DNA from: Naegleria gruberi | Taxonomy: Eukaryota | Assembly (NCBI GenBank): GCA_000004985.1 | Contig: GG738882.1 | Reading direction: 5' to 3' (one strand) | DNA length: 64,000 nt | Shown: one piece after another, positions 1 through 64,000 of the stretch | Numbering within the stretch: the stretch's first letter is position 1 | Layout: each line of letters begins with the position of its first letter | Position numbers and translations under genes: made by a program | Notes under the pieces: generated by a model | The model's database searches: none | What the model saw: the letters and a program-made list of their open reading frames with translations, nothing else | What the model was told of the DNA's origin: nothing

Positions 1-518
1 TTTCAGTTGATTGGGGAGAAGTCTATATGAGATTAAGGCAATCTGTTAATGCTACTGAACCAGGTTATCTTATTCACGAATCTGTATTTTATGACAAATT
101 TTTGAAAGAATGGATTTTCCTTCCAAGAAGACATTCTGAAGATGTAAAATATAATGAAAAATCCGATGAGTATTTGGGTGCAAATATCATGATCAGAACT
201 GACATTGATTTACAACAAGTTAAGAAGGTTGTTAGAGTTGGCAGAAAGAGCGAAAATCCAGAAGAATTTTATGATAACTTTTTGGATAAGAGATTTGGTT
301 TTACTGACATTGTCAGATTGACCAAGACAGCTGGTAATAACCACTACTTGGCCACAAGAGTTATTGAGGTTTCTCATCCAGAAGAAATAGTTGAGACCTA
401 TCTTACAATTTTTGATGATAATGGTGTAGTTTTGCTTGATTCTCCAACTGGAGTTTTGGAATTGCCTGAAGAGCTTGGAAAAGGTGAGAAATACGAAGGA
501 ATTGAAGTATTTGAATAA
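1..518 (+). CDS. Ca2+-activated nucleotidase / apyrase (CANT1 family), C-terminal part; 5' end lies upstream of the window
   Basis: The frame is open from base 1 (tttcag then SVDWGEVY...) and ends at TAA 516-518. The C-terminus (YLIHESVFYDKFLKEWIFLPRRHSEDVKYNEKSDEYLGANIMI...GEKYEGIEVFE) recalls the CANT1 C-terminal consensus (EWxFLPRR..., ...KYEGIEF), recalled from memory. Confidence 0.75.
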   Translation, partial: SVDWGEVYMRLRQSVNATEPGYLIHESVFYDKFLKEWIFLPRRHSEDVKYNEKSDEYLGANIMIRTDIDLQQVKKVVRVGRKSENPEEFYDNFLDKRFGFTDIVRLTKTAGNNHYLATRVIEVSHPEEIVETYLTIFDDNGVVLLDSPTGVLELPEELGKGEKYEGIEVFE

Positions 519-524
519 ATAATT

Positions 525-1856
525 TTAATCTTTTTGATCTGTTAAGAATGAAAGAAATTCGTCATAAATGAAAGGGTCATCCATATCGTCCAAATATTCC
601 TCTACATCCTCTGGTAGATCCAAATCTCTAAAGGTAAGTTTCTTGTTTTTCCAAACAATCAATTGTTGTCGTTGTCTTTCAGATGTGTATCCCAGATCAA
701 GACCTCTTATGCATAGTGAAGGCTTTTCCTTCTTGGTTAATATGTGTTGTGTTTCTACAAATGGCGGAATATTATCCTCTTGAATGTTTTCTCTCATCAG
801 GAAATCAGCTTCATCTCCCAAAGGTGAAGTAACACTATCAGCACTTTTGGCTTCCTTTGGCTTGCTTGTTTTAGAATTAATAGCTTTTACAATATCTACA
901 GTTGGTGTGACAGATTTCTTTGGTGTGAGAATTCCTTTAGAATTAATACTGATACTGGTATGAGATGGAGAATTTGCAACATTGATAGAATCATGTTTGG
1001 TAATCTCTTCATAACCCTCCACAACAATTTTAATACCAGAGGCGTGTTTAAGAACATGTTCATCATCCTCTTGTGAAGCAGCTGATTTTCCATGCTTTTT
1101 TTTCTTTTTCTCATCTGTTACCAAGAGTTGAACTATTGCACTCGATGTCTTTACCCACTCTGGTAAATATCTTTTATCAATTTTAATAGGACCTTTCCAT
1201 TGTTTTACAAAATCAAAATCTTCTGTACTCAATTCTGATGTATATCTCGATAATTCATTCTTCATTGCTCCTTTACTCCAATTTTGTAATTTTCTAAAAC
1301 ACATCACCAATACACTTGAAACTTGAGTTCCATCCAAACAGTGACAATAAATAGGATGATATTTTGAATTTAAAAACATTTCAATAATGGAAGAAACTTC
1401 ACTAAATGACAATGAAACCTGTTCCTTATACTTTTGTGTATAGATGTGATGAATTTTAATATTTTCATATTCACAAAATTCCTTTAAATCTGTTATTGGT
1501 TTTTCCGGTATCAGTGATATAATGGTTTTTAATTTTAACCTCTTTAGATATCTTAAATTTCTCAGAGTTGGATAACCTCCAACAAATATATTCTGAGCAA
1601 TACATCTAAACCTAAATGGTGGATGTAAATGATTACATGGTTGTATGATTGGTAACTTGTCAGCCTTGTTCGGAGTCGTTGGTGATTCAAGTCTACTACT
1701 ATTAATAATTGGTGATGCCGATGATGAAACAACACTAGAAGGATCGGAATGAATAGATGAAGAAGAAGCAGAAGTTTGTAGTGTTGCTGGTTGTTGTGGT
1801 GAAGAGGGTGAAAGAATCGAGCTTAGGTTGATCGTAATGCTTGTTGATTTTCTCAT
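525..1856 (-). CDS. Siw14/OCA-type tyrosine-phosphatase-fold protein (Y_phosphatase2 family); the catalytic CX5R arginine is absent, so probably an inactive pseudophosphatase
   Basis: ATG at 1856. The core FRCIAQNIFVGGYPTLRNLRYLKRLKLKTIISLIPEKP...YCHCLDGTQVSSVLVMCF resembles the LYRS../KTII./HCxxGKHRTG pattern, but here it reads HCLDGTQVS with no Arg. The N-terminus is S/P-rich. Confidence 0.55.
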   Translation of the reverse strand: MRKSTSITINLSSILSPSSPQQPATLQTSASSSSIHSDPSSVVSSSASPIINSSRLESPTTPNKADKLPIIQPCNHLHPPFRFRCIAQNIFVGGYPTLRNLRYLKRLKLKTIISLIPEKPITDLKEFCEYENIKIHHIYTQKYKEQVSLSFSEVSSIIEMFLNSKYHPIYCHCLDGTQVSSVLVMCFRKLQNWSKGAMKNELSRYTSELSTEDFDFVKQWKGPIKIDKRYLPEWVKTSSAIVQLLVTDEKKKKKHGKSAASQEDDEHVLKHASGIKIVVEGYEEITKHDSINVANSPSHTSISINSKGILTPKKSVTPTVDIVKAINSKTSKPKEAKSADSVTSPLGDEADFLMRENIQEDNIPPFVETQHILTKKEKPSLCIRGLDLGYTSERQRQQLIVWKNKKLTFRDLDLPEDVEEYLDDMDDPFIYDEFLSFLTDQKD

Positions 1857-1971
1857 TTTTTTTAATTATTAAATTATTAAAATTGTAATATTACTGTCAG
1901 TCATTACAACAATCACTATTATTTGAAAATAATTTTCCATCTTCTCCAGTTTCAGAATTTGTTTTCTGTAT

Positions 1972-3156
1972 CTAGACTTTCTTCTTCTTATTGATTTGAA
2001 CAATTTCTTCATTGTTGGCCTTATTTGAAACTGTTGATGAGCTTTGTGGAGCTACGAAACGAGTGCTGATGTGACGCTTGGCAAGTTTCTGAGCTGCCTC
2101 TGATAATGATTGATATTGTTGAGTTAGTGGTTTTTGGAAAGGTGAAGATAATGGTGTGTTTGGTGTGGAAAAAGATCTGGTAGAAGTTGGAGTTCTGGAG
2201 TAGTTATATGTTTGATTTGGTGTCATACTTTCTCGTTTACGAATATTCTTACTGGCAGTGGCTGCTAGCTTTTGAGAAATAGCTTCTCTTTGGGGAGTTT
2301 CTGGAACTCTGAATGGAGATGATTCAATTGTACCCCATGTCATTATTTCAGCTGACTCTGATGGATGAATAATAGGTGTCTGTTCCAACATGTGACCATT
2401 TACAGTCATAGAGTTGTTAATTTGTTGACTAATTTTTTCTAACACCGATTTAGGATCTTCATCAAGGTCAAAATGCTTCTGTTCTTGAATAGTTCTTAAA
2501 CTTTCATTTTTAGTAATAACTTGAGCAGATACACGTGTACCATTGTGTTTGATAATTTTGTTTGAGGGTTCTGAACTTCTCTTGATTCCTGCTGGATAGA
2601 ACATTAGAGAATTCTTGTATTTTTCAACTTCCTCATCTTCATCAATTTGCAGTCGTTTTTCTAATGTTGTTTCATCCGAGTAAGCTATAATGTGATTATC
2701 ATAATCATCGATGTGTTCCAACATGAGTTTTTCATCCTTGGCACTCGTTATCGATTTAATACTGTTATTTACATTTTCAATTGGTAATACCAAACGATTT
2801 ACATTTGATTGAGCATTCTTATCATAAATCTTTTCAATTAATTTCTTATTTCGTATCTTCCATTCTTCCATGATTTCCGAGAATGAGGCATTATCCTCAC
2901 TAGTATATTTGTTTAAAAATTGATCGAGTGACATTTTGTTTTCTTTTCTTTCCGAATCACTCAATAAATTCGGATAGTAATCTCGTTTAATTATATAATC
3001 AACTTTTTTTATATATTCCTCTTCGGAAAGTATGATCTTTCCGTCTTTCGATCGAAGCACAACATCCTCCTGCTCATAATGTGCTAAACTAAGTAGTGAT
3101 GAAGGTGTTGAAAATTTCCTAGTTGACGATAATTCTCCCCTTTTGCTTGTCGACAT
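1972..3156 (-). CDS. ESS2/DGCR14-like splicing-associated protein
   Basis: Single 394-aa ORF. The N-terminal block (ILSEEEYIKKVDYIIKRDYYPNL) and the downstream MTWGTIESSPFRVPETP motif resemble Es2/DGCR14. Confidence 0.5.
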   Translation of the reverse strand: MSTSKRGELSSTRKFSTPSSLLSLAHYEQEDVVLRSKDGKIILSEEEYIKKVDYIIKRDYYPNLLSDSERKENKMSLDQFLNKYTSEDNASFSEIMEEWKIRNKKLIEKIYDKNAQSNVNRLVLPIENVNNSIKSITSAKDEKLMLEHIDDYDNHIIAYSDETTLEKRLQIDEDEEVEKYKNSLMFYPAGIKRSSEPSNKIIKHNGTRVSAQVITKNESLRTIQEQKHFDLDEDPKSVLEKISQQINNSMTVNGHMLEQTPIIHPSESAEIMTWGTIESSPFRVPETPQREAISQKLAATASKNIRKRESMTPNQTYNYSRTPTSTRSFSTPNTPLSSPFQKPLTQQYQSLSEAAQKLAKRHISTRFVAPQSSSTVSNKANNEEIVQINKKKKV

Positions 3157-3358
3157 TTTTTAAAATTAATATAGTCAAAAGGAGGTTTCTGTTCTCAATT
3201 CCACATCAGCCATTTACTTGAAGTTCCTGTTCAATGATAGCCTAAAAATCAAAAAGCGGCAAAAAGGCGCTTAAAAAAGTGGTTTGAAAATTGTTCTTAG
3301 TAGTTTAGGTAAATTAACCACGGGTTTATTAGTAGAGGATAATTCATATCAAGTTAAA

Positions 3359-4703
3359 TCATTGGCTAATTGAGGAATGTCCCATACATTGACGACAAAC
3401 ACCACATTTGCATCCACAAACTCCTTTGCTAAAAGGTTCGTTACATTGAAGATGTAAGATTTTCTTATCTTTTTCGGCAATCAAATCCTTCCAATTATTA
3501 GTAACAATTTGTTGTTCCTTTTCATTCTTGTCAATAAGATCCTTAAGGTACTTCACTTCATCTTCAAGGTGCTTCACAAATTCAGTAAGATTGCTGATTT
3601 CTCCTTTGTGATCCTTTTTCAAAGATATCATTTCACCTCGGAGGGTCTTAATTTCTTCTTGATGCTTCTTTTCTGTCTTCTCTGTTTGATCCTGTTGCTT
3701 CTTTGCCATTAACTTCATTTCACCTTGAAGTGTCTTAATTTCTTCTTGATACTTCTTTGCCATTAACTTCATTTCATCTTGGAGTGTCTTCATTTCTTCT
3801 TGATGCTTCTTTGCCATTAACTTCATTTCACCTTGAAGTGTCTTAATTTCTTCTTGATACTTCTTTGCCATTAACTTCATTTCACCTTGGAGTGTCTTCA
3901 TTTCTTCTTGATGCTTCTTTTCTGTCTTCTCTGTTTGATCCTGTTGCTGCTTTGCCATTAACTTCATTTCACCTTGAAGTGTCTTCATTTCTTCTTGATA
4001 TCTGTTCCTCTCCTTAATGTTGTCAATTCTAAATTGATCAAGAAGACTGATGAAAACCTCCATATTTGCTTGAGAGTTATGATGAGCGTTTGGTATGGTA
4101 GCTTGAAAAACACTTGCTAACTCTTCCTTTGTCTCATTAGTAACATTGGTGCTTTCATTACTAGGGGTAGTTTCTAACTCTTCCTTTGTTTCCATAGCAT
4201 CATTAGTACTATCATTAATAGGAGTTGGGGAAGTTGCTACCTCTTCCTTTGTTTCTTTTGTAGGTTCACCGTTGTTAGTGTTCATAAAGTTTGCTGGTAA
4301 TGAATTTTGGTGTTGTTGCACAATTTGAAGGAGACAATTGAACAATTTTTTCCAACTTTGCTCTTTGAAGTAGAGAAATGTGTGAGCAGACTTCAGGTTG
4401 GTTTCTAAATATTCCAAAGCAGCCTTCTCAATTTGACTATTGGTAATACCATTGTGAGAGGACGTAAACTTCCCAGTAATGGAGGATGACTAGTAAGGCT
4501 ACTTTGTGGTTAGTTTCGGAATATAAAACTTCTTTCAAAGCCTTACTTAATTCCTTTGCAGAAGAAAAATCAAACTCTAACTCTTGAGTGATTCCTAACA
4601 ACCTATGAATGATACTGAATACAATCTTACGAGTGTTACTATTATCATATAACTTGTTGATACAAGTCGAAAGCATAGCGGTGTTTTCAGTTGTGAGTTT
4701 CAT
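3359..4703 (-). CDS. Coiled-coil protein with tandem 18-aa repeats (QEEMKTLQGEMKLMAKKY-like) and a Cys-rich C-terminus; two exons (4470..4703 and 3359..4426)
   Basis: The 88-aa ORF (4437..4703) and 352-aa ORF (3359..4417) are in different frames. The 352-aa frame has no ATG; its track start is TTG. A 43-nt GTTTAC..GAG intron (4427..4469) joins ...LVILHYWE|KAALEYLETNLK... in frame. The repeats are visible at nucleotide level as a 54-nt period. Confidence 0.5.
3560..4010. repeat. Tandem 54-nt (occasionally 87-nt) coding minisatellite, about 7 copies, inside the coiled-coil gene
   Basis: The unit ...cttgaagtgtcttaatttcttcttgatacttctttgccattaacttcatttca... and its variants recur directly. Confidence 0.85.
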
Positions 4704-7359
4704 CTGGATTCGTTAAGGATTGATTTTGAGCTGTTTTTTTTGTTTTGTTATTGCGTTTCAAATCAAGGCTGGAAGAACAGAACATGCTGCATTTTACAAT
4801 GAATGGTAAAATTGGTGATTCTATTGAACAAACGTTTTAATTCATCAAAATAATAACATCTTTCGATGATACAAGACTCCCAAGTTTGCTCTCGGTTAAC
4901 GAAATTCTTGAAATTGTATGCTTCTCCTATGGTTGGATATCAATTAGCTATTCCTCTTGAGATTTAGCAATTAGATCAAGATGAACTATTTGAAATGTAA
5001 GGAAGATGAATTATTTTGACTTCAAGGAAGGAGAATTGAATATTCGTAACGAACGCAACCTATCCAATGAAAGAGGAACCTCTTAATATAACCAAACTTT
5101 CTAATATATTTACAAAATATATGTGATTTACATGACTACATAAAGTACAATGATTAAAACGAGGATGAGCACCTAAGATAGAAGTCATCCCAAACCGATT
5201 TACCACTAGATTCCACACTTGTTGAAGTTTCTGCTTCCTTGATATGAACAATCTTTTCCTCTTGCTCCTTAATGGTTTTCTTGGCTAAATCAACCATGTC
5301 TGGGAATAATTTAGTAAAGATGTGATTTTAGTTATTAACTTCATATCTCATCAGTGCCAATTTCTTCTTTTCTTCACTCAACCATTATCCTAGATTAGTT
5401 TTCCTATCAAAATCAAATGTTTGACACAAATGTAAAAGGTCTCTTGAATGCATCACACGCTGTCCTAGCATACTTCCATAGATTGAATCATTTTCCAAAA
5501 AGGAATCCTTTTAATATCGAATCAATATTCCACAATGGATTCCAACTCTCCTTATGAAAATTACTATTACCCATACAAGTTGGTGTGTTAGTTTAAATCT
5601 TCCATTTGGGTGTAATCATTTCAATTCCAATCATCAATATTATTATTTGATTTCCAATCATCAATGGAATAATAATTATAAACAAAATCTCTTATATGGA
5701 TCATACGGAAGTAAAATGCCACTCAAATATTGTTTTCCAAACAAAGGACAACATTCAATGTTCCATAGGATTTTTCTTGATTAATTGTAATTCCTTCTTT
5801 AATTATTAAAATAACATGCAGTAGCCACGTTCATTCTCTATTTTTTTTCTATTTCATTTTAAATATTAAATATCTGACATCCATGATATAAAAAGCAAGG
5901 ATTTGACAAGGAAGGAATAGTGGAACTTGTGACGTTCCTTATTTTCTTTATGTTCCAATACATTTCATGTCTTTCCAGAATTTACAGTTAAATGTTCTTC
6001 CTCTCCTTTATGTGAGTGTCCTCCATTACTATTCGAAGATCCGTGTGAATGTTCAGAGAAAACGACCAAAACACGAAAAATCTGTAAGAATTGTGCTCGA
6101 TTTTGTAAATTTTTCATTCTTGCCACCAACTTTGATCGATTTTTAATTTTAAATTCAGAGCAAGAATGGGACCACACGGTTCTTAATGGTTATCATCTAA
6201 TCACATGATATGAATGGATATGAATTCAGTATTAACACTAACAATAGATGAATCGTTATAATGATGTTATTTACACATAAACAGCTGTCAAACCGAATGT
6301 TGTGATCATCATGATGACTAGGTGATGATTCATCAATGAGCTTCTTTGATCCATCTTCATCTACCTCATTGCGATCATCAGCTTCTTCCTCTGCTGGTTC
6401 TTGGATCTTAGTGCCTTATTTCAAAGGGAAAACACCAACACAAAGGAACGCTCAATACGTTTGAAAATATATCAAAAATTAGGAAATAAATTCCTTATCA
6501 AACAAGGAGTGATGGCTATGAAGTTGAATGCAGAGTTGATGAGGAAGATTTAATGGTGGATTGAGAGCTTGGTTCTGATCCTCGGAATCAGATCATGAGG
6601 AGCAATTCATAATGGATCAACAAGAAGAGGGTGCAAATCTTAACAGATCGACATCAGTTGGTGAGTTGTTTGATGATATTGGAGGTTTTGATCGAGCTTT
6701 TGAAACATTCCTAATTTTCATGCTTATACTGATGAAAGTCTAAACAAGCCTGTTCATTACAAGAAGGAAATGGACCAAAGCGCTGGAACTAATCGAACAG
6801 CATGTACGTATTACTTTAATGTATCATTCAACTGTATCAGCGTTTACACTCAAAGGATAAGATTGTTCTTGGTATTGTGATATGGAGAAAACTCTCCACT
6901 CACCAATAACATTGTTCAACTCGTATAACGGAATTCATTTAGGTATGTTTTTTGTTTGTTTAAAACAAGTAATTCATCAGTATAGTTTTGCTGTCATTGT
7001 CAAGGTCCTTGAAAAGCAAGATAAGTTGTACATTCATGTGAGGCCAGTTAGGAATGGTGTGACAGCCACTCCATTTCTCCTAGTGAAGTACTTGGTCCTG
7101 CTGTGCTTGTCAAGGATATCAATGAAAAGCTTATGCTAGACCCTTTCTTAAATGTCATGCAATGCCATTGTACAGCGATGAAAACGACCTTCCCATTATA
7201 GAGATTGACAAAATTTAAAAAAATGGTTGCCAAATTATTCTCCACAAAATTCATCAAAAACTTAAAGACAAACGGAAATGGTGATGAAGGGAAGGGGTTT
7301 AAAAGCTGGGTAAAGTTGAATCTCAATTAATTTCAGTTCAGAAAGGTAATTTGTGAAAA

Positions 7360-8926
7360 CTATTTACTATTATTGGTTGTGCCTCCATTAAATATTTCAA
7401 TATCCTTCTTAGTTTGGAATTTAAAGTTCTTAAATGGATTGTCTGCAGCCTCTTCCTCATTTTCTTGACCAGTCTTTTCCTCTTCTTCATCTTGGTCCTC
7501 TGGCATTTTATATTGATTAAAATAGGAGGTATCCAGTTTGGATTGCAATTTAGGAATGATTGGAGGAACTTCATTTCTAATAAGAGCCCAACTGATATCC
7601 TTAAAGAATGCATGGGTTTTGATATCTGAAATACCATGCTGAGCTCCCAATCTTTTATCTTTATCTGTTATCAGTAATTGTGTCATCAAGTCTTTGGCCT
7701 GTTTACTCACAGGATATGCTGTTTTAGATGGAAAAGTGACTGGATTATTCAAAATATTAAAGAATGTTTCTCTCTGGGTTGACCCCTTAAATGGTGTAAA
7801 ACCAAATAGCATCTATTTCAATACAGAATTAGAAAAAATTTCTCCTCTAAACATACCTCATATAATAGAATACCCAATGTCCAAAAATCAACACAAGAAT
7901 TATGCTTTTTGCCTGACAAAATTTCTGGAGAGAGATATTCCTCTATTCCAAAGATTAGGCATTCTAAAGTTAAAACTGAAACTTACCGGTACCAATAAAT
8001 GAATCAAATTCCTGTATCTGTTTCAATTCGACAATACTTTGTTTCTGGGAGGAAAAGAAGGACTTTACAAGAGTTGGTGTAACTTGTTGAACTGATTGTT
8101 TTGATAAATCAAAATCGGTCAATCGAATATGACCAGAATGGTGAAGAAGTAAATTTTCTGGTTTGAGATCTCTATAAAGAAATCCCTTCATATGCAAATA
8201 TTCCAATGCCAATACAACTTCAGCTGCATAAAATCGAACTGTTGGTTCAGGCAAACATTTGTTTGGCTGCTTTTTCAAAACTCTATCAAAGATTATTAGA
8301 TAATTCTCTTAACAACTTACTTGAAAAACTCTCCTCCTGCACAATATTCCAAAATGAAATATAAATTCTCTTTTGTTTGGAAAGAACAAAATAGTGTTGT
8401 AATAAAAGGGTGGTCAACCGTTGCTAATATTTCTCTCTCTAAAAATCATTAAATCATCATGCCAACATAAAGACATACCTGTCAAGACTCGTTTCACTTT
8501 GTTTCTACTTATCATTTCCTCCTTGTTCAGTATTTTCATTGCAAAATAAAGATCTGTTCCTTTCAGTAACACTAAATAAACTCTTCCAACATCACCTTTT
8601 CCAATTAACTTTAATTTTTGAAAATCATCAACACCCAATTTAGAATAATCAATCTTTGGACGGCCACAAGCAACTGGTAATTGTTGTGGATTCTTTGGTG
8701 GAGGTAATACACCAATTCTATTTCTTGTCTCTTCGGGAAGTGTACTCTTCAACTTTTCATCTTTTGTATTTTCCAATCTATCCAATTCGATCTGTTGTGT
8801 GCTCATCTGTTCAGCCATTATTTCCTCGAATGACTTTCCACTATTAGATGTATAAAGGTGATTGGATGATACTGGCAGTGGTGTGCCAGTGCCCAATGCA
8901 TTTGACGAGGAAGATGATGGAATCAT
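7360..8926 (-). CDS. AGC-family Ser/Thr protein kinase of the fungal FPK1/KIN82/NRC-2 (plant AGCVIII-like) type; 5 exons: 8479..8926, 8321..8438, 7987..8282, 7857..7942, 7360..7812
   Basis: Kinase motifs are split over three track ORFs: [18 protein letters not shown]; (intron) [29 protein letters not shown]; (intron) ..[16 protein letters not shown]..insert..SFIGT; (intron) [31 protein letters not shown]. Introns are 38-44 nt with GTATGT/GTAAGT donors and AG acceptors, and all phases are consistent. Confidence 0.8.
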
Positions 8927-9113
8927 TTTTTACTGTTGAATCTTGTTAATAAAAATACTTTTTTTAATAGATATTTATACCATATTCGTCACGTGATGAG
9001 CGCCAATGGTCATATTCTTTTATAAATTTAATATTAATGCATATGAATCAGATTGCTGCTTTAAATTAGTATTATCTCGATTGTAAATTTAAATATTAAT
9101 CAATATTAAAAAA

Positions 9114-12100
9114 ATGAGCCAAGATGTAGAGAAAATGAACTCCTCGAAAACATCATCGGAAGATACCAATATTCAACAAGAAATCGAAAGTCTTATGATG
9201 AGTAGAAATAGAATCGAATTACCATCGGTAGTTACTATTGAATCTATTTCTTCTTCGACTTTGAAAATATTAAATTTAATTTTTATTGATGAAGAGTCGA
9301 AACAATTCAAGACAAAATATATTTTAATGTTAAAATCTAATTATAATGAATTTATTAATTATTTTGTTCAACAAATTCAACAATCAAAGTATGTAGAATA
9401 TACTAAAGTTTTTAATATTAATATTTGTTTAGATCCACTCCTCAAGATATTGTATTCGGAATATGTATGCTAGGAATTATTTGTTATATTCTATCTATTG
9501 AATCTATTAGTTGTGGAAGTGATAGTGAATCTATCAATAATACCTTGTTGGAAATCAAGAAGAGTACTGATATTCACTTCTTCACTCTTGTACTTTCACA
9601 AATACAACAACTTCAAGCTAAAAACCACTTTCTTTTGGTTTATCATCAATTGTTAAGCTTGCTCATTGATAATGATCGCACAAAAAGATTCGCACTCGAT
9701 CAAACAACAATCCAATATGCCTATCAATTCATCATCAAGGATTGTCAAAAGTTTATTACAAGTGTGGATAATATTCAAAACATTTTCATGGTACTAGATG
9801 TATTTGATGTTATATCTGAACTTGCTCAGCTCGATTGTAGCAGCAACGGAATTATTAATTATGTTGTTATGGCCATGCAAAATGGCTTTAGAGATGTAAT
9901 AGATATAATTGTTGGTTGGTTCTTGGATCGTAACACAATTTACAAACAAAAGATTAGAATAGGAGAGTCTTTGGAAAAAATCCCTTCTGCACTTTGGGAA
10001 GGTAAACACTTGGATTTTACTGGTAATCTTATCCAAAGATTTGTAAATGACATGTCATCATTAAGTGATGAAAGACAGTATCAAACATTTGTTATTTGCT
10101 TGAGATATCTAGTTTCATCTCTTAGTACTACTACATTTTATTCAATTCTAAATAGAAACAAGACTATTATTTCAGCATTATTAGACAATCTATTTGTTAC
10201 ATCTTTGTCTAAATTTACTGACAAGAAGAAACAAGTTTGGAAGTCTATTTCTGACTGTGTATTAGTGTTCTCTCAAAAAGTAGTATCACACAGAAAGTCT
10301 GGTGATAATAGTTCATCTACTAAAACTATGGAATCAGAAGTTGTGGAAAAAGCAATGTCATATATTGGAAACCTTTTATTACTCACTCCTCATGAAGAAA
10401 TCATTCCTGAATATTTTACATTCATTCAAACAATTGTTAAAGAGCATGAAGCATTCCTTTCAAAGCCAGTTATCAAAAAGTTTGTTTTGGACTTGTCCAA
10501 GTTTGCTGCTGCTCTCACAAATATTGATATATTTGTCTATTTAGAGTTGGCCAAAATATTTGACATTATTTTCAACAAATTTTTCAAAGCTAATTGTTTG
10601 GAGATTTTGAAATGGGTTGGGGAAGCGAACTTTGACAGACTCTTTATTTTTGGAATGATTGGTTATTCTATTGATAAAGGTAACTCGAGCTTATACAAAG
10701 AGTTGCTTGATAACGGTAATTGGATAAATGATATGGTAAAACAAGACGAAATGACTTTTATTGAAATGATCAAGAAATTAAGAGCACTTTTCCCTAAATT
10801 TAAACAAGATCTAGATGTGGACAATGTTCTCAAATTATTAGTCACTATTCTAAATGAATACATGGCTTCGAGAGATATTCAAAAGGAGATTTTGTTATGG
10901 CTTCATCTTATTTATTCATTCGAAGAAAAAAGTCCAACTGAAGTAGTGCTTGATACTTTGCATTCTATCTTAGAAAGTGATTGCTCTGTTGAAAACAAAC
11001 TCACTGTGTTAAAGATTGTGGTAGAATGTCTAAGCAAGATTGATACAGACAAGTACAGCATGTACGGAACAACTCAACTTTTAAATTGTTTCTATAAGTG
11101 TTTAGAGAGTGGAAATGACCAAATATTCAATGAAGCAGTTGAAAGCATCAAAAGATGTGGTCATATATTAGTTGATGAATCTGCATCATCAGAATTCAAG
11201 TGGTTCAGATACTACTCATCACCTTTATTTGAAGAACTTCCTGATATCTCAACTTTGAATTATCATTTCGAAAAGCTTATTAGTTCTTTCGATAAGGTTT
11301 CTCAAGATCCTTTTATTTATAAGAGTGTTCCATTTGCCGTTTTGTATTGTGTTGTGAATAGACTTAAAACTCCATTCGGTGGTGCTATGGCAACATTTGA
11401 AGGGTTTGAAAAATTATTACAATCATTCCCAGAGAATGAAAATTTGCACTATTTTATTAGTGAACTCCAAAGACACGTTAATGCAATCTCTCTTGGTGTA
11501 CATAACAATTTATTTAATGCGCAAATACTTTCTTTCTTTACAGGCAACCAAAAAGTTTGTAACGACTGGTTCAACAGGCTCCAATCCCAAATGTCTGGAA
11601 GAATTATCCACAATGGATTAAAGTCACTCATTACGGAAAAGGAAAGACCTGAAAGAATTGAGTCATTATTGATTGCCATCTGTACCACATTATGTGAAGA
11701 GTATTGTGATAGCGAGGTTTTGAATGGCGTTTTGTCTGTAATGGAAACAGAATTCTCCAAGATACCATCATTCATTCAACTTGCAAAGGCATTTATGGAA
11801 GAAAGTCAAGGAAGATTTGAGCAAGCTCTCCAACATTACCAAAGTGTCACTAGCTTCTTTGATGAGAAGAACAAACTTAAAATTAACGATAGAATTTTAT
11901 TGTGCCAATTCTATCTTAAAACCTCAGATAACTTTGATATTTTAAAGCTTGCCAATGGTTTAGATTTTACACCAGTTATGAACAAGTACATAGAATCAAA
12001 TAGAAAATCTAAAGATGTTGATACAGTTGTTAAACACTCTAACAGACATGAAGAACTTATTGTTAGCAAGTCAGAAGACTCAAACAGTCGTTTCAAAGAA

Positions 12101-15100
12101 TATTGTATTAGAAGATACCTCCACCAAAATGTTATTCCATTCGTTTCTAAAATGATTCCTATTCAAAACTTGAATAAGGTAAAGATCTCTCCTAAGAATG
12201 GAATCATAGTCAGAGTGGATCAAAATGAAATTGATTCACCACTCATTCAAGATCATTTAACCTGCCTAAATATACAAACAGCACATAATATCATTGATAA
12301 CTTGGGTGTTAAGGATGAAAAGTCGGTTTTAAAGATTGATGAGTTATATGCTATTGATCATAAGGAGGCTATTCTCAAGCTTTCTTCACAAATTACTATT
12401 GGAAATAAGGAGCTAACACAAAACATGCCCTTCAAACTTTATACTTGGATTGATCAAAATCAAAAACTTTTGGATAGCGAAACAATAACCAAGATTGGTA
12501 AAAACTTAGGTGCTGAATTGTCAGAAACTCCATCTATTCCATCTGTTCTCAAGGCTATTGTAACAGTTTCTGAGAATTCTGTATCCCTATCACAAGACCA
12601 TCTTCATATTGCTCTTGATTATCTCGAAAAATATGATACAGAAAATAAGAATAGACTGCAAATTTACAAGAATATACTCCAATATCAGAACAATCTCAGC
12701 AGACTTGAAGTCATCAAAATTGTTGCTAAACTCCTTGATGATCTTGAACATTTTGATGAAAATGAATTTAGCCAATTTGTTGAAGATATTGACTATAGAA
12801 TTTGGATTCCTCTCATTCCTCAAATTTTCAGCTTGTTTGGAGAATACTATCCTTACATCAAGTCTGTTATTCTCAAGTTAGGGAAGCACAGACTTCAAAG
12901 TATTATTTATCCATCTGTTGTTAGGTACCTTGAGCACGCAAAAAATGGTACTGATATAATTGCTGAACTTAGAAAAATTAATCCAGAGATGGTGAACAGC
13001 GTTGTTTCCTTTGTTTTAGAGTGTAAGAGGATGACTCACACATGGTTCGATTTATGGTTACAAACCTTAACTGGTTGCAGAAAGTATCTTACCAAGACTG
13101 GTATAAAGAGCCAAAAATTTCAAATATTGCTCGAACAGACATACAACGTTACCATGAACGCTGAGCCAGAAAGCAAGGTAGAACAAATGTTCCAAATTCA
13201 ATATCAGTCCATTCTTAACATGATTTATCATAGTTTATTGGAATTAAGTTATCGTACTGGTGAAATTACTGATGATGAAATTGATATCACCAAACAAAAA
13301 TTATTAGATTTGACTCACCAAATATCAAGAAGCTCCATCTTTAGAGAATTCAATGCTGAGGATGTAGTTCCAAAGCTTCTCAACTATGAAGTTCTGAAGA
13401 ATATTCCAATTCCAGGCTTGCACTTGCACGGTACCTCTAATGAAGATAGTTTGGTCACTATTGAGTCAATTAGTAGTAAGGTTAAAGTATTAGGATCAAA
13501 GACCAAACCAAAGAAAATTGTTTTTATGGGCAATAACGGCAAATACTTTAAATTCTTACTTAAAGGTAAAGAAGATCTCAGACTTGATCAACGTATGCAA
13601 CAATTTATCGGTATTACCAATATGATTTTCAAGTATAGTGACAATCCACATTTGAGAAACAGAGCCTATGATGTTACACCACTTGGTAAAAATTGTGGTT
13701 TGATTGAGTGGATAGATAATACGCAAACTATCTTTAGTCTTTACAAGAAGAAAGACAGTATCTACAAGCCAATGGATCACTACTACAAGTGCTTGTTACC
13801 AATTATCAAATCTGAAAATATTACTAAGCAGCCTTACCCAACTTCAGTTTTAAAGAAGGTTTACGCTAAATGTAAATCCACCATTGATAAGGAAGAAGGA
13901 ATTAATAGTGTAGATACTTTACAAAGACACATTCTCTTTAATCCTGCTCAAACCTCCATTAATAGCAGCTTTGAATCACAAAGAAACTTTGTATTGTCTA
14001 CAGCTTGTATGTCTACAATTGGTTATCTTGTTGGTTTGGGTGACAGACACTTGGATAATATTTTGATGGACTCTTACACCAACGAAGTTATTCACATCGA
14101 TTACCAAATTTGTTTTAATCAAGGATCAAACCTTCCTGTTCCAGAAATTGTTCCTTTCCGTTTGACTCCTTGCATTGCAATGGCTATTGGAGATGGTGTA
14201 ATGAGAACAAAATTCTCTAGTGTTTGTGAAAAGACACTTTCTTCTCTTCATAAGGAAAAGAATTTGCTTTTGAAATTATTGATGACCTTTATTAGTGATC
14301 CACTTATTGACCAAACTTCTGATCAACAACTCTATTCCATCTTTGACAAGCAATTGGACTCTCTATTCTTGGAACAAGTCATTGAAAAGAAGGAAAGTAT
14401 TTGTGATGAATTCAAGGCTACTGCAGAAGGTATTGCTTCTCTTGATATACTTGATGAAGTACCATCATCAGATCAAACTCAAATCGAAGAATATTGTCTC
14501 ATTCTTGATAATAAGAAAAAGTTACAACAAGAGCTTGAACACTTAAGTGTTAGCTCCTTTGAAAACATTCCAATGTTGAAAGAAAAGTTAGAACAGGAAC
14601 ACTCAAGAATTTCTGGTGAAAAGTCTAATTTGAACACTTTGTTAGAAGATCAATTGAAGAAATTCAGCGACGAATCACATGCTCACTTCAACTTGTTCAA
14701 TACTTTGAAATCTAGAGAATTTAACAATAACCATCTTGCTATTTCCATTTCTAAACCAGAACCTCTTTTACGTCATGTTCTTCCTTATCTTTCCATTGAC
14801 TTTACTGATTACAAGTTGAGAGAAGCTGCCATAGAAGAGAAGCAAATGAAACTCAGAAATATCAATTTAGATCTCACTAACTCCCTAAGAGAAATTCAAC
14901 TTATTTACAAGAGTTATACTGACATGGAATACATTAGTCATGATATCAAATATGTAATTTCCAACGTATTGCATCGTTTACTGATCTGTAAAGATGCAAG
15001 CCAATTTGATTCAATTATCAGGTCTATCTCTGAACCAGAGCAAGAGCTTGTTGAAATTATTAGAGAAGTTGATGACGAACTCGAAAAGATGAACAGGGAT

Positions 15101-17167
15101 TTGGTTTATCTTGAAAATAAGCAAGTCAACCATCCACCTATGACTCAATATGGTCAACAAACTGTAGATTGTTCTTTATTATTGAACCAACTTATTGTTG
15201 AAGTTGTTGAAAGCTCAAACACTATGCAACCTTCTGAACCACAAGTCTATGATCTTTGTGATTGGTGTGGTTTTAGAAATCTCCTTAAAATTGAAGGATG
15301 TATCACTTTCTGTTACGACAGTATTCCAACCATTCAACAACTTACTCCAACAAAGGATCAATTAGCACTCCTCTCAACTGGTATTAGCAACATTACCAAT
15401 GCTGTTAGACAATTTTTGGACAACTTAATGTTTGTTATTATTCCAGAGTTTATTACAGCACTTTCCCAATCTGATGCTGTTCGTCAACTTTTGGCTTCTG
15501 TTACTACACTTTTCCAAACTGCTGATATGAGCCCACAACAAAAAATGTTGGCCTATCAACTCAATATTAGCAACAAAGGATCTAGTGCTAATGTCTTGTG
15601 TTTAGCATTTGATTCACAATTCTCCCAACTAGAAATTCCATTCAAAGAATTGAGTTTAATTCCAGGTGTTTCTGATTTAATCATTGCCACCAAGTTGGAT
15701 ACTCTTAATGATATTTTTGTTGAATTGTTGAACTATAATCCATCTTACAACCAATCTCTGTTCAACATCCTCAATATTATGAAGGATCACATCGACACCT
15801 TTGTTGAAAAGATTACAGTCCCTACCTTGACTCAAACATTGCAACAATGGAATATCTATGACCCTTATGTTACCAATACCTTTAATAGCAACGAAGTTCT
15901 TGTGCACACTATTCAAAAGCTTTATGCAAACTTTGAAGAATTCGGTAATAATATGGTTCAAAAGCTATGTGCACCAAGAACAAAGGAATGTTTCATTCGT
16001 TTGCAACATTTGATTTGGAACAATCAATTTAGTGGTCAATTGAGCATCAAGAATAAGGATATTGTACACTGGAAGGAATTAATGCTAGAAAAGCTTGAAA
16101 AGTCTATCAAGCAATATGCCACCACAAAGGACGAACTCTACCAAGATTTGGTTGATTTGCAAAACTTAGAAAGCACCAAGTATCTTGCAATTTGCAAACC
16201 TCTCCTCAATGAGTCACAATTCAATGGCCTCCTTACAAATATTGCTTCCAGAAATATGAACTATGATATTATGCTCAAGACTATTCATAGCGAAATCCTA
16301 TTGGCTAAGTCAATTCTTACTGTAGAAAAGAAAGATAGACAACTTCCATTTGATACTAGCGATATGGAATCAATCTATGGTAGTGAATGTTATGGTGTAA
16401 TTAAGCGCTTATTGAGCACACATGAAAAGGAAATTCAATATAACAAGGAATACACAGATTTGACAAACCAAAAGGAAAGATATGATGAACTTCAAAATGA
16501 TATTGCTGTTTTAGTTGAAAAGTTGAAGGAACCTGAACTCGTCAACGTTCAATCTAACCAAATGAATTATTCAGATCTTGTCAGATCCAAATTCATTGCC
16601 CCATACAAGCAATTAGCTAAGACAATTTCCTCCTACATGAATATGATTTCTCAATTGATTAGTGTATTGCAATCTATGATCGAACTGAGTAGCTTCCACA
16701 AAGTCTTTAGACAATACTTGCAAATGATTGAAGCCAAACTTACAAATCATTATGAAGTTGTGAATCAATACTTTATAGATTGTAATGATTCGCTTGAGTT
16801 TAAGAAAGACTCAACTGACTCTTTATTCCATTATCAACATCATGCTCGTCTCACGACAAGAACAAGAGAGCTTAAGAATTCTGTTGATGAAATGTTTGAC
16901 TATACCATTGAACAAATCAATGAAATTTCTAAACAAATCGAAGAACAATCATATATTGAAAGTGTTCATGATGATTTACTTCCTCCTCAACAAAAGAATA
17001 CTAACAATAATTATGATGGTAATTTCATTGTCAATCTAGTTGGAAAGAGACTTAATGAAGCTGACTCAGAGGAAAAGGTCAAGGCCATCATTTCCAAGCA
17101 AATCGATTTGGCAAGCAGTGAGGAAAACCTCTCAAAGATGTATAAGGGTTGGATTCCATGGTTGTAA
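9114..17167 (+). CDS. SMG1: SMG1-like PIKK-family protein kinase (nonsense-mediated decay kinase), about 2680 aa; exons 9114..9388 and 9433..17167
   Basis: A 44-nt GTATGT..TTTAG intron joins the 119-aa ORF to the 2580-aa ORF in frame (...QQSK|STPQDIVFG...). The PI3K-like catalytic motifs are LVGLGDRHLDNILMD and HIDYQICFNQGSNLPVPEIVPFRLT (the HIDYNVCF form typical of SMG1). A roughly 1000-aa insertion follows the kinase domain and the protein ends in a FATC-like ...MYKGWIPWL. Confidence 0.8.
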
Positions 17168-17181
17168 ACTAATCTTTCAAT

Positions 17182-18177
17182 TTATAAAAGTTCATCTATT
17201 TTACAATCTTTCACTGTAAATTCTTTACCGTGAGGACTTTTGTCTGTATTTCTGGAAACATTTAATTTGAGTTCTAATGGGATATGTTTCGAGGTCAAAC
17301 TTCCCAATGCAACACTCATCATGTGGTCTCTTGTATAATTTCGTATCACTACAAAATCCCACTCTGCTGAATTATCTTGTCCATCCACAAATATCTTAAT
17401 TTTATCTTGCTTATTTTCGAAATGCTCACTTGGAAGCGAAATTTGATCCATTCTTTCACAATTAATACACTCCTCTAACACTGTACTTGGCTTATTAAAT
17501 CTGAATTCAATTCTTGTTAATTCTCCAAAACTCAGACCCATTCCTAATGCTTTTATGAATGATTCCTTCAAAGTCCAATGTATGAAAAATCTCTCCATTG
17601 TTTCCTTTTTAATAGTTTCGTCTGTACAAACATCAAGTTGTTTCAGTAATAGTTCAAAATTATTATTATTTTCTTGAGAGGTATGCAGAGGATATAATAT
17701 TGTATTCCACTCCCTATCAGTAAAACATGATCTCATCAAATCATAAAACTCAGTCAATGCCAAATTCCACTTATCATCAAGCTTGGTATCTCTCACATGA
17801 ACTTCTTCAATATCCAATCCTAACACTTTTTCATTATCCTTTCCATGATAATAACCAAACAAAACCCACTGTCCCGAATGAGAAATATTAAAATCAATAG
17901 AAGATGATTCATTTCTAATTTTCTTAAGATATGGCTTTCCGTATTTACATTGTTCGATATTTAATAAATTTGTAATATCCTTTTTTAAATAGTATCGACA
18001 CAAGGCTTTTCCGATAAGTGATCGGTAACGATCCAAAACCTGATAAAACCTTCCGATCTTTATTTGCTCCTGATGATTTAAATATTCATCGGAGAGGTGT
18101 TTGAATTGTTTGTCCAAGGCTTCTTGTTGTTCCTTCACGTTGAAGAGAAATAATTTCAAAGCAAAACTTTGATTCAT
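17182..18177 (-). CDS. 4'-phosphopantetheinyl transferase (Sfp/Lys5/AASDHPPT type)
   Basis: Motifs KYGKPYL, FNISHSGQWV, GLDIEEV and FIHWTLKESFIKALG (the W..KE..K..G motif) are present. Confidence 0.85.
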   Translation of the reverse strand: MNQSFALKLFLFNVKEQQEALDKQFKHLSDEYLNHQEQIKIGRFYQVLDRYRSLIGKALCRYYLKKDITNLLNIEQCKYGKPYLKKIRNESSSIDFNISHSGQWVLFGYYHGKDNEKVLGLDIEEVHVRDTKLDDKWNLALTEFYDLMRSCFTDREWNTILYPLHTSQENNNNFELLLKQLDVCTDETIKKETMERFFIHWTLKESFIKALGMGLSFGELTRIEFRFNKPSTVLEECINCERMDQISLPSEHFENKQDKIKIFVDGQDNSAEWDFVVIRNYTRDHMMSVALGSLTSKHIPLELKLNVSRNTDKSPHGKEFTVKDCKIDELL

Positions 18178-18316
18178 TTTTTTAATAAAATTAAATTCAT
18201 TAATTATTGAATATTACTAAATATTAAAGTATACTATTTAATTTCATATTAAAAGAGTAGATGGTTGTATAAAAGAGGAAAATTAAAATATCTTTTCAAA
18301 AACAATAGAAAAAAAA

Positions 18317-19296
18317 ATGGGACAAGAACAAACAAAGCCAACATCATCGGAGCCTTCAACTCCATCAACTCCTTCATCAATTAATATTCCCTATACATCG
18401 TTTTCTGTTCCTAAAATTCAGGGAGCTTCATCTAGTGCCTTGAGAAAACTTTCAATCTTGGGAACACCAACAAAATCCTCAACAACACCAACAGGTGATC
18501 AAAAAACACAAAAAACCGGAGATGATGATATTATAGCTGTGGTGACTCTTGATGGACAGGGAGAAGCAAAAGTGGATGAAACATTTCCAGATGGAATTAA
18601 TGATGTAATTGATAGTAGAAATAATAATGAAAAGGATGATTTATTAAGAGAATTAAAACAATTGGCAGAATTTTATCCTTTGATACGATCAAAAGTGGAA
18701 CAAAAATCGTCAACTTTATCTAGTATTTTGAAATTTAATGCAAAGGATTATTTTTCTACATCTAATAATAATCCAAATGTATTTACTGATCCATCACTTA
18801 AAGAATTAGATTGTATAGATGCTAAACCTCTAGTGGATATTTGTGCAGAGTTCCAAACAAATGCTATGCATCAAAGTAAGTGTTTAAAATAGTAGTGGAA
18901 GAATGTAACATTCTGGTTTATTATAGATCGAGCTGTGGCCTTCAGACAAGAGGAAGTTTTAAAGTTATTGACAGCCACCTGTATAAAATCTAACAATACA
19001 CACAAATTATTGGAAAGGAAGAATGCTGAATTGCAGAATGTTGCATCAGAATTAAGAGATGGTATGTTCACTTTGATTTCACATTTTAACAATTGATTTT
19101 AGCTGAAAGATTGAATAGATATGTGGAACAAACAAGAAAATATGTAGATTTAATAATTTTACAAGTTCAAGAATTGGAATCTCTGCTTCCTCATTCAGTA
19201 AGAGCATCAATAGATACACCTCTCTTTGAAAAATGTAATAGTGAACCTTTATTCTCTGAACCAACAGAACAAAACAATGCAATTGAAAAATAAATT
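18317..19296 (+). CDS. N-myristoylated (MGQEQT...) coiled-coil protein of unknown function; 3 exons: 18317..18875, 18927..19061, 19103..19296
   Basis: GTAAGT/GTATGT donors and tag/tttag acceptors are present, and the frames join as ...NAMHQ|NRAVAFRQEEV...ELRD|AERLNRYVEQ.... The N-terminus begins MGxxxT, and the S/T/P-rich region is followed by coiled-coil. Confidence 0.5.
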
Positions 19297-19342
19297 AAAT
19301 AATTTAATACTACAAGTTGACATATTTTACAATTGAGAATTC

Positions 19343-20769
19343 TTAATGTTTCTTCTTTCCAAGATTGAAAGCAAGAAAACTATTCACTGTTGGATCACCA
19401 AATATACAACCTAAAGTTCCATCCTCTTCTTCTAAAGGTTCATATTTTTCTTTATCAGTTGTTCGTTCATCAGCAGGTTTCAAATGTCTCATCCAAAAAG
19501 CTCTGTCATACGCTTTCAATAAATAGTATTCATATCTGTGATTGATTTGGAAATCTGGATCCACCTCAAATAATCCCTTAGCAAATAAATCTAGTTCCTT
19601 ATGTGTCTTGAACAGCACACTCTTCTTTTTGAGATACTTGCTTGTTTCATTATTTTCACTAAAGAACTTTTGTTTGAAAGCATCATCCAATTCAAATTCC
19701 ATTTCTCCACAACCGTCTTCTCTCAAAGTTTTAACATAGTTTGCAAGAGGAAGAGGGAATGAATTTAATGAATCTGATAATCCCAAATTTTGTAAAATTT
19801 CATCTATGAATTGTTGGCAATTACCAGTCTAAAGATGCATGTCAGAAATTATGATTGTCTAAATACTTACACCACCCTCTGGTTCTCCCTTTTGTTGTTT
19901 ATAGAAAACACCAGTATTCCACTTCACAATAGTTTCGGCAAGTTTATCTCTTACGAAATCCAATTCATCCAAACTAGCAATACTTTCAATATCAGCACAA
20001 ACTAGGGCATAATTACCAGTAACAGTACGTGGAATACATAATGATGAATTATTCCATTCAATCTAATAAAATAATTATGACTTGAAATTCCCAATAACTA
20101 TAAACATACCTTCCAACATCCAACAGATAAAGCAATATGGAAAAATCCAAATGGTGCCTTTCTCTTTTCCATATCTACAAATGGTGAAATCATCTTTTTC
20201 AAATTCTTTTCCAATGAATTTTTGCTAGTTTCAGCAACAATAAGTTTGATTCTAATTTTGTTATTATCGAGCTCAGTATAAGGATTTTGGAAAGGTAATC
20301 CAGAATCCGTCAATTCACTAGTATCATCTTCGTCATCGTCATCAAATTCGTGATCATTTTCTCCGTTAGCACCACTACTTCTACGAGGTCTACTACTACT
20401 AGCACTGGCACTAGCATTACCTTCAACAGAAAGTTCTGAACCACCAATAGGTGAAGCAGAAGCTTGTGAACTATATTTCATTGTTGCTCTTTGAATACCA
20501 GTTGGTTTAATCATCTTTAAATCTTTAATTGACCTTTGCAGTTCCTTTGCCTTTTCAAAATTTGTATGTAAATAAATTTCCTTTAATCGATTCTTATCAG
20601 ATAATATTGTTGCAAATTTATCAAGACTTTCTCCTTGTAATTTATCTCCGTAGAGAGTTTGTAATTTTTGAATAACGACCTTCTTTCCACTATCTTCATC
20701 AGCCTGATTAAAAGTATTTAAATCATTATTGGTAGTGTTGGTACTTGGTCGACTCGGATTTATTCCCAT
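19343..20769 (-). CDS. N-myristoylated protein with a papain-like His..Cys thiol-hydrolase-like domain (PPPDE/DeSI- or LRAT-like); 3 exons: 20109..20769, 19871..20062, 19343..19828
   Basis: The start is MGINPS. Exon 1 ends ...GFFHIALSVGCWK at a GTATGT donor, exon 2 reads IEWNN...KGEPEGG, and exon 3 begins TGNCQQFIDEILQNLG (a NCxxF Cys motif about 75 aa after the His). Introns of 46 and 42 nt keep phase. The 147-aa track ORF starts at TTG. Confidence 0.45.
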
Positions 20770-21163
20770 CTTGTGTTGTTGTTGATATTGTTATTATTAT
20801 TATTTGTTGATTGTTGATTATTATATAATTAATTATGATGTTATTGTACAAATGGTGATGAAATACAAAAAACACCAATTCCGTATTATTATTGCTGTTG
20901 TTATTAATACTACTACAAAAAATTTAAGTAATGATGATGATGGTGTTGGTGTTGGTGAAAAAACAAAAACTCTTCAAGTTGTTTCTTTTCCAAGTTGTTG
21001 AAATTTTTTCTAAAAATTCATCTTTCCAACTTTGAGAATCTCAAAAATAGCAAAATGAAAAAAACATGAATTTTCAGAACAATGAACAGAGTTTATCAAT
21101 TTACTAGAGAACTATTGGGGAGAGATGTATAATCTTTCCAGAATTGAAAATGGAATACTTGTT

Positions 21164-22685
21164 TTATTGTTTGCCATTTGATTTGATGCAAATATCATAC
21201 CCAGAGTAGAGAACATTACCCATGGCACAAATCTTTTTCAATTTACAAGGTTTGTCAAAATGACATACATTTTTTGGATAACCAGCTCCAAATCTGAGAG
21301 CAAACTTGTCCCATTGCTCCTTAACTGGATTCAATTGATTGAAAATTAAGCCGTTAATTGAGGCAGGAGATAGATCAGTAAGGCCATATCCATTAATAAA
21401 ATCATATTCCATTGACCAAGTAATTTTACCATCGAGATTGGCTTTAGTCAAGTTTGCAACAAAGGTAAAGATATTTTCGAGTTGGAAAGTTTGCTTATTG
21501 TACTGAACAAGTCTGAATGAAGGATTATGTTCTTCCCATTGAGTGACAGCAGGTGTTACGTAGGCAACTCCAGTTGGCTTGGTTGAGGTAGCAACATCTT
21601 TGAAAACCTTGAGGTGATCATTGTGAGTGTGACCATAGAATTGACCAACAAGAATGGAGCTATATCTTTCAACAATTTTTGACATGCCCAAATTGAATTC
21701 TCCAGTACTTTCCTCCAATGAGCTACTTGTAGAAATTCCTGGTGGAATGTGACCGAGGATAACAACCTTTTCATTGGCAGCTTGAGCAGCAGCCAAAGTA
21801 GTATTAAGCCATGCAAGTTGTTGACCTGGATCTTTATCAGTTGTGGAAAGGAGCCAGAAATTGAGAGGATTACAAAATTGAGTATTAATAACAACAGCTC
21901 TAAATCCAGGTTCCAACAAGACTGTATAATAACCCATTTCTTTGAAGGAATTGAGGGCTGCAGGTCCATCTGGGAATGAATTAAAACTGAATTGGAATGC
22001 ATCACCAACAGGATGTAAATACCAAGCATTCTTTGATGGATCCAATGGTGTTAAATTAATCGGTGCCATGTCATGATTGCCCATTGATGGAATAATTCTA
22101 TTTTGGAATTTAGATCCAGAAAGTCCTGATCTAAGAGCATTAGCAACCAACAATCCATAATTCAAATTATATTCCTGATTGTAATTCCAATCATCATGAG
22201 CCAAATTATCACTATTACAATAAAATTACAATAAGAGTTATATCAATAATTATTAATAAATATACGAATTATCATTTCAATATATCAAAAACAACAATAT
22301 TAGCAACTACTAACCCTCCATAAAACACAAAACTAGCCTCCAATGGATAAGTCTTTATAAAATCCAAAGCACTCATAAAAGTTTCCAATGGAATATCACA
22401 CGGACCATAACTTCCAAATCTTCCAGCCTTTGTAGAATTACCAGGCGATGATTTTCTACAACAAATCAACTCTCCACACTCAACACTAGATCCCTGTGAA
22501 TAATCAGAGTCTAAATGTGGATCCGTCACATGCCAAAAGAATCCACTATTTGATGAAGAACCACTATTGATTTTAATTATTGGTGAAGCTGATTGAACAT
22601 TTTCCAACAAGAAAATCATGAAAATAACCAACAACAAGTAAATTGAACCACTAATAACAATCCTATTCATGTTGTTGATCATCAA
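21164..22685 (-). CDS. Acid sphingomyelinase-like phosphodiesterase (SMPDL3/ASM-like calcineurin-fold metallophosphoesterase), secreted; exons 22314..22685 and 21164..22211
   Basis: A signal peptide is followed by FWHVTDPHLD. A GTTAGT donor after ...FVFYGG opens a 102-nt intron, and exon 2 continues DNLAHDDWN... ending with VVILGHIPPG and GHTHNDHLKVF metallophosphatase motifs. Confidence 0.8.
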
Positions 22686-22947
22686 TTGTTTTTTTTGTAA
22701 TGATGATTATGTTGATGACTTATCGCACATGCAACAGAATCACTTTGTTCTGAATGGATATTTGATGTTGTTGAAGAATCATCACATCTAAGAATCAATA
22801 ATTTCTCAATATAATATAATTAATTTGATAAAAAACGATGAACATATATTGAGAAGTTGGAACAAGATGATCAATTAGAAAAAAATAACAAACTGTTAGC
22901 TGTTGTTGTTGTTGGCATTGGTGAATAGGAAAGAAGAAGAATAGAAA

Positions 22948-23822
22948 ATGAAATTAGTGTTGTGTTCCGATTTACATTTGGAATTTAAATTGGCTCGTGT
23001 GCCACCACTGTGTCCGAGTAGTAATAATTGTGGAGAGGGAAAGATAATTGCCTTGTTGGGTGATATTGGCAAGCCTGGATTACCCACTAAGAGTTATGAA
23101 AACTTTATTGAACAATGTGTTCAGGAGTACAAGTTTGATAAGGTGTTGATAATTATTGGAAATCATGAATATTATGGAGGGTTAGTAGTAGTTTAATATT
23201 TGAAATGGGTCAAGTGATAAATGAAATTAGTGAATATTTTGAGAGAAAGAAGGAAATTAAGGAAATTGTAAATAGTTATCCATCTGAAAAGGTATATTTA
23301 TTGGATAGAGATAGTTTATTAATTGAGGAACAAGATAAAAAGATTAGAATTTTAGGATGCACCCTGTGGTCTAATGTTCCTTCGAGATATGAAAGAGACA
23401 TTTCAAGTGCTATTAATGATTATAAGGTTATTAATATTAAGGATGGTGATAAAGCACCTCGAGTTCTCACAGTTGAAGATACCAATAGATTCCACAAGGA
23501 AGATGTGGAATGGATAAAATCTCAGTTGGAAATGACTAAGGAGAACAATGAAATAGCTGTAGTATTGACACATCATGCTCCCCTCACACAAGGGACATCT
23601 CATCCAAAGCATGATTCATCCATTTATAGCTATGCCTTTTCAACTCATTTGGAATCAATAATTAAGGAAAATCCTCAAATTAGGGTTTGGGGATATGGAC
23701 ATTCACATTACACTAATTCAATTCAATGTCATCTAACACAGGTAGTTAGTAATCAACTTGGATATCGTGTAGAGTTGGATAATGTGAATGGATTTGATCC
23801 GGATTTTTCCATAGATATCTAA
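22948..23822 (+). CDS. Calcineurin-like metallophosphoesterase; the junction between the two ORF segments (22948..23196 and 23205..23822) is unresolved
   Basis: The N-terminal part has CSDLHLE...LLGDIG...GNHEYYGG and the C-terminal part has VVLTHHAP...GYGHSHY. The segments are 1 nt out of frame, and no canonical GT..AG intron between GNHEYYGG and QVINEIS restores the frame. Confidence 0.5.
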
Positions 23823-24097
23823 AGGTCATTGTGATCAACCATTTATTGAAGTTGGAATACTGTATTGATGGACTTTGGCCTAGACCATTTCACTCCGCTG
23901 GTAAAATCTTTTTGATTTGTTTTTCAATCAATTTAATTATTGAATCCTTGATTACAACATTTGAATTAGAAATGTTTTGGAGTGTGGTTATATCCAATCA
24001 TTTCTGGAATGCACAATAATTCGTGGCATTACAAAATGGCAACGTTGCGAACAGTTAAATTCACAAAGTTAGTGGAGAGATCAACACCCAAAAAAAA

Positions 24098-25912
24098 ATG
24101 GAAGAAACAGTTCTAATCAATGGCAATAGAAAGGCCAACTCTTTATCCACTCCGTTTGCAAAGGGAAAATGTGTCTTCTTCACCTTTTCAGCTGTTGGAG
24201 TCTTGTTGTGTGTCATTAGTTCTTTGGTGTTAAATTCGATCATTTTCAACATGTTGAACGGATCAAATTCTCATCAAGTAATTTCCTATAATTCTACAGA
24301 GTTTCCTTCCCTGACTGTCCAACATGTAGCTTCTGAATTAATCAAAAAGGGACAACCTGTTGGTACTTGTTCTTATGATCTTGGTAAAGTTTGTCCAATT
24401 GAGTTGCGCAGAGTACTTGACTCTATTTTACAAACCTTGAAGACAACCCAATCCAATTCTGAATTGATTTCACATGTTAGCGATGTTTCCATGTCATTAT
24501 CAATTTTGATTCAACACATCAAACAAGGAAATTCTCAAAAGATTATTTTCAATGGAATTGTTTCAAACTTTCCAATAGTTTACTATTCTATTGAATCGGT
24601 TGACATTTTACAAGCAATTGGAGAGAAACCATTGGAAGTCAACGAAAGTTTCAAACTGATGGGTGCTAAAATTATTTACTACGAAGCAGATGATGATGAA
24701 GCAACCTCTAGAAGTGTTGTAACATTTGTTAGATCTAGTCCAACAAATGAGGGAACATTCCTTCATCAATTTAAAACAGTTCTCCTTACAATCAATCAAA
24801 ATCAGTTGAAATCTACCATTAATGTTGATAATTCAACTGTTGGATTCAATATTGACTCAAATTTGAAGGTTGATGATGAATTTAATGTGAAATATTTCAG
24901 TATTGGAATGACTGACAGTGATTCACCAGTAATTACACTTTATTTCAACTCTGTTTCAAAAGGATGCCAAGCATCTGTCATCTCTGTACAAAATAACAAG
25001 TTAAATACACTCAATTCTTTACAACAAGGTCCTACAAATGTTGGTTGTAATACTGGTTTGAAGAGTTTCACCTACGATTCGAATACCATTTTGATTTTAT
25101 CTGCATTTTCATTGGCTGCCATTACTGTTAACTCACAAAGTGGTGCTCTCACAACAAAATCTCTCAGATTTAGTTACACTTCTTATAGAGGTTTAGAATT
25201 TCAACGTAAAATTAGTATTAACTTTATTGGAAATGATATGAAACCTAAAAAGGGACAAGTAAGGTCTTCCAAATTCTTTATCATCTATTCCAATGAAGCA
25301 AATGGTTTCAGTCAAGTCATGCCAATAACATTTAACGGAAATGAGTTCGACACTGCAAGAATTATTCCATTCTCCAAATCAATGAAGAATATTCAAGGCA
25401 CATACTTTGATACCTCAAATATCAATTTAATTTTCCAACAAGATGATGAATACAAGTCCATGAAAGTCACCTTCACCAATGAAAAGGAACAATCAAGTGG
25501 AAATACCTATTTAATTGAAACTCCAATTGAGGGAATTGAATTATCTTTGAAATCTATTTCACCATTGGATTGGTTAATTAGAGCACCACCAACCAGTTTA
25601 TCAGACAACTTTATTATCTCTTTACTTGTCGATCCAAATAGTTTAGATTTCCAATTAGGTCAAATGTCTTCATTGAGTACAGTTAATTTTATTGGATTAG
25701 CTCTTCAAGATGCCAAGTCAGGAGATAAATTGCATATTATGAGTGAGGGATTGACACCATTAGGAACCTTTGATAATGATCAACTCATTCCAGGAATGGA
25801 ATATTATGTTTCGGGTTCAAATGGTATTTCTCTTGAACCTTCCTCTTCTAGTGAATTAAAGGTTGGAAAGGCAATTTCATCCAGTCAATTAATCATTTAC
25901 AAACGCTCTTAG
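24098..25912 (+). CDS. Type-II/signal-anchor membrane protein with a large extracytoplasmic domain, unknown function
   Basis: A single 604-aa ORF. The N-terminus carries a hydrophobic segment (VFFTFSAVGVLLCVISSLVLNSIIF) followed by N-glycosylation-type N-x-S/T sites. I recognise no known motifs. Confidence 0.5.
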   Translation: MEETVLINGNRKANSLSTPFAKGKCVFFTFSAVGVLLCVISSLVLNSIIFNMLNGSNSHQVISYNSTEFPSLTVQHVASELIKKGQPVGTCSYDLGKVCPIELRRVLDSILQTLKTTQSNSELISHVSDVSMSLSILIQHIKQGNSQKIIFNGIVSNFPIVYYSIESVDILQAIGEKPLEVNESFKLMGAKIIYYEADDDEATSRSVVTFVRSSPTNEGTFLHQFKTVLLTINQNQLKSTINVDNSTVGFNIDSNLKVDDEFNVKYFSIGMTDSDSPVITLYFNSVSKGCQASVISVQNNKLNTLNSLQQGPTNVGCNTGLKSFTYDSNTILILSAFSLAAITVNSQSGALTTKSLRFSYTSYRGLEFQRKISINFIGNDMKPKKGQVRSSKFFIIYSNEANGFSQVMPITFNGNEFDTARIIPFSKSMKNIQGTYFDTSNINLIFQQDDEYKSMKVTFTNEKEQSSGNTYLIETPIEGIELSLKSISPLDWLIRAPPTSLSDNFIISLLVDPNSLDFQLGQMSSLSTVNFIGLALQDAKSGDKLHIMSEGLTPLGTFDNDQLIPGMEYYVSGSNGISLEPSSSSELKVGKAISSSQLIIYKRS

Positions 25913-25986
25913 TAATAATAACAAAATAAACAATTCAAATTCAAGCAAGAATTTCAATATTGTAAAATATTAAAAAATCAAAAAAA

Positions 25987-26812
25987 ATGCAAACACAGCG
26001 ATCATCACTCACCAACTCGTCATCATCGGCGATTGATCATCATGATGGAAATTCTCGTAGTACTACCACGGAAAAAAATCAATGTATGGAAGAGTTAAAA
26101 GTTGTTGATATCTATGATTATACTTTTATAAAGTGGACAAAGAAGAATCCACAAGTAGAGAAGGATAAATCTGTTCCTGAAAGATTGAAAAGATTGGAAA
26201 ATAATTATCTTACGCACGGAATGAAGAGAACAGTGGAGGCAGCTATTGCTGTTAATATACATGGTCATCCTCATATTATGTTATTGAGGATAGGAAATAG
26301 TCAAAAAGGTTTTCATAAATTGCCTGGAGGAAGATGTAGAAGAGATGAAACTGAAGAAGAATGTTTGAAGAGAAAATTAACTAAAAGACTTGCACCAGAA
26401 GATCCGAACGAAATAATGCCAGAATGGATAGTTCATGGAGTTGTTTCTGTTTGGTATAGACCTAATTTTGAAAATTCATTTGTATGTTATTGTAATAATT
26501 TGAAATTAAATCCCAATTTTCATTCACTTGTTATAGTATCCATATTTACCAGCCCACATAACAAAACCTAAAGAAAGAAAATTAATTTATCTAGTCACTA
26601 TTCCAGAATGTAAGTCAATCATGAAAATTTATCGAAAAATTAACTAATTCTCAATGTTAATAGGTACCATAGCATACCCAAGAAATTACGATTTTATTCC
26701 AATGCCATTCTTTGATCTTTATGAAAACTCTAAGAAATTTGGATCTATCATTAGTAGTTTGCCTCAAGTAATAAGCAAATTTGAGTTTAATTACATCTAT
26801 AAAGAGAAATAA
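25987..26812 (+). CDS. NUDT21: Cleavage factor Im 25 kDa subunit (CPSF5/NUDT21) homolog; 3 exons: 25987..26481, 26537..26609, 26664..26812
   Basis: The protein reads YLTHGMKRTVEAAIAVNIHGHPHIMLL..FHKLPGG..WYRPNFEN | YPYLPAHITKPKERKLIYLVTIPE | CTIAYPRNYDFIPMPFFDLYENSKKFGSIISSLPQVISKFEFNYI, matching NUDT21 along its length. Introns of 55 and 54 nt have GTATGT/GTAAGT donors. Confidence 0.8.
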
Positions 26813-26824
26813 TTTATTACACAC

Positions 26825-28366
26825 TTAGTACTTTTTCTTTCCAAAGAGATTGGAAATGTAGAATTTTGTTCCTTCTTCATCTTCAGGTGGCACTTGTGTA
26901 TCATCTTCTTTGTAAATCTTAATTGACTTATCGGCACAACCTGTAATTAATCTCGATCCACTTCTATCAAATTTACATGACAATACTGCTGATTCAGAAT
27001 CAAGAGAACCAGCTTGAGGAATATTCTTAGTTCTACTAAAATGGTGACCGGTCTTCCAATCCCAGAAATCGAGGTGACCATTATCATCTGCACAAACCAT
27101 TACACCATCACTATTTACATCCATAGAGTGAACAATAACATCCTCCTCATTACCCTCATAGGAGAGCATAAATTTACCTTCTGGACATTTCCATTTTCTT
27201 ACACTATCTGGGGAAGCACTTGCAAATGTATATTCTGTTGGGTGAAGTGCAAGACTTCTTACTGATTTCTTGTGGTGTGTCAGTGTGGTACGAGTAGTTC
27301 CCTTCTTTAAATCCCACAATCTAATTGTTGCATCACTGGAACCAGTTATTATTTGTGGTTCATGTTCTTGCCCAAGAATTGAAGTTACTGTATTATTGTG
27401 TCCAGTTAAAAGGAATATTTCTCTAGTTGTTCTGATATCCCAGATACGGCAACTGCTGTCTCTTCCTCCTGTTGCCAAAATATCCAATGATGGGTGCAAT
27501 GCACAGCTGTAAATACCACTCAAGTGACCTCTATATTGTCTAATACATTTGTTTGTTTCCAAATCCCAACATTTAACACTCTTATCTTCTCCTACAGAAA
27601 ATAAATAAGGTGATCTTGCTGAAACAGCCAAACCTCTAACAGTAGATGCATGACCAGATAATGTTAATTTCAATTCACCTGATGCTAAATCAAATATTTT
27701 GATAGTTCTATCATTAGATCCTGTCACAAACCATTCATTACTAACATCCACAGCAAGAGTTCTAACCCAACCATGATGGCCAGTAATGACCTTGGTGAGC
27801 TTCCAGTTTGGATGCCACTGAGGTTTTTGTTCAATTTCTTTTCTTCTTCGTTTTTCTTGTAAAATTAATGACTTGGTAAGTTCGTCCTTTCCTTCAAGTG
27901 AATAATATGGATTATCAAAAGCAACAACTGCTGTTTGTGAATCCTCAACTCGTTGACTTTGATTCATAATTGTATTATTTAATGTACTAATTTGACGTTC
28001 ATTACTATCGTCGTATAATTGGAGTGCCCTAGATGATGAATTATCGGATGTTGAATTATTAGAAACTTGTTCATGTTTTCTCTTGTTTAAAAGTGTTTGC
28101 TCCTTTTGAGGTTCCAAAGTCTTGATAACCTTGTTAATTTTCCTACTCAATAAATTATTTGATTGATGATCAGTCCTTTTAGAAGTACAGAAATTATACA
28201 TTCTCATCCTAATTGACATTGGATCAACTGTAGGATATAAAGAATCCACTATCGATGAATCATAATTTCCAAATAATTTCTGTGCTTGCTCCGATCGAAG
28301 ATTAATCCTAGCCTGGAGCGCCTTCAGTGTTCCTTCCTCTTTACCATCACGATCATTAATAGACAT
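26825..28366 (-). CDS. PLRG1: Pleiotropic regulator 1 (PLRG1/Prp46/PRL1) WD40 spliceosome protein
   Basis: A 513-aa ORF with seven WD repeats. The [36 protein letters not shown]...[14 protein letters not shown] block is typical of PLRG1. Confidence 0.8.
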
Positions 28367-28584
28367 TTTTTAAATTTTTATTTTTGTATTATTTAATATT
28401 TTATAATTATTGAAGGTGCAGAGAAAGTTTGTTGTTCACTACATATTCTTCTTCAAATAGGAAAAGTAACAAGAGCAAACAAGGAGAGTAAAATTCTCTA
28501 CCGTTCACAAAGGCACTTTTGGGAATAAATTAAGTCGTGTTGAAGTTGTTGTTGTAGTGGATGTTGAATAGCAGCAGCAGTCAT

Positions 28585-29122
28585 TTACTTGGATCTAGAG
28601 GAATTATTCTTGTTAGGAGAGGTTGAGGATGATGATTTCTTATTTTGGTTTGTGGATGATGGTCTTTGAATTGTTCTTGGAGTTGGTGGTGGATTTGGAG
28701 TATTAGTTGAAGTCGACGGTGGTTTTTTCTGTTGCTGTTGTCGTTGTTGTTTTAGCTTCTTTCTGAAGACTTCATCTGCGGAGAGGATTTGTTTTTTCCT
28801 AGCTTCTCTCTGCTCTAGATCCTTATTGGCAATGATAAAACTTTGTTTTAATCTTTCTTTCCGTATTGTTTTCTTGTCCTTCTTTTGTTTTATCTGTTGT
28901 TTGATGTGATTCTATTGTTTCAATAAATTATTTGTGAATAAGCAAAACTATGAAATCAAAGTATCAAATACTAACCATCTTAGCTATCTTTTGTACTTTT
29001 TCAGTATTTCTCTTCTCTAAAATCCTATCGGCAATTTCCGATGCCTTATCCTTCTTCTCCTCTCTTGTTGTCTTGCTCTCATTATTTGATGAGTAGGATT
29101 TCTTTGATGATGGCTTCGTCAT
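28585..29122 (-). CDS. Small basic K/R/Q-rich coiled-coil protein (about 155 aa), unknown function; exons 28976..29122 and 28585..28911
   Basis: Below the track's length cut-off. The protein starts MTKPSSKKSYSS...KIAKM, then a 64-nt GTTAGT..AATAG intron, then NHIKQQIKQKKDKKTIRKERLKQ...SRSK*. Coding potential is plausible but I recognise no homolog. Confidence 0.4.
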
Positions 29123-29246
29123 TTTTTTAGAAGATAAATAAAATCAAGAGCAGTTACAAAAAAATTGTTACTCAACTTGTTGAATTCAACAATAAACAAC
29201 AAGAAAATTTGGCCAATGTGGTACAAGTGAAATAAATTGTTTTTTT

Positions 29247-31793
29247 TTATTCACTGAGGACTTTGCAAGCCTCTTCCATTTCTTTCAACTCTGAAATGTA
29301 GGCCTTACTTTTTTCTTCCCAGTCCTTTAATGTTGCGTCTTCGACAATATCCAAATCAAAATCTCCTAAACCTGGAGTATTAAATCGATAGTAGTAAATA
29401 TCTCTTGTTTCTTTCATTAATTCCACTTGTGTTAACATTTGCTTGTGTTGTTTTTCTGAACTTAGTTGCAAATCAACGAGTCCATAAATTTGTGCCAGAT
29501 TCTTCTTTACATTTCCTAAAATACCTGTCGATTGTTTTGGCTTATTCTTTGGACTTGAATCATTGACGAAATTCAATTCTTCTTCCATTGATGCTTGAGG
29601 AGTTGTTGCATTCTCTTGACTTTTCTTTAAACCTGTACCAATAGATACAAAGATGAATTTCGAATGGTCCGGCCATATCTGCTTGGCTTCGAATGCCGAT
29701 ACTACAGAAGGATTATTATTTACACAAGCACCATCAACGAAAGCTCTCTCACCCATATTCATTTCCTTAAAATATAATGGAGCTGCTGATGTACATCTGA
29801 GAGCTTTGTAATCATGAATGAAATTTCCGTGAATTGTTCCAAGGTAAAAATCTGGATGTTTCCTCTTATTGTCTGGGAATCTCCAAGGATCTGAATAGGA
29901 TCTAAATATGAAAGGTGTAGATTCAGCATGCATTAACAAGTCATTATAAAATTCTTGTTCAACACCTTCCACAGGATTATTGGTATGAGTTCTCATAACG
30001 ACTTTCTTAGTATCTTCACTCAAAGGTGTGAGTGTTGATAGGGCAAACCACATTGGTATTCTATCTGGGCTATTATTAATGTATTTTGTACCCACAAACT
30101 TTTTGAAAAACATTTCCAATTGCTTTTCATCATACCATGCCTTTCCCTTCATGGTCATAAGAGTTTTTGTTACACTAATATTTCCTTCCATTTTGAAAAT
30201 TTGTTTTCCGAGTTGATGATAAATCTTTTTACATTCCTCACAAGTTAACCCAATTTGGAAAAGTTTGGCAAGAATTGCACCTGTCGAAGTACCACAAATC
30301 AAATCAAATATTTCACACATTTTCTTTTGCAATCTCTTTTCCATTTCCTCACAAATTGAAATCAAATTCAATCCTTTGATACCACCTCCATCCAAAATTA
30401 GAACATTAATTGCTTTGTCTTTTGGTTTAAGTGATCGGATTTGGTTATAGTCAGTTAAAGGTGGCTTTGTAATATGGTATGAAATGAATGGATTGTTTTT
30501 CAAAAATACAGGCTCTGGTATACAACCCACAGAATTTTCATTAATGATATAAGATGACAATTTCATAATAGGATCTAATTCTAATTGATAGTAGTGATTA
30601 AACCAACACTTTCTATCCAAGTTCTTCAAAAATACATAATCAAAAGGATATGTATCCTTAAAATCTGGAATTACTTCCAAAATGTTGGACAAAATCAAGT
30701 GTAACTGCTTGTATGAAACTATGAGCAGTGAGTCAGATTTCCAATTCTTCTCTTTTTTTAACTTTTTAAAAACATCTTTCGGAACCGTATATTTAAAAAG
30801 TGGGATTTCCCATTCTGGCATTTCATCAATATCGATATATTTCTTCTTCTTAGTTTGCTCTTCTTTTTCTTTCTGCAGCTCTGCATCACTGTAATCCCCA
30901 CCTAAATATTTACTTCTATAGTAATAATATACATTCCAAAACTCTTCAATTGAGGGTATTATTGTTGGGAATTCTTTAAAAATCTTTTTTGATCCTAAAA
31001 GTGAAAATATATCCATTACGAATCGTATACTATTGATAGATATTAAATCAAAATATCGAGATGAATTATATTGTGACACCACTCGCACAATTCCTTCTAT
31101 CATTACCTTGGTAGTGAGTTTTCTATCGACAGGAATTTTAAATCTCTTAGATGCTAAACTGGATTTGGACTCATGTGCAGAGGATGCAGTTTTTTCAATG
31201 AGATAAACCAATGAATCCTCAAAGAAGCATAATACTAGACCAAATATTCTCACAGCAAATCTTACATGTGAAAAGTAATCAGTTTTTAAATTGGTTACTT
31301 CTGTTATTTTGATGAGATCATCATGATCTGCCAATCTCACTGATGCACGTTTAAAATTGCCACTGTTCAAGGAGACAGACAATCTATTATCTTGATAATT
31401 CAAATTTGATGAAGAGGTAATAACTTCATCTGATAACACTTCAGGAATTGGCCTTGCTGGTAGTACTATTTTCCAATTATCAAAATCATCAACATCTAAC
31501 AGTATCAGTTCTAAATCGATAAATTGCTCCGACGAGACATCATCTGTGCAATTCAACAGGTGTGTTTTCACATCGGAGAGAAAGAATTTTGCAAAGTTGG
31601 AATAGTAATAATCGTTATTTTCAACAACTTCAAAATCGTGATCGTCCCCTTCACTAATTCTTGTCTGTAGATTATTTAATTTGTTCATCCACTTCCTCAT
31701 TACAATACTCTTCGAAACCTTTTCATAGATGGTTTCATAATCACTGAGTCCAACACTGGCAAGTGAAGATGACTGAGAACCGCTCTTGAACAT
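29247..31793 (-). CDS. Patatin-like phospholipase (iPLA2-like), 848 aa
   Basis: The patatin domain has ILDGGGIKGL (oxyanion GGGxK/RG), the GTSTG nucleophile elbow (GxSxG) and the DGACVNNNP Asp dyad. Confidence 0.8.
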   Translation of the reverse strand: MFKSGSQSSSLASVGLSDYETIYEKVSKSIVMRKWMNKLNNLQTRISEGDDHDFEVVENNDYYYSNFAKFFLSDVKTHLLNCTDDVSSEQFIDLELILLDVDDFDNWKIVLPARPIPEVLSDEVITSSSNLNYQDNRLSVSLNSGNFKRASVRLADHDDLIKITEVTNLKTDYFSHVRFAVRIFGLVLCFFEDSLVYLIEKTASSAHESKSSLASKRFKIPVDRKLTTKVMIEGIVRVVSQYNSSRYFDLISINSIRFVMDIFSLLGSKKIFKEFPTIIPSIEEFWNVYYYYRSKYLGGDYSDAELQKEKEEQTKKKKYIDIDEMPEWEIPLFKYTVPKDVFKKLKKEKNWKSDSLLIVSYKQLHLILSNILEVIPDFKDTYPFDYVFLKNLDRKCWFNHYYQLELDPIMKLSSYIINENSVGCIPEPVFLKNNPFISYHITKPPLTDYNQIRSLKPKDKAINVLILDGGGIKGLNLISICEEMEKRLQKKMCEIFDLICGTSTGAILAKLFQIGLTCEECKKIYHQLGKQIFKMEGNISVTKTLMTMKGKAWYDEKQLEMFFKKFVGTKYINNSPDRIPMWFALSTLTPLSEDTKKVVMRTHTNNPVEGVEQEFYNDLLMHAESTPFIFRSYSDPWRFPDNKRKHPDFYLGTIHGNFIHDYKALRCTSAAPLYFKEMNMGERAFVDGACVNNNPSVVSAFEAKQIWPDHSKFIFVSIGTGLKKSQENATTPQASMEEELNFVNDSSPKNKPKQSTGILGNVKKNLAQIYGLVDLQLSSEKQHKQMLTQVELMKETRDIYYYRFNTPGLGDFDLDIVEDATLKDWEEKSKAYISELKEMEEACKVLSE

Positions 31794-32172
31794 ATTGAAA
31801 ATATGGGAAATATGTGAAGATTATTGTTTGATTACTATCAATTGTTTCCAAGAAAGAGAATTGGAAAAGACTAGTTGGAGAAGAGAGGTTGTTTTTTTTA
31901 CTGTGTTGTTATTTTCTGTCCTTTCCAGCAATGTGAGGATGAAATAGAAGGTTGCACAAATAAGTGTGTAGCACTCAATAATTGGTGAAACAGTGAAAAT
32001 TCAACAAACCTTCCGAACAATTTCCTCAATCAACCATTTCATTGTGTATTATTATATTAATAAGGCAGAAATGTTTCAATGTCTCTATTATTTCCATTTG
32101 TGCCTCTTTTCAAAAAGCAATAAAGTGTTTCATCACTACATTACACTATGGAAATCAAATTCAAAAAATGGA

Positions 32173-33231
32173 ACAGAAATGTGATCCACTTTCTTTGTTA
32201 CCTATTGAATTGGCGAGAGAAATTGCATGCTTTCTGGGTGATGAGGATTTGTATTTTAATATTACATTTGTTTGTGAGTATTGGAGGCAGGAAATTGCAT
32301 TTCCGATCATTGCAGAATGCTATAGGAATTTGATGATGGAAATTAATGGTGAAATGGAGGAGAATTTGAGTAGTTTTAATTGTTTGTTTACAACAAAATA
32401 TGGCAGAAGATTTCTCAGATTTAAATTGAAAAGTTTAGTGTTTGAATATTCTCGGAATATATTTCAATATTTGATAATTAACGATGAGAAAATGATTTGT
32501 GATGTAGACGAATGGTTAGGAATGGAGAGTTTTCAGAAACTAGTTCAATGTTTTTCTAGGAGTTTTCATTCAGAACCAAGAAATGAAACAATTCTGTCCA
32601 ACTTATTAGAAAGAATTGAACGATTATTCAGTCCTTCTATCACAATTTTCATAACAAAAGATGACACTTCTTGCGACAATTCAGAGAAGGACAGTCAGAT
32701 GTTGGAAAATCCTCTTTTATTCAATGTGTTAGAGGTAATCCTGTTTCAATGCTCAATGATGATCGAACAATGTCTCCAAATTTTTCAATCAAGGAATACT
32801 ATCTGAAAGATGTATTCAAGGCACAAGTTCAATTATTTGATACGCCCAATCCTCAAGTTTACACTCGAATACCACACATGTTCTTTAGGAATTCTTCAGT
32901 ATTGCTCCTAATATTTGATGTAACTTTGAAATCTTCATTTGAGAGGATTTCTCAAATCTCAAAAAATTATGTGGAGCAATTAAGAGAGAAAAATGAGCAC
33001 CCTGAAATTATGATAATTGGAACGAAAACAGATCTTGATGAATCTTTGAGAGTTGTTTCATATAATGAAGCATTAGGATTGGCCTTTAAACAATTCGATG
33101 GTTCGCTCTATTTTGAACTATCCAACACAGATATCAAACAACCAATTTCAGTTATATGGTATTGTTTAATTCAGAGATATTTATTGCAACAGAGCTTGGT
33201 ACACATCCAAACAGATCCAACCAGACTCTAA
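32173..33231 (+). CDS. F-box-like N-terminal domain fused to a degenerate Ras/Rab-like GTPase domain; internal junction unresolved
   Basis: The N-terminus LSLLPIELAREIACFLGDEDLYF is F-box-like. The C-terminal frame (from about 32662) has a P-loop GQSDVGKSSFIQ and degenerate G3/G4 motifs LFDTPN and GTKTDL. The two parts are in different frames with no clean GT..AG intron. The 186-aa track ORF starts at TTG. Confidence 0.45.
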
Positions 33232-33681
33232 AATTGTTAACATTAAAACTATAAACCTTAAAACAACCGATTTGTTCCTTTGTTACCTTATGTCACATGT
33301 CAACTCCTCAATAATTTTCGAAATCCGTTCCGAGTCAGTAACAGAACGGTGTCGTTCAAGCTGTCCATCATCTTTAAAAAAACATCACAGTCACCAAAGT
33401 TGATTTCAAAGCAGCAAAACTCGCATTTTTGGCGCTGAGAACAACTTCAAACCATCATCACAAAAAGAGGCCAAATAAATCTCTCGAGAGCCTTTGTGGT
33501 TGTCCTATCGATATAATTGTTATTGAAAAACATCATCATCAAGAAGAGGTGTGTTGGACTGAAGAAAATTTTCACCTCCACCATCACTCCATCATCATTT
33601 GGTGTACAAATACATAGCAACAACAACAACATTTTAATTTATTAATTTATTAGTAGTAGTTTATAATAGATTGTGGATAAT

Positions 33682-36600
33682 ATGAGACAGTCCTCCGATA
33701 TTACGATAGAACAAACTGTATCTCCACTTTCGGGTGATGAATTATCTATTGATACCAATGCCAACAATGTGGTATCTTCTATGGTATCATCTCCTATTGT
33801 GTCTGATCATACCATCATGACAAGAGAAGAGATGGCAAGAAGAAGCAAAAAGTTACAAATACTATCACTTTTATGTGATAATAGTTCTAGATTTGATATT
33901 TCCTATCATGCAGAGAAACAACTAAAGGTAAGCAAATTAATTTAATTATTGGATTTACATCATCATCAATTAAAAATTAGGCTCTAGAATCGATTCTTCA
34001 AAGTATCATAACGGAGAAGTGTGAGGGCGAATGGTTGGAATTAGGATTGTATCCTTGTCTTTTTCAATATTTATGTAGTGCTAACAAAGTTAGTTTAGAG
34101 ACAATCAATCTTGTCAAGAAGGTTGTCATGTGTACAAATTTGACAGAACCACAAAACTTTTCATTATTTATGGATGTGTTTAACGATTTTGTGTATGAGG
34201 AACAAAATATAACAAATTTGTTATATTTACTTTATAGAATTCTCTTCCAAAAGGAAGATACTATTATGCAGGTTTGTTATCAACTTTTTTTGTTTTTTAA
34301 TTGAATGTGAAATAGTTGTTTGTCAATAGATCTGGTGGAAACTTTTTATTAGACATTTACAGAAAGAGACTTGTAAAAAACACGGAAACAACTTCAAAGT
34401 ATAGTCATGCCAGAAAGCCAATGGTAAAACAAAATGTCACTCAACATTTTATTAAATCTCCTCGACCAGTTGCTCCAACTCCAAGAAAGAGTGCATCTAC
34501 TTCTCTTATCAAACCACCAAAATTATATACAGCTTCATTTAATAATAGTATTAATGCAGAGATTGAAAAGAATATTAAGAATAGAAAATCAACAACAGAT
34601 TTTGGATCAATTTTTACATCACCTACAACTAGCGACAGTAATTTGATTAATCATACTCCAGGTACAGAAAGAAATACTTCTCCATCAAACATTCAAGAAG
34701 AAAAAAGTTCTCCTAGTATGACCCCTAGGGACTCCTCAATGATGTTTAAAGTACCACCACTTAAATTACCATCAAAGAGTCAGACAAATGCATCAGCAAC
34801 AAGAATTCGAAGAAGATTGGATCCTAATTTGGTCAACTTGGAAGGATTGAGACTTAGTATTGATACACTCCGTACTCAGTCAAACAATGGCAATAGTATT
34901 GAAAATGTACAGGAATTGAAGCCAAAATCAAGTGTTGAGCATTTTGATTCATTAGCTGTAAAGCTTGGTGAATTATATATTGCCAACGATCTTACCTATT
35001 TGATCCCTATTAAGAGAGATCTCGATATGCAACTTTCCCCAGATGAAACTAAACTAGAAACTGACATTCAACAAGTTTCACTTGTAACCCATGTCGAAGA
35101 TTCAACGTCACTTGAAGAAATGATATTTTCCAAGCTGTCTAATGACATTTCCGTTCACAGACATTTCATTTTGAAAATGTTACAGGCTGTATCTAAATTC
35201 CAAATTATTAGACAATTTGCTAGAAATCCTGTAAATATGTTCATGCATGATTTGAGTTGTCTTAGTTACAAGATTAATTTATTGGAAAATGAAAAGTTTA
35301 TCAATAGTGTTGAAAAGAATAATATTTCAATAATTTATGATATTCTTTCACAATACGCTGCTGATGTGGAAGCTAAATACTTTAGACTTTGGAGAATGAA
35401 TAACTCTAATAAGAGTTCTGATCCAACTAGAGATAGAACATTGAAAAAGTTCGATATTTTCTTGTGGAGATGGACTGGTATTGCCGAGCAAAGTATTGAA
35501 AATGATGACTGGGAAGAAGTACACTACCAATTACAGACACTCTCTAAATACCTTTATTCATGTGTGTCAAGAGTTCAAGCCTCTCAATGCACAGCTGTTT
35601 GCTTGGAAACTCTCCTGAAAGTTCAGGTTGCTTGTCGTAGAAAGAGCAGAGATTTCCAAGGCTCTTATAATTTTAGAGATTTGATCGAGAAATATCCAAT
35701 CATGCTTAACATTGTACATTTATTACTCGAAATTTTCGATTTTATTTGTGGTAGTCCTGAAAGACATCCTTTGTTGATGGAATTCTTCTACTTTAATTTG
35801 ATTGAGAATTTGGAGACTTTCTCTTGGTTGAGAGAATATGCCATCTTTACTCTTAGGGAGGAAGTTCATTCTAATGTAAATACCAAATCATTCCCAATTA
35901 CTCTTGAGGATAGAAGGGTAAGAGTATTGAAACACTACCAAGTTCTTATGGACTTGTTCCAAGACTTGGGAGAGGAATTTTTCTCAAAGAAGGAAGAAAA
36001 TACCCACAGCGTAAAGCAAAAGAATTTGTTGAATTATATGATGATGAACGAAACCAGTGGTGTATCTAATGGCTCTATGAATTCAAGTAGAAATGGAGAA
36101 GAAACTTTCAACATTGAAGACGATAGTGGTGTCATGAAACAATTTGACTTTTTAGTTAACCCAGTTGATGGCTTAGTTTTGGGATTCCTGACAAAGGGTC
36201 CTATCACTGAAAATTATACAGTCAAAAAACAAATGTTAACTCTTCTGGAAAAGATGTTCAGGTTGCCATATCTTCCATTTTTAAGAATCGAGTCCTATGT
36301 TAATACCTACATTAGATATCACTATTTGAATTTTGTCAAACTCTATATTGATCCAAGTATTGATCCTATTACTTTGGAAGCCTGTAAATTACACATTAGC
36401 GTCTTGATTGCATTTTCAATGAATAAGACACCTCAAATCGTCAACAGATTTTTCACTATGAAAGTTGTACGATTTTTGGCAAGAGAAATCAACTTGGAAC
36501 ACAAAATTCATGAAAAGAGACATCAAAACCAACAGAAAATTGATGCTAATGCCAAAATTAACATTAATTACGACTATAATAATGAGCATACAGATACTTA

Positions 36601-39600
36601 CACCTCAGATGATCACTCAGACACTGATGATAATAGTGAGGAAGAGGAAGAAGAAACAGCCACTGCTGAAGACATTTCTGAGGATGATAGCGATTTTGAT
36701 TCCCCAAACACCAATGCTCAAAAACCTCCTGTTAACCTTATTCCTGGTCTAAACTTGAAAACATCCACAAATACAGCATCGCCACCTATCATCAAGGCAC
36801 TGCCACTTCCAAAAACAAACTCTACTTCTACTCCAAAAGAGGAACATAAACCATCTGCAGAGACCCCAGCAACAGACACTTCAGATTTAACATCTGACTC
36901 AGATGAAAGCGATTCAGAACCTGAACCAGTTAAAAAGCCTGTTATTCCATCTTTGGGACTTGGTGGATTCAAGCTTCCTAGTGTTGGTCAACAACCAAAA
37001 GAAATTGCTCAACCAGAACCTACCACTACTGTTCCTGCCACTACTGGTTTTAAATTACCAATTACTATGCCAAAATTGGCACTTGGAGGTTCCTCAGGTT
37101 CTAATGGCCAGGAAAGCAAGCCAACTATTCCACCACTTTCATTGGCATCCAAGAATCAAGGAGTTATGGAGAACAATGGTTCCCTTATTATCAATTCGGG
37201 CAGAAAGAACAAAGACTCTGCTAGATCAAGTAAGAAGGAGGAAACAACAGAAGATTCAGATGATGATGCTGATTTTATTAACACTCCTTCGGCTCCTAAA
37301 TCTCATACTGCTATTCCAAAGCTCAATTTTTTACTTGGTGGATCCAACTATGATGCCAACGCCCAAACAAATGGAAATGCTGCTGCCACTACAAACAATG
37401 ATAGTAGCAACACTACCACTACTACAACAGTTGCTAAACCTCCTGGCTTGGCTTTAGGTTTGAATCTTGGAGCTCTCAAGACCAAAACTCCATCTAATAC
37501 ACCAACACCTGTTCCTACTACTCAACCTACTGAGCCAGTACCAAATACCACTGTTGAAGCATCCAATCCATTGAACGTATCAATGGGATCCAAGAGCTTC
37601 TTAGAAAAACTGAAATTGAACAAGTCCAAAGAAGGATTCTCTACAAGATCTGAAAGATCCGAAAATGAATTCCTTTATGAGGATGATCTTAGTGATGACG
37701 AGATTCTTTCCAGCTTGATCGAATCTACTGTTCAATTCGTTGAAAGACATGAAGCTATGAAGGGTTTGGAATCTGACGAATTGCAATTCTATGAAAAGGA
37801 GAGAAAGAACAGAAAATTATACAGAAATGATGAGTTACACGTAGCAATTTTGACCTTGTTGATGTCACTCATGATTACTGCTAACTCTACTCTTGATTCT
37901 AGATACTGTGATCAGTTCCCTCTCAATAAGAACCTTCCAAATATTCCTTTCATGCTTCACTACCACATTAATGATCTTTACAACGAGCAAATCATTCCAC
38001 TGCTCCATGATACAATTGTTTCTTACTGTAGTATGAATGATAATTTGATAGGCTTGAATATTTTACTCAGACTATTATGTGAAAAGCTCTTTGAACCAAA
38101 CCTTTATAGTGTAAAGGAGGAAAGATTGGGTGTTGGTGCCTTTGGTGATGTTTGGAGATGTAAACTCAAGTTTACTCACTCTTCTGTGAAAACAGTGGCT
38201 GCCAAGCTTCTCAAAGTTCCAAAGATGATTGAAGATGCTTGTATCTTATACACTATTTTCAATGAAATTCTTATCATGGAAAAGTTCAAAGCTGACCCAA
38301 GAATTTGTCGTATGTATGACTACGGTGTTACAAAGGACAATTACTATATTGTTATGAAGGAATACAAGTGTAGCTTGAAGACTTGGAGATTGAAGCAAAC
38401 AACTCACTTTTTACAAAATATTCCATTGTACATGAATATTTTCAAGAGAATTTTGGAATCTTACAAGTTTTTGTATGATAACAACATTAACCACTTTGAT
38501 TTAAAGTGTGACAATATTTTCTTGGAACCGTTTGATGGAGTGGATGATACCAAGTTCTTTAATCATCAATCTGACATGCCACACTTTGAACTTGTTGTTG
38601 GTGATTTTGGTGAAAGCTTTATCTATTCAAACGATGAAGAGGATGGTTACACCACTAGACACAGAGGTACTGAATGTATTAAGAGTCCAGAAATGTTAAA
38701 GATTGAAATGATGGACACCAAGAGTAAGAATTATGACAGAAGAAGAAAGGTTGGTGCTAACAGTGCCAGTGATATCTGGTCTTTGGGATGTCTTTTCTAT
38801 GAATTGTTGGCAGGTGATTTCCTTTTTGATGCCTCTGAATTTACTACTTTCTTCATGTTATTGACTGACAATAAGAAGACTTTAATTTCTCAAGAAAGAT
38901 TCTTAAAGATCCATTATAATCACTTCCTTATGGATATTTTGAGCTATATTTTAGTGAGAGATCCACTCAGAAGACCATCCATCAATGACTTGTTGCAACG
39001 TTTCTCTTTCTTTGTTAACGTAATGCCTTCTTGGCAAAAACTCAGAGAAATGACACCAGAAGACATTGAAAACGAGTTTAACAGTGCCAGAACAACCTTG
39101 ACCAGTAGAGGTATCACACCAGCAAAACCTACTCTCTCCTATCAATATGATGATTATTTACTTCATCCTTTGGAAACTCCACACACCTCAAAGACATCTA
39201 ATAGAAATGAGGCTGCAAAGGAACCATCATCTAGTGGATCTGACAAGACTAAGCCAAAGGGTGGATCAAATCAAGATGCTCTCGCTAATTATCTTTCTGT
39301 TTACAATTGGACTAAGGAAGACGTTGAATTTTACATTAAGAAGGCAACATTTATTATGAAGAATAGATTATATTTGGTATCTGACGATTTGGCATATAAC
39401 AAGCCTGTTTTGAATAAGCTTGGTATTACTCACATTGTCAATTGCTGTATTTCTACCTCAAAATCTCAATTCCCAGAAAACTTCTTCTATTTTAATCTCA
39501 AGGAACATTTATCTGAAAGCTCTCTTAAGGCATACTCGGAATATATAAAGGCATTTGAATTTGTTAGAGATGCTATCAAGAAGAGAGGTAGAGTATTAGT

Positions 39601-40648
39601 TTACAGCGGTAAGGGATTGAGTAGAAGTGGTCTTTTTGTTGTTCTTTTCCTCATGGATACATACAACCTCTCTAGCTATGAATCCTACCTCTTTGTTAAG
39701 AGCAGAAGACCTGCATTGAGACCAGAAATTCTTACACACTTTTTGCATTTCTTGCTCAAAGTTAAGCAGATGCAATCAGTTGAATCACAAAAGAAGAAGG
39801 CACTTAGCGAGCTCAAAACACTTTCTACTTCTGGATCTCTCTTCAAGAACAAATCTCCAGTCCAAGCTCTTCTCCAATCTCCTCCTCAACACAGCCACAA
39901 GAAGTTGAATAAGATTCATCAAAGTGTTTCCAAGATGCTCGAAATGAAGAAATTGAAAGAAAAGCAAGAAGCTACTAACAATGAATCATCTTCCAACTCT
40001 GCCAGCACTCCTACAAAGAAAGGAAAACAAGAAGAAACTGTCCATTGGTATAGATGTATTTGTGGTGCTTGTGTTGTTGGTGTCATGTCTCCATTCTCTG
40101 TACATTCATTCCATGCTGGAAATATTACTCACGAACACAGTCCAATCAGATGTTGGCCATCCTTCTTGCAAGAGATGAAATTATTATACTTCTATAATGC
40201 TAATCTCGTTAATATGGGATTCACTACAAAGGACAGAGTACTTCTCGATCCATTTGAGGTTCACCAACACTCAGAACCAGTACCGGACAATCAATCTGTT
40301 GGAGACTATCAAGAACCAATTTGGAAAGTTAACAAGTGTAAATATTGTGGATTTTTAGTGTTTGCAACCAAAGATAAGGATGTTGGATCACCTCCATCAG
40401 AAAAGAGTGCACAATTATCCAATCAAGGTTCTCAGGCCCAACCAACACTTAAGAGACACAAGAGCAAGGAAAGTATCTCAGTTTCTCCTGCTTCAAACGA
40501 TTTACTTTCACCAAGTGGAATATCAATTAGAGGATTTGAAATTGCTGTTAATTGTTCACTCAAGACAACCAATGTGATTGCTAAATCCAATGTTAATAAG
40601 GTTCAAGATTTGAGACCTTCTCTCTTCTTCAAGGGAGCTAATGTGTAA
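33682..40648 (+). CDS. Giant protein (about 2289 aa) with a divergent protein kinase domain, an inactive dual-specificity-phosphatase (DSP)-like domain and a Cys/His-rich C-terminal region; 3 exons: 33682..33927, 33981..34271, 34316..40648
   Basis: Introns of 53 and 44 nt (GTAAGC/GTTTGT donors, AG acceptors, phase 0) join three track ORFs. The kinase domain has GVGAFGDVWRCK, VAAKLLK, HFDLKCDNIFL (HRD replaced by HFD) and VVGDFGE. The DSP fold has LYLVSDDLAYN..LGITHIVNC....VLVYSGKGLSRSGLFVV, the HCxxGxxRS signature with Cys replaced by Ser. The tail is C/H-rich (WYRCICGACVVGV...H..H...C...CKYCGF). The central S/T/P/N-rich region is low-complexity. Confidence 0.75.
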
Positions 40649-40854
40649 TTTATTATAAATTATTATACTTGGTTTCGAACTTTAATTTCTTTGTGAAGTG
40701 TTTCAAATTTTTGTCAATGGTACGATTTAGAAAATTGACCTTTAAGGTGAACAATAGAACCAACAGATCCATCAATTGTAATTGGGAAGTAAGAGTTGAT
40801 TTGATAAGATTAGCTGGATGTTTTGGACATACTGTTTGATAATAATTTCAAAAT

Positions 40855-43245
40855 TTAGTTTATTTCTTCTTTCAAAATTAAATCAAAATCTTGATTATTC
40901 AATTCAGAAGACTCCTCAGGTACTATTCCAGAAGATTCTCCATTTTTCCTTTTTTCAGCTTCCTTTTTCATTTGCTGCCAATTTCTTTTTCTTGTATTTG
41001 TGAACCAGTTGGCAACTTGAACATAGGTAAGACCTGTTTGTTCAGATAAATCTTGTTTTTCTTTAGAACTTGGATATGGATGTTCTATGTGATCCAAAAA
41101 CCAATCTCTCAACACATCTGTGGCATTTGAAGGTAAAAAGTGTTTTCTTTCATTTGCTCGCTTATCATCAAATGTCATTTGTCCTTGAGGGCTTGATGAT
41201 AAAACCATTTGTGAATAACCCATTGACTGATTCATTGTTTGTTGTTGACCAACATTCTGACCTGTTGATACTGAAAATGGATTGGAAATATTTGTCTGAT
41301 TCATCAAGCTTCGTTGTAATTGAGTCATAAACTCATTCATATTTTCAGTTGAGTGATTGTGCATTTCTTTTGTCGGAGAGCCAGGTCGAGAATTAGGCAA
41401 TGAGTTTGGTAATGAATTAGGTAACGAGTTAGGTAATGAATTATTTTGAGATCCAGACCTCGAAGGCAATGGACTATTTGGAGGAGCTGTTAAACCTTGG
41501 AAGAATCCTTGTTCCTTTCTTCTGTGCATTCCTGGTTGCCTCTTTGCTGTACCTGGAGAATTAACGTATGGTTTCTGGGTAGCTCCACTATCTCTACGAT
41601 GATAATTTGTTGGAGTGTTTGTTATAGGATTTGTTTCAATTGAAATTAGGGTCGATGGAGGTGAGGCATTTCCTTGAAGCATGGCTCTGAAACTCTGTTG
41701 ATAGGGAGATGGTGAAGAACTCAATGGTAAACCATCGAGTGGGCTAGAAACGAGTCTCTTCTTTTGTGGCATGTCATGTGTTGATAGTGAAATTAAGGAA
41801 GATTCATCTCCTCCACCAATTCCAATTCCACCTGCTTCCTTCACATTGAGTGCATTGAATAGTGTGAAATCACTTGGCGACTCTTCAGAATTGAAAAAAC
41901 TAGATCCAGTAAATCCTTCACTACTTCCCCCACTTGTACTGTCAGCTGTATTGAAAATATCTTCAAGACCATCATCTTTCAATGAATCTTTAACATATTT
42001 GAAAATGGAACGTTGTTGATTGGTTGGTAATTTTGTTAAAATTGATAATCCTGAAGGAACTGAAATGAGTGGAGAAGAATTTGAATGAGGACTTGAAATA
42101 ATTGGATCTGAGCTTTCAGAAATGGCATCATACTTTCTCTTTCCCTTTCCAATAAGTGTTTGTTCAATAATTGTTTGAACTGTATCTTCACTTGTTGCCA
42201 TAGACATGTCAATTCCATGTTCTGTCAATGTGCCAGTTTCAAAATCTTCACTAATACTCAAAATACCTTCAATACGTGGTGTTGATGGTGTTGTTGAGAT
42301 AAATTCATGAAAATCATTCACATCCAATTGCAAATTTGGTCCATTAACAACATGATCATCTACAATACTAGGAGAAGAAGGATACAAGAAACCTCCTTGT
42401 TGTTGTTGATGAAGTTGATAATTATTCTCATTGAGTGACTGTGTCATTACTTGTTGACCATTGATTGATTGACCAAAAGGAGTTTGATGTGTGGAATTGA
42501 AAGTAAATGTTCCTGGCATGAATACATTATTGTTTACATTCTGTTGTTGTTGATAATGCAATTGACTCAATATATTATTGTTATTATTACTATTATTATT
42601 ATTATGAATAAAACCAGAATTATTGTTAGTTAAGAAAATAGTAGGTGTTTGATGAATAGAGGCAGCATTGTTATTATTATTGGTTTGAATTGGTAAATTA
42701 TTCAATAGATAATTTTGATGATTTGAATTTGAATTTGGAGGAGAGGAAGGAGAATTGGAAGATGAAGTTGTTGTTTTCATTGTATTATTCTGCTGCTGTT
42801 GTTGATTGGTTGAGGAGGAACCATATGAATTCATCATATTATTATTCATATTCATATTCATATTCATATTATTATTATTTGTATTTGTAGTGGTTGAATG
42901 ATGATGATGTACATTATTGGATGATGAAGATGATTGATTCATCAAATTGAACAATACTTGTTGAGAGGGCAGATCATATTGAGAAGCGTAGAATAATAAC
43001 AATTGTTGCTGTTGTTGAGGTGTGAGAGATGAAATCAGTGCATGGCTCATACTAAGTGGTTGTTGTTGATTCATCATGTGCATGTACAATTGTTGCTGCT
43101 GCTGTTGATTGACTTCATATGGTTGTTGTTGTTGACCGCCCAACAAGCCTTGTTGATTGTTGTTGTACATGCGTTGTTGTTGTTGTGGTGTTTGATGAAG
43201 ATGATGATTTGATGCCGCTGCCTGATTAATATTGCCATGCATCAT
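40855..43245 (-). CDS. TALE-class homeobox transcription factor with long poly-Q/poly-N tracts
   Basis: The C-terminal homeodomain LRDWFLDHIEHPYPSSKEKQDLSEQTGLTYVQVANWFTNTRKR carries the 3-aa TALE insertion HPYP. It contains an (LPNS)4 repeat and Q/N homopolymers. The upstream 82-aa S/N-rich ORF (43245..43493) is offset by 1 nt and may be 5' coding sequence. Confidence 0.75.
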   Translation of the reverse strand: MMHGNINQAAASNHHLHQTPQQQQRMYNNNQQGLLGGQQQQPYEVNQQQQQQLYMHMMNQQQPLSMSHALISSLTPQQQQQLLLFYASQYDLPSQQVLFNLMNQSSSSSNNVHHHHSTTTNTNNNNMNMNMNMNNNMMNSYGSSSTNQQQQQNNTMKTTTSSSNSPSSPPNSNSNHQNYLLNNLPIQTNNNNNAASIHQTPTIFLTNNNSGFIHNNNNSNNNNNILSQLHYQQQQNVNNNVFMPGTFTFNSTHQTPFGQSINGQQVMTQSLNENNYQLHQQQQGGFLYPSSPSIVDDHVVNGPNLQLDVNDFHEFISTTPSTPRIEGILSISEDFETGTLTEHGIDMSMATSEDTVQTIIEQTLIGKGKRKYDAISESSDPIISSPHSNSSPLISVPSGLSILTKLPTNQQRSIFKYVKDSLKDDGLEDIFNTADSTSGGSSEGFTGSSFFNSEESPSDFTLFNALNVKEAGGIGIGGGDESSLISLSTHDMPQKKRLVSSPLDGLPLSSSPSPYQQSFRAMLQGNASPPSTLISIETNPITNTPTNYHRRDSGATQKPYVNSPGTAKRQPGMHRRKEQGFFQGLTAPPNSPLPSRSGSQNNSLPNSLPNSLPNSLPNSRPGSPTKEMHNHSTENMNEFMTQLQRSLMNQTNISNPFSVSTGQNVGQQQTMNQSMGYSQMVLSSSPQGQMTFDDKRANERKHFLPSNATDVLRDWFLDHIEHPYPSSKEKQDLSEQTGLTYVQVANWFTNTRKRNWQQMKKEAEKRKNGESSGIVPEESSELNNQDFDLILKEEIN
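41391..41441. repeat. 12-nt coding microsatellite (ttaggtaatgag-like, 4 copies) encoding (LPNS)4 on the minus strand
   Basis: Direct repeat visible in the sequence. Confidence 0.8.
42844..42870. repeat. Hexanucleotide microsatellite (attcat)n within the coding poly-N/M tract of the homeobox gene
   Basis: cat att cat att cat att cat att is visible in the sequence. Confidence 0.7.
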
Positions 43246-43931
43246 TATCGGTGGTGGTTGAAAGGAATTGAGTTGTGTTGTTGTTGTTGGGAATTATTCG
43301 TTGCGGAGGAGAGTAAGGAAAGTAATAAATCATTACTGGTCGTGGTAGTACTATTATTGATATTGTTATTATTATTGTTACTACTACTAGAAATAATATT
43401 GGTAGTGGTGGCGGAAAGGTTGTTATTGGAAGGGGTTGATGGATTTGAATTGTTATTTGGAGAGCTTTGTTGACCAACAACGGAAGAAGACATTTTTGAA
43501 AGTGTTGGTTGCTATTATATTGATAGGATCAAAGGGTGTGATTTAAATGATTGTGAGATTTTTGTGTTGTTTTGAAACAATTTCTTGCATGCCAAATGTC
43601 AGTTTATTGTTGTGTTGACACTGGAATGGTTATTTGATGGCAAGGAAGATTGGTTTCTTTTTTTTAGAGATGTGATAAAGTACGAGGTGAAAACAGTTAA
43701 CTCAGTGAAGATGTGATTTCGAATAGTTTCTTTCAACAAGTGGAGAGAAAGAAAATTAATGTTTACGGGTGAAATGTTGTAGCTCCTCAAAAAGGCAAAC
43801 TCAAAACAATGGTTGTGAACATTTATTTGTTTAGGTTTTAGCTTCCAATAGTTTTAAACGAATCCTTCAAACCTTACAAAAAACATTTACCCAGAGAGTG
43901 AATTTCCCGCATCAAGCAATCAAACTTGTTT

Positions 43932-45590
43932 TTATTTCTCTACAGAATCATAGTAGGAGGATGTGTTTAATTCAGTTTCGTTAAGGTTATCCGAAAGTAA
44001 ATTTTCTTTCAATGCTGCTGAGGCACTAGTAAGTGATTGCTTTCTAATCCTTTCAGCCTTACCGAAACATTTCATGTACATGTCCTTAATCTCCTCTCTT
44101 CTTGAATCCATAAATAGAACAGAAACATTTACAATTAAAATAAAGTAATATCTGAACGCAATTGCCATTGATCTCATCATGAATGAAAAATCCAACACAG
44201 ATGAGATTGGAATAAGAAAATGAACTGAAATGATAAATATCAAGTAGTAAACAATTGAAGAATTGAGTAAATTGACATCTGACACTTTTTTCAATAATCT
44301 AAATCCAACAATTCCAAATGTAAGGAAGAATAATCCAATGAAAAATGCCAATAATGCGTAAACAATGGCAAATGTATACTGATAATCAGTATAGAGATGG
44401 GCAATAATTACAGAAATTGCAGAGATTAGAATAAAAATTGAAATTCCTAAATGAACCCAATTAATGACAACTCCATATTTTTGGTTGACCATCTTACCAA
44501 TTAATCTCAACCAATTGAAAATCCATGAAAATAAACCGATTAGTGCAAATGAGAAACTGGAATAATCCATAATCATTCGATAATTTCCAGGGCCATATAA
44601 TTGAGCTAGATACAACTCAATGGTTAAGATTAGTTCTGAAATGAGTGCACCCAAGCAAGGGCATACTATATATAAACTTTTTCTCCTTCTAAAATCAATA
44701 AATTTTGGAATAATTACAAGAAAAATCATCAATGGAATGGAAAGTGTATGTGAAACAATTACAAAATATCGAATGATCAAGTCAATCCAATAATTATATC
44801 TATTTCCGTTACATTTGAATGAAAAGTAACCTTGGTTTCCATCGACACAATAGCAAATATAATTAAAATCGAGACCTGCTGCATTGAAGTGAAATGACTG
44901 ATTCAAAATTGGTGAAACAATTGATTTGTTTACAACGAATGGAATTCCAAATTCTACTGAACCACAATATAGAGCTGAAGTTGGAAAATTATAAACCATT
45001 ACTTGAGTATAGAAATCTCTAGGATTACAATCATATGTCTTATTACCAGGTTTACAATAGACACAATAATTCATCCAATCAAAAATTGTAGTTTCCTGAT
45101 TTGTAACTTGTTTCAAATATTCAGGTAAGTAATAAGTTTCATTGTAATCACAGAGAAAGGAAGCACAATCCCTCCCAAGAATATTCTCCCACTTTCTCAC
45201 TCTACCACAAATATCATACCACTCTGATGGTTTTGATGAGGTGTGAAACATTGAATACATGATTGAATTGTTATATTTGTGGAAATGAGCGTCGACTGAG
45301 TAATCGTTCCATAGGGTTACATTATCACAATAGAAATCATCTGGAATATCTGAGAAGATGTACTTTTGTTGTGGAAGGTATGAATTAAAGATGGAATAGA
45401 GCATGATTGGGGAGGTATTGGTACAATTGTGAAAGTGTTTCGAATAGAATCGTTTTGGTGAGTGCATGTCAATGATGGAGTTATTAAATCTTGGAGAGAA
45501 TCCAATAACTGATGAAAATTGAAAGACAAGCAGAATGGAACAAAATAAACATAAACCATAGAGAATTGATTTGTGACGTTGAGACATTTT
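43932..45590 (-). CDS. Seven-transmembrane protein with a Cys-rich N-terminal ectodomain (possibly GPR107/Lung-7TM-receptor-like)
   Basis: The ATG start is MSQRHKSILYGLCLFCSILLVF (signal peptide); the track start at 45761 is GTG. About 330 aa of Cys-, Asn- and Tyr-rich ectodomain are followed by 7 predicted hydrophobic helices in the C-terminal 280 aa. Confidence 0.5.
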   Translation of the reverse strand, partial: KMSQRHKSILYGLCLFCSILLVFQFSSVIGFSPRFNNSIIDMHSPKRFYSKHFHNCTNTSPIMLYSIFNSYLPQQKYIFSDIPDDFYCDNVTLWNDYSVDAHFHKYNNSIMYSMFHTSSKPSEWYDICGRVRKWENILGRDCASFLCDYNETYYLPEYLKQVTNQETTIFDWMNYCVYCKPGNKTYDCNPRDFYTQVMVYNFPTSALYCGSVEFGIPFVVNKSIVSPILNQSFHFNAAGLDFNYICYCVDGNQGYFSFKCNGNRYNYWIDLIIRYFVIVSHTLSIPLMIFLVIIPKFIDFRRRKSLYIVCPCLGALISELILTIELYLAQLYGPGNYRMIMDYSSFSFALIGLFSWIFNWLRLIGKMVNQKYGVVINWVHLGISIFILISAISVIIAHLYTDYQYTFAIVYALLAFFIGLFFLTFGIVGFRLLKKVSDVNLLNSSIVYYLIFIISVHFLIPISSVLDFSFMMRSMAIAFRYYFILIVNVSVLFMDSRREEIKDMYMKCFGKAERIRKQSLTSASAALKENLLSDNLNETELNTSSYYDSVEK

Positions 45591-45929
45591 TTCACGTTTT
45601 GAAAATTCCAATATTAGAAGCTTTTGTAAACAGTTTCCAAGTTGAAGAGTTAAACGTGAACTTGGTGTTGAATTTTCTATATAATTCTTTAAAAAGTATT
45701 GAACGCATTTATTGTTAACAAATCTGATATTTCCTGAACAATAATATATAAGGTATTCCACAAACTCTTAACATTTCCACATAAAAATTGATGTAAAAAA
45801 TTGAAATCTCATGTATGATTCCCATAAATGTTAATCATTATTTAAATTTCCAGCTATTTTTATCTAATCAATTTTCTTTCAGAAATCTCAAAAATTAAAT
45901 TATTTGAAAATTTTAATTAACAAAAAAAA

Positions 45930-47453
45930 ATGTCTCTCAAATTTGATTGGAATGCCCTCACACCAGAATTAACAAAATCACTCCGAGAACAGTTGAATAG
46001 TAAAATTGAGCAAGCAATATTTAAATCACATCCAAATGGCGCGGAACAAGATGATGGATCAGCTACTGTATATTCTTCTGTAACAAGATCAAATATTAAT
46101 GGATTGGAAATTTCTCCTAATCAAGCTTTGAGTTATTTAATTGTTGAAAGCTTGGATTTGGGAGCATCGGGTCCGAATATTCAGATTAAAGATATTCAAC
46201 AGGCTCCTGATGAAAAATTGTTTTTACAAAGAGCAAAATATTACGAGAATAAGATTTATTCAAAACTTTATCCAGCTAATAACAATCAAAAGAAGCCGGA
46301 AAAGGTTTCTAATGTGGATGTATCAAAAACAATGAGAGGAAATAATGATGATAATGTTAGTGTGGCATCTATACAACAATCCACTATAAGTTCATTGCTT
46401 GTACCATCTCCGATGTTTATGGCTAGTATGCAACACAGAAAGAGATTAGGATTAAGTTCTACGACAACATCCTTCTCACCTTTGGCTCAAAATAGTTTAT
46501 TGATGGCCTCAGGTAATCCATATTATCCAATGTCTGTGGGTGGAGCTATGAGTGATGTTTATTCAGTAACAACTGGAATTGAACATGTTGGAGGAAAACC
46601 AATCACTTCAAGTAACTTGAATAGTTTAAGAAAGGCTCCTCTTAAAACTCATCTCTGCTCTATCGGAACTATTTACAAAGTTGCTCCAAAATCTGATCTA
46701 AGACAAAAGAAGGAACAATTAGTGCAAACCAAACGTAGATCAGCATGGTGGAAGGACAGAGTTACAAATATGGAAAATAGAAGAGAGGTCAATAACTTTA
46801 TTCCTCCTGTACAAATATTGAATAATGGATCGGATAAACTTGCATTAAATCCTGTAGATCTAAAGGATGCAAATTTGATGAAGGAAAAATTATTTGATCT
46901 TGGATTTTTATTAAGTGGTAAGAGAAATGGTAAGGGTGGTGTTAAAGTGTCGTGTCACCTTTCATACAGTGGAAATGCATCGATAAAGATTGCCTCTGAG
47001 ATAAGAATTAACCTACCAATACCTGGTTTCATTACCATTCCTATTGAAATTGAGCTTACTAGATTTATTTTTGATGGCGATCTTACAGTCATCTTTTATC
47101 ACAATGGTTCATCAAAGGAAAATAAGGTGTTAGTATACTTTGAAAATCCTGTTCTTCCATCATTTGATGTGGATGAAGCTAAAGTTCCTACCCAATTCAA
47201 TGATCAAAAGTTGATGGCCAATTATATTATCAAATCCACAGGTGAATATTCACCATTGAAAGAATTCAATATTACAGTGAAAGTGGGTGCGTCTCTATCT
47301 AGGGAATCACTTCCAAGTGAAGGTGAAGACAAAATTCTTGAAGATAAGACAGAAATTAGTAATTTTGTTAAGGAACTAGTTCATAAGGTTGTCAAGGATT
47401 TATTGATTTATCCAAATGTTTTTACTCAAGAAATTGAAATTCCTGAAGAGTAA
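45930..47453 (+). CDS. SMP-domain protein of the ERMES family (Mdm34/Mdm12-like, the ER-mitochondria tether)
   Basis: The N-terminus MSLKFDWNALTPEL...ESLDLGASGPNIQIKDI follows the MSFxFNW...LDLG..P.leI pattern of Mdm34/Mdm12. The segment KVSCHLSYSGNASIKIASEIRINLP resembles FxFxYxGDASLTL.T..QANPL. Confidence 0.55.
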   Translation: MSLKFDWNALTPELTKSLREQLNSKIEQAIFKSHPNGAEQDDGSATVYSSVTRSNINGLEISPNQALSYLIVESLDLGASGPNIQIKDIQQAPDEKLFLQRAKYYENKIYSKLYPANNNQKKPEKVSNVDVSKTMRGNNDDNVSVASIQQSTISSLLVPSPMFMASMQHRKRLGLSSTTTSFSPLAQNSLLMASGNPYYPMSVGGAMSDVYSVTTGIEHVGGKPITSSNLNSLRKAPLKTHLCSIGTIYKVAPKSDLRQKKEQLVQTKRRSAWWKDRVTNMENRREVNNFIPPVQILNNGSDKLALNPVDLKDANLMKEKLFDLGFLLSGKRNGKGGVKVSCHLSYSGNASIKIASEIRINLPIPGFITIPIEIELTRFIFDGDLTVIFYHNGSSKENKVLVYFENPVLPSFDVDEAKVPTQFNDQKLMANYIIKSTGEYSPLKEFNITVKVGASLSRESLPSEGEDKILEDKTEISNFVKELVHKVVKDLLIYPNVFTQEIEIPEE

Positions 47454-47467
47454 AATCTTAAAATGAT

Positions 47468-58363: not shown

Positions 58364-58809
58364 TATTGATTCAACAGCTGATGAAGTTTCCTCTGCAGTT
58401 GGTTCTCCTTTTTTTATATATGTAATATTGAATTAATATAATTAATTTCATCAATTCATTCATCATCATCAATGTGATCCAATATCCAAAAATGTAAAAT
58501 TCATATCCGATGATGATTCATTATCCATCTACTTACTATTTATCAGGTTGAGAGAAAAGTTCTTTCTATTATTATTATTATTGCAAATAATGTTCTTCTT
58601 ATGCAAAATAACATTTTCAATGTGTGATGAGGTTCGGAGGAGACCAAATTGTTGTGGTTGGTACTTGGTGTGCAACTTGGCAAGCGATGATAACAAAGAT
58701 GACGACTTTCTCATTTTTTTTTTGTAAAGTTTTTAACAAATATTGAAATTGACATACTTGTTGTAGAAAATTTCGGACAATTAATGGGAAATAGGATTTA
58801 CGGTAGAGT

Positions 58810-59538
58810 TTATTGTAAAGTATTTTGAATAGAGAGCTGGGTCAAATGATGAATGAAGGTCAAGAGAATGAAGAATGGAAATCCAGAATAGAAAGAAGAA
58901 GGACCTTCCTTTTTGAGAATTAAGGAAAACTTTGCAAGTGGTGATTGCTTTTCATCGAGAGCTGTTTGAGATTGTAAACGTCTGACTAGAATTCGTAAAG
59001 GATAGAGAAGAATACTTGAGGTAACGATACAGGAAGGTTCTATTAAATTGCTTGATTGACCGAGAGCTGTTTCAATTGAAGGTCTAATGGTTGATGTGAG
59101 AAAAGTTGTGGAAAGTGTATCAAAAACTCTAACTAAACTTCCTTTCATCAATCCACTGACACCTTCATGATCTACAATGGTCCACAAAACAGAAAAGAAA
59201 TTCTTCTCTTTCATTTGTGGATCAGTTGACAATCTGGTGAGAACAGTTTCAAACGGTAATGCAAGAAGTGATAGAGCTATATATTGCCATCCGAAAGATC
59301 GGTTTGATTCAATGAAGAGATTGGCAGCTTGGAGCATTAAAGATGCATCCAAACCTTTCCACAATTGTAAAACATTTTGATTAGCCAGAACGGATGCTAC
59401 ATGAAATGCATTCCCTGGAACATCTCTGGTTTGTTGAGCCAAAAGCACTCTGATCAGTGGTTGTTCAACGATTGACACAAATAATTTGCTGGTCAGACGT
59501 TGAGAAAGATCAGAACTGATAAGCTGATGGTTGGCCAT
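58810..59538 (-). CDS. Putative degenerate mitochondrial-carrier-like membrane protein (242 aa)
   Basis: There are three weakly repeated helix-loop units with P-x-(D/E/R)-x-x-(K/R)-like starts (PLIRVLLAQQ, PFETVLTRL, PLRILVRRL) followed by G-rich turns (LWKG, LMKG). This is a low-confidence family call. Confidence 0.35.
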   Translation of the reverse strand: MANHQLISSDLSQRLTSKLFVSIVEQPLIRVLLAQQTRDVPGNAFHVASVLANQNVLQLWKGLDASLMLQAANLFIESNRSFGWQYIALSLLALPFETVLTRLSTDPQMKEKNFFSVLWTIVDHEGVSGLMKGSLVRVFDTLSTTFLTSTIRPSIETALGQSSNLIEPSCIVTSSILLYPLRILVRRLQSQTALDEKQSPLAKFSLILKKEGPSSFYSGFPFFILLTFIHHLTQLSIQNTLQ

Positions 59539-59588
59539 TTTTTTTGATTTGAAAGGTCAACCACAAAGTGAGAGAAAGATTCTTGTAT

Positions 59589-61085
59589 TTAAAATTCACT
59601 TTCGTTGCTCAATTCACCAACATTTTCAAATGCCTTCTTTGGATTCGACTTGTACTTCATAAAATATCCTTGCAATTTGGCTGGAGTAATTTGAGCATTG
59701 GAAAGTTTTTCAGTAAAGTTGTCAGCAAGTTGTTCAATATTTTCTTCTCCTTGGTAAAAGTTGAGGAAGAGCATTTTGATTTGATTCTTGTTGGCGAATC
59801 CAATGTGGAATTTTCTGTCAATTCTACCAGGTCTAATGAGAGCTTCATTAAGTTTCTCTGGATGATTGGTGGTGAGGAAAATGATTCTGCCCTCTTGAGC
59901 TCCCAGACCATCGATCGAGTTCAAAAGTCCACTCACTGATATATGTTGGTCAGAATCGAATTTCATATTGGCGCTTTCAATGGCTGATTCACATGAGTCA
60001 ACATCTTCTATCAAAACAATTGATTTTTGTGGGACCTTGTGAAGAAGTCTAGCCATTTTCTCATCATCCAATTTGTTGCTACTCACATTGAGCACATAGA
60101 TATCTAAACCTAATTCACCAGCTACTGCCATTACTGTTGATGATTTACCAGTTCCAGGTGGTCCTTTCAACAAAACTCCTCTTCTATATGGAATTCCTCT
60201 GGTATAGTAAAATTTAGATCCATCCACAAATGATTTCAAATCTGTTACAATATCCTCAAGAATATTATCTCCCAAAATAATTGAATCCAATGGTCTCTTT
60301 GGCTTTCTTGTTAATTCCTCCCAATCATAACAATCCAAGCTAGGTGAATATATTACTGTTTTATCCTTTTTATGCTCCTTGAATAGAGATCTAGCCTCTT
60401 CAACTAAATCAGTAAGAATTTTCTTGTCACGAGCAAGGATTGTAATTGTTAGCTTTTCTCTATTCTTCTTTTCTTCTCCTTTTGGCATTACTTTTTCAAT
60501 ATAAATCCAAGTTAATTTCCCCTTGTAATTGAAAAAGTGTCTCACACCATCAACAGGAGTGAACATTATTTGCTTATCAGTTTCTTCTGAGTTATTCTGA
60601 GGAGCAAACATTGATCCAAAAACTCCAAACAATCCTCCAAGCATATTCGAAACAGCTCTATTATCTGATGAAAGTACAGAAACATGTCTACAGTTTTGGG
60701 TATATGGATGTTGAGCAAAATATGACATTAACCAATGATAAGCTTCATCATCTTGATCAACAGATAAATGCAAAGTCATCTCTCTTTCAAGAATTGGTAA
60801 AAGAACTTGATTAACTCCTTCATAGCCTAAATAAAACACTCCAGCACCCAATATCCACTTCCACCATTGAATTTTAAACCCACCACTTCCAAAAGGAATT
60901 TGGTTTTTGCTTTGTTCTTCCGAATTTAATTTAAAATTGGTATGAAACTGATTAGACTTGCTGATCATTGAGCAGTTATTCTTCATCAATAAATTTCCTC
61001 CGATGAATACTGATGATGATGTTTGTCTGACACTGGTGAGACGACAATAATTCATCAGTAATGCTCGTTTTTGCTTTAAAAACAT
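59589..61085 (-). CDS. BCS1: Mitochondrial AAA ATPase BCS1 (respiratory complex III Rieske assembly chaperone)
   Basis: An N-terminal TM segment and BCS1_N region are followed by the AAA domain GIPYRRGVLLKGPPGTGKSSTVMAVAGELGLDIYVLNVSS, a Walker B IVLIEDVD and the arginine finger region RPGRIDRK. Confidence 0.85.
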   Translation of the reverse strand: MFLKQKRALLMNYCRLTSVRQTSSSVFIGGNLLMKNNCSMISKSNQFHTNFKLNSEEQSKNQIPFGSGGFKIQWWKWILGAGVFYLGYEGVNQVLLPILEREMTLHLSVDQDDEAYHWLMSYFAQHPYTQNCRHVSVLSSDNRAVSNMLGGLFGVFGSMFAPQNNSEETDKQIMFTPVDGVRHFFNYKGKLTWIYIEKVMPKGEEKKNREKLTITILARDKKILTDLVEEARSLFKEHKKDKTVIYSPSLDCYDWEELTRKPKRPLDSIILGDNILEDIVTDLKSFVDGSKFYYTRGIPYRRGVLLKGPPGTGKSSTVMAVAGELGLDIYVLNVSSNKLDDEKMARLLHKVPQKSIVLIEDVDSCESAIESANMKFDSDQHISVSGLLNSIDGLGAQEGRIIFLTTNHPEKLNEALIRPGRIDRKFHIGFANKNQIKMLFLNFYQGEENIEQLADNFTEKLSNAQITPAKLQGYFMKYKSNPKKAFENVGELSNESEF

Positions 61086-61214
61086 TTTTTTTGATAGATT
61101 TAATAAATTTATTTATTTAACTGTTGGAACACAAAGTTCCATTAAATTGATATAATGTAAATTTGTAATAGTGATATTAATGTTGAAATTAAATCTAAAT
61201 ATTAAAAAAATGAA

Positions 61215-62141
61215 ATGAAAAGGTTTAGAAGTAATGATGATAATTTTCAGGAATTAAAAAATCAAGAAAATATTTGGGATGATTCGGATGAGGAATTGAA
61301 TAGTGATGACGATGAGAATAACGGAAATTCAATGGTAGAAATTGCTACTCATCATAATGTTTCTAAAGATGAAAAATTGGCACATGATGAATTATTAAAT
61401 TATAAGGAAGAATTTTGTTTTCCTTTACAGAATAATAAGCAAGTAAATATTCAGTTGATAACTTCAATTTCTAGAGAGGCAAGACATACGGGAACTCATT
61501 TGTGGAATTGTTCAGTCTTGCTGACAAATTATTTGATAGCTCAATTGGAAAGTGGTGGAGAAGAACTGTTTGGAAAGTTGAACAATGGACCATTTACTAT
61601 AATAGAATTGGGTTGTGGATTGGGACTTCCCTCTATTGCCACCTGTAAAATCAATCCCAAAAACAGATGTATACTAACAGATTTATCAACCCCAGATTTT
61701 GAAAAGAGGTGCTCAACTCAATGTGAGATTAATGATCTGGCACAAGATCAATATGATATTATTCCAATTGATTGGGGAAACAATTTTATGGAAATTGCAA
61801 AATTTGCAAGAGAAAATTCAGGCAAAAAGATAGATTTGATTGTTGCCACTGATTGTCTGTATGATAAGAAACTTTATGATCCATTCTTTTCCACTGTTCA
61901 CTTTTTGAAGAAATTATTTAATAATCCCGATCTCCCTTTACTATTGGCTCAATACAAGAGAAATGAATCCGATAATATTACCTATCAATTAAAGAGATGG
62001 AATCTCAAACCAAAACCTGTAGTTTGGAAAGAAAGTATCAATTTGGAAAAGTATTTGAAAATCATGGGCAAGAGTAATGATATTTTAGAAAAGCAATTTT
62101 ATGAGCTTTATGATTCTACTCAAATAGTTGTCATCCAATAA
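61215..62141 (+). CDS. Class I SAM-dependent protein-lysine methyltransferase of the Methyltransf_16 (METTL21/FAM86-like) family
   Basis: HTGTHLWNCSVLLTNYL...FTIIELGCGLGLPSI (motif I), DLIVATDCLYD (post-motif II). The first ATG at 61210 is followed immediately by TGA, so the start is 61215. Confidence 0.65.
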   Translation: MKRFRSNDDNFQELKNQENIWDDSDEELNSDDDENNGNSMVEIATHHNVSKDEKLAHDELLNYKEEFCFPLQNNKQVNIQLITSISREARHTGTHLWNCSVLLTNYLIAQLESGGEELFGKLNNGPFTIIELGCGLGLPSIATCKINPKNRCILTDLSTPDFEKRCSTQCEINDLAQDQYDIIPIDWGNNFMEIAKFARENSGKKIDLIVATDCLYDKKLYDPFFSTVHFLKKLFNNPDLPLLLAQYKRNESDNITYQLKRWNLKPKPVVWKESINLEKYLKIMGKSNDILEKQFYELYDSTQIVVIQ

Positions 62142-62511
62142 ACAACTATTTACTGCTTTTGCTTTTTCTTAACTGGTTGCTGCTGTAATGGATTTCCTAC
62201 CACTTGTGGAATAGTACCATTGGTTGGAGTTGGATCTTTCTTCTTTCTCTTCAAATTGTTTGCATTAGCAGCTGCATTATTGATTGGTGGCTTTGGTTGC
62301 ATTGACGAATTTGAGGCCATCATTGGATTACCTTGTGGAATTTGAGGTTGATAGTTTTGATTGTATTGTTGCTGAGGCATTTGATAACTTTGGTTATATT
62401 GTTGCTGTGGTACATTTGGTTTGACAGCCATTGGTTTTGTCTCTGGATATTTGTAATTGTTATGCTCAAAACAGCTATTAATGGTGTAAGAAATATTTGA
62501 ATAATGTAGAC

Positions 62512-63534
62512 TTACTTGTTTGATGGTTTGTCTTTAAAGTACTTGTGTTGGAGAGCTTCCTTTGCAGTAATTCTTTTAGCAGGATCATATTCCAATAATT
62601 GTCTCAATAAGTCATATTCTAATGATTCTTTTGGCATTTTGAAAACACTTTCTAATGTATTCGTAGTTTCACTAAATGAAGCAAGATGCTTGCTCTCAGG
62701 TAGGCTATTGATTGTAGGCCATATTTGGTCATTTGGTTTACCTAACACTGTGAAAATCTTATCCAATTGATCACGTTGGAAAGGATTTGGATTATTGTTT
62801 TGTTTAACTTCTTCACCTTTGAATAGTGGCTTGAGCTCAAATAATTCATACATAATACATCCAACACTCCAAATGTCAATAGCAGGAGTGTAATGCTTGG
62901 CTCCCATCAATAATTCTGGAGCTCTGTACCAAATTGTCACAACAGGACCATCATCATGGAACCTTCTAAGTGGTGCTTTGAATACACGAGCCAAACCAAA
63001 GTCAGCAACCTTAACAACACCTCTATCAGCATGACTATCATCATTGATTAAAATGTTGGAAGGTTTCAGATCTCTATGGATTACCCACTTGCTGTGAAGA
63101 TATTGAATTCCTTTTAAAATTTGGTACATAATTGATTTTATCATGCCATCGTCAAGTTTGGGTGGGAGAGGTGGACCTTGTGGTAATCTCATTAATGTTT
63201 TATGATATGCTAATAATCTTTCCAAATCCAATTTACAATAATCCAAAATCATATTGAAACTACCATCATTATGAATCACAACATCCTGTACTTTGAGAAC
63301 ATTTTCATGTTCCAATTCTCTTAACAAGTTAATTTCTCTACAAAGTGTAATTGGAATACCATCATCCTTACCACTCCTCATAAAAAATTGTTTGACAGCA
63401 ACTTTCTTTTTTGTTTTAATATCCTCATAACAACTCACACTTCCGTAAGCACCTTTACCAACTACACCCAAACATTTATACTTTCTATTAAAATTGTCAT
63501 ATCTTTGTTCCGTTTTTGGTCTTAAATTATTCAT
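62512..63534 (-). CDS. CDK8: Cyclin-dependent kinase 8-like (Mediator kinase CDK8/Srb10) catalytic core; a Q-rich C-terminal extension may be encoded by 62150..62381 after an intron
   Basis: GKGAYGSV..VAVKQF, HRDLKPSNILI, KVADFGLARVF, TIWYRAPELLMGAKHYTPAIDIWSVGCI, and NPNPFQRDQLDKIF (compare the CDK8 NPYHHDQLDRIF). The ORF ends ...KPSNK at a GTAAGT site. The downstream Q/N-rich 93-aa ORF could be joined by a roughly 125-nt intron (...KPSN|N|YQMPQQQYNQ...). Confidence 0.75.
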   Translation of the reverse strand: MNNLRPKTEQRYDNFNRKYKCLGVVGKGAYGSVSCYEDIKTKKKVAVKQFFMRSGKDDGIPITLCREINLLRELEHENVLKVQDVVIHNDGSFNMILDYCKLDLERLLAYHKTLMRLPQGPPLPPKLDDGMIKSIMYQILKGIQYLHSKWVIHRDLKPSNILINDDSHADRGVVKVADFGLARVFKAPLRRFHDDGPVVTIWYRAPELLMGAKHYTPAIDIWSVGCIMYELFELKPLFKGEEVKQNNNPNPFQRDQLDKIFTVLGKPNDQIWPTINSLPESKHLASFSETTNTLESVFKMPKESLEYDLLRQLLEYDPAKRITAKEALQHKYFKDKPSNK

Positions 63535-63777
63535 TTTCTATTTACAAAAATTTTATACTACAATAATTATTCAAAATTGATACGCGATTCTACTAATATT
63601 ACTCTTTGAGTAGGCAACAAATTCCCTCCACACACACTTTCCGAATTAATAATTGATGATGAATCAAAGTCTACTCAAAGCGAGTTGGGATTTTGAGAAT
63701 TTTTTTTGAATGCTAAAAATAAAAAATACAAACAAAGCTCAAGTTTTTGAAGGCAAAACTTGCAAAATTTATTGAAG

Positions 63778-64000
63778 ATGAAATTAGATGATGATAAACT
63801 GCAAGGTAGTGGAGGAGAGGAATTAAATTCACATCAAATGATGGCTGATACTGATGATATTAAACAGGATTCTATTGTGGAAAATGTTTCGGAAGTTGTA
63901 CGAGTGTATCATGTGCCAAATTCAATGAATGATCACTTTCACAATTATAAATGTTTGGTTTATGATGAAAAATGTAGGTTTTATGATCATCACAATTGAT
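63778..64000 (+). CDS. 5' part of a gene continuing beyond the window end (unknown product)
   Basis: ATG at 63778 (MKLDDDKLQGSGGEELNSHQMMADTDDIK...), and the frame is open to the window end. Confidence 0.3.

What the first reader, a model, noticed from the sequence alone, without database searches (positions are those of the whole stretch)
32173..33231. F-box N-terminus joined to a degenerate Ras-like GTPase, with an unexplained frame discontinuity
The upstream frame encodes an F-box-like helix bundle (LSLLPIELAREIACFLGDEDLYF). The downstream frame encodes a small-GTPase fold with a good P-loop (GQSDVGKSS) but decayed G3 (DTPN, not DTAGQ) and G4 (GTKTD, not NKxD) motifs, as expected of a pseudo-GTPase. 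The parts overlap out of frame around 32655-32680, and the only candidate intron uses a weak GTCCTT donor. That leaves three possibilities: an F-box/pseudoGTPase substrate adaptor with a non-canonical intron, a sequencing frameshift, or a young pseudogene.
Basis: seen in the sequence. Interest (0 to 1): 0.5.

Follow-up and report, generated by a model that had tools for sequence, protein, structure and literature searches.

The report
Inversion-broken F-box/Rab-like GTPase gene
This is one Naegleria gruberi gene for an F-box protein with a Rab-like GTPase domain, from a family already described; its reading frame is broken by a tiny 46-base inversion with a 14-base duplication, not by an intron or a single-base error.

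Summary
Frame 2 (ATG 32168) encodes an F-box plus helical linker. Frame 1 (from about 32686 to the stop at 33231) encodes a Rab-like G domain.

The window is Naegleria gruberi. The locus carries only a truncated 153-aa model (NAEGRDRAFT_70068 / XP_002674699.1).

The two halves belong to one gene. At least six relatives of 360-407 aa in N. gruberi, N. fowleri, N. lovaniensis and environmental contigs have the same F-box to Rab-like layout.

A metagenome contig (L001) is collinear with the window and 98-99.8% identical outside the lesion. It carries the same gene as one uninterrupted 349-codon ORF.

Against that ORF, window 32631-32676 is a perfect 46-nt reverse complement. It is followed by 8 filler bases and a second copy of AGAAGGAC. 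The net gain of 14 nt destroys strand beta1 (VMKIVIEG) and shifts the frame.

The odd G3 motif (DTPN) is also present in the intact copy. The G4 motif (TKxD) is the commonest form in the family.

Herman et al. 2021 already describe these Naegleria F-box/Rab-like clades. They list this model as a putative pseudogene.

Verdict: a known family and a known pseudogene call. Only the cause of the break and the intact allele are new.

The parts
32168..32630 (+). Frame-2 coding part: start codon, F-box (about 32189-32290) and helical linker, ending ...ERIERLF. Collinear with L001 277-739.
   Evidence: Pfam F-box 19.4 bits. Family HMM 83 bits. 98.5% identical to L001 with no indels. The N-terminal family profile hits F-box proteins in the PDB.
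32631..32676 (+). Inverted block of 46 nt. It is the exact reverse complement of L001 742-787, which in the intact allele encodes SQEVSSFVMKIVIEG (linker end plus strand beta1).
   Evidence: blastn minus-strand match 46/46, E=1.8e-18, and longest exact inverted match. Residues K165 and G170 of the intact protein are invariant in the family.
32677..32684 (+). 8-nt junction filler CAATTCAG. It contains a copy of the ATTCAG repeat that flanks the block on both sides in the intact allele.
   Evidence: In L001 the direct repeat ATTCAG lies at 735-740 and 788-793.
32685..32698 (+). Direct copy AGAAGGAC-AGTCAG, matching L001 780-793. Its first 8 nt form an 8-bp inverted repeat with 32631-32638 (GTCCTTCT). 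AGAAGGAC is therefore present twice, which accounts for most of the net +14 nt.
   Evidence: Inverted repeat I3, 100% complementary. Alignment.
32686..33231 (+). Frame-1 coding part: the Rab-like G domain from ...EG-QSDVGKS to the stop codon. Landmarks: P-loop 32689-32712; switch I Thr within 32758-32784; G3 DTPN 32839-32850; G4 GTKTD 33019-33033; G5-like LSNT 33118-33129.
   Evidence: Pfam Ras E=3.9e-17. Family HMM 125 bits. 98.2% identical to L001 with no indels. Motif coordinates.
32770..33231 (+). The only annotated model at this locus: NAEGRDRAFT_70068 / EFC41955.1 / XP_002674699.1, 153 aa. It starts at MSPNF, downstream of the P-loop, so it is a truncated fragment.
   Evidence: Listed as 'Rab, putative pseudogene: yes' in Table S8 of PMC8296547.

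Best explanation
The locus is a single, intron-less Naegleria gruberi gene. It belongs to the Naegleria-specific family of F-box proteins with a divergent Rab-like GTPase domain.

In the sequenced strain, a recent micro-rearrangement has disabled it. A 46-nt piece of coding sequence was inverted: the end of the linker plus strand beta1 of the G domain. An adjacent 14 nt was duplicated. This removes beta1 and puts the G domain one frame away from the F-box part.

Shown:
- the inversion and the duplication;
- the existence of an intact allele;
- membership of the family;
- purifying selection on the rest of the gene.

Inferred (function of the intact protein of about 349 aa):
- The F-box docks on Skp1 in a cullin-1 (SCF) ubiquitin ligase.
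- The Rab-like domain acts as the partner or substrate-binding module.
- That domain keeps the P-loop, the switch I Thr and a TKxD guanine-specificity motif. It lacks the DxxG glycine, the catalytic Gln and a prenylation tail.
- It therefore probably binds nucleotide but is a poor or non-cycling GTPase.

The broken copy can at most yield a 212-aa F-box-only product with an out-of-frame tail. It is best read as a very young pseudogene or null allele, in line with the birth-and-death turnover reported for this family.
For: - Source: P0001 is 100% identical and is named N. gruberi.
- One gene: relatives of the N-terminal part include six proteins of 360-407 aa with a Ras-family domain, five of which also reach the Pfam F-box cutoff (P0007 does not). 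They come from N. gruberi, N. fowleri, N. lovaniensis and environmental contigs.
- Intact allele: P0019/L001 is a 349-codon single ORF. It is collinear with window 31879-34178. Outside the lesion it is 98.2-99.8% identical, with no indels in the coding parts.
- Inversion: window 32631-32676 is the reverse complement of L001 742-787, 46/46, E=1.8e-18. An 8-bp inverted repeat and an extra ATTCAG/AGAAGGAC copy sit at the borders.
- Polarity: L001's junction reads ...SSQEVSSFVMKIVIEGHSDVGKSS.
  - It gives the beta1 pattern hhKxhh[DE]G; K165 and G170 are invariant in the family.
  - It raises the family-HMM score of the window protein from 207 to 218 bits.
  - It lets Pfam Ras match from profile position 1 instead of 6.
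- Recency: dN/dS between window and L001 is 0.21 (8 non-synonymous, 9 synonymous changes; binomial p=0.0024).
- Fold: the AlphaFold model of P0019 has pTM 0.76, with an N-terminal helical domain, a disordered linker and a G domain. The best solved matches are Rab7, Rab11, Rab27 and Rap.
- Literature: Herman et al. 2021 describe the F-box/Rab-like clades and disrupted members, and flag XP_002674699.1 as a putative pseudogene.
Against: - No transcript or read-level data could be examined. Whether the lesion is homozygous in strain NEG-M, whether it is expressed, and whether it is a rare cloning artefact all remain untested.
- GT and AG dinucleotides bracket the lesion, so removal by splicing is not formally excluded.
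- F-box binding to Skp1 and nucleotide binding are inferences from motifs only.
- The exact mutational mechanism is unresolved. A single staggered-break event or template switch does not reproduce the 8-nt filler; an inversion plus a 14-nt duplication with 1-2 nt of junction slop does.
Confidence: 0.82

Rival explanations
1. The rearranged segment is removed as a 56-nt GT...AG intron (32631-32686). That would give a 335-aa protein...ERIERLF-K-GQSDVGKSS..., so the gene would still make an F-box/pseudo-GTPase.
For: - The GT at 32631 and the AG at 32685-86 restore one open frame.
- The family-HMM score is 207.1, as good as any other repair of the window sequence.
- 56 nt lies within the size range (41-67 nt) of the short candidate introns in this window, e.g. 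33928-33980.
Against: - The intact allele has no intron here and codes through the segment.
- The 'intron' is inverted coding sequence.
- The donor GTCCTT differs at positions +3 to +5 from the GTAAG/GTATG donors of the candidate introns in the window. That scan only looked for such donors, so this is weak evidence.
- The product would lack beta1, including the family-invariant K165. It scores 11 bits below the intact junction.
- No such protein is on record.
Confidence: 0.05
2. The inversion and duplication are an artefact of cloning or assembly of the reference genome, and the real NEG-M gene is intact like L001.
For: - Everything else in the gene is intact and under purifying selection.
- Only one assembly of this strain could be examined.
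Against: - An assembler does not produce a 46-nt inversion with an 8-bp inverted repeat and a 14-nt duplication inside a read-length stretch. This is inference; the reads were not available.
- Disrupted members are reported as common in this family in two Naegleria species.
Confidence: 0.1
3. A single-base sequencing error or frameshift mutation separates the two frames.
For: - Inserting one base anywhere in 32662-32688 gives an open 354-codon frame scoring about 207 bits.
- I initially saw apparent motif matches (PSITIFITKD, FLRQFREG) to paralogs.
Against: - The alignment to the intact allele shows no single-base indel. It shows a 46-nt inverted block and a net gain of 14 nt.
- The apparent motif matches lie inside the inverted block or filler and were spurious.
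Confidence: 0.01
4. Two separate genes lie side by side: a small F-box protein and a small GTPase.
For: The genome annotation has a stand-alone 153-aa model for the 3' part and none for the 5' part.
Against: - There is no ATG before the P-loop in frame 1.
- The 153-aa model lacks the P-loop.
- The intact allele and six relatives encode both parts in one ORF.
Confidence: 0.02

Closest known systems
Naegleria divergent, lineage-specific Rab-like paralogs with an N-terminal F-box ('RabX' genes such as RabX13/RabX14; Herman et al. 2021, BMC Biol 19:142, Additional file 4 and Table S8)
   Same: - Same architecture: F-box, conserved helical extension, then a divergent Rab-like domain.
- Same genus.
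- Paralog P0009 is XP_002672998.1, listed as 'Rab, F-box' and as the 1:1 ortholog of N. fowleri RabX14c.
- This locus's model, XP_002674699.1, is listed as 'Rab, putative pseudogene'.
   Different: - The paper gives no cause for the disruption at this locus.
- It records no F-box for this locus.
- It reports no intact allele.
- I did not determine which of the three clades this gene belongs to.
TbFRP of Euglenozoa (FYVE, F-box, Ras-like GTPase; Tb927.7.3790; PMC3593210)
   Same: - An F-box lies N-terminal to a Rab-related G domain in one polypeptide.
- By my own knowledge, it is found in a lineage related to Naegleria (Discoba).
- A link to ubiquitin-dependent turnover has been proposed.
   Different: - No FYVE domain is present here.
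- The paper reports that searches of the N. gruberi genome found no FRP ortholog.
- I could not obtain the TbFRP sequence, so sequence relatedness was not tested.
Rab40 (Rab plus SOCS box, a cullin-5 adaptor) and RhoBTB (atypical Rho plus BTB domains, a cullin-3 adaptor)
   Same: A small-GTPase domain is fused to a cullin-RING ligase adaptor motif. In RhoBTB the G domain is atypical. This comparison rests on my own knowledge. RhoBTB is also reported in Naegleria.
   Different: - The adaptor motif is different: an F-box, implying Skp1/cullin-1.
- The domain order is the opposite of both Rab40 and RhoBTB.
- There is no sequence relationship beyond the G domain.
- This is an analogy of mechanism, not membership.

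Membership tests
F-box proteins (Pfam PF00646/PF12937) | Sequence match to the F-box profile above the curated cutoff | tested here: inconclusive
   - Window protein: 19.4 bits against a cutoff of 20.5.
- Intact allele: 18.2 bits.
- Eight of 10 relatives pass, at 20.7-29.2 bits.
- The family profile hits 13 solved F-box proteins among 14 hits; the best is FBH1 at 5.9e-6.
F-box proteins (Pfam PF00646/PF12937) | Binding to Skp1 and assembly into an SCF ligase | not testable with these tools
   Needs a pull-down or co-expression with Naegleria Skp1.
Rab family of small GTPases | G domain most similar to Rabs | tested here: met
   - Best PDB sequence hits are Rab11 (5.9e-14), Rab27 and Ypt7/Rab7.
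- Best Foldseek hits are Rab7, Rab11 and Rab5, with Rap close behind.
Rab family of small GTPases | C-terminal cysteine prenylation motif (CC, CXC or CAAX) | tested here: not met
   The protein ends ...LVHIQTDPTRL, with no Cys in the last 20 residues, in both the window and the intact allele. It is therefore Rab-like, not a canonical Rab.
Rab family of small GTPases | RabF motifs (IGVDF, KLQIWD, RFRSIT, YYRGA; motif definitions from my own knowledge) | tested here: not met
   - In this gene they are degenerate: MSPNF, QVQLFD, VYTRIP, FFRNSS.
- Relatives P0006 and P0010 keep IGVDF, QLWD, RFRSIT and YYRGA.
- The family is therefore Rab-derived, and this member is highly divergent.
Catalytically competent switch GTPase | G1 P-loop GxxxxGK[ST] | tested here: met
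   GQSDVGKS in the window (32689-32712) and GHSDVGKS in the intact allele.
Catalytically competent switch GTPase | G3 DxxG glycine followed by the catalytic Gln | tested here: not met
   - The motif is DTPNPQ, with Asn in place of Gly and Pro in place of Gln. It is identical in the intact allele.
- No family member has the Gln. Some keep DxxG, e.g. WDQCGPE.
Catalytically competent switch GTPase | G4 [NT]KxD guanine-specificity motif | tested here: met
   - The motif is GTKTD.
- TKxD is the commonest form in the family, in 4 of 7 distinct full-length members (window, P0006, P0007, P0010); the others read TRSD, LKSD and TMND.
- That TKxD is the functional form in Rac-type GTPases is my own knowledge.
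Catalytically competent switch GTPase | Intact beta1 strand leading into the P-loop | tested here: not met
   - In the window, beta1 is replaced by inverted sequence, and Pfam Ras matches only from profile position 6.
- It is met in the intact allele: VMKIVIEG, matching from position 1.
Naegleria F-box/Rab-like clades (Herman et al. 2021) | Conserved N-terminal extension with an F-box, plus a divergent Rab-like domain, with close relatives only in Naegleria-like organisms | tested here: met
   - The family HMM matches both halves.
- All named relatives are Naegleria species; the rest come from unnamed environmental contigs.
- XP_002674699.1 appears in their Table S8.
TbFRP orthologs | N-terminal FYVE domain | tested here: not met
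   No FYVE hit was found in either the window protein or the intact allele.
Spliceosomal intron at 32631-32686 | Removed from the transcript; absent from, or non-coding in, orthologs | tested here: not met
   - The homologous stretch of the intact allele is coding and in frame.
- Removal from RNA is not testable here.
Pseudogene or null allele | A disabling lesion relative to an intact close homolog | tested here: met
   A 46-nt inversion and a net gain of 14 nt, against an allele 98-99.8% identical outside the lesion. Loss of expression or function was not tested.

The most novel reading that the evidence does not exclude
The micro-inversion happened to create a GT...AG-bounded segment that the spliceosome removes. 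A coding lesion would then have been converted on the spot into a new 56-nt intron. The strain would make a beta1-less F-box/pseudo-GTPase, a caught-in-the-act case of intron gain by intronization of rearranged coding sequence.
Probability: 0.04. Interest if true: 0.55.

Novelty: already known. Interest (0 to 1): 0.2.

Why it matters
It matters mainly as a correction and a small case study.

- **Annotation.** The locus should be annotated as a disrupted 349-codon F-box/Rab-like gene, not as a 153-aa "predicted protein".
- **Family turnover.** The cause of the break, a 46-bp inversion with flanking duplication, together with an allele about 98% identical that is still intact, gives a dated snapshot of the birth-and-death turnover proposed for this Naegleria family.
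- **The family itself.** GTPase domains fused to an SCF adaptor motif are biologically interesting because they suggest GTPase-linked ubiquitination. This family was already published, however, and nothing here tests that function.
- **A caution on method.** Inverted coding sequence stayed open and even mimicked family motifs, so motif matching across a frame break can mislead.

Tried and rejected
1. **Single-base frameshift model.** I restored one base at each position and scored the results with a family HMM. All repairs scored 202-208 bits, so the test did not discriminate.
2. **Apparent motif matches.** I read 'PSITIFITKD' and 'FLRQFREG' as conserved family motifs that pinned the shift to 32665-32668. 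Both lie in the inverted block or filler and were spurious.
3. **Enumeration of introns.** Fifteen GT/GC...AG candidates keep the frame open. None is supported by the intact allele.
4. **Exact-sequence look-ups.** I looked up three spliced models and the raw ORF products in the 15-billion-protein collection, hoping for transcript-derived calls. None is on record apart from the 153-aa model.
5. **Look-ups of encoding contigs.** The neighbouring patatin gene and P0001 gave nothing.
6. **First word-index search.** The N-terminal part alone found nothing. The exhaustive representative search was needed.
7. **Metagenome scans.** Two exact-pattern scans of JGI metagenome contigs for further alleles found nothing.
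8. **Programmed -1 frameshifting.** I rejected this by inspecting the sequence: there is no slippery heptamer at 32660-32672, and a TGA in frame 1 at 32662-32664 confines any slip to a few bases.
9. **Single-event mechanisms.** A single template switch or a staggered break does not reproduce the 8-nt CAATTCAG. The mechanism is left unresolved.
10. **Origin of L001.** A literature search for project PRJEB11402 found no paper.
11. **Donor consensus.** My scan for donor sites in the window was restricted to GTAAG/GTATG-type donors, so it cannot be used as a test.

Full report
**1. What is in the sequence**

The region has about 33% G+C, with long ORFs and few interruptions. Frame 2 has an ATG at 32168 and stays open to a stop codon at 32804-32806. 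Frame 1 is open from 32665 to the stop at 33229-33231.

Pfam finds a borderline F-box at residues 8-41 of the frame-2 product: E=0.001 and 19.4 bits, against a cutoff of 20.5. It finds a clear Ras-family domain in the frame-1 product at E=3.9e-17. That match starts only at profile position 6, so strand beta1 is missing. No ATG precedes the P-loop in frame 1. The observation therefore stands, with a corrected start of 32168.

**2. Source and annotation**

The frame-1 product is 100% identical to a 153-aa "predicted protein" of Naegleria gruberi: EFC41955.1 / XP_002674699.1 / NAEGRDRAFT_70068. That model begins at MSPNF, downstream of the P-loop. The F-box part is not in the protein collection at all.

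**3. One gene, one family**

An exhaustive search with the N-terminal 163 residues found ten relatives.
- Six of them are 360-407 aa long and carry a C-terminal Ras-family domain; five of these also reach the Pfam F-box cutoff, P0007 being the exception.
- The named ones are N. gruberi EFC42161.1 and EFC40254.1 ("rab family member"), N. fowleri FDP41_002877 and N. lovaniensis C9374_002756.
- The rest come from environmental assemblies.

An HMM built from these relatives matches the window in two frames. Frame 2 covers model positions 7-144 (83 bits). Frame 1 covers positions 165-370 (125 bits). A profile of the N-terminal region hits essentially only solved F-box proteins.

**4. What the frame break really is**

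My first model was a single-base deletion near 32665-32668. It rested on apparent motif matches to paralogs. That model was wrong.

A profile search then returned P0019, a 349-aa protein about 93% identical to the repaired window protein. It is encoded as one uninterrupted ORF on a 2,269-nt metagenome contig, L001.
- L001 is collinear with window 31879-34178.
- Outside a 61-nt stretch it is 98.2-99.8% identical, with no indels in the coding parts.
- Within that stretch, window 32631-32676 is the perfect reverse complement of L001 742-787: 46/46, E=1.8e-18.

After the inverted block the window has 8 nt, CAATTCAG. It then has a second, direct copy of AGAAGGAC followed by AGTCAG (32685-98). AGAAGGAC therefore occurs both inverted (32631-38) and direct (32685-92), as an 8-bp inverted repeat. 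The ATTCAG motif occurs three times, against twice in L001, where it flanks the block. The net gain is 14 nt, which moves the downstream sequence from frame 2 to frame 1.

**5. Polarity**

In L001 the junction reads ...ERIERLFSSQEVSSFVMKIVIEGHSDVGKSSF. Three results show that the L001 orientation is ancestral and the window carries the derived lesion.
- VMKIVIEG fits the family's beta1 pattern. K165 and G170 are invariant across the family alignment.
- Substituting this junction into the window protein raises the family-HMM score from 207 to 218 bits. That HMM was built without either sequence.
- Pfam Ras then matches from profile position 1.

**6. The intron idea**

The G of the donor GT is the last base of the left-flank ATTCAG and is also the first base of the 46-nt inverted match; the T is the next base of the inverted block. 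The acceptor AG lies in the duplicated flank.

The intact allele codes through the homologous stretch, so this is not an ancestral intron. If it were spliced, the product would lack beta1 and the invariant Lys. No such product is on record. Without RNA data I cannot exclude splicing, and I give it about 5%.

**7. Age and selection**

Between the window and L001, the two coding parts differ by 8 non-synonymous and 9 synonymous changes. This gives dN/dS = 0.21, with binomial p=0.0024 against neutrality. No other disabling mutation is present. The gene was therefore under constraint until very recently, and the lesion is young or strain-private. Alternatively, and less likely, it is a cloning artefact.

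**8. The "pseudo-GTPase" features**

- The intact allele has the same DTPN in place of DTAG and also lacks the catalytic Gln. This is a native trait, not decay that followed the break.
- Across the family, some members keep DxxG (WDQCGPE) and some have degraded P-loops (GR, GKN). None has the Gln.
- GTKTD is not decayed. TKxD is the commonest G4 form in the family, in 4 of 7 distinct full-length members. By my own knowledge it is also the standard Rac-type G4.
- The G domain is closest to Rabs by sequence and by fold. It lacks a prenylation tail, and in this member the RabF motifs are degenerate.

**9. Likely mechanism of the intact protein (inference)**

The F-box would dock to Skp1 and cullin-1. 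The Rab-like domain would serve as the recognition module. It probably binds nucleotide but is GTPase-deficient. Functional analogues are Rab40 (SOCS box, Cul5) and RhoBTB (BTB, Cul3). The closest architectural analogue is TbFRP of Euglenozoa, which has an additional FYVE domain; its authors found no N. gruberi ortholog.

**10. Prior knowledge**

Herman et al. 2021 (PMC8296547, Additional file 4 and Table S8) already report the following.
- Three Naegleria-specific divergent Rab-like clades have a conserved N-terminal extension identifiable as an F-box.
- Some members carry disrupting mutations, described as "birth-and-death evolution".
- The authors suggest "GTPase-dependent ubiquitination".
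- XP_002674699.1 is listed as Rab, putative pseudogene.

The family and the pseudogene call are therefore known. What is added here is the molecular cause of the break, the link of the upstream F-box ORF to this locus, and an intact allele.

**11. Verdict**

The feature is real but ordinary: a recently broken member of a published family. Interest is low, at 0.2.

Noticed in passing
window 32168-33231 compared with 33232-34178 (L001 alignment): Between the window and the near-identical contig L001, this gene's coding sequence is more diverged (1.5-1.8%) than the downstream intergenic region and the next gene (0-0.4%). This fits fast evolution of the family.
   Followed up: partly
window 29247-31793 (-): An 848-aa ORF with a patatin-like phospholipase domain (Pfam E=1.5e-18). 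This exact product is not on record in the assembly index.
   Followed up: partly
window 33684-40648 (+): A large gene. A first exon (33684-33927) is followed by a likely 53-nt GTAAGC...TTAG intron (33928-33980), which is 100% conserved in L001. A 2110-aa ORF then combines a protein kinase domain (E=2e-31) with a dual-specificity phosphatase domain (E=4e-19). The exon joins were not verified.
   Followed up: partly
window 40855-43245 (-): A 796-aa ORF very rich in Gln and Asn. By eye, it ends in a homeobox-like WFTNTRKRNW motif. It explains the GC-skew spike of +0.34 at 42-44 kb. No Pfam scan was run.
   Followed up: no
window 51080-51152 (+): A single tRNA-Arg (ACG) gene lies between protein-coding genes.
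   Followed up: no
window 3696-3920: A tandem repeat of a 54-nt unit, 4.1 copies at 93% identity (or 108 nt x 2.1 at 99%). It is probably an in-frame coding repeat.
   Followed up: no
relatives P0007, P0008, P0009 (alignment A1): Several intact paralogs have degraded nucleotide-binding motifs. The P-loop reads GR or GKN instead of GK[ST], and the DxxG motif is lost. N. fowleri P0006 and environmental P0010 keep the P-loop, the DxxG motif and the RabF motifs. The family seems to be drifting towards pseudo-GTPases repeatedly.
   Followed up: partly
P0003, P0004, P0005 and N. lovaniensis C9374_003954: Some relatives are 179-229 aa F-box-only proteins that end where the G domain should begin. They may be truncated models or further disrupted loci like this one.
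   Followed up: no

Follow-up and report, generated by a model that had tools for sequence, protein, structure and literature searches.

A predicted Naegleria gruberi protein, probably of the Uni1 kinase class, joins a kinase, a phosphatase-like domain without catalytic residues and a Cys-rich tail

Gene structure and domain layout

The window analysed here is a stretch of 64,000 nucleotides from Naegleria gruberi (contig GG738882.1); positions are counted along this whole stretch, and all the features described lie on its plus strand. The locus holds a real gene, which encodes a genuine and conserved protein of 2289 aa. Splicing of three exons, starting from the ATG at 33682 and with the introns 33928-33980 and 34272-34315 removed, gives exactly 2289 aa and one stop. 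Exon 1 (33682..33927, residues 1-82) carries the ATG start, and its frame is open only with splice combinations using 33927/GT. It is followed by intron 1 (33928..33980, 53 nt, GTAAGC...TTAG), exon 2 (33981..34271, residues 83-179) and intron 2 (34272..34315, 44 nt, GTTTGT...ATAG), both introns being GT-AG, and finally by exon 3 (34316..40648), where residues 180-2289 and the TAA stop form one uninterrupted ORF of 2110 codons. A comparison of the spliced N-terminus with the Willaertia magna protein (62% identity, E 1e-88) and with that of N. lovaniensis reveals no gap at the exon 1/2 (LK/AL) or the exon 2/3 (MQ/LF) junction. Frame analysis and these ungapped alignments agree with the proposal, made in an earlier note on this DNA, of a single polypeptide of about 2289 aa with two short 5' introns, the introns being predicted. 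Also, tandem repeats were sought between 33 and 45 kb, and none relevant to this gene was found in that interval.

The earlier note had placed more than 1000 aa of S/T/P/N-rich disorder before the kinase. However, the low-complexity, poorly conserved stretches in this part are only those of residues about 200-380 and 916-1299 (about 560 aa), and the remainder includes a conserved N-terminal domain of ~535 aa (residues 380-915, 34916..36523), found family-wide. Outside two short variable insertions (residues about 420-460 and 740-780), this domain shows 44-84% identity per 40-residue window against distant heterolobosean homologues, and a local HMM of the block has matches in more than 60 family members. 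Sequence searches with it returned no match in Pfam and, in the PDB, nothing beyond one chance-level match (E 2.1). The acidic, S/T/P-rich linker that comes after it (residues 916-1299, 36524..37675) was delimited from identity and composition windows, identity being 9-36% and S/T/P/N content 20-55% per window. Strong conservation, as in residues 380-915, is also seen in the flank directly N-terminal to the kinase (residues 1300-1445, 37676..38113), which co-occurs with the kinase across the family. The large N-terminal domain could serve for localisation or partner binding.

The protein kinase domain is of the non-RD type and spans residues 1446-1745 (38114..39013; Pfam Pkinase, E 2e-31). Its motifs are the G-loop at 1450-1459 (LGVGAFG), K1476 of VAAK, E1496 of alphaC, H1572-F-D1574 and N1579 in a catalytic loop reading NHFDLKCDN, D1609 of DFG and, at the APE position, E1638 of SPE. 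The activation segment, GYTTRHRGTECIKSPEML (38645..38698), contains Y1624-T1625-T1626 and is a family signature. Across 16 diverse family members the K, E, HxD, N, DFG and PE residues are invariant. Having all its catalytic residues intact, the kinase is apparently a working one, and it would be the sole enzyme in the protein. The RD-type Arg before the catalytic Asp is absent, the motif being HFD in this protein and H[FY]D family-wide; non-RD kinases are not necessarily inactive. The description of an atypical kinase with HFD for HRD and with Gly-loop, VAxK and DFG present was correct for the motifs, but HFD is no oddity, since H[FY]D.K.DN is the kinase signature of the whole family.

A dual-specificity-phosphatase (DSP) fold without catalytic residues occupies residues 1843-2000 (39305..39778), and this fold is complete and confidently modelled. 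Its P-loop, VYSGKGLSRSG (residues 1941-1951, 39599..39631), has Y1942 for the His and S1943 for the Cys nucleophile, the latter encoded by AGC at nt 39605-39607, and keeps R1949 with the correct S-x5-R spacing (S-G-K-G-L-S-R). The signature and its STYX-like logic, nucleophile gone and P-loop Arg retained, are thus as previously proposed. A sequencing error at the Ser codon was considered, AGC being one step from TGC, and was rejected because the Ser is invariant in homologues, Ser1943 being the same residue in 7/7 of the closest ones. The position of the general-acid Asp, aligned to the Asp of DUSP19 'LDLPE', is occupied by His1910 ('KEHLSE'), which is invariant in close homologues. Judged from these residues, the DSP-like domain is catalytically dead, the Cys nucleophile, the preceding His and the general-acid Asp all being lost. 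The change to His1910 had escaped the earlier note. In comparisons by sequence or structure, STYX (2r0b) is not the best match to the domain, and active DUSP4, DUSP19, DUSP5 and Slingshot score equal to or above it. Several of the PDB matches are C-to-S mutants; Cys-to-Ser mutants of PTPs and DSPs are the standard inactive substrate traps.

A helical linker (residues 2001-2085, 39779..40033; AF2 helices at model residues 141-174 and 198-227) leads from the DSP-like domain to a Cys-rich, beta-rich tail domain (residues 2086-2205, 40034..40393), where a CxCxxC motif (C2093, C2095, C2098) and a CxxC motif (C2187, C2190) make up a putative Cys4 zinc site. C2093, C2095, C2187 and C2190 are invariant in 26-34 diverse members, and the His residues of the tail are not conserved. 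Judging by the Cys pattern, the tail probably binds one zinc via these four Cys, so that the C/H-rich, zinc-finger-like tail of the earlier description stands as a conserved, Cys-rich module, but its His part does not. In AF2 models most of the domain has a pLDDT of 81-94, and the DSP and tail modelled jointly reach a pTM of 0.72, which speaks for their packing only indirectly. At the C-terminus, the strand FEIAVNCSL and the motif NKVQDLRPSLFFKG (40526..40645) are conserved in Heterolobosea, the strand corresponding to model residues 413-416 in a block with pLDDT 92. An AlphaFold model of kinase, DSP and tail together (920 aa), from a 6-sequence alignment, had a pLDDT of 38.5, too low to use. 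Searches with 34 tail members matched no Pfam family, and the tail profile found no PDB chain at E<=10. A word-indexed protein search with the tail profile gave no match; this is weak evidence against stand-alone tail proteins, since for short queries the tool seemed to list only short ones. Together, DSP fold and tail would form one non-catalytic unit. The anatomy formerly read from this locus, a kinase, a catalytically dead DSP and a Cys-rich tail in one polypeptide, is borne out.

Membership and extent of the Uni1 family

The family was defined by exhaustive HMMER searching (E<1e-30) and consists of 288 cluster representatives, from Heterolobosea, Amoebozoa, metamonads, malawimonads, dinoflagellates, green algae, mosses and Corallochytrium. 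HMMER scores for members outside the Naegleria-Willaertia group are 200-560 bits. A named member is the Giardia 'Kinase, Uni1' XP_001706398 (GL50803_16436), for whose cluster representative, P0082, the family profile gives 243 bits, versus 91 bits for TTK. BLASTP of the Naegleria protein against it gives four collinear HSPs, corresponding to the N-domain (E 9e-6), the flank and kinase (E 5e-64; 32% identity over 519 columns), the DSP (E 4e-7) and the tail (E 0.05). Moreover, P0082 has local HMM matches to the N-domain, flank, kinase and DSP and, once the models are iterated, to the tail as well. Among solved kinases the family profile scores highest with TTK (E 5e-25), ULK3/ULK1 being little below it at 78-80 bits. 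Orthology to TTK/Mps1 was rejected, its 91 bits comparing with 200-560 bits within the family, and Giardia having a separate TTK gene. Assignment to Uni1 is made by similarity to the one Giardia protein bearing the name.

Among the named matches, which cover a sample of the 288, all are from protists save two mosses (Physcomitrium, Ceratodon) and one green alga. Also, in the sample formed by these and by ~30 looked-up clusters, no animal or fungal name occurs. Manning et al. (2011) count Uni1 among the primordial kinase classes, list it as uncharacterised and give it as lost from animals, fungi and plants. The 2007 TriTryp phosphatome paper (PMC2175518) had already noted, as an aside, a kinase plus phosphatase layout in Giardia, Tetrahymena and Dictyostelium. 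The earlier note did not recognise the architecture as described; given this class and that mention it is not undescribed, nor is it unique, and the protein is not of a new kind. A literature search for functional data on Uni1, GL50803_16436 and Naegleria kinase-DSP proteins found only one table row.

Homologues that extend at least 150 residues beyond the kinase number 101, and among them iterated local HMMs detect a DSP-like domain in 79 cases and the tail in 65. Throughout the family and across supergroups, the N-domain, kinase, DSP-like domain and tail occur as a set. No complete CX5R motif was found in the family members examined. Two sequences have Cys at the nucleophile position but lack the Arg; in all others this position is Ser, Asp, Gly, Ala or Glu. 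The P-loop Arg has decayed in dinoflagellates, metamonads and others, often along with the rest of the loop. S-x5-R with correct spacing is present in Heterolobosea, several Amoebozoa and one malawimonad, and this motif does not vary even among sequences whose overall identity is only about 45-50%. The Cys-to-Ser replacement is no local change but part of a family-wide state in which the DSP-like domain is dead.

Few kinase classes traced to the last common eukaryotic ancestor still lack a known function, and Uni1 is one of them; its absence from animals, fungi and seed plants is likely one reason for its neglect. The class is defined by more than its kinase, namely by the N-domain, the non-RD kinase, the DSP fold without the catalytic Cys and the Cys4 tail together, and it may be an old case of a pseudoenzyme domain that has stayed in one polypeptide with an enzyme of the opposing class. 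The residues given here are concrete targets for mutation, with which functional work could begin in tractable organisms, among them Dictyostelium relatives, Giardia and Naegleria.

Role of the DSP-like domain and alternative readings

The protein is, with good probability, the Naegleria orthologue of the 'Other/Uni1' kinase class, in which an active kinase would be joined to a non-catalytic docking or regulatory module made of DSP and tail. The regulation would be exerted on the protein itself, and in Naegleria and its relatives the DSP-tail unit may bind a phosphorylated ligand via the P-loop Arg, possibly the Y-T-T loop of the same protein. The DSP-like domain is kept in most other lineages despite a degenerate loop, which argues for a non-catalytic role. 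Moreover, the decay of the Arg or of the loop in several lineages excludes phosphate binding as the function for which the domain is conserved. The phospho-substrate trap or scaffold suggested in the earlier note is plausible in this context: the retained S-x5-R loop speaks for it, whereas the full decay of the loop in many other lineages speaks against it as a family-wide function.

The strongest competitor of this docking or regulatory reading, although a less likely one, is that the DSP-tail unit is purely structural or scaffolding, with no phosphate recognition, S-x5-R in Naegleria being the product of slow decay or of a structural constraint. Dinoflagellates, Giardia, Carpediemonas and others fit this idea, as they keep domain and tail with a fully degenerate loop, and so do the most invariant residues of the unit, which are the four tail Cys and not the P-loop. 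However, S-x5-R occurs with correct spacing in lineages as distant as Heterolobosea, Amoebozoa and a malawimonad, its invariance persists where overall identity has dropped to about half, and its retention tracks the Y-T motif of the activation loop. Ser at the nucleophile position co-occurs with an activation-loop Y[TS] (16/17 versus 6/34, counts that ignore phylogeny), and shared ancestry alone may account for the pattern.

The same co-occurrence, its counts again taken without regard to phylogeny, fits a more specific and speculative proposal, to which we give a rather low probability: that the dead DSP is an ancient built-in receptor to which the protein's own phosphorylated Y-T-T loop would bind, either in cis or from one molecule to another, the Cys4 tail serving as a structural clamp and S-x5-R decay having followed the loss of Y-T. 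If true, a kinase/pseudophosphatase switch that reads its own state would be as old as the last eukaryotic common ancestor.

It is very improbable that the DSP is a working phosphatase acting through Ser1943 or another nucleophile, which would make the protein a bifunctional kinase-phosphatase writing and erasing the same mark. The complete, confidently modelled fold would suit such an enzyme, as would the S-x5-R motif with Arg1949, which is invariant in Heterolobosea and also found in several Amoebozoa and one malawimonad. Nonetheless, PTP and DSP catalysis requires a Cys thiolate in all known cases, the general-acid Asp is replaced as well, by His1910, and the loop is wholly degenerate in most other lineages though the domain is kept.

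Even less credible is membership in the kinetoplastid 'kinatase' family, another kinase-plus-DSP fusion in Discoba. Kinatases (LmjF.34.2190 / LINF_340027100) resemble the Naegleria protein in having a kinase-like and a DSP domain in one polypeptide of a discoban protist, with Pkinase and DSPc domains in both (PMC2175518, PMC13210143). However, they are defined by LRRs, by one or more pseudokinase domains without the HRD Asp and the Gly-loop, and by an active DSP, and their kinase domains are closest to CaMKK (PMC2175518). The Naegleria protein shows the opposite polarity, with intact kinase motifs and a dead DSP, and the Uni1 family is nearest to TTK/ULK. Also, a Pfam scan covering the main-exon protein and the first 922 aa gave no LRR family, even with thresholds as loose as E<=1-10. 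Kinatase membership was rejected on these grounds: no LRRs, an intact kinase, and a DSP that lost both its nucleophile and its general acid.

Finally, the idea that kinase and DSP belong to separate genes, spuriously fused by the gene model, has almost no probability left: although the 5' introns rest on prediction, kinase, DSP and tail lie within one stop-free ORF of 6333 nt in a genome of 33% GC, and dozens of homologues, taken from genome and transcriptome assemblies made independently (Trinity transcripts included), have the same collinear layout.

Comparison with known systems

The closest named counterpart of the Naegleria protein is Giardia Uni1. Both proteins are very large, with the kinase near the C-terminus, and share four collinear blocks (N-domain, flank plus kinase, DSP-like domain and Cys tail) together with the non-RD H[FY]D and RNRGTExxKSPEML signatures. 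However, Giardia Uni1 has 3180 aa and, unlike the Naegleria protein, long inserts in its kinase domain; its P-loop is degenerate (YDENGTGL, with neither Ser nor Arg), whereas Naegleria keeps S-x5-R, and its tail keeps a second Cys pair (CP...C) that is lost in Heterolobosea. TTK/Mps1 is the nearest solved kinase, yet it falls far under the within-family scores.

A comparison with STYX-type pseudophosphatases shows a DSP fold with a substituted nucleophile and, in the Naegleria protein, a retained phosphate-binding loop. Nonetheless, STYX is small, stands alone and carries Gly in place of the nucleophile, whereas the Naegleria DSP has Ser there, has also lost the general acid and shares its polypeptide with a kinase and a Cys-rich tail. 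The domain comparisons, in which active DUSPs score equal or higher, gave no indication of a specific orthology to STYX or MK-STYX (STYXL1). In YVH1/DUSP12 a DSP likewise precedes a C-terminal zinc-binding domain, but its CX5R is active and there is no kinase; homology of the tails is not indicated, the tail profile finding no PDB chain at E<=10 though full-length yeast YVH1 is in the PDB.

In C. elegans, the kinase MBK-2 is bound at its phosphorylated activation loop by the pseudophosphatases EGG-4 and EGG-5. The likeness is one of functional analogy alone: it illustrates how a dead PTP-fold domain could clamp the activation loop of a kinase, and in the Uni1 family a P-loop Ser tends to go with a Y-T motif in that loop. 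EGG-4/5 are classical PTP-like proteins acting in trans, whereas the Naegleria DSP is fused to its kinase.

Gene model and neighbouring genes

The window is AT-rich (GC ~33%) and eukaryotic; in the Uni1 gene, an uninterrupted reading frame of 2110 codons occupies 34316-40648 on the plus strand. Upstream of it, on the same strand, two 5' exons of 246 and 291 nt, beginning with an ATG at 33682, are linked to the main frame by two short GT-AG introns (33928-33980 and 34272-34315). Enumeration of the splice options showed that the donor at 33927 is used in all open combinations, and the splice choice made in an earlier note yields a protein of exactly 2289 aa with a single stop. At both junctions, the spliced N-terminus runs gap-free against the annotated N. 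lovaniensis and Willaertia magna proteins (for W. magna, 62% identity, E 1e-88), so homology supports the predicted gene model.

The nearest database proteins are those of N. lovaniensis, 73% identical across 98% of the length, and W. magna, 59% identical. Since no identical or >90% identical protein was found among 5.8 billion proteins, the best match being 73%, a gene model of the exact species seems to be absent from public protein sets or modelled differently there. The annotated N. lovaniensis orthologue (P0001, C9374_001631) has a C-terminus reading ...SLKTTTLLPNRM and lacks NK[VI]QDLRPSLFFKG, which is kept in the window protein, Willaertia, and metagenomic homologues; its 3' end is probably mis-annotated.

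Immediately downstream of the Uni1 gene, and convergent with it, a 796-aa ORF (40855-43245, minus strand) carries a TALE-class homeobox close to its C-terminus (Homeobox_KN, E 2e-17). The GC skew at 42-44 kb is unusually high (+0.34), and a tandem-repeat search there gave short repeats only. Elsewhere in the window, an 848-aa ORF (29247-31793, minus strand) has a patatin-like phospholipase domain (E 1.5e-18), and a 2580-codon ORF (9425-17167, plus strand) with PI3_PI4_kinase (E 2e-48), SMG1 (E 6e-7), and FATC matches is apparently the orthologue of the nonsense-mediated-decay kinase SMG1.

Uni1 membership, kinase domain, and N-terminal region

A comparison of the window protein with Giardia Uni1 by BLASTP reveals four collinear matches, corresponding to the N-domain (residues 380-915, E 9e-6), the flank and kinase (residues 1300-1745, 32% identity, E 5e-64), the DSP (residues 1843-2000, E 4e-7), and the tail (residues 2086-2205, E 0.05). 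Because the Giardia family proteins carry the name 'Kinase, Uni1', we assign the gene by sequence similarity to this class, which is named and uncharacterised, as its Naegleria member. A profile spanning flank, kinase, DSP, and tail, used in an exhaustive HMMER search, retrieved 288 cluster representatives (E<1e-30). Many of these have 1500-3700 aa and score 200-560 bits over flank and kinase; among solved kinases, the nearest, TTK/Mps1, reaches 91 bits against the family kinase profile, and ULK3/ULK1 78-80 bits. Source organisms, named for a sample of the representatives, include Amoebozoa (Cavenderia fasciculata, Balamuthia mandrillaris, Pelomyxa, Planoprotostelium, Mastigamoeba, and Mastigella), the metamonads Carpediemonas, Kipferlia, and Giardia, the malawimonad Gefionella, several dinoflagellates, a pedinophyte green alga, the mosses Physcomitrium and Ceratodon, and a holozoan entry labelled 'Clim', read as Corallochytrium limacisporum. 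Of 101 homologues with at least 150 residues beyond the kinase, 79 have a DSP-like domain and 65 have the tail in iterated local HMM searches, always in the same order, and Pfam recovered DSPc in 28 of 34 diverse DSP-tail segments.

Manning et al. described Uni1 as 'lost in plants'. However, Uni1 signatures (HYD.KCDN, RNRGTECVKSPEML) are present in proteins of Physcomitrium patens (P0081), Ceratodon purpureus (P0183), and Pedinophyceae sp. (P0042), so this loss appears to hold for just part of the green lineage. Against the family kinase profile, these proteins reach 302-355 bits; the moss records are short isoforms, in which no DSP or tail was seen.

In the window protein, Pfam finds Pkinase (E 2e-31), DSPc (E 4e-19), and no other family. 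The kinase domain (residues 1446-1745) contains LGVGAFG, VAAK (K1476), the αC glutamate E1496, the catalytic loop NHFDLKCDN (H1572-F1573-D1574, N1579), DFG (D1609), SPE, and DIWSLG. All catalytic residues are found and the Arg of HRD alone is replaced (HFD, as the earlier note had read), which makes it a non-RD kinase. The note called the kinase domain with this HFD atypical, but H[FY]D.K.DN is, together with RNRGTExxKSPEML, a family signature, both being carried by mosses. Across 16 diverse family members there is no variation in the catalytic Lys, Glu, His-x-Asp, Asn, DFG Asp, or PE, all catalytic residues being under strong purifying selection.

The conservation profile does not bear out the >1000 disordered residues proposed to precede the kinase, with strong blocks at 380-915 and 1300-1445; the low-complexity, poorly conserved stretches (~200-380 and 916-1299) amount to ~560 aa. 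The N-domain has no match in Pfam or the PDB and is detectable in more than 60 homologues, Giardia among them. Within residues 200-380 (window ~34376-34915), motifs conserved across Heterolobosea (KYSHARRP, TDFxSIYTSP, KVPPLxLP, TRSSRR, and LRLSIDTLRT) are possible phosphorylation sites or short linear motifs.

The DSP-like domain and the Cys-rich tail

The DSP fold called from the sequence was recovered by the Pfam search, its best sequence matches being DUSP19 (E 1e-13), DUSP8, and STYX (E 3e-11). Its P-loop (nt 39599-39631, plus strand) reads VYSGKGLSRSG as reported, with Y1942 in place of His, S1943 (codon AGC) in place of the Cys nucleophile, and R1949 and the X5 spacing retained; moreover, alignment to DUSP19 places H1910 at the general-acid Asp. 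This fold is unable to use the canonical Cys/Asp mechanism. A sequencing error or a recent event is rejected because all seven closest homologues, with overall identities of just 48-78%, carry the same substitutions. Heterolobosea, most Amoebozoa, the malawimonad, and a few others have Ser at the nucleophile position, and the remaining sequences have Asp, Gly, Ala, or Glu there, except for two with Cys, both of which lack the Arg. Since no family member examined has a functional Cys, these alignments indicate that the dead DSP-like domain is a family-wide state rather than special to the Naegleria gene.

In the tail, described earlier as C/H-rich, the Cys part holds, whereas the His positions are variable. 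Across 26-34 diverse sequences, four Cys never change, namely C2093 and C2095 of a CxCxxC and C2187 and C2190 of a CxxC, and kinase, DSP fold, and this four-Cys tail are on one polypeptide. In most lineages there is another, co-occurring pair of Cys (CP...GC), frequently accompanied by a His that follows the CxxC; Heterolobosea lost this pair as a unit, which suggests two metal sites in the ancestral tail and one in Naegleria. The tail has no Pfam family or PDB sequence match; its predicted structure is β-rich (pLDDT 81-94 for most of its length), with the C-terminal strand FEIAVNCSL confidently placed.

Proposed working and comparison with known systems

For the mechanism of Uni1, we infer that the kinase would be the sole enzyme of the protein, and that the DSP fold and tail, which model together with a pTM of 0.72, would form a single non-catalytic unit involved in partner docking or kinase regulation. 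The tail probably binds zinc through two Cys knuckles. Heterolobosea, Amoebozoa, and a malawimonad keep S-x5-R at its exact spacing, which suggests that they still recognise phosphate; the decay of the loop in other lineages shows that such recognition is not the function conserved throughout the family.

Of the 17 sequences with Ser at the nucleophile position, 16 carry a Y-[TS] motif in the activation loop (GYTTRxRGT), compared with 6 of the other 34 (Fisher p 1.5e-7, uncorrected). This co-occurrence could equally reflect shared ancestry. It may also be meaningful, and a dead DSP reading the phosphorylated activation loop of its own kinase would fit, by analogy with the EGG-4/5 pseudophosphatases, which read the phosphorylated activation loop of MBK-2 in C. 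elegans.

The earlier observation as a whole was real and accurate, except for the pre-kinase disorder and the His part of the tail. Its view of the architecture as not described does not stand, the Uni1 class being already named and a kinase-phosphatase architecture noted in 2007, in one sentence of the TriTryp phosphatome paper, for Giardia, Tetrahymena, and Dictyostelium (PMC2175518). The literature search found no paper treating the Uni1 DSP as a pseudophosphatase, describing the tail or N-domain, or reporting any Uni1 function. Two points are added here, namely the picture, across the family, of an obligate dead DSP with a Cys4 tail, and a P-loop that co-varies with the activation loop.

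Kinetoplastid kinatases combine LRRs, pseudokinase domains, and an active DSP (PMC2175518; PMC13210143), and none of these three defining features is present in the window protein. YVH1/DUSP12 shares with it the layout of a DSP plus a Cys-rich domain, with no detectable homology between the Cys-rich parts. STYX provides a good mechanistic analogy for the DSP of the window protein without being its orthologue, since active DUSPs reach equal or higher scores.
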